From: Salisapilia sapeloensis CBS 127946
Lineage: Eukaryota > Protista > Oomycota
NCBI GenBank assembly: GCA_023334545.1
Contig: JAADVB010000043.1
Coordinates: 33,878 to 97,877 of the forward strand
Length of the DNA: 64,000 nucleotides
Direction: 5' to 3'
The position numbers and the translations under genes are program-made. Under the pieces are notes generated by a model. It was not told the DNA's origin, ran no database searches, and saw only the letters and a program-made list of their open reading frames with translations. This document shows positions 1-64,000 of the stretch, piece after piece. Within the stretch, counting starts at the first letter, position 1. Every line of letters begins with the position of its first letter.

Positions 1-784
1 CGATTGCTCACGTTCTTCCGTCGGCATCACATTAGCATATGTGCCATAAAGCTATTTAAATGGATTAATGGCTCAGCAATAGTGTATTTATATGAGTAAA
101 TAAGGAGTCCGGACTGACCATTCGGACGGTGATGAAGCCAGCTTGATTCGCTGCCTTAATTTCATAAAACGCTTTTCTGCCGACAAAGACAACAGCAGAT
201 GGTGGTAACATTAAACGCCTACTAATCTCTTTCATTGCGACAGTCAGCTGACTCACAGTCGGGTTTGCAGCTACACTAACGCTTTCCTGGAAGAAATCGG
301 ACAGTCCGAGTGTTTGGAGGCGCTCCAACTGCACTTCTCTTTTACCAATGAGCACGAGCCCCAGGCGATAGTTACTAGCTCTTAATTCCTCCAGCGTCTT
401 GTTCGAGTGCTCGAATGGTTCAATCGTCTGCGCTTCTGGAATTCGACTGGCGTAATAAGCATCGACGACCCTCGATCCAGCAGCCGAAGACAGCTTCCCA
501 TCCTTCACAAGGCTATCTACGAAAAAAGGGAAGCGTTCTCGATATCCGTACGCAGCGCGAAAAAGCTGAATGGCTTCCACAGCCTCACTTTCGCTCACAA
601 ATGCATGCTCCTCGACCAATTGTTGGACGCCTCGGTCGATGGCGAAGTGAGCGAGGGATCCCGTATGGTCATACAATACATCATCTAAAATCATGACAAC
701 AGCCTGTATTCTCCTCTTCTTGGGGTCTATTTGAAAGCTGTTCATTGTTTCATGTAGCTCATGCATAGAGATAGATGCTGCCAT
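1..784 (-). CDS. HAD-superfamily (subfamily IA-like) domain protein with degenerate catalytic motifs; runs off the left edge of the window
   Basis: Exon 1 is 784-119, then a 67-nt GTCAGT..TAG intron (118-52), then exon 2 from 51 (LYGTYANVMPTEEREQ...). HAD-like layout: AVVMILDDVLYD (motif I), YRLGLV (motif II region), VVFVGRK..EIKAANQAGFITVRM (motif IV region). Confidence 0.65.
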
Positions 785-940
785 TCGGTCTCGAGACCGT
801 TAAATGAATTTGTATCGTGCTTAGCTGTCAACTTGAAGCTCGTATCGAAATGTTACATCTACTTTACGAAGGAATTTGTATTGCGTTGGTGCAGTGTTTT
901 ATGGACGCGGTAATCACCAGCATAAAGAAGGTGGAGAATC

Positions 941-1759
941 ATGGCCGAGCGCAGTGCGGCACAGGACGCGGTGATCAAGGTCTTGGTACTTGGAGATGCT
1001 GCCACGGGTAAAACGAGTATCATCAAGAGGTATGCCTCCTTTGCAGTGAAAGAACAGAATCCCGTAGCAAATTATCATGGGGGTTTATCGAATAGATATG
1101 TTCATGATGCCTTCTCGGAGCAGCATCGAACGACTATCGGCGTGGATTTTGCACTGAAGGCTGTCACTGTGGATGGAACGACAGTCCGTCTTCAGCTGTG
1201 GGATATTGCAGGTACAATCTCTCCTTTGAAGGTGCTTCTACACTGGGTTTTAATGGAATCTGCATGCAGGTCAAGAGCATTTTCGAGCTCTAAACCGAGT
1301 ACCACTACAGATATGAATCTTCCTGCTACTATATCTCTGATGAACTACTTGTAGGTGTACTATAAAGATGCACTTGGAGCTCTCCTCGTGTACGACATGT
1401 CTCGACCGGAAACCTTTGACAGCGTCTTGAAGTGGAAGCACGAGATTGACGCGAAAGTCGAGCTTCCGAATGAAAAGCCGCTTCCTGTGATCCTTTGTGG
1501 AAACAAATGTGACTTGGCGAATGGTGCGGACGCGACGGCATTGGATGAATTGTGTGAACAGCATGGATTTGCCGGGTGGTTCGAGACATCTGCAAAGGAG
1601 AATACGAACATTGAGGAGGCCAACCGTGCACTTGTGACGAACATTTTGGAGCATCAAGACATTTTTGAAAAGAAGCTGCAGTCAAAGCGTACGGACACGG
1701 TCCGTCCATCGCAATCAGACTCTACGAGTGCCCAATGCAGTTATTGCTGCACCTTTTAA
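941..1759 (+). CDS. RAB32: Rab GTPase, Rab32/38/29-like
   Basis: Four exons: 941-1029, 1096-1211, 1270-1298, 1355-1759; introns of 66, 58 and 56 nt, all GT-AG and in frame. Motifs [21 protein letters not shown] (the Ile is diagnostic of the Rab32/38 group), NKCD, ETSAK and a C-terminal Cys cluster. Confidence 0.8.
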
Positions 1760-2945
1760 ACACTTGGATGCTAAAGGCGGTACGAATCAAATAACATGGC
1801 AACGGTACTCTTAAATGACGTTGCATTTTATTCCTGCCTTGCATCAAAAACTGGTTCATTGATACACAAAGGTGATATTCAGATACTCTTCATGTCATCA
1901 TTGAAACCTCTTGTGCTTCTTTCTTTCTACACAGTTCAGGCAGATAAGCAAGCGCCATCAATACATATTTACCATCATGGTTCGACCGTATTAGTAGATA
2001 TTTTAAAGTAGAGCATGGCAGCATGAAGGTGGACTGAAAGAAGCTTAAACCCATGCAAGTACGTTTTGTAGGTTCAAGGTGAGAATCAGTTATGCAGCGC
2101 TCCTTGGAATATGACAATACTGCCTCATCCCCTTTGCACGCCCCCATGTAGATAGATAGCGTAAGAAAACAACTGGGCACCTAGAATCAGCATGCTATAA
2201 GTTTGGATACCCTAGGGGACTACACATACGCTTAAGGAAGTCATGTACGATGACATCGTTATAATTACGAAGCTTAACATAGAACATTTTTCCTGTTTAT
2301 AAACAGCTTAGTGATTGTGTATGACTTGGTCGCCTGTTACAAGGTTTCTAATCGTGTCGTAGCTTTGGGCGTAAAGTGGATCATCTAGTAACAGTAGTTA
2401 AGTATCCGATACAACCAAATCCTTTAAGTGTCTGCCTTTTGTATCGAGCGCTTTTAAAGTAATTGGGCTTAGCTACCCTGTCAAACTCTTATAATTCCTA
2501 AGCTTTGGAAACCACCGCCTATGACGGCTAGAGCAACAGAAATGTCATGCAAAATGATAGACATCTGTCATGCTTCTTATACTTTGTATCTTATAAGAAT
2601 GTCCGTGTTGCCGACAGCATAAACGAAATGACCACCGTCGGAGGCACTCAGTATGATTTTATCCGACTTGTAGTTCATATAGAAACTCTAGCTCTATCGA
2701 CTAGACTAAAACCTACTAACCAACCGACTTTGATATAACAAATGATTTAATCTACCAGTTTTTCCTTTAAGTAACTTGTCAGGACGATGACTACGAACAA
2801 AATGCCTTTGAACTCATCTATGTATCGACCATGACGACGTCAACTCTAGCTTGACAGAGGAGGTAAATCAACACTGCAACTATATCAGTTAGAATGAAAT
2901 TTGAAGTTCGTAACAGTACTCATTGAGTGGCAAACAAATCCCCGA

Positions 2946-3434
2946 ATGATCATGGAACGAGTAGCTCGTGACGGACGGATGCTCGTGCGCACGTTTGCCT
3001 CTAAGAGCAAGCAGGCGAAGAAGTCAAAGGGTGTCTCGGGTGATGGCAACTTTGAAATGATGCTCCGCGCCATTCGTGGCCGAACACCTGACGCGTAAGC
3101 TCCACATTCACACTCGTGCTACATCCACCTTGCTTTATTGACAACGCTTATATCCTCTAGCGAGCCATTCACAGATGAAGAGAAAGCTCGTCATGCCGAG
3201 GTGGCCAAGGTGTTCAACCGCAACACGACGATCGAGCACAATCACTTCATGAAGGACTTGCAGACGAAGATCGATCTCAAGTGGGACGCCATCAATGCTC
3301 TTCCGGCAGAACTGCAGGAAGAAGCTCTCGAGCAAGACTTTGCGCCTCCTCCACCAGGCCGATTCATGGCGACGTGGACGCCACCGATCCCTGGCTTCAA
3401 GCGTTACGTTGGCCAGGAAGATGAAGACGACTAA
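2946..3434 (+). CDS. MRPL40: Mitochondrial ribosomal protein mL40 (MRP-L28 family)-like
   Basis: Exons 2946-3094 and 3161-3434 with a 66-nt GTAAGC..TAG intron. Basic, presequence-like N-terminus and C-terminal AINALPAELQEEAL...P.R..ATWTPP pattern typical of mL40. Confidence 0.6.
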
Positions 3435-3480
3435 CTAGACAACAAGCACGCTTCCTAAACCATATTCGTACATTCTATCT

Positions 3481-6395
3481 CTACATTACTTGATCCTTGG
3501 TCTTTTCCGCCGACGGATGCTTGTACCACCACTCCTTCACGTTACGTTGGATCACCAGCGACGCCAAGGCATGCGTCTTCATTCGGGCAAAGTTCTTTCG
3601 ACATAAAGCACCTCGAGTAGCCGCCTGGACTTTGATCGTCACGTTCTTCGCCTGGAGAAAGCTGCGTCTCGCGAGCATCGATCGAGTCGCTGCTTGCACA
3701 GTCACTGCCGCTCGTTCCCGTTCCGACAGTTCCGTCGGCTGTTTGACGAGAGGCGTTTCCATCGACTTGGCTGCTTCATGCAACCTCCTTGTCGTCTCTC
3801 GCATCTTCTTGTAATTCCGTCGAAGGAGCCACAGACGAACGTTGTGCTGCAAGACTTTAACTTCATCTTCCAACGAACTACGCTCTTCGGGACCCATGAG
3901 CTCCATCGCTCCTTCCAGCTTAGACTGGTGCGCTTCATCATCTGCAATGGCACTCTTGACATCCGAGTCCATCGCATCACTTTCATAGTTCGACACGACG
4001 TCATCTCGCAAAGGAGACACGAACGGAGAGTGCATACTAGCATCCCCCACACTACTCGCTTCTCCTACACTCTCCTTCCGTCGAGATGACGAGTCTCGAC
4101 TAAAGCTCAGTGTCAACGCGCACTTGTCATGCAGACTCATGGTCGAGAACGCACCCATGAGGAACTTGCGATTCGTCTCGTGGTTTTCATTCGTATACGT
4201 TGCTTGCATCCCTCTCCCTCCACCTACTTGCTCTTCGTCGGATGCAACGTTCATACGCAGTCGCTTGGCCATATCCGCCTGCCCTGACTTTTCAGCTCGA
4301 TCAGCAGGTGTGCAGCCATCAAAGTCGAGGGCAAAGAGATCAGCACCCGACGTGAGCAGGACGTCGACAACTTGCTGATGACCACAGCCTGCTGCTAGGT
4401 GCAGAGCTGTCTGACCTTGTGTGCTCTGCTGATTCACGTGTGCGCCGTGAGACAGTAACAAGGGAACGAGACGAACGTAGTTATAAAAGCAAACGTAATG
4501 CAAGAGACTCAGTCCGGTCTCGTCTAAAGAGTTGAGCTCCTCCAAGAGCTCATCGCTGGAATGTGCGACGGCTACGAGTTGCTGCACGACGCCTTCAAGT
4601 AACGAGTCAGAGAGAGATTCAAGCTCCTGGTCACTTAATTGGTCCACCGTTCCGTCGTCCGCAGCGCCTGTCGGAGACGACAGTGGCGTCGGCTCTCCAC
4701 TAGAAGCAAACGCTGGTGTCTGCTGGTCTGATGTGTTGTCTATGGAAGCTTTCTCGTCCACAAAGTTGGCGAAGGGACTGGAAGACGTGATGGCATTATG
4801 AAACTCGGACAATCGCTCGACAATTCGAATCTTACACTGTCGATCGTCGACTATCATGTACTAGTTATAAAGGATCAAATGTGTTGATGTAGAGAATGGG
4901 GACGTACGTTCTGAGTCACCAAAGGAGAAGAGGTTGGAGACATCAAGAGCGGTGGAGCTTTCTGGTATATTCGTAGGCGTGATAGCGTAGCGACTGCGTT
5001 TGCCAGTACCTTTGATCATGTTCGATCCTTTTAAAGGCGATGTAGATTGTACTGGTGTATCCACATCTGTATCCATGAACTTTTCATTGTACAAAGCTTT
5101 TCGTCCGACTGGAAGAGGCGGTGATACTTGGTCTAAACTACGATAGCTAAAGGACTTGATGCTAGACACGCGTACTAGTCTCGCGTTGTCGTCACGCTGT
5201 GCGACGAAGAGGTCGACGATGCCCGACTCCTTGGCTCGTGGAGCTAATTCAGTCATTAGATCATGAAGAAGAAAGGTATTGGAGAGATGGCTACCTGTAC
5301 AGCGAAGGACTGTGTCGGACACACGCTCAGTAGCGACAGGTGAATGATTGCCAAACTGGACAACCACCTCTGGCTCATTTTCGCTAGTGACTTTCGTAGG
5401 TAGACTGGCATGGAGGCATACGAGGATCTTTGCACCGCCATGAACAAAGTCCCAGTCGGGTGAAAAGTCAGAGATATCGACGACTGGATCTGATACACTT
5501 TCTCTTGTATCATCTGTAGGTGTCGGGATGTATGGGACGTCCTGAAAGTCTAACATGTCGTTGAATGAAAGCCTGATGTCGTCACTGTCTTGGCGTAAGA
5601 GCTGATCTGCAGAGACGCAAGTCGAATTTTCTCCTACTGTGTCATGCAGGAGATCCATGTCGAAGTCATTTTTCATGATACTGTCGACGGTTTCATCAGA
5701 TAAATTAGCCTGAATCGAGTTATCTGAAGATGGTATCGTGGAGGCTTGGGAAGATGGCTGTACGGGATCCGGAACGGTAGAAACACTCTTGTCTCCCGCT
5801 CGACTGACTTTCTTATTTGCTTCATCGAAATAGTGAACGAGGACGATATGGTGGCTCGAATCTCGAAGTCCATAGCTCCGACGATGAAAAGTCTAAATGG
5901 ATACTTGAGCCCCATAGATACTTTTTATAAGACAATGGATGGAGACGTACGCTGACTTCGGATGAATGGACGTACGTTCCGAGAATAGTGGTCTCCCGAT
6001 TGACAACTAGCTTCGCTCGATCTTCACGAACCTATGATATACGCATTAAGCACTGTTTAACGAATAAAGAGAAGAGGAGGTGTACTCGTCCAGTGTCTTT
6101 CCGAATCTGCCATTTCCATCCATCGTTCTTAAAGTTAGGGAGTACAGAGGAATCGTACAGCAGGAGCGTTCCACCTATAGCCAGACAATACGGTGAGTAT
6201 GTGCACGACATGTCGAAATCCGGTGGCAAGTCTCATCTTACTTTGGCACCGAGGATGGACCTGTGTGTGAAGTGGCCATCCAATCCGGTCTTGGTGCGTG
6301 AGGACGAATGCTAGCTCATCTTTGACAAGCCAACGTCGAGTCGCTGCTTCTTGGATGCGAGCTGCACGACCAGCAATCGTGCTGCCGTCAAACAT
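3481..6395 (-). CDS. CAMTA: Calmodulin-binding transcription activator (CG-1, TIG, ankyrin and IQ domains)
   Basis: Spliced CG-1 domain (WLVKDEL..SGTLLLYD..FKNDGWKW..VREDRAKL..YVHS..TFHRRSY..IVLVHY), TIG (ISDFSPDWDFVHGGAKILV..VLRC), ankyrin repeats (GLSLLHY, GQTALHLAA) and IQ-like motifs (VQAATRSMLARR, VQAATRGALCRK). About five short introns; exact start codon uncertain. Confidence 0.88.
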
Positions 6396-6679
6396 CGCAC
6401 TTATGTCCGACAGTTTGTGCTTTGTACCGAGGCCTTTTTATTTTGCAGCTGAATAGACGCGGTACATACTTTATTCAAGTTGATGAGCAGTGGTCAGTGA
6501 ATCAATACAGGATCGCGTGTTGAACCCAAAATGATTCTAAACACTCCCATCTCATTTCTTAGAAGACACAGCAGGATGCGCATTTTAATCGTACTTGTGG
6601 TGGAAGCACGGCTCAAGAGTACACAAAGCGTCAGAATAATATGTTTGCATTATTTGCCGTGCCACTGATGGATTACCTA

Positions 6680-8420
6680 GTTGTGTACATATAAGTCTTA
6701 CAAGAAAAGTCGGAGAATCGAGTTAGATACGCTTCTACTTGGACCAGTCACTAAAAAAATGGATTTCTGGTTCTCGAATAAACTAGAGGATATAATTTTC
6801 AGTTGGTGCCTTTGTGTGATATTGGTATGGAGCCGATTGATTTACAAAGAGCTCGAGCTCATGTCATCATGGCCAGGTTTCCATTAATCCACTCTATGGT
6901 TTGCAGTGTGGTCGTATGGATCTGAAACCATTCTAGCAGGCTTCAAGAAAGCAATCGTTGTAACCCAAAAGACTGATTCGTGGTTTAACTTTTCTTGTGC
7001 TGGAATCGCGCGACTCTGGAAAAAGTGGATCCATTTTTGTCTTTTCACTTTGACAATTGGATGTTTCGCACATAGTACTTTTGAGCTGATAAGACCTGCG
7101 ATAACTTCGCACATTGCTTTTACTCGAAGACAATTAGTTTCATTGGTTTGTGATAAACTCATAAAATCTTTATTTCTTTTTATAAAATTATATCGCTCTG
7201 TTCAATTGCTAGTTTCCAATCTCAATTTGTTTCTTGGTGGCCAGTAACTACCATCACAATGATAGCAATGATGTTAGTACTGAATTCGTTCGCTGCTCTT
7301 AAGCAAGGTACAAGCTGTCCAAAGAAATTAATGTTTGTACATAATTACGAAAAATTTACTGCCATTACCGAGCAGTAAAGTTGCCATCGACAAAGAGATA
7401 CTTTGTAGCCCCTAACTCTAATTGAATACACAACAACAATGGACTAAAGTTACACGCACTAAAGAACCTAGATTGTACTGTCGCGGAAAAACGGAAGCAT
7501 GCGAAGTATTGATTAAAATGAAGTCACTCATACAGCAATGTACCACGGTTTGCCATGGAGCAGTGACTCTCACAAGATTTCGCTTTCAATTCAGCAGCCT
7601 CTTTATAATTTATATTTAAATCAATACTGTAGTATTTTGCCAATGCCAAGTTTCCATCAACAAATCTATAGACTCAAAGTCTTGTCTTTTGTCATTTCTT
7701 GCATTTCAATTCATTGCTTTTAGCAAAGACTGCACTTTAGTCACAACGTCACCTTAGCTTTTGTACACGATTTGTGGAAAGGAGAATCTACTTTGATTTG
7801 GCGCATGCTGTCCAATGCAACTGAAGATTGATCTTGCACACTTGCAGGTAACCAAAGTACCAAGGTAAGAAAGCACATACACAGCTTTTTGTATCCTATT
7901 TTCTCAATATGAACTGTAAACGGAGTCACTACATTTGTAACTCGAGCAGCTTTAAAATTTGGTTCAAGTTTGGATATGGAAACTCAGGATCGTACTGATT
8001 ACACTAAACCACAGTTGCTCACTTCATTTACTGCATGTTACTTCATGCGCATCACTGTCTCTATTCATTATATACTCTATGCTCCTAGTCGACTTCAACG
8101 ATACTTCATTCCTATCGATCCCACTAGATCTGCGTTCTTGCATACGCAGCTAGTCTTCCTTCATTGTGTGGTAGATCATCCTTCATGCATGCTACATAAT
8201 TGCGACGCTCTTCACGCCTAAAAAGGATAGAATGGTCGATTAGTTGCTAGGACAAGTAGGTCATTTTTGCGAGATGTGTCCAAAACTTCGCGCGTGTCCA
8301 GTCTTCTAGTGCCATGTCACATTTTCAGTATGCTAGGTCAATATGCCTTGCTTCCGACCTAGAAGGTATGATGGCATCAACCCTACTTTGAAAAGTTTCC
8401 GTGCATCTTCCATGCGGATG
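6680..8420 (-). other. Possible intron-dense gene of unknown function (unresolved)
   Basis: AT-richer stretch with short open segments flanked by AG/GT, e.g. 8217-8146 (REERRNYVACMKDDLPHNEGRLA) and about 7994-7933 (YDPEFPYPNLNQILKLLELQ). No recognisable domain. Confidence 0.25.
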
Positions 8421-8543
8421 TAGTCACCCTGTTAACCTTTTCAAGATCGCGTCAAGGTACATCTGGATGAAACCGAATAAAGCCTAGTGCTGTCATTTTA
8501 GTTTTATCTTCGTACAGCTCACTTCACCTCAAGATCTTCATCC

Positions 8544-9724
8544 AATGCGTTCAGCAGTCATCGTTACTGGAGCTTCACAAGGCTACGGTCGTAGCCTCGT
8601 TATGGCCTTCGCAAACAATATTCCTGAAGGAGATATCGACTTTGTAAGCTATCTATAAATTAATTTGTTGTAAATGTGAATAGTATCTCACTTATATACT
8701 AGTACTTGATGGCGAGAAATGAAGATGGCTTAAAGCAAACCGAGTCGGAGCTGCGTAAAGCATGGGATGCCAAGGTCTATCGCTCCTTACCACATTTGAA
8801 GCTGCAGACTGATCGTGCAAGTAGAAAGTTACCAATCGTGCTGTGGGAAGCTTCTTGATGACGGTCGATCTTTCGAATCCTACCGACTACACAGTCAAAA
8901 TCGACGCTGTTATCAGCCAGGTACTGGTTATGCGTCAAGTTTTACTACATATCATTAATTTATCCCGACATTTAGTTGAAAGCGGGCAACTACGATCGTC
9001 TTTACTTGGTTCATAATGCTGGTTCTTTAGGTGAGCTTGGTTATGCACAAGAAGTAAGCTCACCTGAAGCCATCAGCTCTTACATGGAGCTGAATGTGAA
9101 CTCTCTCATTTGGTTTAACAAATGGTATTTCCTATCGCTTCAAAACTCACATGGATTGAGCTGATGATCATGTAGTTTCATCGAAGTATTTGGAGCGAGT
9201 CGGGAGGAGCTTGACAATAAGACGCCACCAGAGACAGACCAACGCTCTCTTATAATCAACATCACTTCGCTTTGTGCAATCGAACCGTTCGTGACCCAGC
9301 AGCTCTATTGCCTAGGAAAAGCTGCACGAGACATGCACGTACGCGTGATTGCGGGCGAGCAAGAGCCATCTCCGAAGCTACGTCTACTGAGCTACTCGCC
9401 AGGTCCTATGGACACTGACATGCATGTGACCATGCGTGGCTCGGACAAGCTTCGCAAAGACCTGAACGAGATGTTTAATAGCCTCAAGACAGAGGTTTAT
9501 CTACTAGACATATTATACTTAACAGTGGCTAATATGATTGTAGGACAAGCTGGTGAAGACGGATGAGTCGGCTCGCCGTGGTGTCTGCTTGGCTTTGAGT
9601 GGCAAGTTCGAATCGGGCGCTCACATTGACTACTTTGGTAAAGTTTTTGCTTACTACTGACATCTTCATTCGATTGAAAGTGGCTGTGCACGGTTAAATA
9701 GACGAGACCGCGTTGCCGTATTAA
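8544..9724 (+). CDS. SPR: Sepiapterin reductase-like short-chain dehydrogenase/reductase
   Basis: About seven exons. TGASQGYG (cofactor binding), LVHNAGSLG, INITSLCA (catalytic Ser), YCLGK (YxxxK), LSYSPGPMDTDM. Final intron 9638-9701 gives a C-terminus HIDYFDETALPY*, matching the SPR C-terminal pattern. Confidence 0.82.
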
Positions 9725-9781
9725 ACGAAAGAGGAATGCAAATACAACGCATTGAATGCTACATGCTGTTTATTCTGTTTC

Positions 9782-10600
9782 TTATATGTGATAGACATGT
9801 CCACTCATGATGCTTACACTTTTCATCTGTGCCATCGCTCGTTCGTTCTTGCTTTTCATCTTACGATCGTGCCATGCACGTCGGCTTTCATCCTGAAACT
9901 CGGCTTCCCAACTAATCCCAGGAACCTTGACAAGCTTCGCGCATGTAGAGGATGGCAAGAGCTGCTGGTAGGTTGCTATCGTCGCGACTTCCTCCACACC
10001 AGCAACGTTGCCTTCTATCCGAAGTCCCTCTCCAAGCAATGGGAATCCAACCTTTGTGAGCAAATTCAAGTCCCATATAGCGAGTGTGTTCCAAGGACTT
10101 GTTCTGCCATTAAGCTCAACGGGTTCTGAAGATGCCTGGAAACTATGACCAGGAAGCGCAGCACCAACAACAAGATCGGAATCCAAGTCCATGCAGTTGG
10201 AAAGGTAGGTGATAGCAGTAACATCCACCTCGATTTCCACAGATTGCAGGATAAGCTTTGTGATGTTGGATGGGAAAGCAGTGGCAGCTTTGGACACGAT
10301 GGCGTTCAGAGCTGGGACAAAGTGTCCCCAGTACGCAATTGGAATGATATGGATAGAAAAGGAAGATTCTAGTGCGTGAGATGTTAATCGGTTCAACAGG
10401 CTGTAGATAGAGGCTGCAAGAGGAGTTGTAGAGTCATGCGCAGGGTTTGGAAGGCCAAACGCGATCAAAACGCCATTGGAATAGCCCTTCGCTCGTTCAC
10501 AAAACTGCAGTAGCTGTTGCAATTCACTATCAACATCAATCGGAGCAGAGGTATCATGATAGGACCAGTGAGTCCTGGTGCCGACAACAGTATCGCTCAT
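9782..10600 (-). CDS. Conserved-looking hypothetical protein (272 aa), possible divergent GT-A glycosyltransferase fold
   Basis: Intronless ORF with globular alpha/beta composition and motif-like blocks WGHFVPALNAIV, VVGAALPGH, GRTSPWNTLAIW, KVGFP, GVEEVA. Fold assignment is inference. Confidence 0.7.
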   Translation of the reverse strand: MSDTVVGTRTHWSYHDTSAPIDVDSELQQLLQFCERAKGYSNGVLIAFGLPNPAHDSTTPLAASIYSLLNRLTSHALESSFSIHIIPIAYWGHFVPALNAIVSKAATAFPSNITKLILQSVEIEVDVTAITYLSNCMDLDSDLVVGAALPGHSFQASSEPVELNGRTSPWNTLAIWDLNLLTKVGFPLLGEGLRIEGNVAGVEEVATIATYQQLLPSSTCAKLVKVPGISWEAEFQDESRRAWHDRKMKSKNERAMAQMKSVSIMSGHVYHI

Positions 10601-10899
10601 TTGCGTTGGAAGTTGTCAGCCACACGTTCTCTGAGTATAACTTCAATAGGAGTTGTTCATCTGCATCAGAGCGATAACTCTGTGCGCGTACACGGAAGGT
10701 ATCGATGGATTTGCACACAATACGATAGGACCATTGGAAACAGAAAAAAGGAGAGGCACTCGAATTGTAGTGCGTAACTTTATTCTTGTTCGCTTATATG
10801 TTGGCTGCTTCTTGTGAGACGTGGCTGTCGTACGTGGTTTGCATCGTGGCTTTGTAGGGCCGTCTTGTAGCTACAACGCTTCGAGTCTCTACTGTATGC

Positions 10900-11549
10900 C
10901 TAGATGGAATAGAGACCAAACACAGGCACCGTGTCCGATAGATCCTATGCACATTCAAACGTAAGTCTTCTCGTCCAGGCGATGGGTATTTGCATCATTC
11001 TCAAGGACATACTTGTAGTCGAGAAGATTTGATGATGCATCCACATTCCACCACTTCCGAGCCAACTTTTGCGATGAGTTCACAAGTAGCTTTCAATGTA
11101 CTTCCCTATGGACCATAGCAGTCAACTTCGTATAAAATTAAAACGCTAAAGTACGTCTAACTCACTGTCAAGACCATGTCGTCGATGATTGCGACGCGAC
11201 TACCGGCCGGGATCGCATCGTCATGGATCTCCAATCGGTTCGTCGTAAATCCTGTCTTAAACTCAACGCCGACGGTATTACCAGGCAGCCTCCGTGCCTT
11301 GCGTATAGGCACGAACGGAAGTTTTAACGCCAATGCCAGTGGCGGTCCAAAGAGAAAGCCTCTCGCTTCACAACTGGCAATATGCGTGAGCTCTTGGTCC
11401 GCATATCGTTTCGCGAGTGCATCAATCGTAGCTTGGAAAGCCTCGGGTTGTAGCAAAAGTGTGGTCACGTCTCCGAAATGCACATCCGGTTTCACTGACA
11501 TAACACGGATGTGTTCCTGCAGCAGCTCCTGTATCTCGTCCTCCGCCAT
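10900..11549 (-). CDS. APRT: Adenine phosphoribosyltransferase-like (type I PRTase)
   Basis: F.DVTTLL, ASCEARGFLFG, LPFVPIRKARRLPG and PRPP loop IIDDMVLT|GST (split by a GTGAGT intron). Exon 2 reads GSTLKATCELIAKVGSEVVECGCII; last exon DLSDTVPVFGLYSI*. The frame stays open upstream to 11753, so the start may be earlier (e.g. ATG at 11594). Confidence 0.8.
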
Positions 11550-11855
11550 CTTGCGTAGCGGAAGTTCAGAAAAATAGGAACATACACGTCTCATCTCCTG
11601 CCGATTGCGTCGATCATTGCGAGATCGTTGCCCTATCTGTTTTCGCGCACTGTTACTTACGCCGGCAATAAACTGGGCCGACTGTTGTACCTCGCACACT
11701 ATACGACTAAACCGGAAGAGCCGGGTATCGACCAGGGGTGCCGTCCGGAGCACGCACTTTCGTCTTCGAGCGTAGCGTCATCCACTACCTTGCTTCTGCT
11801 CTAGTTGTACTATTTGTTCGTTGCCAACTTGCACCCAGAGTGTGAATAGAAGAGG

Positions 11856-13247
11856 ATGGCGAATGGCGGGGGACCATCGACGAGACCAGCAGAGGCAGCC
11901 GACCAGAGTCAGGAGTCGGTGCGACTAGTACCGATTAAAAGCCAAGGCAGCAATGAAACCATTCACATGCACAATTCATCCCGTGAAGAGCTCCAGGCGC
12001 TATTACTACGTACGACGCAAGCGCTGGATAAAATCGTCACGATACGAGAGTCCATGGAAGAGTTTGTCGACTTTTCACAGTTCACATCCGTCCCACGCAC
12101 GTCTTCATCGAATCGTTCAGGCCGGTCGAATCTGCAGCGACACTCTAGTGAAGAAATTCCGGTCGCTGGAGGAGCTCCGAATGCAACTCGAACGACAGTG
12201 GCTTCCAGTTATGACAGTACGACCGGTTCTTCCGGGTCAGAGGACCCACTTCGATCGACGAACTCGACGAACTCAACAAACTCGGATGAAGAGACCTCTG
12301 GAGATGTTCCGAGTGAGCTCTTGACTGGTCATCCGAGACGCAATGGATCTCTCACTCGACTTGATGAAAGTGAAAGTGAGAACGACCTGGATGACGACCT
12401 GGATGACTTTAGAATACAGAACGATGGTAGCGAAGGCTCGATAGAAGGTAGTGATCGCATGTCAGAGTTTATATCGTCCGATCTATCGACATTTAAAGCT
12501 GAGCGACTGGAACGTATGACTCGATTGGAAGTGTCATATCATGACGGTCTTCCGCGAGAGTTCTTTAATGCACTAGGTAGATTCTTATATTCCCATGTGG
12601 AAGTCAAGACGAGGCATTCCAAGTTCAATTTCTACAAGGATGCTTTCGTCGGTGCAGACGCTGTTCGTGAACTCGTCGTCTGTGGCTTTTGCGAAGACCT
12701 ACCGAACGCACTGCGCATAGGCAATGTTCTCGTTCGACTTGGTTTGATTCAACACGTCTCGAGAACAGATGACCAACTGCATAACACCAAGGACAACTTT
12801 TACAGATTTACTCGAACCATTGAGCAGACCATCGATGAAGTAGAAGAAAGCGTCGGCGAGAGACAGAGTCACCAACGCATGTCCATCAACGCCATGACCC
12901 AGCGCGAGTCCATGTTGTCTCGTGAGGCATCTGCCACCATCCAATACGATTTCTCCAAGGCTTCCGATGAAGTCCATGCTCTCGTCGCGGAAGAAGTGCT
13001 TCCAGTCATCTCACGTGTGCTCCACAAGATCTTGGAGCGTAAGAACAAGTTGCTTCAGTACAAGGGCTTCGACGCCTGTTTCTTAGGGAGCGAAGCTGTT
13101 GGGACATTACGTGAATTAAGACTCGCGACGTCCGTAGTGGATGCTGTCCTGATAGGTCAGAGCCTACTGGACGACGGGATGGTAGAACCGATCCCGGCGA
13201 GCGTGACGACATTCCAGGACAAGTACATTTTCTATCGACTGGTTTAG
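11856..13247 (+). CDS. Protein with disordered N-terminus and two C-terminal DEP domains
   Basis: Two DEP-type repeats: KDAFVGADAVRELV..ALRIGNVLVRLGLIQHV..FYRF and DACFLGSEAVGTL..AVLIGQSLLDDGMVEPI..FQDKYIFYRL. Confidence 0.8.
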   Translation: MANGGGPSTRPAEAADQSQESVRLVPIKSQGSNETIHMHNSSREELQALLLRTTQALDKIVTIRESMEEFVDFSQFTSVPRTSSSNRSGRSNLQRHSSEEIPVAGGAPNATRTTVASSYDSTTGSSGSEDPLRSTNSTNSTNSDEETSGDVPSELLTGHPRRNGSLTRLDESESENDLDDDLDDFRIQNDGSEGSIEGSDRMSEFISSDLSTFKAERLERMTRLEVSYHDGLPREFFNALGRFLYSHVEVKTRHSKFNFYKDAFVGADAVRELVVCGFCEDLPNALRIGNVLVRLGLIQHVSRTDDQLHNTKDNFYRFTRTIEQTIDEVEESVGERQSHQRMSINAMTQRESMLSREASATIQYDFSKASDEVHALVAEEVLPVISRVLHKILERKNKLLQYKGFDACFLGSEAVGTLRELRLATSVVDAVLIGQSLLDDGMVEPIPASVTTFQDKYIFYRLV

Positions 13248-13391
13248 ATGGCGTCGTAGGTGTCTCTAGTGTATTTAACATTTCGGTTTGGTCGGAAGCG
13301 CTTGCGAAAGGGATAAGAGTAACGATACAGTTTTTGTCTTTATCCAAGTTCTTTGTACACTTCTACATGCCACCTAGACGACCAACGAGGC

Positions 13392-16300
13392 CTATCGTCC
13401 AGCAGTCGAACAGTCTGGAACCCACGGCGTCGTCGTCGAGTCCGTTGAACTCGTACTCAGCTGCTCACCGTCACTATGCGGGACGTTGCCGACGTGATCA
13501 AAGTGGGTCTCACCCTTGGCCAGCACGAGAGACAGCGAGTGTCCTCGCTGTCGCTCTTTATCGTCCGCATCTTTTGGCTGTTCCTTGCGCTTTCGGACGC
13601 GAAGACCTGTGGTATGCCGTCGCTGGACACGTCTCTCCAAGTCGCTTTCGATACCGACTAGATACCTGTGCATGGCATTGAGGAACCGCCGTCGATACGA
13701 GATCGGACTGATGACTGTCGGATTCCGGAACATAAGACTCGCTTTCGACGTTGACTCCATCTTCTTGAGAAAATCGAACTGGTGCAAGTAGTCGATCAGA
13801 CCAACAACCACACGTCGCTTCTCTTCTTCAAAAACCATCAAGATCGAGTAGTCCACGACGCCAGCGTAGCACAAGAACCCCGTATCGTTCGTCACCGCAG
13901 CTTCAAACATGTCCAAGTCCTTTTGGTAGACAGGTACGGGTATCCTTTCGGCCAAATTACCGTCCAAGAGCACTGGCTTCTCCGTCGTCAATTGGGCGTT
14001 CGAAATGGACTCGACGTCGCTCTCATCGTTACTTTCTTCATCACTCGACGTGTTATACCGACGTCGTAAAATACCTTTTAAGTCATACATCTGCGCACGT
14101 TGGAAACCGTATGCGAGATTCTCCATCACGACAACGTACGTCACGCGCTTCCCACCCTTCCGTCCTTGTGTGATCTTAAACAGCCCCAATACCTTACTCA
14201 ACACCGTCGGAGTGTCCTGTGCCAAGACACGTGCCATGAACTTGAAGTAGTGCGGAGCCATGTGCAAGAACATGTTAAACTCCGTCGCAGAGATACCTTT
14301 AAGCAAGTATCTCTTGTCCAGCGTCTTGCTGAACAAGGCACCAGACTTGCCTCCAGTCACTTCCCACGCGCGGCTCATCGACAACGAGTTGAGGAACTCC
14401 AAGTTACCAGGCTCAATCAACGCCCGAAGAGCGTGGAACTGCGCGGCGAAGAAACTCACGACCTGCACATCTCGCTGGACTGCATTCTCTTCGAAAAAGA
14501 ACTTAGAGTCGGTATGCTGGAGCTCACTCGAGCTGATTTGACTCAAGTACTGCTCCTTCCTCGCTTCGGATCCTGGAAACTCATACGTCGCATGCCTACT
14601 CCCTCTCTTCGCGTTCTGAATCGCTTCGTCACTACGCAACGTCTCTTCCAGTCGCAAGTCCGACGGTACGTCGATCGTATTGCCCAAGTACCCTTCCAAC
14701 TGCTCCACATACGCCTTCGACGTCAGTGTAAATGCGATGAGGGAGCCTAAATCCTTGTCTGACACACGGACGACGTAGCCATTGACGCCACGAGGTAGCT
14801 CCAAGTGTCCATCACGTAGCGTCTGTGGGATTTCATGGTACGTCCGAATGCGAATGGACTCTCCGGCAGGACCGTTGCTAGATGTCGATACAGGTCGAGC
14901 GTTGTCCAGTAGCGACGTCGTTCGATACGCCTTCTTCTTCTCTAAAGACCCACCGGCAGCCGTTAAGATCGCCGATAGATTATTCGGCGCACTACGACTC
15001 GATCGACTGACAGACACTTCTTTTGGTGAGCTCGTGAACCAATCTGGCGGGATCCGACGCTTCGTCGGAGATTCGACAAACACTTTCTTGATCGTCGCAT
15101 GGACAGAGGATGGAGCGAGGCCGATCATACTGTTATGTGCATCCATCGCTTCGTCAAATAACTCTTTCTTCAAGCTATTGCACTGCAAGACACAAGGCTT
15201 TGGATCTCGTTCCATCAAGTTTGCGAGCTTGACACGAAAGACGGCGGAAGAACTCTTGGTGCGTACACGTAGTTGCTCAATTTCATCTCGTGGCGTATGT
15301 GCATTCCCAGATAACATCTGAGCTGTCGAGACGAGACTGTCTTCTAGAATATCCAAGTTCGAGAGCACGACGGACGTCACGGCGTCGATGGCAGCCTCCA
15401 TATCGCGTTCGAATGAACGTAAAAAGTCGTTTTGAAAGTCTTCATTCACCACACCTTTCGGGTACATAGTGGCTGATACGAGATGATACGGTCGCCATGC
15501 ACGATGGTGTCGATGTCCACACTCGGTATTGGTGTTATCGGCTGGTGCGACGATCGAGCCTTCGTCCGTGGCGGTACTAGATCGCAATCGACGTAATGTC
15601 CTGGACCTGAAGAATCCATGTGAGCTACTGCTTTCTGAATCTTCGGCAAAGAACGATTCGCGACTGCGGATAATTAGTTCACTGATCGCAGACAGCCATT
15701 CCGACCGCGTGCGTGCATCGACGGCGTTCAGACGTAGCTTGTGATCTCCTTTGACCACGAGGAACTGGAACTGATGCGGATTTGTTGACTCTTCCACTTG
15801 CAGCGTTGTGTGTCGGTCGATTAAATCTTCTCGGATCTCGACCAAAGACGTCGCGTCCTTGAGACACACGAGAGAGCTCGTGTCAAGTCGGAGGTAGAAA
15901 TACCGAAGCTTCCAACTGCGTGAGAGGGATCGACGGAGACCCAGCCATCCTTCCATCTGAATGTCCTCGCCGTTCACGTGGACAGTCTCATAGTGCTCTG
16001 CTTTCCGAGATGTTGGTGGTAGTTGTAAATAGGACAAAAATGAATCGGAATGTGTTCGATAATATAGCTTTGGTGTCAAATCCGTGTCGTCATCTGGAGA
16101 CGGAGAAGCCTTGTCTGGGCTTTCATCCGTCAGCAATCGCGTTTCCGACGGAGGTCTCTTCACTCGCGTACGTATCCATCGTCTTCGTCGGACAAAATGG
16201 TAATAGTCTCGCTTACACTTGCTAGTTCCGGATGCTAGACGTTGGTTGATACGTTCGACGGAGGAGCCGTACGTCCACCCTTCTTCATCACACTGCGTGT

Positions 16301-16544
16301 ACTCGACGTCCGGTTGCCATGGATGACTCCACATCCATTCAGGTGGGATGGTATCAACTTCCGTCGTCACGTGCTTTTCATCCAAAGTATTCAGCCGGTC
16401 GTCGTCATCGGAGCCTAGGTTAGCCGCAGCAGACGTGAGGAGACGGAGGGTGCTTCCCCCTCGATCACAGAAGCGTTCAAAGACCCATCCGTGAAAAGGC
16501 TGAAAGGACTGGACTTCAAAGACCTCTTCGACTGCAGACTCCAT
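13392..16544 (-). CDS. Fab1/PIKfyve-like phosphatidylinositol phosphate kinase with N-terminal DysF and PH domains
   Basis: Intronless, 1050 aa. DysF: EVFEVQSFQPFHGW..WMWSHPW..DEEGWTYG..VRRRRWIR. PH: MEGWLGLRR..WKLRYFYL..EWLSAI. PIPK: SLIAFTL, FAAQFHALR, GGKSGALF..K, MENL, YDLKG, VDYS, GLIDY, PTVISP..YRRRF. No FYVE or TCP1/Cpn60-like domain visible. Confidence 0.85.
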   Translation of the reverse strand: MESAVEEVFEVQSFQPFHGWVFERFCDRGGSTLRLLTSAAANLGSDDDDRLNTLDEKHVTTEVDTIPPEWMWSHPWQPDVEYTQCDEEGWTYGSSVERINQRLASGTSKCKRDYYHFVRRRRWIRTRVKRPPSETRLLTDESPDKASPSPDDDTDLTPKLYYRTHSDSFLSYLQLPPTSRKAEHYETVHVNGEDIQMEGWLGLRRSLSRSWKLRYFYLRLDTSSLVCLKDATSLVEIREDLIDRHTTLQVEESTNPHQFQFLVVKGDHKLRLNAVDARTRSEWLSAISELIIRSRESFFAEDSESSSSHGFFRSRTLRRLRSSTATDEGSIVAPADNTNTECGHRHHRAWRPYHLVSATMYPKGVVNEDFQNDFLRSFERDMEAAIDAVTSVVLSNLDILEDSLVSTAQMLSGNAHTPRDEIEQLRVRTKSSSAVFRVKLANLMERDPKPCVLQCNSLKKELFDEAMDAHNSMIGLAPSSVHATIKKVFVESPTKRRIPPDWFTSSPKEVSVSRSSRSAPNNLSAILTAAGGSLEKKKAYRTTSLLDNARPVSTSSNGPAGESIRIRTYHEIPQTLRDGHLELPRGVNGYVVRVSDKDLGSLIAFTLTSKAYVEQLEGYLGNTIDVPSDLRLEETLRSDEAIQNAKRGSRHATYEFPGSEARKEQYLSQISSSELQHTDSKFFFEENAVQRDVQVVSFFAAQFHALRALIEPGNLEFLNSLSMSRAWEVTGGKSGALFSKTLDKRYLLKGISATEFNMFLHMAPHYFKFMARVLAQDTPTVLSKVLGLFKITQGRKGGKRVTYVVVMENLAYGFQRAQMYDLKGILRRRYNTSSDEESNDESDVESISNAQLTTEKPVLLDGNLAERIPVPVYQKDLDMFEAAVTNDTGFLCYAGVVDYSILMVFEEEKRRVVVGLIDYLHQFDFLKKMESTSKASLMFRNPTVISPISYRRRFLNAMHRYLVGIESDLERRVQRRHTTGLRVRKRKEQPKDADDKERQRGHSLSLVLAKGETHFDHVGNVPHSDGEQLSTSSTDSTTTPWVPDCSTAGR

Positions 16545-17131
16545 GATCGCCCGACCGGCAGGAAGGGATGTGACCCGTGAAAGTGAGGAGGAATGTGGAT
16601 GGTGAGGGAATCGCCCTCGAAACGTAGAAAGTCGGAACGAAAATTAAAGCGTTGACTGGACAACGGATCGTGTCAGCACAAATGCAGACGCTTGAATCTC
16701 CGTACGTACAACCTGAATGGCGAAAGTCTCGAGCGTATTTGTGCCCGTAAAGCTGAAGTTACGTCGACACAATTTGCGCCTTCCGTACGTATCACTTGGA
16801 TTACGAGCGGACACACACGGCCGTCGACGTGGACAGCGAAGTCGTTCTACAGAAGAAATGACGCACAAACGATCTTAATGCTCGCTACGGTGCTCGCCAC
16901 GATAACGCTTGTGAGTGCCACTCCGGTCAGCGTGCTGCCGATATGCCTTTTTCGCAGTAGCGTCCAATACCTTCAGTTGCTAATTTGCGCTTCCTGCACC
17001 AAACGCCATACGAAACAGAGTAGATTTAGCCAAAGTCTCAACAACTTGATTATTCCATACTTGGGGTGTTAGAAATCCAGGCGTCTATGTCTAACGGGTG
17101 GAAAGCTCGATGGATGCAGTCACCTGCAGCT

Positions 17132-18976
17132 TCATAGGTACGTGGCTTCACTAATAGTCTCAGGTGGAAGGTTGGCCTCGTTAGCAGGTCGTGTCGCCTC
17201 TTCTTTTATGTCTGGACTACTGGACTCGAACATGGATGCAGCGCTCACTTTGCCTCCAGTCTTCAAGGGACTGTCGCCACCTGTACTGGTGCGACGATGG
17301 CTCGCGCAGAGATTCGTAAGCAGTGGAATCAAGTACTTGTTATCGAATTGCAGAAGTTTCATGTGTTTATGCGGACGCACGTTCCGATCGAGTGCATGCT
17401 CTTCTTCTGGCTAGTGGATATGGAAACTTAGAGAATAGTATTTCGCATATGAAACAAACAAGCACGTACGCTCAGCTGTGGGATACCGAGGAAACGGAGC
17501 ATATAGACCGTACCACCACCCATGACAAAAATGGAGAGTAGGATGGTGACCATCGTCGTGGCGATGATCTCGTTTTGCTTTTCGCCCGGAAACGACTTGG
17601 CCAGTGCAAATGCCACAGCTCCTCGTAAGCCACTGTACCAGATCATGTGCTGCTGATTGAGCGTGATCCGGTGCTCATTACGACAGCAGTTAAGCAAAAA
17701 TGTTAGTGGGTAAACATGGCAGGCTCTGGAGACGAGGCAGAAGAGCGCTGTGAAGAGAATGAACCGGAGGTTGAATCCGCTTTCCAGTGCAAAGACAGAG
17801 AGGCCCAAGTCTACGAGACTGTTAATATGATTCGACTTGTGGTGGAAAAGAATGAGAACTAACTTAGAAAGACCATGGTTTCCGAGATGTGTGCCAGCGT
17901 GTTGAAGACACGAGAACAGCTAGATCAATGTTAAACAGTTGTAGCGAGAACAACATAAAGTAATAAACGTACACTTCCTGTGCCTCTGTCGAAAGGTTCG
18001 GAGATGCATAGTGTTTCATAGAGATGCCAGCAAAGATGATGGAAACCACTCCAGACATCTCGAGGACTTCGGACACTACAAACGGCAAGTAGGAGAACAT
18101 TATGTACACCCCAACTTCATGCAGCAGACAGGACTTGAGGTTACTGTACTTGAAGAGCAAGGCTGGTATCATACCAAAGGCGATACCGATCATCGTAGCA
18201 CCAGCAAAGATCAGCATAAACTCAACGATAGCCATCAGCATAGGCTCCATCGAGTATGAGTAGCCGATGAACTTGGAGAAAGTCGAGAAGAGGCAGATAG
18301 CAACAGCATCATTCAATGAGCTTTCACCAAACACAAGGTAGAATAGCGTAGGATCGACATGTAGCTCTTGGAAGACAGCTAAGACAGATACTGTGTCGGT
18401 GGCACTAATGAGAGATCCAAACGTAAGACTTTCCGCTAGGGATAATCTTGTTGTCCATCCTGCTCTGCCCACGATAAAGACTAGGAGACCAGTGACGATG
18501 CTCATGATCATGGTTCCAAAGATGGAGTAAGTCAAAATGGGCACGATGTTCGTGAAGAAGTATCGTCGCTTCATGGTGTATCCTGAATTAAAAATGATGG
18601 GAGGTAAGAGAGCAACGAAGAATACACTCGGATCGAATTGCATGAGCGATACGGAGATGGTGTCCGGTTTGAGTGCACATACAAGACTCGCTGCCATGCC
18701 GACGGCGATCGTTGCCCCTGCCTCTGGTAGGAAATGCCACTGTAGCTTGTACGTGACGAGGTTGCTGACAATTATCGACAGCATAAGCAGTAGTAACACT
18801 GCTGTTGCAAAGCTTGAGAGTTCATACTCGTCACTCTTGTGGGATTCAATGAGCACCTCGGGTATGCCGGATGGTGACATGGCCAACAAAGATGTTGCAA
18901 AGGTGTCACTCGGAAGGGTAGTCGGTGTAATCGAATGAAACGACACACGTTCAGTTTCCATTAATAGGCACACCAT
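17132..18976 (-). CDS. NHE: Na+/H+ exchanger (CPA1/NHE family)
   Basis: Many TM helices; FFVALLPPIIFNSGY, FGSLISATDTVSVL, LVFGESSLNDAVAI, YSGLRGAVAFALA. About four exons with short introns. Confidence 0.9.
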
Positions 18977-19049
18977 GAGTTCAATGTACTTGAAGCAAAG
19001 ACAAAAGTTTATTTATACATGCATGCATCTGTACAACTACCTAAAATGG

Positions 19050-20984
19050 TCAATCCACGATGGCATTCTCTGAAATGACTTCCAGACCTGATGCCGAATG
19101 GTTTCTGACAAAGTCTGGAGCGGACACGATCATCGGATTGTTGGAAGAGTTTGCTCTCGCAGATGAAATGTCGGATACGTTATAAAAACCATTGGTAGGA
19201 GGCATCACCCATGGACTGGGAGGTGCATAGTAGTAACGAGATTGACTGGAATGGGACATTGTAGAAGGTGTATCGATGGCATGTCGGTAGCTAGTTGGCT
19301 CGGCCGGACCAGATGTGAAGAACCGGACGACATCCTGCGGCGCAGTTCGCCATAACGTAGAGTCATCCCAAGATACATTGGGCGTTTCTGGCACTTCACA
19401 CTGCCTATTGAAATCCCATCCAAATGTGGATGCTGTCGTTGAGTACACTTGCTCCAGTTGCCATGCTAGCTCCGAGCTCTCTTCATGTTGTGGTCGACCT
19501 GTAGCACTAGTCCGTAGATGCTGCTGGTCGCTTACAAGAGCAGCGGGATCCGTATACGCTGCCGCGTCGTCTTCATCTTCTTCGTCTTCATCACGTAGAG
19601 CGTCTTGGACATTAACGTCGACGATGTAAGAGTCCAACTTGCGCTTACCAGTAAATGACGATCGTTCGCCTAGGTTAAAGTCCGTCGGCTCAAAGATCGA
19701 TGCATTTGGGTTCAGGGAGGAAGGTGAATGGATGGGCGTATCAGTGGCTGACGTTGGGACAGTCTCGACGCTGGAGTCGCTTCGGTTATCCAACTGGTCT
19801 TCCTCACCACTTGAGCTCGCCGTACAGGATGGGGCGTTGCATGATGAAGGAAAAGCAGCTTGTGAAGGAGACTGCGATCGCTGCGTTCGTGCTTTCTTCT
19901 TCTTACTCTTCTTCTTTTTCTTTTTCAAGGATGAGGATGACTTTGGCTCGTTCTTGGTAGACACTTCGAGTAGCAATGACTCCATTTGCTGTCGAGCTTC
20001 TTCTTCCAAGTGTGACAAGTAGCTTTTGAGAATCAACTATATCAACATATCGTTCATGAGTTTATAGACGCATTCTGTCTGCTGGAATGGAAACGCACCT
20101 GCTCCACAAGCATCGCAATGAGTCGTTCGTAATCTTCCCAGGAACTTATCGTTTCACTGTCTTTCACAAATAACGAAGTGAAGTGGTTCGTACTTAGAAT
20201 ATGTACACTTGTGAGAAAGTTAGGTAGCACGCTGTCGGCTAATTCGATCAGTCGATGCGGATCTTCCAACAGTTCATTCTTGACTGTAAGGATACCCGTC
20301 CCGACTTCCATGAACTCCATTCCTTCCAAAAGTTCATACGCTTTGTCCGAATCGAGGGACTGGGTTGATACATTTTGCAGTTTGGACGATCCTTGCTTTA
20401 TATCTTTCTCGAGGGATGTATACGTTTCTTCCGTGCTTGACGACGCAGCTGTCGACTCTTTGTCAATGTTCTTTGCAGCTTTCTGCTGAGATGTCTTCAG
20501 GTGGCGCTGCATGAGACCAACGCAAAGGAGACTCAAATTCAGCTTATACAGCTGCTTCACAACCTCAGGCTGATCGACAAACAGAATCTGCTGACGTTCG
20601 TCGGTACTTAGTCGAGCCCAATAGGCTCCAATACGCTGATGAGTTGTAGACGCATCCAATGCGGCTGTCGATGGTGGCTGAGGAGCAATCGCAGACATAC
20701 TGACCAGCTTCTTTTTCGTGTTTTTCTTGCTCGAGCTACTATGTCGAGTCTTTTTCCTTGCCTTCATCTGCTTCATACTACCAGAGGACCCATTTCCTTG
20801 TACTTGATTGTCCACAGCCGACGTATGCGTCCGAACCGCTAGGTATGCTTTCCAAATTGGAGCTACACAGTCCATCGAATTGGGCATGGCATGAGTCAGT
20901 ATTTCATTCATTGAAAATTGGAAGACGATCGTTCCAACGATGCATCCAACGTGAAAGAGATCATGCTAAACAATTACCACTCAT
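19050..20984 (-). CDS. Hypothetical protein with an NST1-like helical motif and a low-complexity, poly-Lys C-terminal half
   Basis: ORFs 20054-20911 and 19050-20036 join via GAGCAG|GTGCGT..TAG|TTGATT. Motif IGAYWARLSTDERQQILFVD resembles the FW..LS..ER..L pattern of NST1-type proteins. Start inferred from ATGAGTG|GTAATT. Confidence 0.6.
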
Positions 20985-21124
20985 TTCCTTGATGGCGATC
21001 TCCACGTAGAATGAGACTAAGCACCTCTTCGCGCACTAGTTCTTCTAGATTTTGTTCGCGTGTTTTGTTTTGTTGTTTTGATAGGCATCAGCCACCATCA
21101 GGTGTTAGGTGTTAAGCGATTCTC

Positions 21125-21427
21125 ATGGCGAGCGCAAGGGACCGAAAGGTGGCACAGGAGCTGAAGCAGGCTTGTGAAGAGACTGCAGAGCAAGCTATTG
21201 CTGCTACGAAAGCGTCTGGACAAGCGTCTCGAGTGCACCATAAAAATCGCAAGTTTGGTAGTCGCAAGGAGGCGATGGCAGCCAAGGTTTGGACAGGACA
21301 AAAGAATAGCATGTCGAGAAATTTAATACGAACTGGTGGGTAGATCGCTGCAGCAAAAGCTAAGCGAGAGGCAAAGGCTGAGCAGCGTGGTCAAAATGGG
21401 GGTGCCAGCGCTGAGAGCGATAAATAA
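21125..21427 (+). CDS. Small basic helical protein (81 aa), unknown function
   Basis: Exons 21125-21286 and 21344-21427, 57-nt GT-AG intron, in frame: ...SRKEAMAAK|IAAAKAKREAKAEQRGQNGGASAESDK*. Confidence 0.6.
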
Positions 21428-21703
21428 CAGGCTGTAGAGCATCCACTTGTGCCTCTGTCATCTTACTCTTAGAAGAGCCCTGTATCTCTCTGCTTCGTCC
21501 TGCGTATTTGGATAGGCGGAAACGTTCACTCGATATACTGAGGCTTACTTCTGCCCTCTACTCTACCTCCATGATCGGTTTCAAGATCGATGACTAGACT
21601 GTGTCGTCCGTTTCTTCTTTTCATGCGTTTTTCAATTCCCTCCAGGCGTCAATGATCACTTCTTTTTTATCGCTCAAGTGTTTCGAGTCTGTAGCAACAC
21701 AAA

Positions 21704-24700
21704 ATGGTCGATGAAACGGGAGACGAGGAGGAGGTAATAGCATCTCCTCCTCGAGGACCAGCCAAACTGTCAAGCAAGTCAACAGCATCTTCTGGTTGTG
21801 GTGTGCTCTTTGCTCTATTACGGAAAAACTGGATTGTGAAAAAGCGCCATCCATACGCCACGCTCCTTGAGCTCACTGCACCTTTAATATGCATCCTATT
21901 GTTCTCAATCCTCAAAACTGTGAACAATCCAACCCACGTCCCGACCGGGTGGTCAAATACGCTTTCAGCCGATAGCAACTCAGTAGATGGTACGAGCTGG
22001 CCATTGAATCTACAAACGTCCATGAAGGAAATGGTTGACAATAAATTAAACACATTCGGGATCGTCGCTGATGAGCGGCCGAATTATTCCATGATAAATC
22101 CTAGTGACAACACCGCGTCGGGCATCGGCTCTCTCTCGGAAATTGCAAAGTCTCCGTATGCAATGATGTCCTTCCTATCAAGCTTAGAGATTCCGAATTT
22201 CTATTTTACAGAACCAACAATGACCGGATTGATGCTCAACATGGCACTCTCATCCGTGAAAGAAGCACAAAACTTAAATGGTATTAGCAATGAAGATTTA
22301 GTCATGTGCTTCGTGCAAACTGTGCTTTTCGGGCATACGCGCGTTCCATCTCAAGACGATGGCATTGGCAGAAACGATGATGTACCCAAGGAATGCCATG
22401 ATCGTGTCATACCGTACAAGATCGGTATCGCACCAGATACGCCGTACACTCGAAACTACTTTTCGAAGTTACTGGAAATGTGGTATCCCAGCATCCCATT
22501 GCTGCCTCTTGTATATGGTATTTCTCCTCTTTCCTCACCCTCTTTCGAGACCTCTCGCATCTTCTTTGCAAATGAAAGTGCGTTGGAAGACTACGTTACC
22601 AGTACAAGCTATGGGGAAGACATTTATCATCCACGACTCTATGCAGCACTCGTCTTTAATGACTTTCCAGACGGCACATCAGCTCCGATTGGGGACATCC
22701 AAGGACACCCGATATCGTATTCCATTCGTATGAACTCTTCATCAGAGGATGGTAGTGGTATGTACAAGGTACCTCGTACCCTAGATGTCATTTCGTTTGG
22801 TGAAAATCCGCTCCGTCGTTCGTTAAAACCAGGCCGACTTAGGAGCTACAGCATTACTGGATTCATGACGCTGCAGACAGCAGTTAGTCGATTTCTGAAC
22901 TGTATGCCAGATTGGGACCCCGCTACACAGTCAACGACTGGTTCTTGCCAAATATCAGAATCGACTTCCACTTCAGGTGCTACATTGGAGAATGGACAAG
23001 ACTTGGATACTAGACTTTTACAGCAGATCGAAAACGATACAGTGGTCCAGAGCGTTATTGGTGCAATGACTTCTTTGCAAAAGTTTATGAAGGTAGCAAA
23101 GGCTGCTGGTGTAATTGAAGACATTCCTGGGATGAAAATTTCATTCGTGGAGGCATCATTGGATATGAATCTCTCGATTGCTGACATGCCAGCACAATCC
23201 AAAGATCAACTACTTCAGTCATTTCGTCAAGCACCTCAGCCATACCATGGCGCTGGTATATTTGTAAGCCCTGTTGAAGCTTATGACGATGTTGCATTCT
23301 TTGGTCATCTTCTTACAGTCTTCCCACTTGGCTTTCTCGTATCCTACCTGTACGCATTAGCACGCATGATCGATGCATTTGTCTCGGAGAAGGAAACGCA
23401 TTCAAAGGACTTGCAGCGTATTATTGGAGCTCCAAATGCATATATCACATTCTCCTGGTTGATAACTTATACACCAATCATCCTGGCGGCATCACTTGTC
23501 CAAACCATGTTTTCGAAGCTACTTCTATTCACAAATTCGGACTTTGGACTCTTACTTGCCTTCCACGCGTCTTTCTACAGTTGCACTTGTGCGTTCTCGT
23601 ACTTCATCAGTGCTCTCTTCGAGCGCACGCGGACGGCGACAGTAGTAGGCTTGGCAGTGTACGTAATAACCTTTTTCATCTCCTTCTTTTATCAAGAAAC
23701 GACGGGGGAGATGATACGGACAGTATCTTGTGTCTTCCCTCCAATGTCACTCTTCCAGGCTGAGCTGATTCTCGCGTTATCGGAAGAAGTAAGCATGGGA
23801 ATGACGATACAGACAATGTCGAGCAAAGTATATAACTTCCGCTTTAGTTCGTCCATCTACATGCAAGTCTTCGACACTATCTTTTACTTCCTTCTAGCCA
23901 TCCTGGTAGATCACATCATGCATCATCGCACTGGGATTACCAGACATCTTCGACACATGTTGCTAGGAGCGAACCTAGAGACACGTCTAGCCAAATTTCA
24001 ATCTGCTACAATTCACACCAAGCAGGACAGCAAATTACAAAATGAAGAATTGGAAGCTGTACAACATACCAGCGTTAATTTGAGTCCTAATAATGAAACT
24101 CCTTTCATTGAGCCCTTGGATGCCAGTGACTTTAAGCAGCAGGAAGAGGACGGTCGAGCAGTTACGATATCCAACCTTCGGAAAGAATTTTCAGTTCCAG
24201 GTGGAAAGAAGGTCGCTGTGCAAGGATTGTGGTTGAATCTGTATGAAGGTCAGATCACGTGTCTACTAGGCCATAATGGTGCTGGGAAGACGACACTTTT
24301 GTCGATGCTGACAGGCGTGACTACACCGACCAGTGGAGACGCCAAAGTGAATGGCTATTCCGTCGCGAACGACATGGCAAATGTTCGTATATCCCTTGGC
24401 TACTGTCCTCAGCACAGTGTTCTGTATGGCGAACTGACAGTTGAAGAGCATTTGACGTTTTATGCTCGCATTAAAAAGATCCCGGAGGAGAACAACGTAG
24501 CAAAGGAGGCTATCGAAACGAAAATGAAGGAAGTAGGTTTGATGGAAAAGCGCAATGTAGCTGCGTCTGCGCTGTCTGGAGGCATGCAAAGACGTTTGTC
24601 ACTTGCCATTGCACTACTCGGCGATAGTCGAGTCGTAATATTGGATGAGCCGACGTCAGGCATGGATCCGTACACAAGGCGCTCGATTTGGCCAATGATC

Positions 24701-27700
24701 CGATCAAGCCGCCGTGGTAGAGTCATCATTTTAACGACGCACTTTATGGATGAAGCTGAAGTTCTAGGTGACCGCATTGCTATTCTAGCAGAAGGTGAAC
24801 TCAAGTGTGCAGGATCTGTATTCTTTCTGAAAAAGTGTTTCGATGCTGGTTACCGTCTTTCGTTCGTCCAAAGCAGCGAATCAGTCGGATCAAATGCCGA
24901 CATGCTACGGGATCTTGTCCTGACTCACGTCGAAGGATCCAAGCTCATGACTTGTGTTGGCACTGAAGTTTCTTTCCATTTGCCATTCGACGCCACTCAT
25001 TCATTTGCTCATTTGTTTCAAGAAATTGAAAAGCGACAAACGGAGTTAGGCATCCTGTCGTTTGCCATCTCGGTCACGACGCTAGAAGAGATCTTTGTGA
25101 AAGTTGCGAGCGGTAATGCAAGTGTTGACGGAATGGCAGAAGAGTGGGATGAAAAAGAGAAGATCAATTCAGATGATGGACCACGTGATGGCTTGGATAT
25201 GTCTTCTCCCGACACTACACTTAAAAATGACCGTCACATGCCGAGTATAAAACTATGCAGGTTTACTACTCAACTACACGCTTTGATCCTCAAACGGATT
25301 CGATACGCACGAAGAGATTTGAGAATGTTTCTATTTGGCATGTTCCTACCAACTATTGTTATGGTAGTTGGTGTCTGTGCGCTCAATATGAACATTTTGA
25401 CCAAGAACGATGTCAAACTACCGATGGCGATTGGAGACCAGTTTCAATTGGAGGCTCGTGAGTCTATTCCTTTTGCTTGTACTGGTAACAGTGGCATGGA
25501 TGGCTGGTGTGAAAGTCTATTCGAACCGGCCTACTTTCATGGTGGCGATCCAGAGAGAGTGGAGATGCCATCAAAGGTATATAGCGGGTATAAAGACCCT
25601 TCTGTCTTTGGAGTAAACATCATGGACTATTCTATGCCGATAAACGATACGCTGGGGTATTGTGTTCGCTTTGGTGAGCTGTTTTTAGATCGAAGCCTCG
25701 GCATCGAGCCGTCTGAAGACGATGTTGCTGCGAAGTATGGACAACAAGCGGGGTTCTTGGTCTATGGATCTGCGAACGAACGCATTTTATCGTATAACAT
25801 GATCGTAAACACATCAGAGGATCATACAGCACCTTCTTACAAGGCAGTGATGGATCAGTCCATTCACCGGTTCTTACTTTCCCGAGCTTCCCCGACGAAT
25901 GCTATTCAGAGTAACGTGACGGTGAAAGTTGCGAGCTATCCATTCCCACTGACATTTAAAGCCCGGAGCGCTTTTAACTCTATTGTCATTCTACCCATGG
26001 TCCTTCTAACCGTTACATCCTTCACGCTAGTCACTGGTGCGCTGATGCCTTTCATAGTCAAGGAAAAGTATCATGAGCAGAATGCAAAGCATTTACAGCT
26101 ACTATCTGGAATGCATTTGACAGCCTATTGGTTAGCAAATTGGGTCGTGGACTTTGTCATCTACCTCTTCCCCATGGCAGCTGCGCTCATTACGCTGCGC
26201 GTATCTAACATCACAAAGAGCATGATGACACCTCGTCTTGATGAAGACGTGTGCAGTGGATGCACCGAAAACGTCCCGTCAGCAGTGATGGTGCTCATGC
26301 TATTGTTTGGTGCAGCCGTCGTCCCATGGACGTACGTTCTCTCTCAGTATATGAAAGATCCTGGACCTACGTTCATCTATACTTCCATTGTCGCCGTCCT
26401 CGCCAGTATCCTTCCACTAAGCGTAGCATTCGTCATGGGTTTATTCGATTCCACCAAAGCTATTGGCGATGTGTTGGTCATGGTATATCGTTTATCCCCT
26501 CTTTTTGCATTCGGCAATGGACTGATCAATCTCGTCTTGGCGGATATCACGGCGATATTCGGAATAACCTTTACGACTAAGAATGCTTTCTCTCTTGAGA
26601 TTGCAGGTACGGATATGCTTTATCTTGGACTGGAAGCGCCGATCTACTTTGCAATGACAATCTACATGGACAAAGTAAATCTGAAAGAAATTCCGTCAAT
26701 TCAAGAATGGATTCTTTCGTTCATCAGGTTACCATTGAAACCAACAGAGGTCATGAAAGCGAGTGCTCTCACCAGCTTGGAAAAAAGTGAATTGCCGGAT
26801 GATTTAGATGTGGCAATCGAGGCGAATCGAGTATATCAGTCGAGTGCTCAGATTGTCATTGGCAATGGCGAGACGAAGGATGACATTGTCCAGTTTCAAA
26901 GCTTACGGAAGGTGTATCCGAGTGGAAAAGAGGCCGTGAAAGGACTATCATTCGGTCTTAAAAAAGGAGAGTGCTTTGGCTTCCTTGGTACTAACGGTGC
27001 TGGCAAGACGACAACAATGAAGATGCTAACGGGCGACTTACTTCCGACGTCTGGTACCGCGTTGCTTGCAGGTCGAGACATCATCTCTGAGCGTAGAAAA
27101 GTGAGGCAACAGATCGGTTACTGCCCACAGTTTGATGCCCACTTGGACTTGTTGACCGTGCTTGAGCACTTGCACTTGTACAGCAGTCTCAAAGGCTTAC
27201 GTGGTGACTTCCATCAGCAAGAAGTAGATCGCGTTCTTCATAAACTAGGTCTTCAATCCTTTGCAAACAAACTCGCAGGTAGCTTGAGTGGTGGCAACAA
27301 GCGCAAGCTGTCCGTGGCGATTGCCATGCTAGGTGAACCACCAATGCTATTTCTGGACGAACCATCGACCGGCGTGGATCCATTCTCCCGTCGATTCTTG
27401 TGGGACGTCATTTTGGACGTTTCGACAAGGTCAAAGCGCTCGACTGTCATGCTCACGACGCACTCAATGGAAGAATGCGAAGCTGTATGCGGTCGTGTGG
27501 GTATTATGACTGGCGGTCGATTGCGGTGCTTTGGAAGTATTCCCCATCTAAAACACCGATTTGGACGAGGTTTGCTCTTGGAGTGCAAATTCGATCTACC
27601 ATCGTCACGAGACATCTCAGCTCTGGTCGGTAAAGTCCAGTTGTTTATCAGCGAAGAGAGCTGGACACACGTGTCGTGTTTAACATTGTCTCATGTATGC

Positions 27701-28201
27701 CTCTTCTTGGGCAAAGAAGAGAGAGCAGCATGGATATTGGAGCCTGGTTTGCACCACGCAACAGGCTCTGTCGTTCGAGATCAGATGGAACGAAATGGAG
27801 ATGTACTTGACTTGGAGCAATTCTGCCGCTGGTGGCTCCTAGAAGACCGTATTGAAAACCTTTCCCAGTTTCTAAAAACCTGTCAAGGTGGTGTCCCGAC
27901 CGAGATCAAGTTACTCGATCGACAGTCTGACTTTTGTCGATGGCAAATGTCTCCGATGGATGGAGAAAGCACGGATGTGAAAGTGGATGAGGGTCGACCT
28001 GGAGACGGTAGCATCAGTCCGAAGCTCATAACGACAAGTGCGTGTCGGAAATTACAGATTTCCACCGTGTTTGAATCTCTGGATGCTGCCAAGGTGGATC
28101 TCGGATTGAAAGAATACTGCTTATCTCACACGACGTTGGAGCAGATTTTCCAGTCCTTGGCGAGTAGCATGGACAGTAGCACGCAAGACCAGACGGTATA
28201 A
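21704..28201 (+). CDS. ABCA: Full-size ABC transporter, subfamily A (TMD-NBD-TMD-NBD)
   Basis: Intronless 2165 aa. Walker A GHNGAGKTT and GTNGAGKTT, signatures LSGGMQRRL and LSGGNKRKL, Walker B ILDEP and FLDEP, GYCPQ Q-loops, large first extracellular domain. Confidence 0.95.
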   Translation: MVDETGDEEEVIASPPRGPAKLSSKSTASSGCGVLFALLRKNWIVKKRHPYATLLELTAPLICILLFSILKTVNNPTHVPTGWSNTLSADSNSVDGTSWPLNLQTSMKEMVDNKLNTFGIVADERPNYSMINPSDNTASGIGSLSEIAKSPYAMMSFLSSLEIPNFYFTEPTMTGLMLNMALSSVKEAQNLNGISNEDLVMCFVQTVLFGHTRVPSQDDGIGRNDDVPKECHDRVIPYKIGIAPDTPYTRNYFSKLLEMWYPSIPLLPLVYGISPLSSPSFETSRIFFANESALEDYVTSTSYGEDIYHPRLYAALVFNDFPDGTSAPIGDIQGHPISYSIRMNSSSEDGSGMYKVPRTLDVISFGENPLRRSLKPGRLRSYSITGFMTLQTAVSRFLNCMPDWDPATQSTTGSCQISESTSTSGATLENGQDLDTRLLQQIENDTVVQSVIGAMTSLQKFMKVAKAAGVIEDIPGMKISFVEASLDMNLSIADMPAQSKDQLLQSFRQAPQPYHGAGIFVSPVEAYDDVAFFGHLLTVFPLGFLVSYLYALARMIDAFVSEKETHSKDLQRIIGAPNAYITFSWLITYTPIILAASLVQTMFSKLLLFTNSDFGLLLAFHASFYSCTCAFSYFISALFERTRTATVVGLAVYVITFFISFFYQETTGEMIRTVSCVFPPMSLFQAELILALSEEVSMGMTIQTMSSKVYNFRFSSSIYMQVFDTIFYFLLAILVDHIMHHRTGITRHLRHMLLGANLETRLAKFQSATIHTKQDSKLQNEELEAVQHTSVNLSPNNETPFIEPLDASDFKQQEEDGRAVTISNLRKEFSVPGGKKVAVQGLWLNLYEGQITCLLGHNGAGKTTLLSMLTGVTTPTSGDAKVNGYSVANDMANVRISLGYCPQHSVLYGELTVEEHLTFYARIKKIPEENNVAKEAIETKMKEVGLMEKRNVAASALSGGMQRRLSLAIALLGDSRVVILDEPTSGMDPYTRRSIWPMIRSSRRGRVIILTTHFMDEAEVLGDRIAILAEGELKCAGSVFFLKKCFDAGYRLSFVQSSESVGSNADMLRDLVLTHVEGSKLMTCVGTEVSFHLPFDATHSFAHLFQEIEKRQTELGILSFAISVTTLEEIFVKVASGNASVDGMAEEWDEKEKINSDDGPRDGLDMSSPDTTLKNDRHMPSIKLCRFTTQLHALILKRIRYARRDLRMFLFGMFLPTIVMVVGVCALNMNILTKNDVKLPMAIGDQFQLEARESIPFACTGNSGMDGWCESLFEPAYFHGGDPERVEMPSKVYSGYKDPSVFGVNIMDYSMPINDTLGYCVRFGELFLDRSLGIEPSEDDVAAKYGQQAGFLVYGSANERILSYNMIVNTSEDHTAPSYKAVMDQSIHRFLLSRASPTNAIQSNVTVKVASYPFPLTFKARSAFNSIVILPMVLLTVTSFTLVTGALMPFIVKEKYHEQNAKHLQLLSGMHLTAYWLANWVVDFVIYLFPMAAALITLRVSNITKSMMTPRLDEDVCSGCTENVPSAVMVLMLLFGAAVVPWTYVLSQYMKDPGPTFIYTSIVAVLASILPLSVAFVMGLFDSTKAIGDVLVMVYRLSPLFAFGNGLINLVLADITAIFGITFTTKNAFSLEIAGTDMLYLGLEAPIYFAMTIYMDKVNLKEIPSIQEWILSFIRLPLKPTEVMKASALTSLEKSELPDDLDVAIEANRVYQSSAQIVIGNGETKDDIVQFQSLRKVYPSGKEAVKGLSFGLKKGECFGFLGTNGAGKTTTMKMLTGDLLPTSGTALLAGRDIISERRKVRQQIGYCPQFDAHLDLLTVLEHLHLYSSLKGLRGDFHQQEVDRVLHKLGLQSFANKLAGSLSGGNKRKLSVAIAMLGEPPMLFLDEPSTGVDPFSRRFLWDVILDVSTRSKRSTVMLTTHSMEECEAVCGRVGIMTGGRLRCFGSIPHLKHRFGRGLLLECKFDLPSSRDISALVGKVQLFISEESWTHVSCLTLSHVCLFLGKEERAAWILEPGLHHATGSVVRDQMERNGDVLDLEQFCRWWLLEDRIENLSQFLKTCQGGVPTEIKLLDRQSDFCRWQMSPMDGESTDVKVDEGRPGDGSISPKLITTSACRKLQISTVFESLDAAKVDLGLKEYCLSHTTLEQIFQSLASSMDSSTQDQTV

Positions 28202-28285
28202 CATTTACTTTTACAATAGCTTACAGATATGAAAGAGACGCATATCAATAGAATAGCACTTCTATTGCATTACGTTGTGCCACAG

Positions 28286-28945
28286 TTACTTGTAGACGCG
28301 TGTTTGCACATCGAATTGGATATCGATGACGTCTTGAATGCCTGCCGATAGTTTCGAGTTGGGGAACACTGGACCGACACCTGCTGGCGTCCCAGTGATG
28401 ATCACATCACCTTCCTCCAACGTCATAATCTTGCTCAGATAAGAGATCAAGAATGGGATCTTGTGCACCATATCACTTGTGTTGCCATTTTGACGCAATT
28501 CGTCATCGACTTTCAACCACAAGTTAAGGTTGTGTGGGTCCTCTATCTTGTCCTTGGAGATCATGTCGCTGATCGGAGTGAACGTGTCGTATCCCTTAGC
28601 ATGTGCCCACGGCAAACCACCTTGTTTCGCCTTCGCTTGGATATCTCGAGCCGTCATGTCGATTGCAAGCACATACCCAGCGACGAGATCCATACTATCC
28701 TTCTCACTCACATCCTTTGACGTTTCACTGATCACCACACCGAGCTCAACTTCATGATGCACTTCACCGATCCCAGGCGGTAGAAGTACACATCCATTAT
28801 TCTTGACATAGCTCGAGGTCGGCTTCAAAAAGAACACGGGGTCCTTCGGAGCAGCCTTTGCACCCATCTCCTTGGCGTGTGCCTCATAATTTTTGCCAAT
28901 AGCCAGCACCTTCTTGCCAACGTCAAGCAACTTGCTCCCGCTCAT
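28286..28945 (-). CDS. FAHD1: Fumarylacetoacetate hydrolase domain protein 1 (acylpyruvase/oxaloacetate decarboxylase-like)
   Basis: IGKNYEAHAKEMG, FFLKP, HHEVELGVVI, DMTARD, KGYDTF, GDVIITGTPAGVG. First ATG at 28945 (the ORF track uses a TTG at 29014). Confidence 0.9.
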   Translation of the reverse strand: MSGSKLLDVGKKVLAIGKNYEAHAKEMGAKAAPKDPVFFLKPTSSYVKNNGCVLLPPGIGEVHHEVELGVVISETSKDVSEKDSMDLVAGYVLAIDMTARDIQAKAKQGGLPWAHAKGYDTFTPISDMISKDKIEDPHNLNLWLKVDDELRQNGNTSDMVHKIPFLISYLSKIMTLEEGDVIITGTPAGVGPVFPNSKLSAGIQDVIDIQFDVQTRVYK

Positions 28946-29010
28946 CTTGTCGTCTCCCTGTCGTACGCCACTAGGACGCGTCTCTGTGTGTCCATCTGTC
29001 GAGGAATTAA

Positions 29011-29026
29011 CCAATCAATGACGTCG
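29011..29026 (+). promoter_or_regulatory. Candidate CCAAT box plus CRE-like TGACGT in the divergent FAHD1 / zinc-repeat gene promoter
   Basis: Sequence ccaatcaatgacgtcg lies in the roughly 200-bp head-to-head interval. CCAAT is a known eukaryotic, including oomycete, promoter element. Short motif, could be chance. Confidence 0.3.
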
Positions 29027-29147
29027 TGCTTGAAGTTCCTTATGACTTAACTTGAGTATGGAATCAATAACTTTTTTGTTACCTATCACCTGCCACTTTT
29101 CTCACGAGTGTTCTGGAGCTGATTCGACTACTTGCACTAGACGCACG

Positions 29148-30656
29148 ATGCCGCTCGGGGATAAATTAGGCAAGCCCTTTGGTCTTCTTAGTAAACTAGG
29201 GAAGAAGAACAAGGAGGACGAGACGTCCGATGCGAATCGACACTCGTCCAGCCATCATGCGAGCCGGTACTCGTCTCACGCCAGTTCAGCGTCCCGACAT
29301 CGGTCCCACGGGACGCAACAAGCCTACTATCCGTCGGTCACGTACGAAAGAATTACGCCTGGGTCGAATGACTCGCGTCCCCCTCCAGCACCAAAAGCGC
29401 CGTCCCCGGCGGAAGTAACGGTACGTTACGAGTCTCAGCAAGCGCAAGCTTTTCCGACCTCTTCCTTCCCTCATGCCAACGACAGTCATTCGAACCACTC
29501 TTCCCCGAACGTTTTCCCAAGTCCACAACAAGTATATTACGGGAATAATGCGTCGCCTATGGATCCCATGGCCCAGCAGAGTCAGTCCAAGTTGCCTCCC
29601 GTCGCCGAAACACCTCTGCGTCGTCATATGGACTCGCCGGACTACACCAACCTCCGTCGACGACAGGACGGACAGTTCCCTTCGCCATCCACAGACTCGT
29701 CCCACTCGTCGTTGCGATCACCCAACTTTCCTACCCCCAATGGCGCTGTCGATACTCGGAATAGCGGTCTCGAGAACCGGAATGGAGGTACGCCTGGCTA
29801 CCATTCCGACGGGTCGACGCCATTTTCCGTCGTAATGGAAGAATGGATGAGTCAGCTACGGACGCCGACACCAGATGTGACGCTGCTGCCGTCTCCCTTT
29901 GACTTTAACAAGGACACACCGACACCATTGGATCGAGCAGACGACATTCGACGCATCCAAGAAGCTCTGATGCCAACGCCAGAAGACCGGAATAGACAGC
30001 CGCCGCCGAATTTGAAGACACCGCCACCGAACGGACGCCCACTAGTCGATGACATCGCGTCCTTGTGTCACGACCTTCTCTCTCAGAACATTACGCAGCC
30101 GCAAGCGAATTACGGACGTAATTTTGCCGATATTAAGCGAGAACTAGCCCCTCCATCTCCATCCGTGAGTGATACCAGTAGCTCCAATATGTCCTTCCCT
30201 CGGTCTGGTAAAGGCAAGCGACGGAAGATGTGCACGGCTGAAGGCTGCACGAACCTGTCTCGATCGAGAGGACTTTGTAAAGCTCATGGCGGCGGAAGAA
30301 GATGCAGCGTTGACGGGTGCACGCGTGCAAGTCAAAGCGGGAGTTTGTGCATTACCCACGGTGGAGGCAAGCGCTGCACGGTGCCCGGATGCGAGAAAGC
30401 TGCGCAGTCACGAGGGATGTGCAAGGCGCATGGCGGTGGCGTCCGATGCCGCGTGGAAGGATGCACGAAGAGCTCTCAGGGCGACGGTTTCTGCCGTACG
30501 CACGGTGGTGGCCGTCGCTGTGGCCACCCGAGCGGGTGCACCAAGTGGGCGCAGCGCAATGGCATGTGCATGGCCCATAGTGAAGGCAAGTATGGGAATA
30601 GCTACCGTGGTCGCCTGCATCGGATGCAAGGGTCGGTAAAGCAAGAAGAGAGTTAA
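29148..30656 (+). CDS. Protein with Pro/Ser-rich disordered N-terminus and five C-x4-C..C-x2-H(GGG) zinc-finger repeats (WRKY19-like repeat family)
   Basis: Repeats CTAEGCTNLSRSRGLCKAHGGG through CGHPSGCTKWAQRNGMCMAH. First ATG at 29148. Confidence 0.85.
   Translation: MPLGDKLGKPFGLLSKLGKKNKEDETSDANRHSSSHHASRYSSHASSASRHRSHGTQQAYYPSVTYERITPGSNDSRPPPAPKAPSPAEVTVRYESQQAQAFPTSSFPHANDSHSNHSSPNVFPSPQQVYYGNNASPMDPMAQQSQSKLPPVAETPLRRHMDSPDYTNLRRRQDGQFPSPSTDSSHSSLRSPNFPTPNGAVDTRNSGLENRNGGTPGYHSDGSTPFSVVMEEWMSQLRTPTPDVTLLPSPFDFNKDTPTPLDRADDIRRIQEALMPTPEDRNRQPPPNLKTPPPNGRPLVDDIASLCHDLLSQNITQPQANYGRNFADIKRELAPPSPSVSDTSSSNMSFPRSGKGKRRKMCTAEGCTNLSRSRGLCKAHGGGRRCSVDGCTRASQSGSLCITHGGGKRCTVPGCEKAAQSRGMCKAHGGGVRCRVEGCTKSSQGDGFCRTHGGGRRCGHPSGCTKWAQRNGMCMAHSEGKYGNSYRGRLHRMQGSVKQEES
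30231..30578 (+). repeat. Five tandem ~24-codon Cys/His zinc-finger repeats (intragenic)
   Basis: Periodic C-x4-C-x9-C-x2-HGGG units in the translated ORF. Confidence 0.85.
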
Positions 30657-30858
30657 TGTAGTGGTAGTATATTTTTGTTGCATGCACAAATCGCTCGGTA
30701 GATGAATGTCTTGTCGGAAGGAAATGCGGAAATGGACCAAGTTCAATCGGATTGTCTTGGTATCGCCAAAGTGTTAGAAACAGAATATTTTTCTCTCCTT
30801 TTTCTAGTTTTTTAATTTCCAATAAACAGACACCATTTTCGGATTTTCGCCACCTCGA

Positions 30859-31506
30859 GTGCTTAAGGAAACTCGAGCTCGGTACTTGAGTGCTCTGGAC
30901 GACGTTTCTGCAATGGAGATTGCTTCAGATACGGAGTCGGACAGTTCGCCGAATAAACAGACTGTTAATGTGCTTGAACTCGTGGACACACCGACGATTC
31001 AAGTCCAGGAACTTGCGAAACAAGAGGAGTCTAAACCGTCCGTACTGGATGCTCGGCGGCGACCACAAATTCCCCGAAAGTTGTGCACGATAGAAGGCTG
31101 CACCAGCCAGTCTCGGTCACGAGGATTGTGCAAAACACACGGTGGTGGACGGAGATGCAAGTATGAAGGTTGTACGCGTGCCAGCCAAAGTGGAGACTTG
31201 TGCATTAGTCATGGAGGTGGGAAACGGTGCTCTGTGGACGGATGTGACAAAGCAGCTCAGTCCAGAGGTGTTTGCAAAGCTCATGGCGGAGGCTCCCGAT
31301 GTCGGGCGGACAATTGCAACAAGAGTGCCCAGGGCGATGGGTTATGCCGGCAGCATGGAGGCGGAAAGCGATGTGCTCACCCTAGTCAGTGCAAGAATTG
31401 GGCACAACGGAACGGCTTGTGCTTGACACACAACGATGCGAAATTGACGGAAAGGCAACGGCGGAGGATGGAGGAGGAGCAGACGACAGAGTCGACGATC
31501 GTTTGA
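30859..31506 (+). CDS. Second five-repeat zinc-finger protein, tandem paralogue of the upstream gene
   Basis: CTIEGCTSQSRSRGLCKTHGGG through CAHPSQCKNWAQRNGLCLTH, aligning repeat-for-repeat with the upstream gene. First ATG at 30913; true 5' end uncertain. Confidence 0.8.
   Translation: MLKETRARYLSALDDVSAMEIASDTESDSSPNKQTVNVLELVDTPTIQVQELAKQEESKPSVLDARRRPQIPRKLCTIEGCTSQSRSRGLCKTHGGGRRCKYEGCTRASQSGDLCISHGGGKRCSVDGCDKAAQSRGVCKAHGGGSRCRADNCNKSAQGDGLCRQHGGGKRCAHPSQCKNWAQRNGLCLTHNDAKLTERQRRRMEEEQTTESTIV
31084..31430 (+). repeat. Five tandem Cys/His zinc-finger repeats (intragenic)
   Basis: Same periodic unit as 30231-30578. Confidence 0.85.
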
Positions 31507-31654
31507 GCGGCAGAGCGGTGCCATGTTTTTATTCGTTTTCTTTACATCTCGGTCCATCTAGTGACAGTCGTGTCTATGAAATACAAGAGATGCTTGACAG
31601 GTTTCTTTGGTATATATATATATTCCAGCAGAGAATGATAAACGTAGCTAGCTT

Positions 31655-33091
31655 CTAGCTAAGGAGCCACGCAGACGGACGACGTAATTCTTGCTTTGGC
31701 TTGGCGGAAAGATTGTAACTATCCACGCGAGATCGTACGTGTTTGTAGGTCGGAGCAGACTCTTTCAATAGATGGACAGGACTAGCAGCTCTCGTGCCGA
31801 TCATGTCCAACGTTTCGAGATCGATGACAGAGTCGTGCCGTAAATAACCTACCATGTTCATAAGTACTTGGAGTCGTAAAGAAGAACTAGTTTTATTAGA
31901 TGTACCTCTAGGATATGGCATGCTTGTATCAGCTCCATTGTCATACTGCTGGCCTTCCACAAATGGAAAAGCGATGTGTTTTACACAGCATGGAAGTGGA
32001 TTCGTTCCCAACTTCATAGTGCTCCTACAAGACTTTTAGTACAGAGTTGACAAAAGCATACAAGAGTAGACATACACACGATTGTACGCATCAGTGATGA
32101 TAGTAGGACGCTGGAATTTTTCACGAGTCTTCATACGCGACGAGATGGTACCCATATTATTTTTGTGCTCTTGTTTCGTTTCCCTCTTCATTGCTCGAGA
32201 TGCACCTCCACCTCGAATCAGTTTTCGCATCGCAGCCATGGAAATCGATGGCCGAGCTCTAGCGATAGCTGAGCTCATTTTGACCATTTCGTCTTCGTCC
32301 ATTTCATCTTCAGATTTGACTTTTGACTTCTTTGTTTTCTTCCTCCTCTTCTTGCCTCTACCTTTGGAAGGTTGGTCATCAGCATCAACGGTAAACTTGA
32401 CTTGCTTCGACTCCACTTGCGCAACTGTAGCATCTTCGGGTCTTATGGATACAATAGTTGGCTCCGAGTAGCTTTCGTTCGCAAGTCCAAAGCGGTTGAG
32501 AGAATGAAGTAAGGTTTGAAGCTCGGAATCATCTCCAGCCATCGGAGGTGGACTTTCAGAATTTGATGTGGTGCCAGAAGCTACGGATTCACCTGACTTT
32601 TGCCGTTTAAGAATCGGTCGAAGAGGTGGAGAGATAGGTGGACTTGATATATCATCCGATGTAGTTGTGTCCAGTTGAAAGGAAACTTGGCGTTGACGAG
32701 GACGAGTGTCCATGTCCACCGAGTGATTTGCCATTGACGCCATTGGGCTCGAATTTGCGATATTCATTTGCTGATGATAGGCTGGAACCGGTACCCCAGC
32801 ACTAGCAGACGCTCGCCGTGTCGCCATAGTTGCAGGCAAGTCTATTGTCGGACAGAACGTGTATGAAGCTGACCTGGTGGGCACATAGGAAGGAGATGCT
32901 TTCATGGAATACGTCTGTGGAGGATAGTACATTGGCGCCACAGGTAACGGATAGTAGCTTGGTGCTACAGGCGCTGGTACCCCCATAGCGAAGTTTCCAT
33001 ACTGTGGCGCGCTCTGATATAGGCTACGGCGTCGCTCTTCACTCGCCATATCCGTGATATTGACGCTGCCGATGGTACCGCAATAGTCCAT
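31655..33091 (-). CDS. Hypothetical low-complexity protein (Pro/Tyr-rich N-terminus, basic cluster GRGKKRRKKTKK)
   Basis: ORF 33091-32076, 51-nt GTATGT..TAG intron (32075-32025), then exon 2 32024-31655 in frame. No domain recognised. Confidence 0.65.
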
Positions 33092-33314
33092 CTTCAGTAG
33101 CGTAGCAGTCGAATACTATCGACTAAGCCTTGAGATGTGAATGGAATATGCAACACTGCCAAGTACAAGGTCAGACATGCGACGGAAGACTCCATATCTG
33201 AGGAAGGATAAGGTGGCCAAGGAAGCGTCGATCGATTGACAAAAAGACTATTTTTAACCAATATCAAGTAACCGGGTAATCGTGTCTATCGTCGTCCTTG
33301 CTTCGTCACAATTC

Positions 33315-34727
33315 CTAGAGCTTGGACGAGATCGTCGGCTCGAAGACAATTCTATCTTGCAAAAGAGATTGGATCTCTTCGTCCGAATGATGCAGTTCGT
33401 CACGAAGAACTTGCCTCGTATCCTCTCCCATCTTTCGTCCACCCCATTTCGTTCGACCTGGCGTCGACAATAGCTTTGGTAAGATCGCCGGCACCTTCAG
33501 ATCACGCTTCGTACTGCTTCCATCAGCAGCAACGTCATCGATCTCGATTGTCTCAAACATGCCACGATGCTTGTAGTGCTCATTCTTCATGATATCTTCG
33601 ACCGAGTAGACAAGACCAACGGGCACATTTGCTCCTTCCATGACCTCCACAACATGATCAATCGAGTGCTCAGCTGTCCACTTGGCAACCGCAGCATCAA
33701 TCTCTTCCTGATAGTCCACGCGATCCTTGTTCGCAGCGTATTTCGGATTCTCCGCCATATCGTCTCGACCGATCGCACGCATCAACTTACCAAACAACGT
33801 GTCCGTATTCGCAGCGACGACAATGTCCTTGCCATCTCCACAAGTATACGTGTTGGAAGGTACGATACCGGTAATCGTTGAGCCAGATCGTTCTCGCACG
33901 ATGCCAGCGTAGTCGTACTCTGGGACGACCGCTTCGAGCAAATTGAACATACTTTCGTATATTGCTACATCGACCACCTGCCCACCTGGGGTCATCCCAC
34001 GCTCTCGACCGAGTAGCGCCGTGATGATTCCTAAAGCAGCGTGGATACCAGCGATAGTGTCCCCCAGACTGAGGTTCTGACGAGCTGGTACTTGGTCTGG
34101 AAATCCATTCACGTAGCGAAAGCCACCTACAGCTTCGCACACGGAGGCAAATCCGGGTCTAGTAGCAGGTTAGAAGTTGTCTGGATCGCAACAACTTAGA
34201 TGTATATACCTAGGAGAGTATGGTCCTTCTTGACCAAAGCCAGAGACGCGAGCAAAGATGAGACCTGGGTTTGTGTCCTCAAAATCTTGTGGGCCAAGTC
34301 CCCATTCTTCCATCCGACCAGGTTTAAAGTTCTCAACTAGTACATCACTTTGCGTGACGAGGTCCCGGACGATCTCCCGACCTCGCTCGGTCTTGATGTC
34401 CACCGACACTGATCGTTTGTTTCGTGCAAGTGAATGCCACCACAAGGACGTTCCAGATGAATCCAATTGCCGAAGGTCTCGCAATTGGTCACCACTTGGC
34501 GGTTCGATCTTGATCACATCTGCACCAAAGTAGCTCATGATCGTAGCGGCAAACGGGCCGGCGATCAGATGACCACATTCGACCACCTTAATCCCTTCTA
34601 ACGGGAGTTTCGGAGCTTTTGGCGACTGCGACGTCGATTCAGATGATGGGGGCGAGATATTCAATGTCGTGACGGATCTTTTCCATTTTGGAACGAACGT
34701 AGGTAGACGAGATCGGAGGTGCAACAT
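33315..34727 (-). CDS. Family III CoA-transferase (CaiB/BaiF, SUGCT/formyl-CoA transferase-like), probably mitochondrial
   Basis: PLEGIKVVE..IAGPFAA..GADVIKIEPP.GD, RNKRSV..D, DVLVENFKPG, SGFGQEGPY, LGDTIAG (catalytic Asp position). One ~51-nt intron near 34210-34160. Arg/Ser-rich, presequence-like N-terminus. Confidence 0.9.
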
Positions 34728-34843
34728 GGATAGTTAGGCAAAAGTACGAAAATGAAGTGCATGCAGGTGTCGTGCCATGAAGATTTGTATGCAAATTCGT
34801 GTTGTGCTCTCGTCTGTTCTAACATGGCGCACACGGTGTTCGA

Positions 34844-35581
34844 CTACGACGATTCGAGTGTCGCCTCCAGCATCGGCTGCCACGCGACCTCAGATGCGCG
34901 TTCCTTCCTACCTTTTAAAGGTACATTCCTAGTGAGGTCCATGGATGGCTTTCCAATGGGTGGCAACGGCTTTGGACGTCGGAAAATGTAGTAACTGTGA
35001 CGATGAAAAAATAAATATGAGTATGTCTATCGCTTCGAGGAAATGTTTGCGCTGTGGAGTATATGCATGCTATGTATACCGACCTGATGATACCAGCATG
35101 GTTGACACACAAGAAAGTATTTTCACACACAGATGCGTCTTCAAATGGAACTTGGATAGTAAAGTCATACAATTGTGCCAGGCTGTCTCCACCAGCACAC
35201 GTTATTCGGACGTAAAGGATAGTTTATGGGTGATATATCACCTCTTCATGCTGGTGGCAGGCGAGACGACAGTGGGTAGGATGGCAAACGCACAGAGGGA
35301 TCGATTTTGATGCGCTACTTGATGCTTTCCATGTTGCTTCTGACGGCGTTGTTGCCGGTTCTCCTGGATAGCATCAGTGGCTGCGTAACCGAAGATGATG
35401 TCGACTTCACGATCATTTGACCTCAACGGTGGTCCTCGTCGGAGCCGCCAGTCGCTGAGTGCGCGCTTGTGAATTAAATCACTCAATACCTAGATAAGCA
35501 ACGACGGGATATACATGAATAAGGATTAGCTCCCGTGAAACATTCAAGTACCTCCTGCGTGCTCATGGACAGCGGCTCCAT
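34844..35581 (-). CDS. Putative tRNA-splicing endonuclease subunit Sen15-like protein (175 aa, four exons)
   Basis: Exons 35581-35552, 35489-35242, 35182-35084, 34994-34844 total 528 nt in frame; introns 62, 59 and 89 nt, all GT-AG. Pattern FAILPT..SMKSLAQLYD..TFLCVNHAGIISYYIF resembles the Sen15 core. Gene model is more certain than the family call. Confidence 0.55.
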
Positions 35582-35803
35582 CCCTCTATCTCACTTGATT
35601 TTTAAACTGCGGTCTTTGATATGTCGTTCGATTGCTATTCCGACATGGGGTGTTCAAGGAGAAAACTTCGTCCGTGCCAAGTACCCACGCCCTACATGAC
35701 AATAAACTTTTTCAGTGGAAGTTTACGTACTCGTGACCTGTTTCCGTCAATTGTAGTCCTTGTCGCACATTGCGTAGGTTACTAGAAAGAAAGCTTGGTT
35801 GCG

Positions 35804-36454
35804 ATGGATGCACAAGACACAAGGGCAGCGACGCTCGAGGCTGTGGTCGAGCGACTCCACCGAGATCACATGTACGAGTTTCATGGCTCGTTGACCATCC
35901 ATTTGGTCGGTGCAGACCATCGCGAAGGCAATAGCAGCAGTGAAACACTCGATCTCTTCCGCCCATTCATCTCCTTCGCTACGGATGCACTCCATCTAGA
36001 ATCACTGGTCCTCGTGCTCATCGGACCGAATGTCGCTCGGTCATTGCATCAAGTTTCTACTACCACATCCGAATCGAATACGCAAGTGTCTTTAGCGTAC
36101 TACGTTGGTACATTTGAAGAGTATCAAGAGGATGCCAAGCTGTACGTGCGTCCTGACCTCGCTGTATGCTTCAATGCTGGCGTATGGGGATACGATAGCT
36201 GGTTATCGACACTCGAGACTCTTGCCTGCGCAGTCCAAACACCTGTAGTCATCACTTCCTACAATGAGAACGAAGCTGGAGATGACGAAGACGCCGTTGA
36301 TACTATCGTAGAGAAGCAAACAGGAAAGATAGAATGGCTGTGGCAAGCAGAGAAGAATCCTTATGGCTCGAAAGTAACTCGATCTACCGCAAATGATCTT
36401 GGGAGCATACTTCGAGAGAATGATCATTGGATGTGCATTGGGCCTGTGAGATAA
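35804..36454 (+). CDS. MSS51/ZMYND15 C-terminal-domain-like protein, apparently without a MYND finger
   Basis: LTIHLVGAD..RE, LVLIGP, RPDLAVCFNAGVWGYDSW..TL, PVVITSYNENEA, NPYGS pattern. Confidence 0.65.
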   Translation: MDAQDTRAATLEAVVERLHRDHMYEFHGSLTIHLVGADHREGNSSSETLDLFRPFISFATDALHLESLVLVLIGPNVARSLHQVSTTTSESNTQVSLAYYVGTFEEYQEDAKLYVRPDLAVCFNAGVWGYDSWLSTLETLACAVQTPVVITSYNENEAGDDEDAVDTIVEKQTGKIEWLWQAEKNPYGSKVTRSTANDLGSILRENDHWMCIGPVR

Positions 36455-36510
36455 CAAGGTCTCAGCTAGGTAGAAGGAAAAATTGGTATTTCATCCCAGC
36501 GATATGGAAT

Positions 36511-37527
36511 TTACTTGTCTAGAGCTATTCGGATAGACTCATTCGATCCTTTGCCCACCATTCTCCTCAGTCGCATCGTACCGTGTAGCTCTTCTACCGC
36601 TGGAATCGTCGATGCATATTTCTCGACGATAGCTTTCCACGTTGTGGATGGTTTCACAAGCGTTCGGAATGTGCCGGATGCGTGACGCTTGCGAATGTTG
36701 TCGAGCATCTCGCCACTCGATTTTCCGCCACCATGCTCAGTTGCTTCCCTCCTGCTGTTAAATGAAATGATAGTTGCGTCTTGGAAGATATCGATAGGAG
36801 AATCTTCATCTGATGGAGATAGTAAAGACTGTAGGACTCTTGGTGTTGGTGCCAAGAGAAAGTCATCAGGTTGCGTATGAGCAAAGAGAAGACCAAAGTT
36901 TAGTTCTGTCGTTTCGCTTGTTGAGGACTGTGTGGATGGTGGTAAATCGATACACAAGATCTGACTTTGTGCGTACATGGACGTATCATGTTCAAAAGCC
37001 TCACGCACGGTGCTTTCCGATGCAAAAGTGAAGGCAGCAAATAGCATATCATAGGACTGTAGTATCTTTGCTCGGACATGCGTCGCATACTCTGTCGTAT
37101 CCTCTGATAGTGGTGCTCCAGACTGATCTATACTCTCATTAGTCCGCTGCTTCTTTGCGTCAGGACTGTCACCATCGCTTTCCTCTTCACTATCGGAAAC
37201 AACCATCGGAGGTCTGTTCACTAGTGACGGGAAGCAGGTGCGAGCATCTCGTAGAAATTGCACGGACGTCTCACCAACGTCAATGATTTGTATGGAAGGC
37301 GTCGGTACTGTATGATTCTCATTCGAGGTAGCAGGCAATGGAAGCACAAGTAGTGTGCGCTGAGACGTCGGTTTAACACGTCCTCCTACTCCTGTTATCT
37401 GCCTATCACCTGCTGACTTGGATGCACCTGTCACCACAACATACTCTTCAATTGTTAGCGCTCCTTTCTGCTGCAAAGTCTCAGCCTCCAACGGTGCATC
37501 CGCCGTCCTTCCCGTAAAGATGAACAT
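36511..37527 (-). CDS. Hypothetical protein (338 aa)
   Basis: Intronless ATG-started ORF with coding-like composition, acidic patch followed by KKQR, flanked by short intergenic gaps. No domain recognised. Confidence 0.7.
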   Translation of the reverse strand: MFIFTGRTADAPLEAETLQQKGALTIEEYVVVTGASKSAGDRQITGVGGRVKPTSQRTLLVLPLPATSNENHTVPTPSIQIIDVGETSVQFLRDARTCFPSLVNRPPMVVSDSEEESDGDSPDAKKQRTNESIDQSGAPLSEDTTEYATHVRAKILQSYDMLFAAFTFASESTVREAFEHDTSMYAQSQILCIDLPPSTQSSTSETTELNFGLLFAHTQPDDFLLAPTPRVLQSLLSPSDEDSPIDIFQDATIISFNSRREATEHGGGKSSGEMLDNIRKRHASGTFRTLVKPSTTWKAIVEKYASTIPAVEELHGTMRLRRMVGKGSNESIRIALDK

Positions 37528-37712
37528 CTTGTGGCTTTTTATGCGATAAGATGTCGTAGAAATCTATGAAAGCGAAAGAAAATAAAAAAGTCTTTGGCCA
37601 TGCGATATGAATGTACTCGCAAGCTACTCTACCGATCTATACGCTTATAATGCTGCATGTACGAACTCGATATCATGAACGTAAACGAAAGAGTTGAATT
37701 TTACTATCCTCT

Positions 37713-40700
37713 CTAGATATACACATCACGCGGGATCTGAGGTGGTTTCAAGACCTCTTCAACGAGGAAGTCGACTGGGAATTCAACCAAGTGGCCTCGA
37801 ATCGTCGACAGTTTACCCCGAGCCTTCGTAAAGTCCGACGGTAACGTCGCTGCTGTCTGTAAGTGCGCGATCTGACCGTCGTTTTCATCACCCGACTTGC
37901 TCTCCTCGTCGCTACTTCGACCTGACTCGAGCAACGGTTCATCGCGCTCTTCATCCTGCAAATACTCTTGCTTGAACTTAGACCGTCGAGACGGATCATG
38001 CGATCCATCCAAGAACGAATGCCACTTGCGCATACTCTGACGAACGCCTTTACTAAACGACCCAGAGCTGCTGCGTAGCATATTTCGATCGACCTGATCC
38101 ACCTCTTCCTCCTCGTCCAAAACTCCTTCTTGCGCTGCTGCTACAAGCGCACTGTCCAAGTTACCCATGCTACGTGCCCCAGCAAACGGACCTCCTCGTG
38201 CACGGAACGGATTATGTCCTGGACTTATCGAGTGTTTCCAGAAGCTAGAGGCAGCAGGCGAACTCGGATTCGACATGTCACCTGCATGTTCCGAGAAATT
38301 GCGCCGTCGACCTTGTGGTACAGCAAACGAGCTAGAGCGAGGTAACGACAGCTCTCCTTCTTTCAGTCTTCTCCAGAACGATGGTTGTCGTTGATGTTGT
38401 TCATCATCACTGTCAGGTGTTTCAATCTCCCGCATCAACGCTTCATGCGCCGCCGAGTCTTTCTTCACCCACCGTCGACGACGCACCTGTGCTATCAATC
38501 GGTCTGTCATAAAGTGTTGCAGCTTCTCTCTCCTGCCCATATCATGTGCCCTCACTTCCTGGAATGTTGCAAAGTTACGAGCGTAGCACCATCCATCCGA
38601 ATCCATTGAAAAGATATGCTTGCGCTTCTTATCCTTGACACAATCGAGGACGTACTCGGAGAATCGAACTTTATCTTCCGGAATCGGCACGCCGTTCGCA
38701 TCAGTCCATGGCGCATAATCCTCTTCTTTCAGATTATCCTTATCCCACGCATGACCACCAGGTCCTTTGAGGACTTTAAGACGCTGGTTTTCGTAGATTT
38801 GAGTAATCTCGGCATCACGAAAGTCTGCGAAACCACGCATCTTGTTCGACGGAGCGCACTGGAAGACTTCTTCAAACGCAGTCGTGTTGTTCCGAGCGAT
38901 ACGAAGGATGCTCTGCCATGTTCCTTCACAAGTCGGATCACGAATACTTTGATTGTCATCACTTAGGCCAAGGTGTTCTCGCATCAGCTGCATCCGAAGC
39001 TTGGAAGCAGACACACCTCTTCGATATGGCTTGTCGTTCATGAGTCCTTCTTCGAAGAGACAGTCGTCGAGGACCAAGGCGATTTCAGAATCACGATCTC
39101 CGTTCATGCTCCGATCGTTGATGTTGGCACTACCCAAGATGATCCGACGATCATCAGCGATAAGAAGCTTGCAGTGGATGTACACTTGCTCCGTGGACAT
39201 GCAACCATTCGGCATCAACCCATAGTTACGCAGCCCAAAGAATGTGACGTAGCGACTCGCTTCGGGTGTAAAGTCACTCACCTTCTCCAGTAAGCTCATC
39301 CCGCCACGAGAGATGGTCGTGTACTGCCAGTGCATGACCGCATGCAAGTTCGTGAGCTTTTCACTACGAATGTTTCCTTCGAACGCTGGCATCAATGGCA
39401 TTAGAATGTATACACGGAACTGCTGGTTGTTATCAACTGCCTGTTTGATCCGATCGACAAGTGCCTGCAAGATGCGATTGCTTACGAGCGTATTGTCATC
39501 TGTACCGGAGATAAAGAACTGGTTCTCAATGTACACATAATGTCGAGCGTTCAAGATCGTATCAATGTATGCGTTCTGGATACTCCGTTCGATGCGGTCT
39601 ACACCAGCCGACCACTGTGCGACGGAACGTAGTGCCTGACAGTTGACGTACATGGAGTTCGGATGGAAGACTTTCAGGACAGAATCGCCGCGTTGAGCAC
39701 GTATCACTTCCCCTGACTCGAGCGAATTGGTGTCGATACTAGCGCTATCAATCGCTGTATTCGTCGGCATGAATCCACTCAAGTCACGGATTTCATCTCC
39801 CTGCAACTGCACCACCGGACCTTCACTATTGGTCGATAGATTCGTATTCGGGAACGGTCGTCGTATATCGCCATGTGTCTGTGCCGATGAACTGTCTGTG
39901 ACGTCACCCAAGGCGTTCAGAGTCTTTCCAGACGCGTCTTGATTCGTCGGATACCTCAGCTTCCAACCGTTAAAGTCCATCGGGATGATGCACTTCGGGA
40001 GCTTTACAAACCGTCTCGATCGACAGCAGATGCACCAGCCAGTACGTAATTGATAATCGTTCTTGCTACAGACAAAGTTCCATCGCTGGATGAAGTGGAA
40101 CGCCAGGTCCTGGACAACTGGTCCCGACACGCTCGAGTGGACGTCATGCCACGGCATACGAGGTGCTGACGACCGGTCAATCAAGTCCTCGAACGGTTTG
40201 TTGACACGAACAAAGTCTTTGATCACAGGATTCGAGTAGTCTTTCCCGGGCCATATCTGGTTCTCTAGCTTTGCTCCTCCGTCATCATTAATCGGATGAC
40301 CGCCATGGTCGTACCGGCCAAAGCACAAGTCCAATCCACCAACAAATGCGAGCGATTGGTCGATGCATACAATTTTCTCATGATGCGACCAGAAACCGAG
40401 ACTCTGGATCTGGAAGATCGGGTCTCGTAGCACACGAATGTTCGGATGACGCATGAGACTGCGTTTCGAATAGTGACTGTTGATCGTCAAGACGAACTTG
40501 ACTTCACGATAGATGAGAACGTAGATTTTGACACCTTCCTCCGCCTTGGCGAGCAGCAAGTTCCGGAGCTGCGTCTCATTTGTCTGGTCCTTGTCACTCT
40601 CTTTACGCTCAAACTTCCGTCCGGGACGTTTTAAGTACAAGTCAGGACAGACCCACCAACCAGCGATGAGCACTTCGTACTTGGCGTTCTTGATCGCATT

Positions 40701-42767
40701 GTACATGGCTTCGTACGTGTCTTCGGCATCGACATGCCAGCTGACAGTACATGGCGTGCTGAGACTGGACGGAATCGGCTGATCGTCGTCTTCATCGACC
40801 TTCTGGTTATCCTTTATCTGACTTAGATTCGAATGAGAGCTCGCGTGAGCTGCGTTCATGGCGCCATCCACTTCCACAGTGTTGATGCGTCGAGGTGCGA
40901 AGGACTCGTATCGGTAATCCGATTCCAGTCGCTTGAGATTCTGCAGACGCTGGACGCAACGGAACCAGTTATCTCTTCGGACCTGAGCATGCCAGATACC
41001 ACCGTACGTTGCGATGTAGTAGACGGACAGACCAATGATAGGGGACACGATTCCTCCAGCCAGTAGGAAGAGAATGTACTTGATCACTGTTTGCCAGTCG
41101 ATCGGTGCGATGGACGCAGGTACGCTACAGATTTTATTCGTCTTGTAGTACCCTTCTTCAGATCCGACAATTCCTTGGAGTTTGAGCTCTCCGAGACCCG
41201 GAACATCATATGTAATGCCACTATCGTAGTACTCGACATCCTCTGTCCACTCTCTTAGTACACCAACGACAGGGGCACTTGCAATGGTCGTCGTGAGCAG
41301 ATTAAAGTCCGACACGTCATCACTGTTCCAAAAGTAGGCTGGGTTACGCACATACAAATTGGTCGAATTCCCTGGTTCCTGTAGTTGGATGACAATGATA
41401 TTCTCCGTGTCTCGACTAACACGAACTCTCGATCCATCGGGGACATGGAAGTAGAAACCGCACAAGTGCGATTGGTCCACAGAGGAAGAGTTACTCACAT
41501 TCTGCCATGGTTGAAAGTCGGGCATCTCTGGTAACGTGACGCCACGTCCGTACTCGCTTGCAAGACTAACGGTGTGGAAGTCGTAGGCGTATGAAGATAG
41601 CTTCATGACTCCGTAGCAAACGACTATCAATGCAGCAAAGACTGTCGTACGCATGTAGTAGAACCCAGTGTCAATCTCAATGAACCCTGCACCACTACCG
41701 ACGATGACGCCGCTCGGCATCCACGACACACCCTGTCGATAGCTACCTTTTGTAGCTTGGAATGACTTGTCAAAGAGGAATACCTCACTTGGTTCTGAAT
41801 CGTTTCGACGACGATAGGCGGCAAAACAAGATGGCTTTAAGACGACCCACCGGCGGACGACTCCAAGCCGATGGTGGAAGAACTGATAGACAAAGGCGAC
41901 GACGTAGATGATGCCGAGGATACTGGCGATACCCAAGAGTATCCTCACAAAGCTCGTATCGAGTCGGACGCTCGGACCGTCCTCATCGACTGATGTTACT
42001 TCACTGCGGAAGAGTGACGGAAGGTTGGTTACGATTACGAGTACGATGGGGAAAATGAAACCCACGACAGACGACACAAAGGCTACACGCATGCCCGTTC
42101 GATAGAGCAGTCGATAGATATGCTCGACCGTTCGGCTAAAGCACGAATAAAGCGGCAGTTGGAACGCACCATTCACACGCATGTGGACGTATCCTTCCTT
42201 TAGCGATGGACCGTATCGAGACATGGCACGAGAAGGTGAGACTTCTAAGAAAGATAGCAAGGCTTCGGAATTCCGAATCATCCGGTCTTTTAATAACGTC
42301 CGGATGTGTTCCTGTACGACGCCTACGTCCTTCACGCGCTTTTCCGATCGTTTTTCACGCCATATTGTCCACGGAAGGAAGAATTGTCGTGACCAACCTT
42401 GTCGATGCCATAATAAATGCCATAGGATGCTTATCTGTAGTCGCACGAGTTGTTTTTGTGTGAATGTGATGTTCCATTCTGTAGTTCCCCATGTCACGCG
42501 CCCGATGAAAAGGCAGACGGGAATGATGCCTGTGCGGATGACCTTGGCACGATAAACGTTGAAATCAATCGCGTGTTCCAGCACCTCTTCTGCATCTTCA
42601 CCTTCATCACTCAGTTCATCATCGTCGTTCATGATAGTCATCTCACCGTCAAATCCGTCGACGACGTCACTCAACTCACCGTCGAACGAGACGGACGAGT
42701 CTACAACGTCGTGCAGGTCGTAATGGCGAGGGGTGTCGTCTTCTGTGGGGGAGTCTTGTGCCTGCAT
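37713..42767 (-). CDS. PLD: Transmembrane phospholipase D of the oomycete PXTM-PLD type, with an embedded DysF module
   Basis: Intronless 1684 aa. PX-like N-terminus (..NSEALLSFLEVS), PH-like strands split by TM helices (KEGYVHMR ... RRWVVLKP), further TM segments, IAGWWVCP, HKD1 HHEKIVCID, PRMPWHDV, HKD2 YIHCKLLIADD..GSANINDRS, C-terminal IRGHLVEFP. Confidence 0.92.
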   Translation of the reverse strand: MQAQDSPTEDDTPRHYDLHDVVDSSVSFDGELSDVVDGFDGEMTIMNDDDELSDEGEDAEEVLEHAIDFNVYRAKVIRTGIIPVCLFIGRVTWGTTEWNITFTQKQLVRLQISILWHLLWHRQGWSRQFFLPWTIWREKRSEKRVKDVGVVQEHIRTLLKDRMIRNSEALLSFLEVSPSRAMSRYGPSLKEGYVHMRVNGAFQLPLYSCFSRTVEHIYRLLYRTGMRVAFVSSVVGFIFPIVLVIVTNLPSLFRSEVTSVDEDGPSVRLDTSFVRILLGIASILGIIYVVAFVYQFFHHRLGVVRRWVVLKPSCFAAYRRRNDSEPSEVFLFDKSFQATKGSYRQGVSWMPSGVIVGSGAGFIEIDTGFYYMRTTVFAALIVVCYGVMKLSSYAYDFHTVSLASEYGRGVTLPEMPDFQPWQNVSNSSSVDQSHLCGFYFHVPDGSRVRVSRDTENIIVIQLQEPGNSTNLYVRNPAYFWNSDDVSDFNLLTTTIASAPVVGVLREWTEDVEYYDSGITYDVPGLGELKLQGIVGSEEGYYKTNKICSVPASIAPIDWQTVIKYILFLLAGGIVSPIIGLSVYYIATYGGIWHAQVRRDNWFRCVQRLQNLKRLESDYRYESFAPRRINTVEVDGAMNAAHASSHSNLSQIKDNQKVDEDDDQPIPSSLSTPCTVSWHVDAEDTYEAMYNAIKNAKYEVLIAGWWVCPDLYLKRPGRKFERKESDKDQTNETQLRNLLLAKAEEGVKIYVLIYREVKFVLTINSHYSKRSLMRHPNIRVLRDPIFQIQSLGFWSHHEKIVCIDQSLAFVGGLDLCFGRYDHGGHPINDDGGAKLENQIWPGKDYSNPVIKDFVRVNKPFEDLIDRSSAPRMPWHDVHSSVSGPVVQDLAFHFIQRWNFVCSKNDYQLRTGWCICCRSRRFVKLPKCIIPMDFNGWKLRYPTNQDASGKTLNALGDVTDSSSAQTHGDIRRPFPNTNLSTNSEGPVVQLQGDEIRDLSGFMPTNTAIDSASIDTNSLESGEVIRAQRGDSVLKVFHPNSMYVNCQALRSVAQWSAGVDRIERSIQNAYIDTILNARHYVYIENQFFISGTDDNTLVSNRILQALVDRIKQAVDNNQQFRVYILMPLMPAFEGNIRSEKLTNLHAVMHWQYTTISRGGMSLLEKVSDFTPEASRYVTFFGLRNYGLMPNGCMSTEQVYIHCKLLIADDRRIILGSANINDRSMNGDRDSEIALVLDDCLFEEGLMNDKPYRRGVSASKLRMQLMREHLGLSDDNQSIRDPTCEGTWQSILRIARNNTTAFEEVFQCAPSNKMRGFADFRDAEITQIYENQRLKVLKGPGGHAWDKDNLKEEDYAPWTDANGVPIPEDKVRFSEYVLDCVKDKKRKHIFSMDSDGWCYARNFATFQEVRAHDMGRREKLQHFMTDRLIAQVRRRRWVKKDSAAHEALMREIETPDSDDEQHQRQPSFWRRLKEGELSLPRSSSFAVPQGRRRNFSEHAGDMSNPSSPAASSFWKHSISPGHNPFRARGGPFAGARSMGNLDSALVAAAQEGVLDEEEEVDQVDRNMLRSSSGSFSKGVRQSMRKWHSFLDGSHDPSRRSKFKQEYLQDEERDEPLLESGRSSDEESKSGDENDGQIAHLQTAATLPSDFTKARGKLSTIRGHLVEFPVDFLVEEVLKPPQIPRDVYI

Positions 42768-43389
42768 TCCATTAACTAGAGAATATGGCGCAAGACGATA
42801 TCTGTTGATGTGACGACGCTTGCGACGGGATGGAAATGCCAGAAATCAGCAAAGGACGGAGTGGCTGAACGGTCTTTTCGTAGGCTCCGATCTTTTTTAC
42901 TGAACGCAGTACGATTAATCTGGCGAACGCTACAAAGAGCAACAGTTAGGTATCGCTGTGTGGATAAATGTATCGATAGGTGCACTGCACACGTAAAGAA
43001 GAGCACGTCCTCGACGACCTCTTCGCATGCACCCATACGAAGGAACAATAGGAAGGACACATACCTTGTGCAAGGTATGTCGCGATCGTCAATATGAACA
43101 AGAACTAGCGGGAATTGCTCAAGCTGGCTTTGTTGAGGCGACGAGCAGATCGGAACCGCAGTTGTCAGAGGTTCCTCCGCTGACTTGCTCGATACAATGC
43201 GACGACCAGAGCGTGCGTGTTGCGAGATCATACTTCGAGGAACATTCGGAAAACCTTTTGCGTATCTGAATGCTTGGTTGTGGTCGGTTTGAAATCCATT
43301 CGGACACCAGCTTCATAATTTTTTTTCGTCGCTGTCGCAAACGTATCTTTGTGTGGTGGACCTTGTAGTGCTTTCGAATGATTATAAAC

Positions 43390-46300
43390 TTACCTACCCT
43401 TTTGCGAGATCAGAAGTGGGACCGTCTTCACGACGGCCACTATCTCGACGATGAAGCAAGTAAATGAGATTTCTGCCTGACGAAAGCGCAAGCTAGACAT
43501 GTTAAATTTATCGATGGGATTGTAAATGAATAAGACGTTTTCCTTGTATGTTAAATTTAGACTCTGCTCCATCTTGTCACTATCCATGTTAACGGTATCG
43601 ACCACGATTCGGACGATCAAAGTCCATTGCCTAGCGTCATTCCTCATCGTAAACTTGAGCTTTTCAAAGATATTTAATGCGTAATGTACCTGTCGTACGA
43701 CGCTATCGACGTTACGGGCGCTACTTGTGCGCATCGGACGCTTCTTCCGAGTTGTCTCGGTCTTATTCACTAGCATGCGACCTCGGTTACCAAGGAATGG
43801 CAATGTGATTTTTTGTCTGTATCATCCAAAACGATACATGTCAGCTAGATTTTACTTGTAACAGGAAAGACGTACCGATCATATGCAGGCATTTTGAAGC
43901 CTGCTCGGAAGACAAAGTCATCATCTCCTTGCTCATATCCCTAATAGCAATGCCATGAGTATCATCCGTGCACAAGTATCCAATCGAAGCTACAAACCGT
44001 GTAATCATCATTCGATTCGTGATGGTAGCAATTGGTAGGAACCAACGAATCGGAGTATCCATCAGGGAGCGCACCAGCTTCTTTTATCGTCATTGAAACC
44101 GGAACAGGCCGACTGCAAGCAATGCACATCACTGGTTTGGTACCCAATGCAGTGCTTTCGTGATTATCGATATGTATGCCCAGCGATAACTCGGCACGAA
44201 GATCTTGTAATGCCAAGTCCATCCGAGCTTTCATTTGATCTGCCATCTCTTTCTTTAGCCTAGCCATCTCTTCGGCGGTAAGGTCCTTGGCATCATCCAA
44301 TCGATCCTCCATTTTACGCGAAAAGTTTTCCAGCAGCACCCTGTAGTTCGCATTTGCCACTGGTGGTATCGTACTCGATATTCCATTATTGTCGCTGCCC
44401 TTTTGCTGCTGTCCCTTTGCATTATTTAAAGCAGCACTTCCAACTTTCTTTATCAACTCATTTAAGAAGTCATCATAAAGTTGCTTCGTATCGTGACTTA
44501 AAGCGGAAGGACCACCAACCAAGTGATCATACAAATCCTTCACTAGCGCTTGCCGATTGCGAACTCCAGTTGGCGTATCCATTCGGCCGTCTGAGTTTCC
44601 ACCTGTGCTACCATCACTTACTTGTTGCTGTAATTCCTCCATCGCTTTCTTTACTTTATCCAACTCTGCATCCAAATCTTGCTTCAACGTGTCTAAGCCT
44701 CCTAATATTCGGGCATCCTTGCCTGGGGAAGTGGATGGTCGATTGCTCAGCCCATCCACTTCCGACAAGACAACCGAGTTCACTTCATTCAATTTCTCTA
44801 CATCGTCCTCCAGAGCTTGTACTCTTCTCGTTGCACCCACTAATCGAAGTTCCAACTCTCGAATTAATTCCGAGTTATCGTCGTGAGAGGGCATTAAAGC
44901 TGATGAAGTTGTGGCACCAGATTCTTGTCCTGCAGCACCATTTGATTGCTGTAGCTGGTCAATATTTTCAACAGTAACACGATGGCTATAGCGGCGACGA
45001 AGGTTGTAATTTTTATGCCATAACGACCAGAGATGCTGGATTTGCTCACGCATTTTATCCAGCGATTTGATGAGCGGATCGTTTCGAAGCTCTGTTCCTT
45101 TATTCACTTGTAATGTCGCATCTGTCTCCTCATCAAGGTGCTTTAACTTGCGAATAAAGTCATTCACTCGTTCTTTCTCTTTGCCGTTCGCGTCTTGTAG
45201 TATCCTGAGAGGAATAGATTTTGTACTTACACCTTCTTGTAAGCTTTGAATCTCATTCAAAAGCGCTCGCAATGCCTCTTCAATGGATAGTGGTGTGTTG
45301 ATGAGTGGTGTCATGGACAACAAAGTGCGACGTTGCTGTCGTTGTAATTGTTCGAGCTCCTGCATTAACTCATCCGTGCAAAGTCCGCGCAACAAACGAT
45401 CCTCTACTGATTCCAATTCCTTCCTCCATTCCACTAATTGTGGCTTTATATGTTCTTGGTAGGACTGGTTACGATTTAGTAGCTCTTTCTGGAGTGAAAG
45501 CTTGGATTCAATAAGACGTAGCTGATGGAACTCATGGAACGTAGCGCCGTTGCGAAGAGCATCGATTTGAGCTTGCTGGTCCTGAATACCGACAAGCATC
45601 TTTTCCATATTTTCCTGGGCTGCTCCCATGTCTTCTTCGGTACTGCGTCGGAGGTCGGCAATTTTGGTAAACACGAACGACAAGTCCGGCACGGATGGTG
45701 CTACAGCTGCGCTCGTTGTTCTTGTTTTCGATTCATGTCCATCCTCTTCGCCAGAAACCTCGTTTGCTGGTTTCCCATCAGAACTACTCATTTCATTTTG
45801 ACCTTTGTCTGAAGTTTCCAATGCATTTCTTTGTAAGTCCGCATTAAACTTGAGTTGCATGTCAATGTCATCTAAGGATCCACGTATGCTACTGTTGTCT
45901 CTCTTCAGCTTGTCAATATCTTGTCCGTGCGTTTTGAGTAGTCCAGCATGATCAACGGACTCCTGGTGTAATTCATCCAAAAGTTTCTTTAGCTCTTCCA
46001 TCTTGGCCGTAAGCCTGGTTTGATCCTGACTGACAGCTTCGACAAGCTCACGCGACTTGCTGTCATCATTTAGTGACTTTGGAGTATTCTTTCGAGACAA
46101 TGATCGGTTCGAATCATTCGACTTTAGGGGAGGTGGCGATACGGGTGAGGCTTCCAGCAACGCATCTATCTTTCGTAGCTTGTCAGTGTGTTCCTGCAGA
46201 CGATTGTCATGCCTTCCAAACTGGTCTCGAAAAGCCTTCTTCAATTCCTCCATTTGGTTAAGAGCATCTTTTAAACTATCGTCACTAGCTCCTACGGTTT

Positions 46301-47190
46301 CTACAAGATCTGAATATATATACAATTGTAATTCTTGTTTCTAGTGTACCTTTGGCGGCGCCATCGGCATCGGGTTTACTCGCCTCACTGTCGTCATGAG
46401 CTGTATCTGCAACCAATTGGTCACTTGAGTCGAATGGAGAGGAGTTCTGATGATTCGAAGCCAATAATTCAGCCAAACGACTTTCAAATGCAGCCAGTAA
46501 TTCTGCTTTTGCTTTCTCAAGATCCTCTGGTAGCACGTACGCACTCTTTGTCAGCACCTGCTCATCAGAATGCTTATCTTCCATAGAGCGTCCTGTGCGA
46601 CTCGAAGCAGTACTTCGAGCAGATTCATTTCCTGTCTTTGCTTCTACTACTTCCTCCACCTCGTGCTCTTCACTGTTTTCAATGCCTCCATCGTTATGAG
46701 ATCTCGGTGGATCATCCCCCTTGGCGTTCATCTGCTCACCAAGTTGATCCAACTGCGCCTTCATATCATCCATTGCTTGTGCCATGTTCTTCTTCTCCGC
46801 ATCCGATCGTTCTAACTCACCTTTTAGCTCTTCCACTTTCTCCGACATGTCCTTCATGCAGCCACTCGTGTCACTCTGCTTTGCTTGTTGCTTCGCAACA
46901 TACTTACTTAGCTCTCGAAGGGCATTGAGCAGCGGATCCCAAGACAAACGACAAGCAATCAACTCTTCTCCAAGAAGTGAAGTAAACTTGGCAGGATCGA
47001 AGTAGTCATCTACTGATTCAGAGTCTTCGACTTGTGGTACATCATTCTGCTTTTCACTACTGTTCGCTTCCTCATTGTTACTCTTTTCAATAGTCGGAGC
47101 TTCAATGTCTACTTTCTGGTCATCAATCTCTTCAACCACGTCACTCGCACCAACGTTAGTGTCATCTATCGGTACAGGATCCTCGTCCAT
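43390..47190 (-). CDS. Large coiled-coil protein with a C-terminal CxxCxRP motif (DUF4795 / QRICH2 / C16orf96-like)
   Basis: ORFs 46285-47205 and 43962-46325 join via AAAG|GTACAC..CAG|ATCTT. Heptad-rich; ESTALGTKPVMCIACSRPVP, then small exons (DDFVFRAGFKMPAYDR; QKITLPFLG). 3' end approximate. Confidence 0.6.
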
Positions 47191-47396
47191 ACCAGCTACG
47201 TTCACCTACGGACCTAGAGTTCTTCACTAGACGCTGTCAATCAGGTCAATGCGCCCAAGGTGTTACAATCCCACTCGATGTCTATTTATGTCTATCAGAT
47301 TATCTTTTATTTTTAGCTCTTTAAAGTAAGCGATCCTTTCTCTCAACCTGCATGTGTATCCTTCGGGCGACTTGACGATGCCATTCTTTTATTTCA

Positions 47397-49445
47397 TTAT
47401 CTGTCCAAAGGTTTGTCTTGCACGACATCAAAAGCAGGTGTGAGTCCATCATACGACCGGACACTCCAGCCTAAGAAAACCTTGTAGTCTCCGTTCACTT
47501 TGATGCGATATCGACCTGGAGGTGTATCCTTCGGAATTACCCATTCAATCGTAACAACAGAGGCAAATAATCCCTTTCTTTTCCAATGGAAAAACGTGTT
47601 CGGATCGCCATCGTCCGCGTAGAGTGTCCATTCGCCTTCTTCCTCTGACTTGAGACGATGAATTTCCAAAAACGTATCTTGCGTCCGAAGGCTATTCTTT
47701 GGATGAGCAGCATGGAAACTCACGGACACGGTGTCTCCAGCCTTGTACTTCTCCTCCACACTTTCCCCTTGGATGGTGCTACCGTACGAGACATTAGAGA
47801 TCAAGCCATCTCGTATCACTGGCAAGTTGTAGTCCCACGCACCAACACCTTTAATCGACGGAGGTGAAAGCGTCTTAAAGTCTTCACACTCTTCTAAAGC
47901 GTACAGCTCTCGTGCCAAAATGTCAAATTGCTGGCACGTGGCACTCAGTTGATTCGGTCCAAAGTGCGTCGAGGCACCTTCATAGCGTTGGACGGCATAC
48001 TCCTCTCGTGTCGTCAAGTACCCACAGTACGCGTTGCTTAGTCCTGAGATAATCGGTTCGTACGTGCGGACACCTAGTTCGGACAATATACAATGCAAGC
48101 GTGATCGCAATCGACGTCCGGCCATGGTGGTCATTTCAAACGGAACCCCGATGAGAGGAAGTTCATCCCCAATGACAATCAGTTGCAATGGAAGACGAGA
48201 TGGAGACAAGCCATACCGTTCTGTCGGAAACACGACTGGTTTCTCCTTTTGTAAAGACTGGAGCTCTGGCATGGTCGTGAACTTTGGGTAATTGCCCCAC
48301 TGGACACCTTCCGGAACGGCTGATACACCTCGTCCGTCGAACGTTGTGCCACCAATCATGGACACGCCGATGCATCCCGAGGACGTGCAAGTGCCACATT
48401 CCTTGTACTCTTGCCACTGATCCTTCAGTTCGATGGTACCAAAGTCAGCGTACTGGTGGATGTGTCGAATGTGTCCTGAGACTGGCTTGGATTCGAGAGC
48501 TTGCTTGTACAGATCTCTCGCGGTGTCGAGCTGAGCAGATGCGACCGTCACCATGCGGTCCTTGTCCTGATACTCTGTCTCGGACTGACGAGGACCAGCG
48601 ATATTGGGACTCACGTCGCCTTCATTGCTTTGTGCAAAGGCAGCGACGAAGGCCTTTGGATGATCGAGAATGTGATTTGTCCCAAAGTCTTTCTCGAAGA
48701 CATGTGCAGCATAGCCTTTATTGTCCCCAGTGATAAGCGTATACCAATTGCCCATACTCGTTGGATGGACTGCAAACCAATTAATCATACCAATCGGTTC
48801 ACCGTCCGTCGTGTCTAATCTCCATAATGTCATTTGCTTGTCCGTATCGTGTTTATACTTGCTTCGTTCCTCTGCCGGATTCGCTTCATACGCTTCAATC
48901 GACCGGTTGATCGATGCACCGAGGCATTCACCTTGTGCAACTCGAATAACACCGGGCGTCAGGTTCTGGTACGCACGCTGAATGGCTTGGAGAATGCCAT
49001 CCACAACGCACTCAAAGTTTTGCTTATCAGCGCCACTCAATGGCGGATGGAGGCTGTAGATAAAGTAGTGCGATAGACCTCCTGGAGCACAATGTGTGTG
49101 GGTCGCACTAATCATCACGTTTTCTCGTGTATATGTATTCGGTGGGATAATCGATGCGAACGGTTCTTCTTGTAGTCGCTGTAGCACAGTCTGCGAAACC
49201 CACTCGGAGATCATACCGAGGTCTGCTACGACGTAGACAAAGTGTTCGTTGCTCGGAACATGGTGAAAAGCGAACGCACGAGCTCGTAGTCGCATGTGGA
49301 TGCCAGACGTGAGCTGACCGGACTTGGCGTATCCGAACATACCGACTTCGGCTGCCGGTCCGGTGATGTCATACATGCCAGCACCAATGCATAGGTCACT
49401 GCTGGACGCCGGGATGCGTTCCTTTGCAGTCTTGTCGGATTGCAT
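47397..49445 (-). CDS. Neutral/alkaline (non-lysosomal) ceramidase
   Basis: GAGMYDITGP, GIHMRLRARAF, SATHTHCAPGG, INRS, WFAVHPTSM, NEGDVSPN, EMTTMAGRR, Y..TREEY..QRYEG.ST.FGP and a C-terminal Ig-like domain. Start at ATG 49445 or up to 49571. Confidence 0.92.
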   Translation of the reverse strand: MQSDKTAKERIPASSSDLCIGAGMYDITGPAAEVGMFGYAKSGQLTSGIHMRLRARAFAFHHVPSNEHFVYVVADLGMISEWVSQTVLQRLQEEPFASIIPPNTYTRENVMISATHTHCAPGGLSHYFIYSLHPPLSGADKQNFECVVDGILQAIQRAYQNLTPGVIRVAQGECLGASINRSIEAYEANPAEERSKYKHDTDKQMTLWRLDTTDGEPIGMINWFAVHPTSMGNWYTLITGDNKGYAAHVFEKDFGTNHILDHPKAFVAAFAQSNEGDVSPNIAGPRQSETEYQDKDRMVTVASAQLDTARDLYKQALESKPVSGHIRHIHQYADFGTIELKDQWQEYKECGTCTSSGCIGVSMIGGTTFDGRGVSAVPEGVQWGNYPKFTTMPELQSLQKEKPVVFPTERYGLSPSRLPLQLIVIGDELPLIGVPFEMTTMAGRRLRSRLHCILSELGVRTYEPIISGLSNAYCGYLTTREEYAVQRYEGASTHFGPNQLSATCQQFDILARELYALEECEDFKTLSPPSIKGVGAWDYNLPVIRDGLISNVSYGSTIQGESVEEKYKAGDTVSVSFHAAHPKNSLRTQDTFLEIHRLKSEEEGEWTLYADDGDPNTFFHWKRKGLFASVVTIEWVIPKDTPPGRYRIKVNGDYKVFLGWSVRSYDGLTPAFDVVQDKPLDR

Positions 49446-50938
49446 GTGTTGATTGTCTGACAAGTCTCGTGTGTCTACTATCAAGTGTGTTTGTGTGCGA
49501 AAGGACAAAAATGATTGCTTCTTCCAGGTCTTTATGTGATTTTCATCTGGTTCGAGAATTTTTTCTTTCACTATCTCCTATGGCTATCTTTAATGTATTT
49601 ATTATAGTTGATGCTGCTATTGCAGCATTTAGTCGGTAGAGGGAAGTTTCGGCGAAGTGGCTTGGCAGAGCAGTAAATGACCACGCCATCTTCTCTTCGA
49701 GGAAGAATGGGGCGCAATCTTTGAAAGATGTTGACGCTTGGTCTTATGGAAAATGCTTGATGTTCTAAAGTGAATGGTAGTACGTTAGGATTGGATATTT
49801 CTGAAGAGGTCTTGACAGAGCTCAAGAAAATCTTTATAAAGTGAGCTACCTTCATTGATCTGAGCTAGGAGGATCGTCAGATAGTAAGATATAAGGATGG
49901 GCATCACGAAGCGGGCATGTCTCATGTCGATGATTTTTCATCTTACCGGATGTACAGCTGCGTTCGACAGGTGCATTGCCATCCTTGGCCTCATTTCCAC
50001 GAAAAGGATTTTGTATGTAGTAGCAGATCTTTAGTTGAACTTGTAGTTGACCTAGGATGGATTCTTTCTCATGGATGTTATCCTGTGCGCCCGATCGAGA
50101 CTGTGTTTTAATGTGGCTGCATCTCGCTATCGGTTCGTAATGGTCGAGAGTCAACAAAATTTCCCTTGTTCTGTCTTTAAATCGGCTTGTCAAGCTTCGG
50201 ACTATCTCAGGATTTAGGATATCACTTAACAGTGAACGATAATTTCGAGATCGCGTTCAAATTAACGAAGTAGCCTTTCACTTACAAGGAACAACTAGAA
50301 CACACAAATAAAGCTAGATGCGAAAGTGATTGCAAAAAAGCTCTGATATGAAACCGAGAACTGGTCATTTAGTCAGCAGAAGTCGCTCCTTTCCCAGGAC
50401 AAGTCCCGTGACAACTGCTGTCAGAATGTAGACGCACCGGACTATCGCATACAAAAACACAACTTCATTTGTGTGAGGCGAATTCTTTTCGTCACGGTGG
50501 CGATCTATGAGCGTATGACAGTTCCATCGACGGTATGATTTTCAGATTGATACATACTCCAATGTGTGCATCAATCTAAAGTGCCACTATAATCTTTATT
50601 CCAAATGCTCTCATCACCATTTCAGGCAGCGATACTTTCAGCTAAAACGATACTCAAGTCATCTCACTATGATTACTTCCTGTCGTATCTGTCCTCATCT
50701 TGTTCACTGTTACACTTTAGGTTATTGCACTAGGTTTCACTTCTTCGTTAGCTTTCTCTAATAGTCTACTTTGTGAATTTTAGTAAAAAGACGCTTTCAA
50801 GAAGATAACTCCATCGCTCAGTTCTTCTAAAACAAAAAGCGGAATTGTTGATTTTGTTGGAAGATGCTCTTTATCTGCGTATTCGGCAACCTTCTGTAGA
50901 GCAGTACCGGTTAGCATGTCATCCTTACAGAAGTCGAT

Positions 50939-52033
50939 CTACAAGTGTAGCATCCAGCACGTAATCAAAATTTGGACAGAGCATGAAAAAGCAAAAGTGA
51001 AGATAGACGGCTTGGTCGCGGAGTTTCCATCCTCTTGACCATCAGATTGAATATCAGACGGTGATTTTGTGCATCCTTGGGTGCAGCCGTCGTCAGTAGC
51101 AAATGTTATGCTCTTCCAATTCAGCGCCGCTATCTCTGGTTTTAACTCGCGACCAATCGTGTAGATACCGAATGCCGTTTCCACCGTTCCATCTTCCGAT
51201 GTTTTGTGAGGTTCATCAAAACCTTCAAAGTAATAGTAGTCGATGTCATGTTCCTCTGCCAGTCGAACAAAGTCATGCAGGTATGTCGCGGCATTTTCCG
51301 GCGTTGCATCGCTCGCATTCTCGCTCTTTCCATCCGATGCCCATCCGGTCTCACTTATAAACACCGACTTACCCATTTCATCTGCTTTATTAAGTAGATC
51401 CGAGTATTGTTGGTAAAACCGCGAAACGGCTTCATCCACGTCTTTCTTTTCCCAGAAAGGAAAGAAGTTGGCACTCACGACATCCACCGCTTCAATAAGC
51501 TCTGTGTTAGCAAGATAGACGTCACCAATGTCAGCGATCGTGATCGGAATGTCTGGCACCAAGTCCTTGATTTCATTAAAGTAACCAATGATGGCAGCCA
51601 CAGTCACATCTTCTCGGTACACAGCTTCGCTTCCAACGTGGATATGAGCGATGGTGTCGGAGGTAATGATGCCTTCATCTATCAAAGCTTTTAAGCGCTT
51701 TTTTTCTTCTTTAAAGCCAGCTCCGTCCTCGCCGACCCAAAGACCGAGATCAAGTTGGAAACCCATATCAAGAGCTTGCGGAATGACATTGGCGTCCTGA
51801 TCGCAGTCCATAAGACTGAAGAGCCGCAAGTTACTCGTCAGGCCCCTCAGCGTTTTCAAGTCTGCCGTGATATCTTCTGTAGTCTTGCATTTGTCTTTTG
51901 GAGCTGCCCAGTCCGCACCAGCTCGAGAGCTGTAGTTGATACCACGAACGCGAAAGTCTGCAGCAAACGTGCCAAGTATGGTGCTCGATACCGTCAAAGC
52001 AGCAAGTAAGACGGTAGATATGCCGTGAACCAT
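50939..52033 (-). CDS. Secreted, probably GPI-anchored glycoside hydrolase family 17 beta-1,3-glucanase/transglucosylase
   Basis: Signal peptide MVHGISTVLLAALTVSSTILGTFAA, GINYS, VGSEAVYR (acid/base Glu), ISETGWAS (nucleophile Glu), YYYFEGFDEPHK, hydrophobic C-terminal tail after a polar linker. Confidence 0.9.
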   Translation of the reverse strand: MVHGISTVLLAALTVSSTILGTFAADFRVRGINYSSRAGADWAAPKDKCKTTEDITADLKTLRGLTSNLRLFSLMDCDQDANVIPQALDMGFQLDLGLWVGEDGAGFKEEKKRLKALIDEGIITSDTIAHIHVGSEAVYREDVTVAAIIGYFNEIKDLVPDIPITIADIGDVYLANTELIEAVDVVSANFFPFWEKKDVDEAVSRFYQQYSDLLNKADEMGKSVFISETGWASDGKSENASDATPENAATYLHDFVRLAEEHDIDYYYFEGFDEPHKTSEDGTVETAFGIYTIGRELKPEIAALNWKSITFATDDGCTQGCTKSPSDIQSDGQEDGNSATKPSIFTFAFSCSVQILITCWMLHL

Positions 52034-52188
52034 CGTAGCAGAAGACGTGGAAACTTGGAAAATGAAGTATGAATCCAAATCTACTGAACCCCTGATATCT
52101 ATGTATTCATATGGACCTATTTATATTTGTATAAAAAACACATTTATGCGAGACGACACGAATTTCGAACAAGAAGTTGTCAAGCGTG

Positions 52189-55100
52189 ATGTTTGCGGCC
52201 GGAAAAGGAGCAAATGAAGCTAAAGACCATCCAGGTCGTCTCTCTACCTCGTCGGGTACACTTTACCAATGCTAGTACATGCGTTACATCTCTAAGAAGG
52301 TTGCTTGTATCAGTAGACTGGCTACGTGCTGGAAAAAGCTATCAAAAAACGAAAGATGAGGAAGAGCAGAGTGCATTGGCGACTGCATTAGTACCTCACA
52401 GTCATGAAAAGTCGTCAAAGCATCGAAAGCGGAAGCATGAGAAGAAGTCGGAAGATATGGTACTGGTCGTGCACAAGAAACATCGGAAAGACAAGAAGGA
52501 TCGGAAGGAGAAGCATAAAAAACATAAATCGCGTCGAAAGCATCATCGACGTCATAGACATAATCAGGACAGTCAAAGCAGCGATAGTGAAGGTGATAGC
52601 AAAGCTATTGTGCCTAGTTACGAAAGTCTTACGGTCGGTCCGTCAACTCATCACACAAATCTCGAGCTCGTACCAATGGAAACAGGGGCAATGGAAAAGC
52701 AGCTGACGCCTCCAAACGGTCTATATGAGCTTGATACACGTGGCGATCCCGACAACATTAATTACGGGTCACTGTATAATCCACCACTGTACCACTTAAT
52801 GTCAAAAAGCAGATTCCAGGCGCACCATTCCCACTCTTCATCCGTCTCTTCTGACAAACGTCCGAGCTCTACTTCTGGCCGGTACTTTGGTACGGAAGCA
52901 AGAAAACGAGAAAAGAAGTCTCGGACGGAGCGATTGCATCTAGCATACTCTAAGAGGCGTCTTGATCGACAGAAGAATGAGCGTAGTGAGAACGATAGAA
53001 ACGTTTTTTCAGAGTTCCAGTTCATTCCAGTGAGTGCAGTTATTGCCGGCGATGTACACGATCCTTCTGGAAAGCTCAACGACGCAGAAATGGAAGAAAA
53101 GGAGTGCTCCTTTATTCAACAAACGGATACGGAAAATGTGGAGCAATACCTCGTGCAGAAGAACAAGGAATTTAATATCCATGTGAATGCACATCCAAAC
53201 GACATCAAGGCATGGCTAGATTTCACAGCATTTCAAGAAAAGTCAGCTCGATTGAGTCGACGTCAGGGTGAACAGATATCCGAAATGGTTCTAGAGAAAC
53301 AGCGAGCTATCCTTGATAAGGCGCTAATAGCAAACCCAGACGACAGTGAATTGCGAAAAGTATACATACGACAGTTACTGCAGTCTATGAAGACGTCAAG
53401 AGAAGTACAGGCGGAAGACATTATAGAAAAACTACTGGAACAGGATCCATCCAATTGTAGTTTGTGGATGAAAAGGATCCAAGTCGATCAGCAGAACTTT
53501 GGTAGCTTTAGCGTCTCACATATACGTGAGTTATATGCCAGAGCAATGTATATGGTACGAAAGCATGGAGCATCTAAAGATGCGAAACGTACACATAGTA
53601 TTGCAAAGGACTTGCTTGACTTACACTTGCACATGTGTGCAATGGAATGGAAAATTGGACATCAAGAGCGTGCTATAGCCCAAGTACAAGCTTTGCTGGT
53701 CGTTCAAACTACTTTACAAAACAATCAGGATGCTTTTAACTTGTCAGATATATCCAGCCAAGTAAGCGCATTATGGACACAAGAAGACATCTGGTACGGC
53801 GATACACGCCATGAGGTACCGGGCATGACAGCGGAGCTAGTATCTCCATCTCAGAATAACTATGCAGCATATCTTCGGCAAATCGGCATTCAAACGATCA
53901 GGAAGGTAAACCCACCTGATGCAGTGCTTTCATCAGATCACCAGCATAATCTACTACAATCGTCTCAGGAATACCTGAGGCACCACGAGCGAATGCGACA
54001 TCAGTCTACTCTATCTGGAGAAGCAGTAACTAAGCAAGATGATCAAAAGAAGGAATCAACAGACAACTATATCTATAGCAATACTCTTGGATATCGTATC
54101 AAAGTGGAGGATGCGAATGAAAAGGCTGAGTATGAGCGGATTTTAAATGAGTTGAGAGAATCAGAGTATGGTCACTTGCGCGAGGAGGAAGAGAGACAAA
54201 GACAGGAGAAGAAGGACGCGATATTCGCTTCTGTCATTGAAAACGTGGAGGATCAAAGAGCAGCATATAAACCGGTTGGAATGGAAGATAAGTTCCTTCG
54301 ATGGCTGCTTTTAGAAGAAAAGATATCGTCGGAACAATGGCATCCTTGTCGGACGAATGATGGAGATGAGGAACAGTCTAGTATGGCTGTTCAAAGTGAC
54401 GATGTGCAACCTTTCCTCTTTCAGATACCAGACAGCCTCTTCCTTGATACTGTTTACAACTTGTTGAAAGTCATGGGCGTGTCGACAATGGATAGCGAAG
54501 ATACATACGCGTACATGGATGATTTCAACGCTTTTCCAGAGTTAATAGAGCCGATTCTGGACGCTCTAGATCCAACTTCACAAAACTCTCTTATTCTATC
54601 TGCAGAAGAACGCAAGAGTCGATTCCAAGAGGCCTTGTACGCCCCCGTTCGAGTGGATTCTGCTGTGCTGAAAGACCCATCGAAAGTCCAGTTCATTCGA
54701 AACGCGTTTAGTCAAGGTATAGCCGACATGAAGAAGATGGAGAAAGAACCACGACAGCTACAATGTACATGGATAGCATTCGAAGCACAAGTGTTGAAGT
54801 CCTTAGACCAAGACGAACGACAGAAAGCACTGCAAGCTATTCGACAGTATTGGAAACATAATATTTCTACGAGTCATAGCCCGCATTGGCAACTCATGTA
54901 TGCGTATGCACAGTTGGAAGCCTTCGTAGGGGATGTGGATACGTTGAAACAGATATGCAGCGCAATGATCCAGCCGAGCTCCGCCAGCTCTCCACAACTA
55001 TCACAGCAGCATCAGCCATTTACTTGTCTTCAGACTCAAAGTATAGTATTGTCAAAGACGAATCATTCTGATTGTACGATGTCTACAACGGAAGAACTCA

Positions 55101-56146
55101 AGCTACGAATGCTACAGGGAATATATCTGCTATGGTACCCTTGGCGATCTAATTGGGAAACGCTGCAGGCTTTACAGGAAAAGCACAGGGATGTACCTCA
55201 TCTGCTCTTGGAAGAGCTAAAGTGCATTATCGAAGCTGCTCAAGCAGAGCAAGATGTCGTGGAAATCTATGAAAATGGACTCAACAAAATTCTCAGCGAG
55301 ACATCAAGCACTTCCCCTGATATCCATGTAGCACGTTTCTGCGTATACAATATATGTCTAGCAGTGTGCTTCACAGAAGGCTTTGAAAAGGCGAATGAAC
55401 GCTTCCGACAGCTACTTTCTGATGAACGTTTAGATACATTACCGAGATCTGATCGCCGTTGGTTGTGGGCTGCATACTTGAACTTTTGCGATCAACAGTC
55501 TGAATTTCGACTTCTGAGACTGTCGCCACGAGAGTGGAGATCTGCCGTCTCCACTGCTGTTGAGCACTTTCCACTCGATCCATTCTTTCTCCGATTATTT
55601 GCTGATGCAGAGTCTGCAACGACGGTGTCGCAGACACTTCGGAAATACTTTGAGCGGGTGAAAGAGCGATCTAGACGCTACTTTCATTCGCCACAGATAG
55701 TAGAGTGGTTATTTGCTTTGCTGTGTGAGTTCCAACGACTAGAGCGAATGTCCATAACTCGACTTCAGATGGCAGCAGCTCTTGTGGATGGCCGTGAGAT
55801 GCAAAGATCTGTAGAGCGTAGGCCATGCTGTTTCTTTCACAAATGGGAGAAGAATCAGACTGGTATCAATCGTATTCGTAAAGTGCTTCATGAAATGATC
55901 ACGAGTAGTGACACGGAAGGATGTGCTATCGGATGGAGAGTGTTGATGCGTTTTGAGGTGGCAGCTGGCAAAGTGGAGAATGCGAAGAAGATACTTCGAC
56001 GTGGTATGGTCAAGTGTCCTTGGAGCAAGCAGCTATATTTGGATGGCATTCGAGTATTACGTCCGTACTTGAATGACGAGGAGAGCATGGAACTGATCGA
56101 CTTTATGACTGCGAAGGAAATTGTCATTCGAGAGACGCTTGATTAA
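52189..56146 (+). CDS. NRDE2: NRDE-2 family nuclear RNA-processing / RNAi factor (HAT repeats)
   Basis: Short exon 1 52189-52234, intron 52235-52316, then one long exon. DTRGDPDN..YG, FN.HV..HP.DIKAWL.F..FQ, Lys/His/Arg-rich region and C-terminal CPWSKQLYLDG. Confidence 0.85.
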
Positions 56147-56204
56147 TATAATCTTGGCAAATAGATATGAGAGGAAACTATTTTTATAATATCAAATCGT
56201 TGGA

Positions 56205-58346
56205 ATGACTCGATACGTGCTTCATCATCAGAAACATGTGCACACGTATTTGTCACCTATAGACACTTGGAAGTCTCATATGCGAAAGCCAGGATGGGAA
56301 AAGAGAATGCGGGAGACGGGGAGGTATCCAGACCCTGACGATATTTTAGGTGAAGTTTTGACAGAGCAGCGAGGCTTTGTGGAAGCAAACAAGTTACGCT
56401 TAAAAGCCAAGAACCATGCGCTTTCAGCAGCCGGAGGACGACATAAACTTAAAAAGAAGCTCTCACCATTAGGCAAGGAGCATTTACATCAAAACCTAAA
56501 AGCTATGAGTGCGCAAGAAAACATTTTGAAGATCAGAAACAAAAAGCACGACGTTGCTAAAGATAAAGAACCAACAAAAGGTCCCGTGGCAGTGCCTCAC
56601 CCGCAGCATCAATCATTAAAAGCCCACAAACAAAACTTTCGATGGCTTCTATTTAACCCAGAGGTACTTTCTGTGATTGAAAGTAAGCAGTTTCTTGATG
56701 CTTCCCAACTTCCTTACGACTTGATCATGCGCTTTGACTTGACATTGGAAGGCATGAGAGGAAGACACAAAGTGAAAACAGTGACAGCAAGCAAGCAAGT
56801 AAAGGGATTGCCAATCTATAATGCGTTATACGACTCAATATGGAAGGAGAGATACGCCTGTTATGACTTTGGATTTCCAAAACCTGCCCGGAATAATAAA
56901 CTGGAAAAGCATGGAATGAGGACAGCGGGGCCAGTATCCAAGGGTGCTGTAAATTTGGAAATGAAAGCCTCTTCAATAGATCGAAGTTCTCTAGGTCGAC
57001 CAAAATCTCGCTTAAAGGCAAAGCATGACGCTCAGGATGCTATAGAAGCTTTGCGGATGGCAGTTGAAGCTATCAACATTGACTTGAATGATCACCGCAA
57101 CCGTCTTGGTATGTATTTCAATGTGAATTAGCAATTCCTGGCTATATTATTCATATCATTCCGTAGTTGCTCAATCCTGTAGGGTTCTCGAAAATTGTGT
57201 TAACATCGAGCATACCGATCCAAGGATTCCGCCAACGATACGGAAATGGCTTGCCTGTGACCGATTATGCGTACACTCATCTATCTTGCTCTGCAATATA
57301 TAACACTCATGAAATATTTAAACGATAGCACATGATTCAATCATGGAGAAGTCGACAGATAGCTGCTGGTTTCCACAATATGAAAATATGCATGATCATA
57401 AGCCGACATCGATCTTGGACTATCAAGTACTGCAAATTGTACGCCATTCGTATTCTTTCACCATGAACAGACTATAATTTAAACGTGTGATTTATGAACT
57501 AGGAAAGCAGCACTGAAGCTTATGATATTATCTCGTCAACGCTTTCGGAGGTCTGTGCTACGGGTATGGGCTTATTGGGTTGAAGAAGGTCACGATCATC
57601 ATCAAATAGTAAACCTTGCTGCAGTGCTGACACTCCAAAGTTGGATGAGAAGGTTATGGAGTACGTGGTATACTAGATCACTACACATAAACGAGATGAC
57701 TATCATGATTCAAAGGATTTGGCGAGGTTACTATGATCGTAAGATGGCTGTTCGTAGAAAGCGGTATTTCCAGTACGATGCAGCTGCACGAAGTGTCCAG
57801 CGCAGCTATCGCGCGTACGGATGGCGCTACCGCCTCGGTGTCTATGTGCGAAAGCATCGATGTGCTCGGATCGTCACGAGGACCGTTCAAAGGTATATTG
57901 AGGGTAAACGAGCCTATGAGGCGTGGAAGCTGAAACTTCGGCGCTTTCATGCAACTATTTGCCTACAGAGATGGATTGATCGTAAGGTCAGGAAGATGCG
58001 ACTTGAGAAGTGGAGGCAACAACAGCGCGCCGAGGCCTCCAGGCGTGTGCAAAAGGCATGGCGTCGAGCAAAATTTGCTGCAACGTTTGGTGAGCGTGTA
58101 AGGGTAATGATTGAGCAGAAAGAAACTGCGGCAGTCACCCTGCAGCGAGCATATAGAGGGAAAGTAGCGCGATTTAGGTTTCACGCGCTACAGGATCGAA
58201 TAGAGGAGGCTACGAGGCAAGCCGTCTTGCGAGCTATGTGGGATAATGCATATGCAAGTACGATTCAGAAGTGGTGGCGAAGACGACAGCGAAAACAGCA
58301 GATAGATAAGGAGAAAGCAGAAGGAGGTTTTAGTGAGCTTAACTGA
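56205..58346 (+). CDS. Multi-IQ-motif (calmodulin-binding) protein
   Basis: ORFs 56205-57131 and 57522-58346 linked by small exons (donor CTTG|GTATGT near 57110). IQ motifs LQSWMR, IQRIWRGY, VQRSYRAY, LQRWI, VQKAWR, LQRAYRGKVAR, IQKWWRR. Confidence 0.75.
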
Positions 58347-58352
58347 CAGAAG

Positions 58353-59069
58353 TCAATACTTTAAAAGCTCATTCATTTTTGAGTTATTTGAGCGTATGGC
58401 GGCTAGTACTTCTTTCGTTTGTTTAGCTAGCTCCGGGTCGAGGAGAGGTGTAATTGAAGATAGACTTCGTCTTGAATCTCGAAGTTTCCTTTCATTCATT
58501 TTCACAGGAGATGCCTTGGGAGCTTCACGGAACTGTTCTGGTACGAGCAAAGTCGGAGCAGATTGAGACGTATGCAGTGGTTTTAAGACAACTCGCTTTT
58601 TGGATGGAGACTCCCGATGTTGATTTGTCTGATGCCTGTGGATGTTATCACGTACATACCCTTTAAAGTTTCTACTTTTGGCTCCGGTCGGATAAAAGAG
58701 CTTAACCTGTTCATTGTCAATACCAGTGTTCGCTTCAGCTTCCGAAGCTTCGTGCAAGTTGCAAGAAAGACCTGTATGTTCCAAGTCCGGGATCGCGATG
58801 GGCTGAAAGAGTAATAGCCGAACTTTGGCCATTAGCTCCAATGTTTCAGTGGAATGAGCTGCACTATTATCATTTGAGTCATCCGCATCTATGCTGGTCT
58901 TTGATGCAAATACTTGCGACTGAAACGTCATCACATCCATGTACGGTCCTCTGTATTTGGACCGTTCTCCTCGAGAGTATTCCTTTTGACGATTATCCTG
59001 CAACAGTTTCTTCGTCTCGGCACTTGTTCCTGCCGAAGGTTCGGACACAGACATCATGGTCAATACCAC
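58353..59069 (-). CDS. Hypothetical protein (about 238 aa; 5' structure uncertain)
   Basis: Long ORF with coding-like composition; a possible extra upstream exon near 59200-59090 could not be joined in frame. Confidence 0.5.
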   Translation of the reverse strand: MVLTMMSVSEPSAGTSAETKKLLQDNRQKEYSRGERSKYRGPYMDVMTFQSQVFASKTSIDADDSNDNSAAHSTETLELMAKVRLLLFQPIAIPDLEHTGLSCNLHEASEAEANTGIDNEQVKLFYPTGAKSRNFKGYVRDNIHRHQTNQHRESPSKKRVVLKPLHTSQSAPTLLVPEQFREAPKASPVKMNERKLRDSRRSLSSITPLLDPELAKQTKEVLAAIRSNNSKMNELLKY

Positions 59070-59307
59070 TAGAGAATGCTCAGGTGTACCTCAATATCGA
59101 GTTTGAAACTGCTGCTAGAGAAGGATTCTAATGCATCTTCGGAACTATTCAATGTAGCAAGCACAAAGAATGACTCCGTCCGTTTCACTTTAAACAAATT
59201 AGCCATCTCGGGTATAAAATCAAGCAAAACATCTTTTTCTTTTCTTTTCCATCCATCTTTTCATGCACATCGCTTTTTAGGCTAAAGCATACCTCGTGAA
59301 GACACAA

Positions 59308-59724
59308 CTAGTGCAAAGTCGAGATGAAGCGCTGCACAAATTCACGCTCACGCACTGAAAGTCCCCATACAGGTGCTCCTTTCACGACCAAACGGTTAAT
59401 AAGCTCCGCGTTCTCCTTGTCCTGGACCATTTCCTTCCACGAAGCAGCCTCCTGCTCAGCCGTTTCTTTCTCATGTCCACTCGCCTCCCACTCTTGCATC
59501 AGCTTTGCAAGTCGATCCCGATCTTCTTCTTCCGCCCTCGATCCTGGCTTGAAGGGAGGATCTTCCGTCCTCGTCTTTGCCGAGCCATAGAAGCCTCCCT
59601 GACCTTCCGACGGTTGTCCGCCAGAGTACGTCGTCAAGGCAGCTTTATGAATATGGGAAGACGCGCTCGAGACGCTTCCAACGCGAGGAATTGCTCGCGA
59701 CACAGCCTTACTCCAACGCAACAT
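59308..59724 (-). CDS. Small, probably mitochondria-targeted hypothetical protein (138 aa)
   Basis: MLRWSKAVSRAIPRVGSVSS is presequence-like; followed by GGQPSEGQGGFYGS and a helical C-terminus VKGAPVWGLS.REREF. Frame also open to the ATG at 59793. Confidence 0.65.
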   Translation of the reverse strand: MLRWSKAVSRAIPRVGSVSSASSHIHKAALTTYSGGQPSEGQGGFYGSAKTRTEDPPFKPGSRAEEEDRDRLAKLMQEWEASGHEKETAEQEAASWKEMVQDKENAELINRLVVKGAPVWGLSVREREFVQRFISTLH

Positions 59725-59850
59725 TTCTTCAGTTTCAGATTGATTCAAATGTCCGTGATTGGCTTCCTTGCGGATGATGTCCAGAAAACTCACAAGCCTT
59801 TAGATGTGCAAAGAGAGCATTTTTCTGGGCACATCGCCTGATTCTCCTAA

Positions 59851-59861
59851 AGGCCAATCAG
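59851..59861 (+). promoter_or_regulatory. Candidate CCAAT box (aggCCAATcag) in a divergent promoter
   Basis: Good match to the NF-Y consensus, lying between two head-to-head start codons (59724/59793 and 59990). Confidence 0.35.
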
Positions 59862-59989
59862 AAGGCACAGATCAGAATTGTCATTTGGCTACATTTCGTG
59901 TGCCTCTTGGAACGCCAACTTTCCATTCTCATCCCTCGCAACACATCTCAATCTACCCTGCCTAGCCTATACCAGCGGAAACAAATCTT

Positions 59990-61270
59990 ATGGATCATAT
60001 TACGGAACTACCATTGCTTCGACAGGATCGACAGAAAAGTGAACCGGTGCTGACATCTCAATCAGCCTACGGCTCATCGACACCCGTCGGTCAATCCCCA
60101 GTGGATGCCAGCACTCGCTTCAAAAGCATCTTTGCCGTAGCCGGATGGGTCGCTCTAGGCGTTGCAATTAGCACCTCGGTCATGCTTTTTAGTGGACATA
60201 ACTTGCAGTATGCGCAAACCAACGCTGTGGACTATACGCATAACGGCGCGACACCTCATTCAGTCCTACCGAACGTCGACTTGATGTCAACTTGTGCAAC
60301 CAACGGTATGGAGACAAACGAGACTGCGATTCAAGAAACGAAGAAGAAAGCTGCAAAGGCGAATACGTGGCTTTTAAAGGGTCCGGACCCGATCCTCGTG
60401 CACACGACGCTGCCTCAAGTGACGTCGCTCAAGGATCTACCAGAGCACTGGGACTGGCGAAACTATAAAAACACGGGTATTAGCTTAACGACCAGCATCC
60501 AGAATCAAATGGTCCCCAAGCCATGTGGATCCTGCTGGGCCTTTGCCACAACAAGTGCTCTCTCCGATCGTATCCGTATTGCTCGATACCTCAAGTATGG
60601 AACTGTGGGTACCGAGACGGTGCTATCTACGCAAGTGTTGCTCGACTGTGGCATGCGATCGTTTGGATCTTGTGAAGGTGGCGACCCTCGTTATGCTCAT
60701 AAATGGATCTATGAAAACGGCATCGTCGACTCGACTTGCAATCCGTACATTGCATCTCATCCATCGTACATGCCCACGGGAGGAACTTGTGGAGAGATGC
60801 AATGCCACACGTGTGACATGGACGGCCGATGCTACGCGATTAAAGATGCGAACAAACACTACATTTCAGAGTACGGAACGCTGAATGCAACCACGTCGGA
60901 AGAGTTTGAGCTGGAAGCTATGAACGAGATCTACCACCGAGGCCCAATTGTCGTCTCGATGTACTCTCACTCGCACGAGTATCGTAGCTACAAGGGAGGA
61001 TATGTCCTTCGAGACTCGACCAAGTACCCTGGTACAACGCACGTCGTGAGCCTTGTTGGCTGGGGCACGAACGACGAAGGTGTCAAGTACTGGATCGTTC
61101 GCAACTCGGTATGCATTGCATTGTATCATGAACATTATTTTGGTAACTGATATTGCTTTGGTCTGTAGGATGGTACGAGCTGGGGTGAGAATGGATTCTT
61201 CTACGCTGAGCGCGGTGTGAATACGTACAATTTGGAATTGCACGGTGCTTGGGCTGTGCCCGTCGTGTAA
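59990..61270 (+). CDS. Papain-family (C1A) cysteine protease, cathepsin X/Z-like, with N-terminal membrane anchor
   Basis: Exons 59990-61108 and 61169-61270 (60-nt intron). WDWRN, QNQMVPKPCGSCWAF (Gln, Cys), ALSDRI, THVVSLVGWG (His), YWIVRNS (Asn); TM segment IFAVAGWVALGVAISTSVMLF. Confidence 0.9.
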
Positions 61271-62744
61271 AGTATGCAAATAAGGCCATTCATGGGCATG
61301 TAAAAGATGCAAGATAAGTGTTGAAACGAGATATGCATCAATATAAAAGCGTCAAGTCATTAGAAAAAGATGTTTCTAGCAAACGTTTATGTTGATTGTT
61401 ATGTTAAAAGAGGGATAAGTCTATTATGCTAAAGAACTTTCAAAACATTTCTATCAGTGGCACATCTGTATCCAATATCGGTCAAAGTGAACGCATCCTC
61501 AGAGGACTGACGTACGCATTCTCTCTACCACGAATGAAGCTGCTTGGTTTGTTTAACGACAATTTGCAAGCCGGACATCCGATGCGTAATGTACGGACAA
61601 CCTCGGTCTCGTGCCGTGTATGTTTATGCTTTATACCAATGGCTCATTAGGCATGTCAATATGATGAGCGCATATATATGGAAATGGACAAAGAAACAAT
61701 ATCGCTGAGGTCAACGTTGTCTGTACCCTCTTCAGTCAGTGTTATCCATAGAGAGTCAAGAGAAATGGAATAGCACAAAAGATACACTCGTGGGATCTCA
61801 GGCACTGGTTACGACGGCGATATTTTAAGTCAGGTTGCTACTAGGTAGATAGATAGAGTTGTGAAAACTTGGATCTAGCAGCTAAAGACAGCAAGCGACA
61901 CCGTGAATTGAAACGAGATGCATAGGGGATTGCTTCTCCATCGACGATTAGCACAATGGCCCATGGAAGGCACCTGCTAAAAAATAATCTCTTGTAGTCT
62001 TGAAGAAGCCATTAAGATTAGCGCCGATCCATTCTTCAAGAAGTACAAAGAATATGGTAAAGAAATACCGAGACGATTGCAAAGCTAGCGAATAGCAATC
62101 CCTAGTTTCATCTGAGCTCTGTGATCAATTCGATTAGGACAATTAACCATGCTTTCGACAAAGACGCCTACATGCTAATATCCCAATCAAGGTAGTAGTC
62201 TGTCATTACTCTTATCCCCGATTTGATGGATAAATACACAGGTGCCTTCCTAGATGTCGAGTTGTCAAGTGCTCCTTTCAAAGCTGCATGTCTCTGAATA
62301 GACAAATGATCAGCAAGATACGTTCAACCCTACCAGAACGTCTACGATAAGATCGTAGCGTGGTTGCAGTGAGTACAAAAGGTCCTTGAACTTTGTTATT
62401 CAAGGCATGTATATCGAGGACTCTTTTAATGGAATAATCGCCTACCTTTTGAAAGCAGCTACCGACAAAGACATGGATGCCAGACAGCTTCGAAGTTTTC
62501 TTTCGTCTTGTTGTCTAGCGCCATAATCATTTCGATGGATTGCTTTTCACATGCACTTTCTCCTTTCGTCCTGTCTGCTCGATGCTTTTCGTTGATACGA
62601 AAGTTGGGATCAGGCGTCCCCCGAACTTCGACACAACTTCAAGGCAGATGTCTTGGAGTGGATTGGGACGCTATACAAAAAGCCAGTATAAACGTCTCAT
62701 ATTAGTGTATACGAAACATCAAAACTGCCAACAAATCGACCAGT

Positions 62745-64000
62745 ATGTCGGACGGTGGTCATGATCGTCCATTGGCACCTTTTGCTCAAGCCGATGATGA
62801 TACTGGTCTAGAAACCCCTGCTGGGTTCCATGATGACTCTCCCGGTGTTATGTACAACCGAGCTATGCCTGATGAAGTTCAAACAGAGGTACAAACTCCG
62901 TTCGACAGCAATGCTATTGTCTTCGTGCCTGGATCCCAAGGTGTGACTAGTGGGCACCTCGATCATGAACCCCCATCTACAGTCACGACGTACACTCAAT
63001 CAACTCCAGATGAAGATCTGACACAAATGGGATGGCCACATTCAGAATCCCAAATGACAAACGGTAGATTTTAGCTTGATGCTTCTGCATGACGCTATGC
63101 ATTTTGGTCTGAATGACTCACGATCCATAATATGCCAATAGCCAAGCCAAGATCTCGTAACTCCAACTGTGTGGCAAAGCAAGAGTTCATAAGAGATACT
63201 ACAAGTCCGCTAGACACTACTTCTGATGGTGACATTAAACCAACAAGAGTCGGCACGAAGGACGATGACAAGGATGATTCCCAATTGTCTGATGACATGC
63301 TTCCGAATAATTTAATCATACAAACCTATCAACGTTCCCATGAACCTGAAGCATCAACGAAGCGCAGGAGAATCTATCGTTCGCGCTTGGACGTAATGCC
63401 TCCGATTGACTCCCAGAGAAATGACGAAGAGGAAGACTCGGAATTCTTTGAAAAGAGAGCAGTGAAATCAAAACTAAGGAAGTTTAGGTCTAACCGCACA
63501 CGATCGACGCCAGCAGTACTACCGATGAGGCGCTTACGTCAGCAGACGGACGGAACAAGTAGTGATAGACAGCGACGTGCAAGTTTTTCAGATTTTGCAA
63601 GTGACCAAAGCTCAGCTTTAGATGCATCCCTTGCGAGATCGGATGATAGTGATACAGAAGTCGTTTACTTTCGACAATCAAAGCGCAGACAGTTATTGGA
63701 TGCTTCTAGTGAGAGCTCGGCGGACCCGTCCGCCAGCATTCGCATCGTGTTGACAGGATTAGAGAAAACAAATACTGTTAAAAAGCAAATTAAGGCGATT
63801 GAGGGGGCAGTGTATGAGAACGACGTGGAGAAGGCGACACACTTGGTCGCTCCGAAAGGCACATTGAAGCGGACGGTCAAGATGTTGTGTGGCATCTCCT
63901 GCTGCAAGCACATTGTGGATGAGCAGTGGCTAGTGGACTCTGCAGAGGCAGGTAAAGCAGTGGATGAAGAAGCATATTGCCTTCGAGATGCGTCGGCTGA
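62745..64000 (+). CDS. BRCT-domain protein (MDC1/PAXIP1/Rtt107-like C-terminus); runs off the right edge
   Basis: Exon 1 from 62745, intron near 63064-63139, then a frame open to the window end (absent from the ORF track): IRIVLTGL..VKKQIKAIEGAVYENDVEKATHLVAPKGTLKRTVKMLCGIS..IVDEQWL.DS. S/T-Q sites in the N-terminal part. Confidence 0.82.

What the first reader, a model, noticed from the sequence alone, without database searches (positions are those of the whole stretch)
38465..38800. Complete DysF domain embedded in the C-terminal catalytic region of the transmembrane PLD
Seen: after HKD2 the protein reads QIYENQR..W..EDYAPWTDANG..DSDGWCYARNF..VRRRRWVKK before the normal PLD tail (IRGHLVEFP). 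Established: YENQR, D..GW.YA..F and VRRRRW are the DysF hallmarks of ferlins, Pex30/Pex24-family peroxins and TECPR1; DysF domains have been reported to bind lipids (sphingomyelin for TECPR1, phosphatidic acid for Pex30). Inference: a PA-producing enzyme with a built-in putative lipid sensor could give product feedback or recruitment to damaged membranes or contact sites. I am not aware of this insert being described for PXTM-PLD, but cannot check.
Basis: partly seen in the sequence, partly recalled or inferred. Interest (0 to 1): 0.7.

Follow-up and report, generated by a model that had tools for sequence, protein, structure and literature searches.

The report
Trimmed DysF domain inside oomycete phospholipase D
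The membrane-spanning phospholipase D of this oomycete, and of every oomycete orthologue found, carries a real but trimmed dysferlin-type (DysF) domain in the last loop of its catalytic region, so an enzyme that makes phosphatidic acid is joined to a domain type recently shown to bind that lipid; what the domain does here is untested.

Summary
A 1684-aa intronless ORF (window 37713-42767, minus strand) is the oomycete PXTM-type PLD. After HKD2 it reads YENQR / WTDANG / DSDGWCYARNF / VRRRRW (aa 1321-1436, window 38460-38807), then a 211-aa Ser/acid-rich linker, then the normal PLD tail.

Is it a DysF domain? Yes, but a divergent and trimmed one.
- Pfam Pex24p scores below threshold (12 bits, E 0.08).
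- Profile-profile comparison with 25 canonical DysF domains gives 98.4% probability, E 4.7e-15, over the full length. Column-shuffled controls reach a score of at most 22, against 85.5.
- A model built with DysF sequences in its alignment matches only DysF structures among 48,161 PDB chains: TECPR1 Z 8.3, myoferlin 6.8, dysferlin 5.7, next best 2.4.
- The domain lacks the central LPxGWxW tryptophan block and has 8 extra residues before VRRRRW. "Complete" is therefore too strong.

The insert is as conserved as the catalytic core. It is present in all 36 orthologues from Saprolegniales to Peronosporales, absent from the PXPH-PLD paralogue, and retained in spliced mRNA.

Lipid sensing is plausible but inferred; the sphingomyelin-binding residues of TECPR1 are not kept.

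No paper I could search describes this insert. Elsewhere in this genome the scan had already noted trimmed DysF domains on flippases; I confirmed two, plus a DysF-bearing PIP kinase.

The parts
37713..42767 (-). PXTM-type phospholipase D gene: one uninterrupted ORF of 1684 aa plus stop
   Evidence: ORF list. Pfam PLDc x2 and PLDc_2. 36 oomycete orthologues, some named Pi-PXTM-PLD. Transcript contigs 37686-42931 identical in two samples.
40314..40394 (-). HKD1 catalytic motif (aa 792-818)
   Evidence: Pfam PF00614 best stretch 792-818; HHEK at aa 795-798.
39108..39176 (-). HKD2 catalytic motif (aa ~1198-1220) with GSANIN
   Evidence: PF00614 match at G000:C734:72985-73053 = window 39108-39176; HCK aa 1198-1200 and GSANIN aa 1212-1217.
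38814..38897 (-). Last conserved PLD helix before the insert (aa 1291-1318), equivalent to human PLD2 chain residues 557-584
   Evidence: Profile A1 versus PDB 6ohm; phmmer alignment, query 17-163 = PLD2 438-584.
38460..38807 (-). Trimmed DysF domain (aa 1321-1436)
   Evidence: hhalign versus canonical DysF: 98.4%, E 4.7e-15, 104 columns. hmmsearch with the canonical profile: aa 1322-1436, profile 3-118/120, 22.9 bits. Model matches 8p5p at Z 8.3, 9h6x at 6.8, 4cah at 5.7. Pfam Pex24p is weak, E 0.08.
38781..38795 (-). YENQR motif, first long beta-strand of the DysF finger
   Evidence: E, N and R are invariant in 36 orthologues; aligned with (Y/F)EN(Q/E)R of canonical DysF; strand E3-10 in the model.
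38571..38603 (-). DSDGWCYARNF motif (D..GW.YA..F)
   Evidence: D, G, W, Y, A, R, N and F are invariant; aligned with D.(D/E)GW.YA.DF of canonical DysF.
38469..38486 (-). VRRRRW motif, last long beta-strand of the DysF finger
   Evidence: aligned with VRRRRW of canonical DysF; strand E108-115 in the model.
37827..38459 (-). Ser/Glu/Arg/Asp-rich variable linker (aa 1437-1647), probably disordered
   Evidence: Mean identity to orthologues is 0.28, against 0.65 for DysF. The distance from VRRRRW to the tail motif varies from 121 to 295 aa among orthologues. Composition S33 E20 R19 D17 of 211.
37716..37826 (-). Canonical PLD C-terminal tail (aa 1648-1684, IRGHLVEFPVDFL...)
   Evidence: Aligns to PLD2 chain 598-627 and PLD1 chain 558-589; mean identity 0.65.
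42930..43064 (-). 135-nt GT..AG intron in the 5' UTR of the PLD mRNA
   Evidence: Contigs of runs X1, X3 and X5 leave the window at 42931. Their next letters lie at 43067-43096. The sequence shows ct...ac on the + strand, which is GT..AG on the minus strand.

Best explanation
Shown. The segment aa 1321-1436 is a diverged, trimmed DysF (dysferlin/Pex30/TECPR1-type) domain. It is inserted, with a 211-aa flexible linker behind it, into the surface loop that joins the last helix of the PLD catalytic domain to the C-terminal tail. That loop is 13 residues in human PLD2 and 10 in PLD1; here it is 329. The domain keeps the two long terminal beta-strands (YENQR and VRRRRW), the D.DGW.YA..F core and the WTD.NG loop. 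It has lost the LPxGWxW tryptophan pair and gained a short helix before the last strand. It is fixed in oomycete PXTM-PLD, as conserved as the catalytic core, and present in the mRNA.

Inferred. With four hydrophobic segments, both the PX-like N-terminus and the catalytic/DysF part face the cytosol. I propose the DysF finger works as in Pex30: a membrane-docking module. Its tip would be the segments after the first strand (RLKVLK...W) and before the last strand (KLQHFMTDRLIAQ), plus the invariant ARNF. The tip would insert into bilayers rich in anionic or cone-shaped lipid, most likely phosphatidic acid, the enzyme's own product. Because it sits just upstream of the tail that completes the catalytic domain, and on a long tether, docking would hold or orient the catalytic domain on PA-rich or poorly packed membrane, either in cis or on an apposed membrane. 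That would give product-dependent retention or activation.
For: Homology:
- hhalign of 36 PLD inserts (A2) versus 25 canonical DysF domains (A4): Prob 98.4, E 4.7e-15, full length.
- A2 versus a single green-alga DysF: 96.6%, E 6.5e-10.
- Sequence-shuffle and column-shuffle controls reach at most 20.1 and 22.0, against 54.5 and 85.5.
- A4 is anchored to solved DysF structures: 8p5p 3.6e-23, 2k2o 2e-8, 4cah 2e-8.
- The canonical profile hits the PLD at aa 1322-1436 (22.9 bits, E 1e-4 at proteome size) and the same place in nearly all orthologues.
- Pfam Pex24p gives weak hits in 21 of 36 orthologues. Where the alignment was shown (the window's own insert), it lies on the DysF part of the model, positions 249-358.
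- The three nearest ESM-Atlas feature neighbours are Pex24p clusters.

Fold:
- AF2 model pLDDT 78, pTM 0.73.
- Among 48,161 PDB representatives, only DysF chains reach Z >= 5 (8.3, 6.8, 5.7); the next is 2.4.
- Foldseek's top 7 are all DysF. Atlas neighbours are TECPR1, Pex24p and VASt-DysF.

Place: PLD2 438-584 and 598-627 flank the insert.

Selection: mean identity 0.65 in DysF, 0.64 in the HKD2 core, 0.28 in the linker; 28 invariant columns.

Expression: a spliced transcript contig spans the whole ORF.

Function by analogy: the DysF domains of Pex30, Pex28, Pex29, Pex31 and human dysferlin bind PA through the segments next to the first and last strands (PMC12101078, PMC12101077).

Context: in this genome DysF is also attached to a PIP kinase, two P4-ATPase flippases, C2 proteins and a further protein (L001) whose relatives carry VASt domains.
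Against: - Pfam's curated threshold is not reached (12.4 versus 26.8 bits).
- The PLD-insert profile finds no canonical DysF protein at E <= 1e-3 among 1.84 billion proteins and no DysF chain in the PDB.
- AF2 with oomycete PLD sequences alone gave a poor model (pLDDT 50.6) with no fold match. The good model therefore depends on an alignment that already contained DysF sequences.
- The WxW pair of the Trp/Arg stack is missing.
- TECPR1's lipid-site residues W77, D143 and KKW are replaced (PMC10476172).
- No lipid-binding, localisation or activity data exist for this domain.
- Topology rests on a hydropathy plot only; Meijer et al. predicted five TM helices (PMC3056787).
Confidence: 0.55

Rival explanations
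1. The insert is a genuine DysF derivative but does not bind lipid. It would serve as a protein-protein or intramolecular regulatory module, for example an autoinhibitory plug or a docking site for a partner. The phosphorylatable Ser-rich linker would act as the switch.
For: The tryptophan pair and the TECPR1 and Pex30 aromatic tip residues are lost. Most human DysF domains were not recruited to damaged membranes (PMC10476172). The invariant residues (DYAPWTDVNGVP, ARNF) are specific to the PLD family and are not shared with lipid-binding DysF domains. A long Ser/acid-rich linker follows the domain. The flippase DysF copies sit right after the autoinhibitory GFAF motif (note s1-296385).
Against: PA binding was found for every DysF domain tested by Ferreira et al., including human dysferlin (PMC12101078). 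The host enzyme and the other DysF-bearing proteins of this genome all act on membrane lipids. Basic and hydrophobic residues persist in both segments that anchor Pex30 DysF to the bilayer.
Confidence: 0.27
2. The insert is an evolutionary relic. A DysF domain was captured once in an expandable loop and now serves only as a folded spacer without a specific ligand.
For: The same loop is expanded by ~135 aa of acidic low-complexity sequence in the PXPH-PLD paralogue, so the site tolerates insertions. The domain is trimmed.
Against: The insert is as conserved as the catalytic core, at 0.65 against 0.64, while the adjoining linker is at 0.28. 28 columns are invariant from Aphanomyces to Phytophthora. 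In a ~95%-identical relative, many of the listed differences lie a multiple of 3 bases apart, as expected for synonymous sites.
Confidence: 0.1
3. The resemblance to DysF is chance or convergent: short motifs plus an arginine run. The segment would then be an unrelated oomycete-specific fold, or an EF-hand-like loop.
For: Pfam scores below threshold. There is no HMMER-level hit to DysF in the PDB or in the 1.84-billion-protein library. A weak calcineurin-B (EF-hand) alignment has E 0.6-1. The PLD-only AF2 model is poor.
Against: The full-length profile-profile match has E 4.7e-15 and shuffled controls are far below it. The match survives removal of the RRRRW tail. Motif order and spacing are collinear in MAFFT. 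The EF-hand consensus fails at loop positions 5 (W) and 12 (A) of DSDGWCYARNFA. DysF is the only fold matched.
Confidence: 0.05

Closest known systems
TECPR1 N-terminal DysF domain (PDB 8p5p; Boyle et al. 2023, PMC10476172)
   Same: It is the best structural match: Z 8.3, rmsd 2.7 A over 86 residues, 29% identity. Shared motifs are YENQR, D.GW.YA.F and VRRRRW. The finger shape is the same, with two long antiparallel terminal strands.
   Different: TECPR1 has the WxW...W tryptophans (W116, W118, W122) stacked on arginines. The PLD insert has deleted W116/W118 and has Tyr or Phe at the W122 position. The sphingomyelin-site residues W77, I142, D143 and K152-K153-W154 correspond to L, R, N and a new helix in the PLD. 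TECPR1's domain stands free beside propellers, not inside an enzyme's catalytic domain.
Pex30/Pex23-family DysF domains (Pfam PF06398 Pex24p; PMC12101077, PMC12101078)
   Same: This is the only Pfam family that repeatedly, though weakly, hits the insert; the window's own hit lies on the DysF part of the model. Both domains sit on integral membrane proteins, next to the bilayer. The Pex30 domain binds PA, the product of PLD, through the segments after the first strand and before the last strand. Those segments keep basic and hydrophobic residues in the PLD.
   Different: The score is below the gathering threshold. Pex30's membrane-inserting W298...W303 pair is not conserved. Pex30 has a reticulon-homology domain and no enzymatic activity.
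Ferlin inner DysF domains (dysferlin 4cah, myoferlin 2k2o and 9h6x)
   Same: The fold matches at Z 5.7-6.8 and the C-terminal half motifs are shared.
   Different: Ferlin DysF domains are nested pairs between C2 domains and keep the full Trp/Arg stack. The PLD copy is single and trimmed.
Canonical PX-PH PLDs (human PLD1 6u8z, PLD2 6ohm; oomycete PXPH-PLD paralogue L007)
   Same: Catalytic core, HKD motifs, pre-insert helix and C-terminal tail align well, at 1e-31 to 1e-32.
   Different: The loop holding the DysF is 10-13 residues in human PLD1 and PLD2. In the same genome's PXPH-PLD it is ~135 acidic residues without DysF motifs.
Trimmed DysF tails of oomycete P4-ATPase flippases (L003, L004; scan note s1-296385)
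   Same: Same genome. They also lack the LPxGWxW block, L004 also has a long helix-like stretch before VRRRRW, and they too are attached to a lipid-handling enzyme.
   Different: They are terminal appendages after the GFAF motif, not an insertion within a catalytic domain. There is no special sequence closeness: the PLD-insert profile scores them at only 9-10 bits, so no donor can be named.

Membership tests
DysF domain (dysferlin/Pex30/TECPR1 type) | N-terminal strand motif (Y/F)EN(Q/E)R | tested here: met
   IYENQR at aa 1324-1329; E, N and R are invariant in 36 orthologues; aligned column for column with canonical DysF.
DysF domain (dysferlin/Pex30/TECPR1 type) | LLPxDR...W(S/T)D..G loop motif | tested here: met
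   Present in altered form, NLKEEDYAPWTDANG. L, D, W-T-D and G align with LLPTDR..WSD..G.
DysF domain (dysferlin/Pex30/TECPR1 type) | Central LPxGWxW...W.VD tryptophan block that stacks on the arginines (TECPR1 W116, W118, W122) | tested here: not met
   A block of ~14 residues including WxW is absent in all PLD orthologues. Only (Y/F)xxD remains at the W.VD position. The role of these residues is taken from PMC10476172.
DysF domain (dysferlin/Pex30/TECPR1 type) | D.(D/E)GW.YA..F core motif | tested here: met
   DSDGWCYARNF at aa 1389-1399, invariant D, G, W, Y, A, F.
DysF domain (dysferlin/Pex30/TECPR1 type) | C-terminal strand VRRRRWxRxR | tested here: met
   VRRRRWVKK at aa 1428-1436. The last two basic positions are Lys instead of Arg, and 8 extra residues precede the motif.
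DysF domain (dysferlin/Pex30/TECPR1 type) | Significant match to a curated family model (Pfam PF06398 gathering score 26.8) | tested here: not met
   12.4 bits, E 0.08. The same model also scores undoubted lone DysF domains of this genome below threshold: the PIP kinase at 13-19 bits and the C2-DysF proteins at 17-19 bits. SMART DysFN/DysFC models were not available.
DysF domain (dysferlin/Pex30/TECPR1 type) | Statistically supported homology to bona fide DysF domains | tested here: met
   hhalign 98.4%, E 4.7e-15, 104 columns; controls; hmmsearch 22.9 bits, E 1e-4 at Z = 20,000.
DysF domain (dysferlin/Pex30/TECPR1 type) | Fold: two long antiparallel terminal strands joined by a wrapping loop | tested here: inconclusive
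   The model from the mixed alignment has this fold and matches only DysF structures, at Z 8.3, 6.8 and 5.7. The model from PLD sequences alone was poor, pLDDT 50.6. The structural evidence is therefore not independent of the sequence alignment.
DysF domain (dysferlin/Pex30/TECPR1 type) | Binding to membrane lipid (PA for Pex30, sphingomyelin for TECPR1 N'DysF) | not testable with these tools
   Needs liposome or overlay assays. The TECPR1 site residues are not conserved.
HKD phospholipase D (PLD1/2-like) | Two HxKxxxxD motifs, GSANIN, conserved C-terminal tail | tested here: met
   Pfam PLDc x2; HHEK and HCK...GSANIN; PDB PLD2 and PLD1 at 3e-32 and 5e-31, including the tail.
Oomycete PXTM-PLD subfamily (Meijer et al.) | Orthology to Pi-PXTM-PLD and transmembrane segments between the N-terminal region and the catalytic domain | tested here: met
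   The hits are 36 oomycete PLDs of 1054-2321 aa (34 of them 1276 aa or longer). They include Plasmopara 'Pi-PXTM-PLD' and P. infestans-type proteins. Four hydropathy peaks lie at aa 228-246, 276-294, 376-394 and 565-583.
Oomycete PXTM-PLD subfamily (Meijer et al.) | Recognisable PX domain | tested here: not met
   No Pfam PX hit at E <= 1 in the whole protein. The aa 60-185 region is conserved among orthologues, mean identity 0.53, but I did not test it by profile-profile methods.
EF-hand | 12-residue loop with D/N/S at positions 1, 3 and 5 and E/D at position 12 | tested here: not met
   Only a weak calcineurin-B alignment, E 0.6-1. DSDGWCYARNFA has W at position 5 and A at position 12.

The most novel reading that the evidence does not exclude
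The PXTM-PLD is a product-sensing lipase. Its built-in DysF finger would bind phosphatidic acid, or PA-induced packing defects, and so lock the catalytic domain onto membrane where PA is already being made, or bridge to an apposed membrane. This would be one instance of an oomycete-wide habit of fitting trimmed DysF modules onto lipid enzymes and transporters (PLD, PIP kinase, P4-ATPase flippases). DysF would then be a general regulatory lipid-reader for membrane-lipid enzymes, not just a ferlin/peroxin curiosity.
Probability: 0.25. Interest if true: 0.75.

Novelty: new variant of a known kind. Interest (0 to 1): 0.55.

Why it matters
DysF was long a domain without a function. In 2023-2025 it was shown to read sphingomyelin (TECPR1) and phosphatidic acid (the Pex30 family and dysferlin). 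A DysF domain fixed inside the catalytic domain of a PA-producing enzyme across the sampled oomycete orders (Saprolegniales, Albuginales, Pythiales, Peronosporales) gives a natural test case for whether DysF domains couple lipid sensing to lipid synthesis.

It also adds an undescribed element to PXTM-PLD. Meijer et al. [quoted passage not shown] Oomycetes include major crop and fish pathogens. The insert family was found only in oomycete-type PLDs (all named hits are oomycetes). An oomycete-specific regulatory domain on an essential-looking lipid enzyme is of basic interest and possibly of applied interest as a selective target.

The trimmed form, without the WxW stack, also shows which parts of the DysF fold are dispensable.

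Tried and rejected
1. Pfam on the whole protein found PLDc only. On the excised segment, Pex24p scored E 0.08, below threshold.
2. PDB sequence searches with the single segment and with PLD-insert profiles found no DysF chain. They found only the PLD2 helix and insignificant calcineurin-B hits. The EF-hand reading is rejected on loop positions 5 and 12.
3. AF2 on the oomycete-only alignment gave pLDDT 50.6, and Foldseek found nothing with that model.
4. An exhaustive HMMER search with the PLD-insert profile over 1.84 billion representatives found only oomycete-type PLDs and fragments. Two further hits are repeat-protein artefacts, P0044 and P0047. The profile therefore does not reach canonical DysF at library-wide significance.
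5. Search for a donor: the insert profile scores other DysF domains of the same genome at 18 bits or less, and those of green algae and animals at 21 bits or less. No closest paralogue can be named.
6. hhalign against the PIP-kinase DysF family aligned only the C-terminal half (91%), because that family has FEVQ instead of YENQR.
7. Two canonical DysF genes of this genome (L001, L002) have an intron inside the domain. I read their exons separately and did not join them for any search or fold.
8. Literature searches for PXTM-PLD, DysF with Phytophthora or oomycete, and DysFN/DysFC found no description of the insert. 'dysf' as a word start mostly matched 'dysfunction'.
9. I could not obtain model coordinates, so I made no electrostatic or surface-conservation map.
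Full report
THE GENE. The finding lies in one uninterrupted minus-strand ORF, window 37713-42767, 1684 aa. Pfam finds two PLDc (HKD) motifs and PLDc_2, and nothing else above noise. A word-index search with aa 1290-1450 returned 36 proteins, and all the named ones are oomycete PLDs. Their lengths are 1054-2321 aa, and 34 of them are 1276 aa or longer. The taxa are Globisporangium, Pythium, Lagenidium, Albugo, Phytophthora, Plasmopara ('Pi-PXTM-PLD'), Bremia, Peronospora, Hyaloperonospora and Aphanomyces. Identity in this segment is 50-66%. The window therefore comes from an oomycete not closely related to any sequenced one (assembly 22.4 Mb in 1365 contigs), and the gene is its PXTM-type PLD.

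THE OBSERVATION.
- YENQR, aa 1325-1329
- WTDANG, aa 1354-1359
- DSDGWCYARNF, aa 1389-1399
- VRRRRW, aa 1428-1433
- IRGHLVEFP, aa 1656-1664

HKD2 is at aa ~1198. Alignment to solved human PLDs fixes the insertion site. Residues 1172-1318 align to PLD2 chain 438-584 and residues 1648-1677 to PLD2 598-627. The loop between them is 13 residues in PLD2 and 10 in PLD1, against 329 here. The first 116 residues of the loop carry the motifs. The remaining 211 are Ser/Glu/Arg/Asp-rich.

IS IT A DysF DOMAIN? Curated-model evidence is weak:
- Pfam Pex24p (PF06398) scores E 0.08 and 12.4 bits against a cut-off of 26.8. The hit covers model positions 249-358, which is the DysF part.
- The same family gives weak hits in 21 of 36 orthologues.
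- That model is also weak for lone DysF domains that are beyond doubt in this genome: the PIP kinase in this window scores 13-19 bits and the C2-DysF proteins 17-19 bits.
- HMMER with the PLD-insert profile (A2) found no DysF chain in the PDB.
- Over 1.84 billion representative proteins it found only oomycete-type PLDs and fragments, plus two repeat artefacts.

I then built an independent reference, A4. It holds 25 non-redundant canonical DysF domains from green-alga VASt-DysF proteins and from both DysF domains of insect and vertebrate TECPR1. A4 hits the solved DysF structures strongly: TECPR1 8p5p 3.6e-23, myoferlin 2k2o 2e-8, dysferlin 4cah 2e-8. The comparisons with A4 gave:
- Profile-profile comparison of A2 with A4: probability 98.4%, E 4.7e-15, score 85.5, 104 aligned columns spanning both profiles end to end.
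- Sixty column-shuffled versions of A4 scored 12.8 +/- 3.5 (max 22.0, max probability 8.9%). The reversed alignment scored 12.8.
- Against a single canonical domain (P0078:561-680) the probability was 96.6%. One hundred sequence shuffles scored 11.8 +/- 2.6 (max 20.1), against 54.5 for the real sequence. Removing the RRRRW tail still left a score of 41.2 over columns 2-82.
- A plain hmmsearch of A4 against the protein hits aa 1322-1436 over profile positions 3-118 of 120, at 22.9 bits and E 1e-4 for a 20,000-protein database. It hits the same place in nearly all orthologues.
- ESM-Atlas feature neighbours are Pex24p clusters.

STRUCTURE. AF2 on the oomycete-only alignment gave a poor model (pLDDT 50.6), and it matched nothing. 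AF2 on a merged alignment of PLD inserts plus canonical DysF domains (A5) gave pLDDT 78.4 and pTM 0.73. It has long terminal strands at residues 3-10 and 108-115.
- Foldseek's seven best PDB hits are all DysF domains. The best is 8p5p, E 2.3e-3, TM 0.55-0.59.
- An exhaustive VIA-align search of 48,161 representative chains found Z >= 5 only for three chains: TECPR1 8p5p (8.3, rmsd 2.7 A over 86 residues), myoferlin 9h6x (6.8) and dysferlin 4cah (5.7). The next chain scores 2.4.
- Atlas neighbours are TECPR1, Pex24p proteins, VASt-DysF proteins and a green-alga diacylglycerol lipase.

Because the alignment fed to AF2 already contained DysF sequences, this shows compatibility with the fold. It is not independent proof.

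HOW IT DIFFERS FROM CANONICAL DysF. The merged alignment shows four differences:
1. The ~14-residue LPxGWxW block is deleted in all PLD orthologues. This removes two of the four tryptophans that Boyle et al. describe as stacking on the arginines (W116 and W118; PMC10476172).
2. The W122 position is Tyr or Phe.
3. The two arginines after RRRRW are lysines.
4. Eight residues (MTDRLIAQ, predicted helical) are inserted before VRRRRW.

"Complete" is therefore too strong; it is a trimmed variant. The two flippase DysF copies of the same genome also lack the WxW block. The insert profile scores them only 9-10 bits, so no donor can be named.

CONSERVATION, DISTRIBUTION, EXPRESSION.
- In a full-length alignment with 17 orthologues, mean identity to the query is 0.65 in the DysF segment, 0.64 in the HKD2 core, 0.75 in the HKD1 core, 0.65 in the tail and 0.28 in the linker.
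- The distance from VRRRRW to the tail motif varies from 121 to 295 residues.
- Twenty-eight columns are invariant from Aphanomyces to Phytophthora.
- The insert profile occurs once in this genome.
- The PXPH-PLD paralogue (L007) has, at the same site, ~135 acidic low-complexity residues without any DysF motif.
- Contigs of two runs (X1, X3; 15-16 Mb of contigs each) match 37686-42931 without a difference. They stop 27 nt beyond the stop codon, leave the intergenic 37590-37685 uncovered, and jump from 42931 to 43067. That removes a 135-nt GT..AG intron in the 5' UTR. They are therefore transcripts, and the mRNA keeps the DysF-coding part.
- A ~95%-identical relative (runs X5, X6) carries the same gene. 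Many of its listed differences lie a multiple of 3 bases apart, as expected for synonymous sites.

MECHANISM (INFERRED). Hydropathy gives four membrane segments and a 170-residue loop with three N-glycosylation sequons between the third and fourth. The N-terminal region and the catalytic/DysF part would then both be cytosolic, as DysF domains are in all characterised proteins. Meijer et al. predicted five helices (PMC3056787), so topology needs a test.

Two 2025 papers show that the DysF domains of Pex30, Pex28, Pex29, Pex31 and human dysferlin bind PA-containing liposomes. They also show that Pex30 inserts two segments into the bilayer: one right after the first strand (residues 296-315) and one right before the last strand (378-398) (PMC12101078, PMC12101077). 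In the PLD the equivalent segments are RLKVLKGPGGHAW and RREKLQHFMTDRLIAQ. They are conserved among orthologues and keep basic and hydrophobic residues, but they have lost the tryptophans.

TECPR1's sphingomyelin site is not conserved. Residues R76, W77, L88, L89, I142, D143, K152, K153 and W154 (PMC10476172) correspond here to R, L, L, K, R, N and the new helix. Sphingomyelin sensing is therefore not predicted.

My best reading is a membrane-docking finger, most likely for PA or PA-rich, loosely packed bilayer. It sits on a flexible tether just before the tail that completes the catalytic domain, and would give product-dependent retention, orientation or activation. I put about 0.95 on DysF homology, about 0.55 on membrane or lipid docking, and about 0.25 on PA specifically.

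CONTEXT IN THE GENOME. The canonical DysF profile finds at least eight further loci:
- Two canonical DysF genes with an intron inside the domain (L001, L002). Green-alga relatives with this type of DysF carry VASt domains, but I did not scan L001 or L002 themselves. I read their exons separately and did not join them.
- The PIP kinase in this window (DysF-PH-PIPK).
- Two P4-ATPase flippases with the DysF after GFAF (L003, L004).
- A WW protein with a long charged C-terminal part (L005).
- Two tandem C2-DysF genes (L006).

Earlier notes of this scan had flagged the kinase and the flippases; I confirmed these independently. So the oomycete repeatedly attaches DysF to lipid enzymes and transporters. 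This fits a lipid-related role but does not prove one.

NOVELTY. Meijer et al. 2011 list PX, TM, a PH remnant, PIP2-binding, IYIENQFF, DRY/EKF and GSANIN for PXTM-PLD, with no DysF. Searches for DysF together with Phytophthora, oomycete or PLD found nothing relevant. The precomputed Pfam annotation of all orthologues shows PLD domains only. I could not query InterPro or SMART, whose DysFN/DysFC models might already flag the segment automatically. I rate it a new variant of a known kind: a known domain, trimmed, in an undescribed position inside a known enzyme.

Noticed in passing
window 13392-16544 (-): A 1050-aa PIP kinase with an N-terminal DysF domain (aa ~5-128, FEVQ instead of YENQR), then PH and PIPK domains. 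The canonical DysF profile scores it E 2.2e-13, while Pfam Pex24p scores only E 0.001-0.05. Orthologues are named PI-PIPK-B. In Pythium oligandrum and [Pythium] brassicae the locus tags of the PIPK and PLD orthologues are 2-4 apart, so the two DysF-bearing lipid enzymes appear to be linked across oomycetes.
   Followed up: partly
L003:1-3984:+ (G000:C509) and L004:2891-7000:- (G000:C628): Two P4-ATPase phospholipid flippases (Pfam PhoLip_ATPase_C 1e-61 and 2e-68) end in a DysF domain placed shortly after a GFAF motif. Both lack the LPxGWxW block, like the PLD insert. Pfam does not report the DysF.
   Followed up: partly
L006:583-1377:- and L006:2404-3204:- (G000:C1300): Two tandem genes of ~265 aa, each a C2 domain followed by a DysF domain: a minimal ferlin-like pairing.
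   Followed up: partly
L001 (G000:C649), L002 (G000:C587), L005:488-2509:- (G000:C1211): Three further DysF proteins. L005 combines a WW domain, a long charged stretch and a DysF.
   Followed up: partly
L007:1944-5078:- (G000:C504): The PXPH-type PLD paralogue (1045-aa ORF) has ~135 acidic low-complexity residues at exactly the loop where PXTM-PLD holds its DysF. This loop is a permissive insertion site in oomycete PLDs.
   Followed up: yes
window 42930-43064 (-): A 135-nt GT..AG intron in the 5' UTR of the PLD transcript, seen as a jump in contigs of three runs. The coding region itself is intronless.
   Followed up: yes
window 33315-34727 (-): The neighbouring ORFs appear to belong to one gene next to the PLD. 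One Phytophthora fragariae database protein (P0030, 2321 aa) carries PF02515 (CoA-transferase family III) fused to the PLD. That is probably a merged gene model reflecting conserved neighbourhood. I did not scan these ORFs.
   Followed up: no
window 41075-41590 (-), aa ~395-564 of the PLD: A 170-residue loop between the third and fourth hydrophobic segments, with three N-x-S/T sequons (aa 423, 426, 467). It is probably extracytosolic. I count four hydrophobic segments, not the five reported for P. infestans.
   Followed up: partly
window 37001-43000, runs X5 and X6: Runs from 2025 labelled as a second organism hold a ~95%-identical copy of the PLD gene in short contigs. Many of the listed differences lie a multiple of 3 bases apart. 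A close relative of the window's organism therefore exists in public data.
   Followed up: no
Fold search atlas row 4: A cluster of green-alga sn-1-specific diacylglycerol lipases (Lipase_3) contains a region structurally similar to the PLD DysF model (TM 0.63 over 85 residues). This may be another lipid enzyme with an unannotated DysF-like domain.
   Followed up: no
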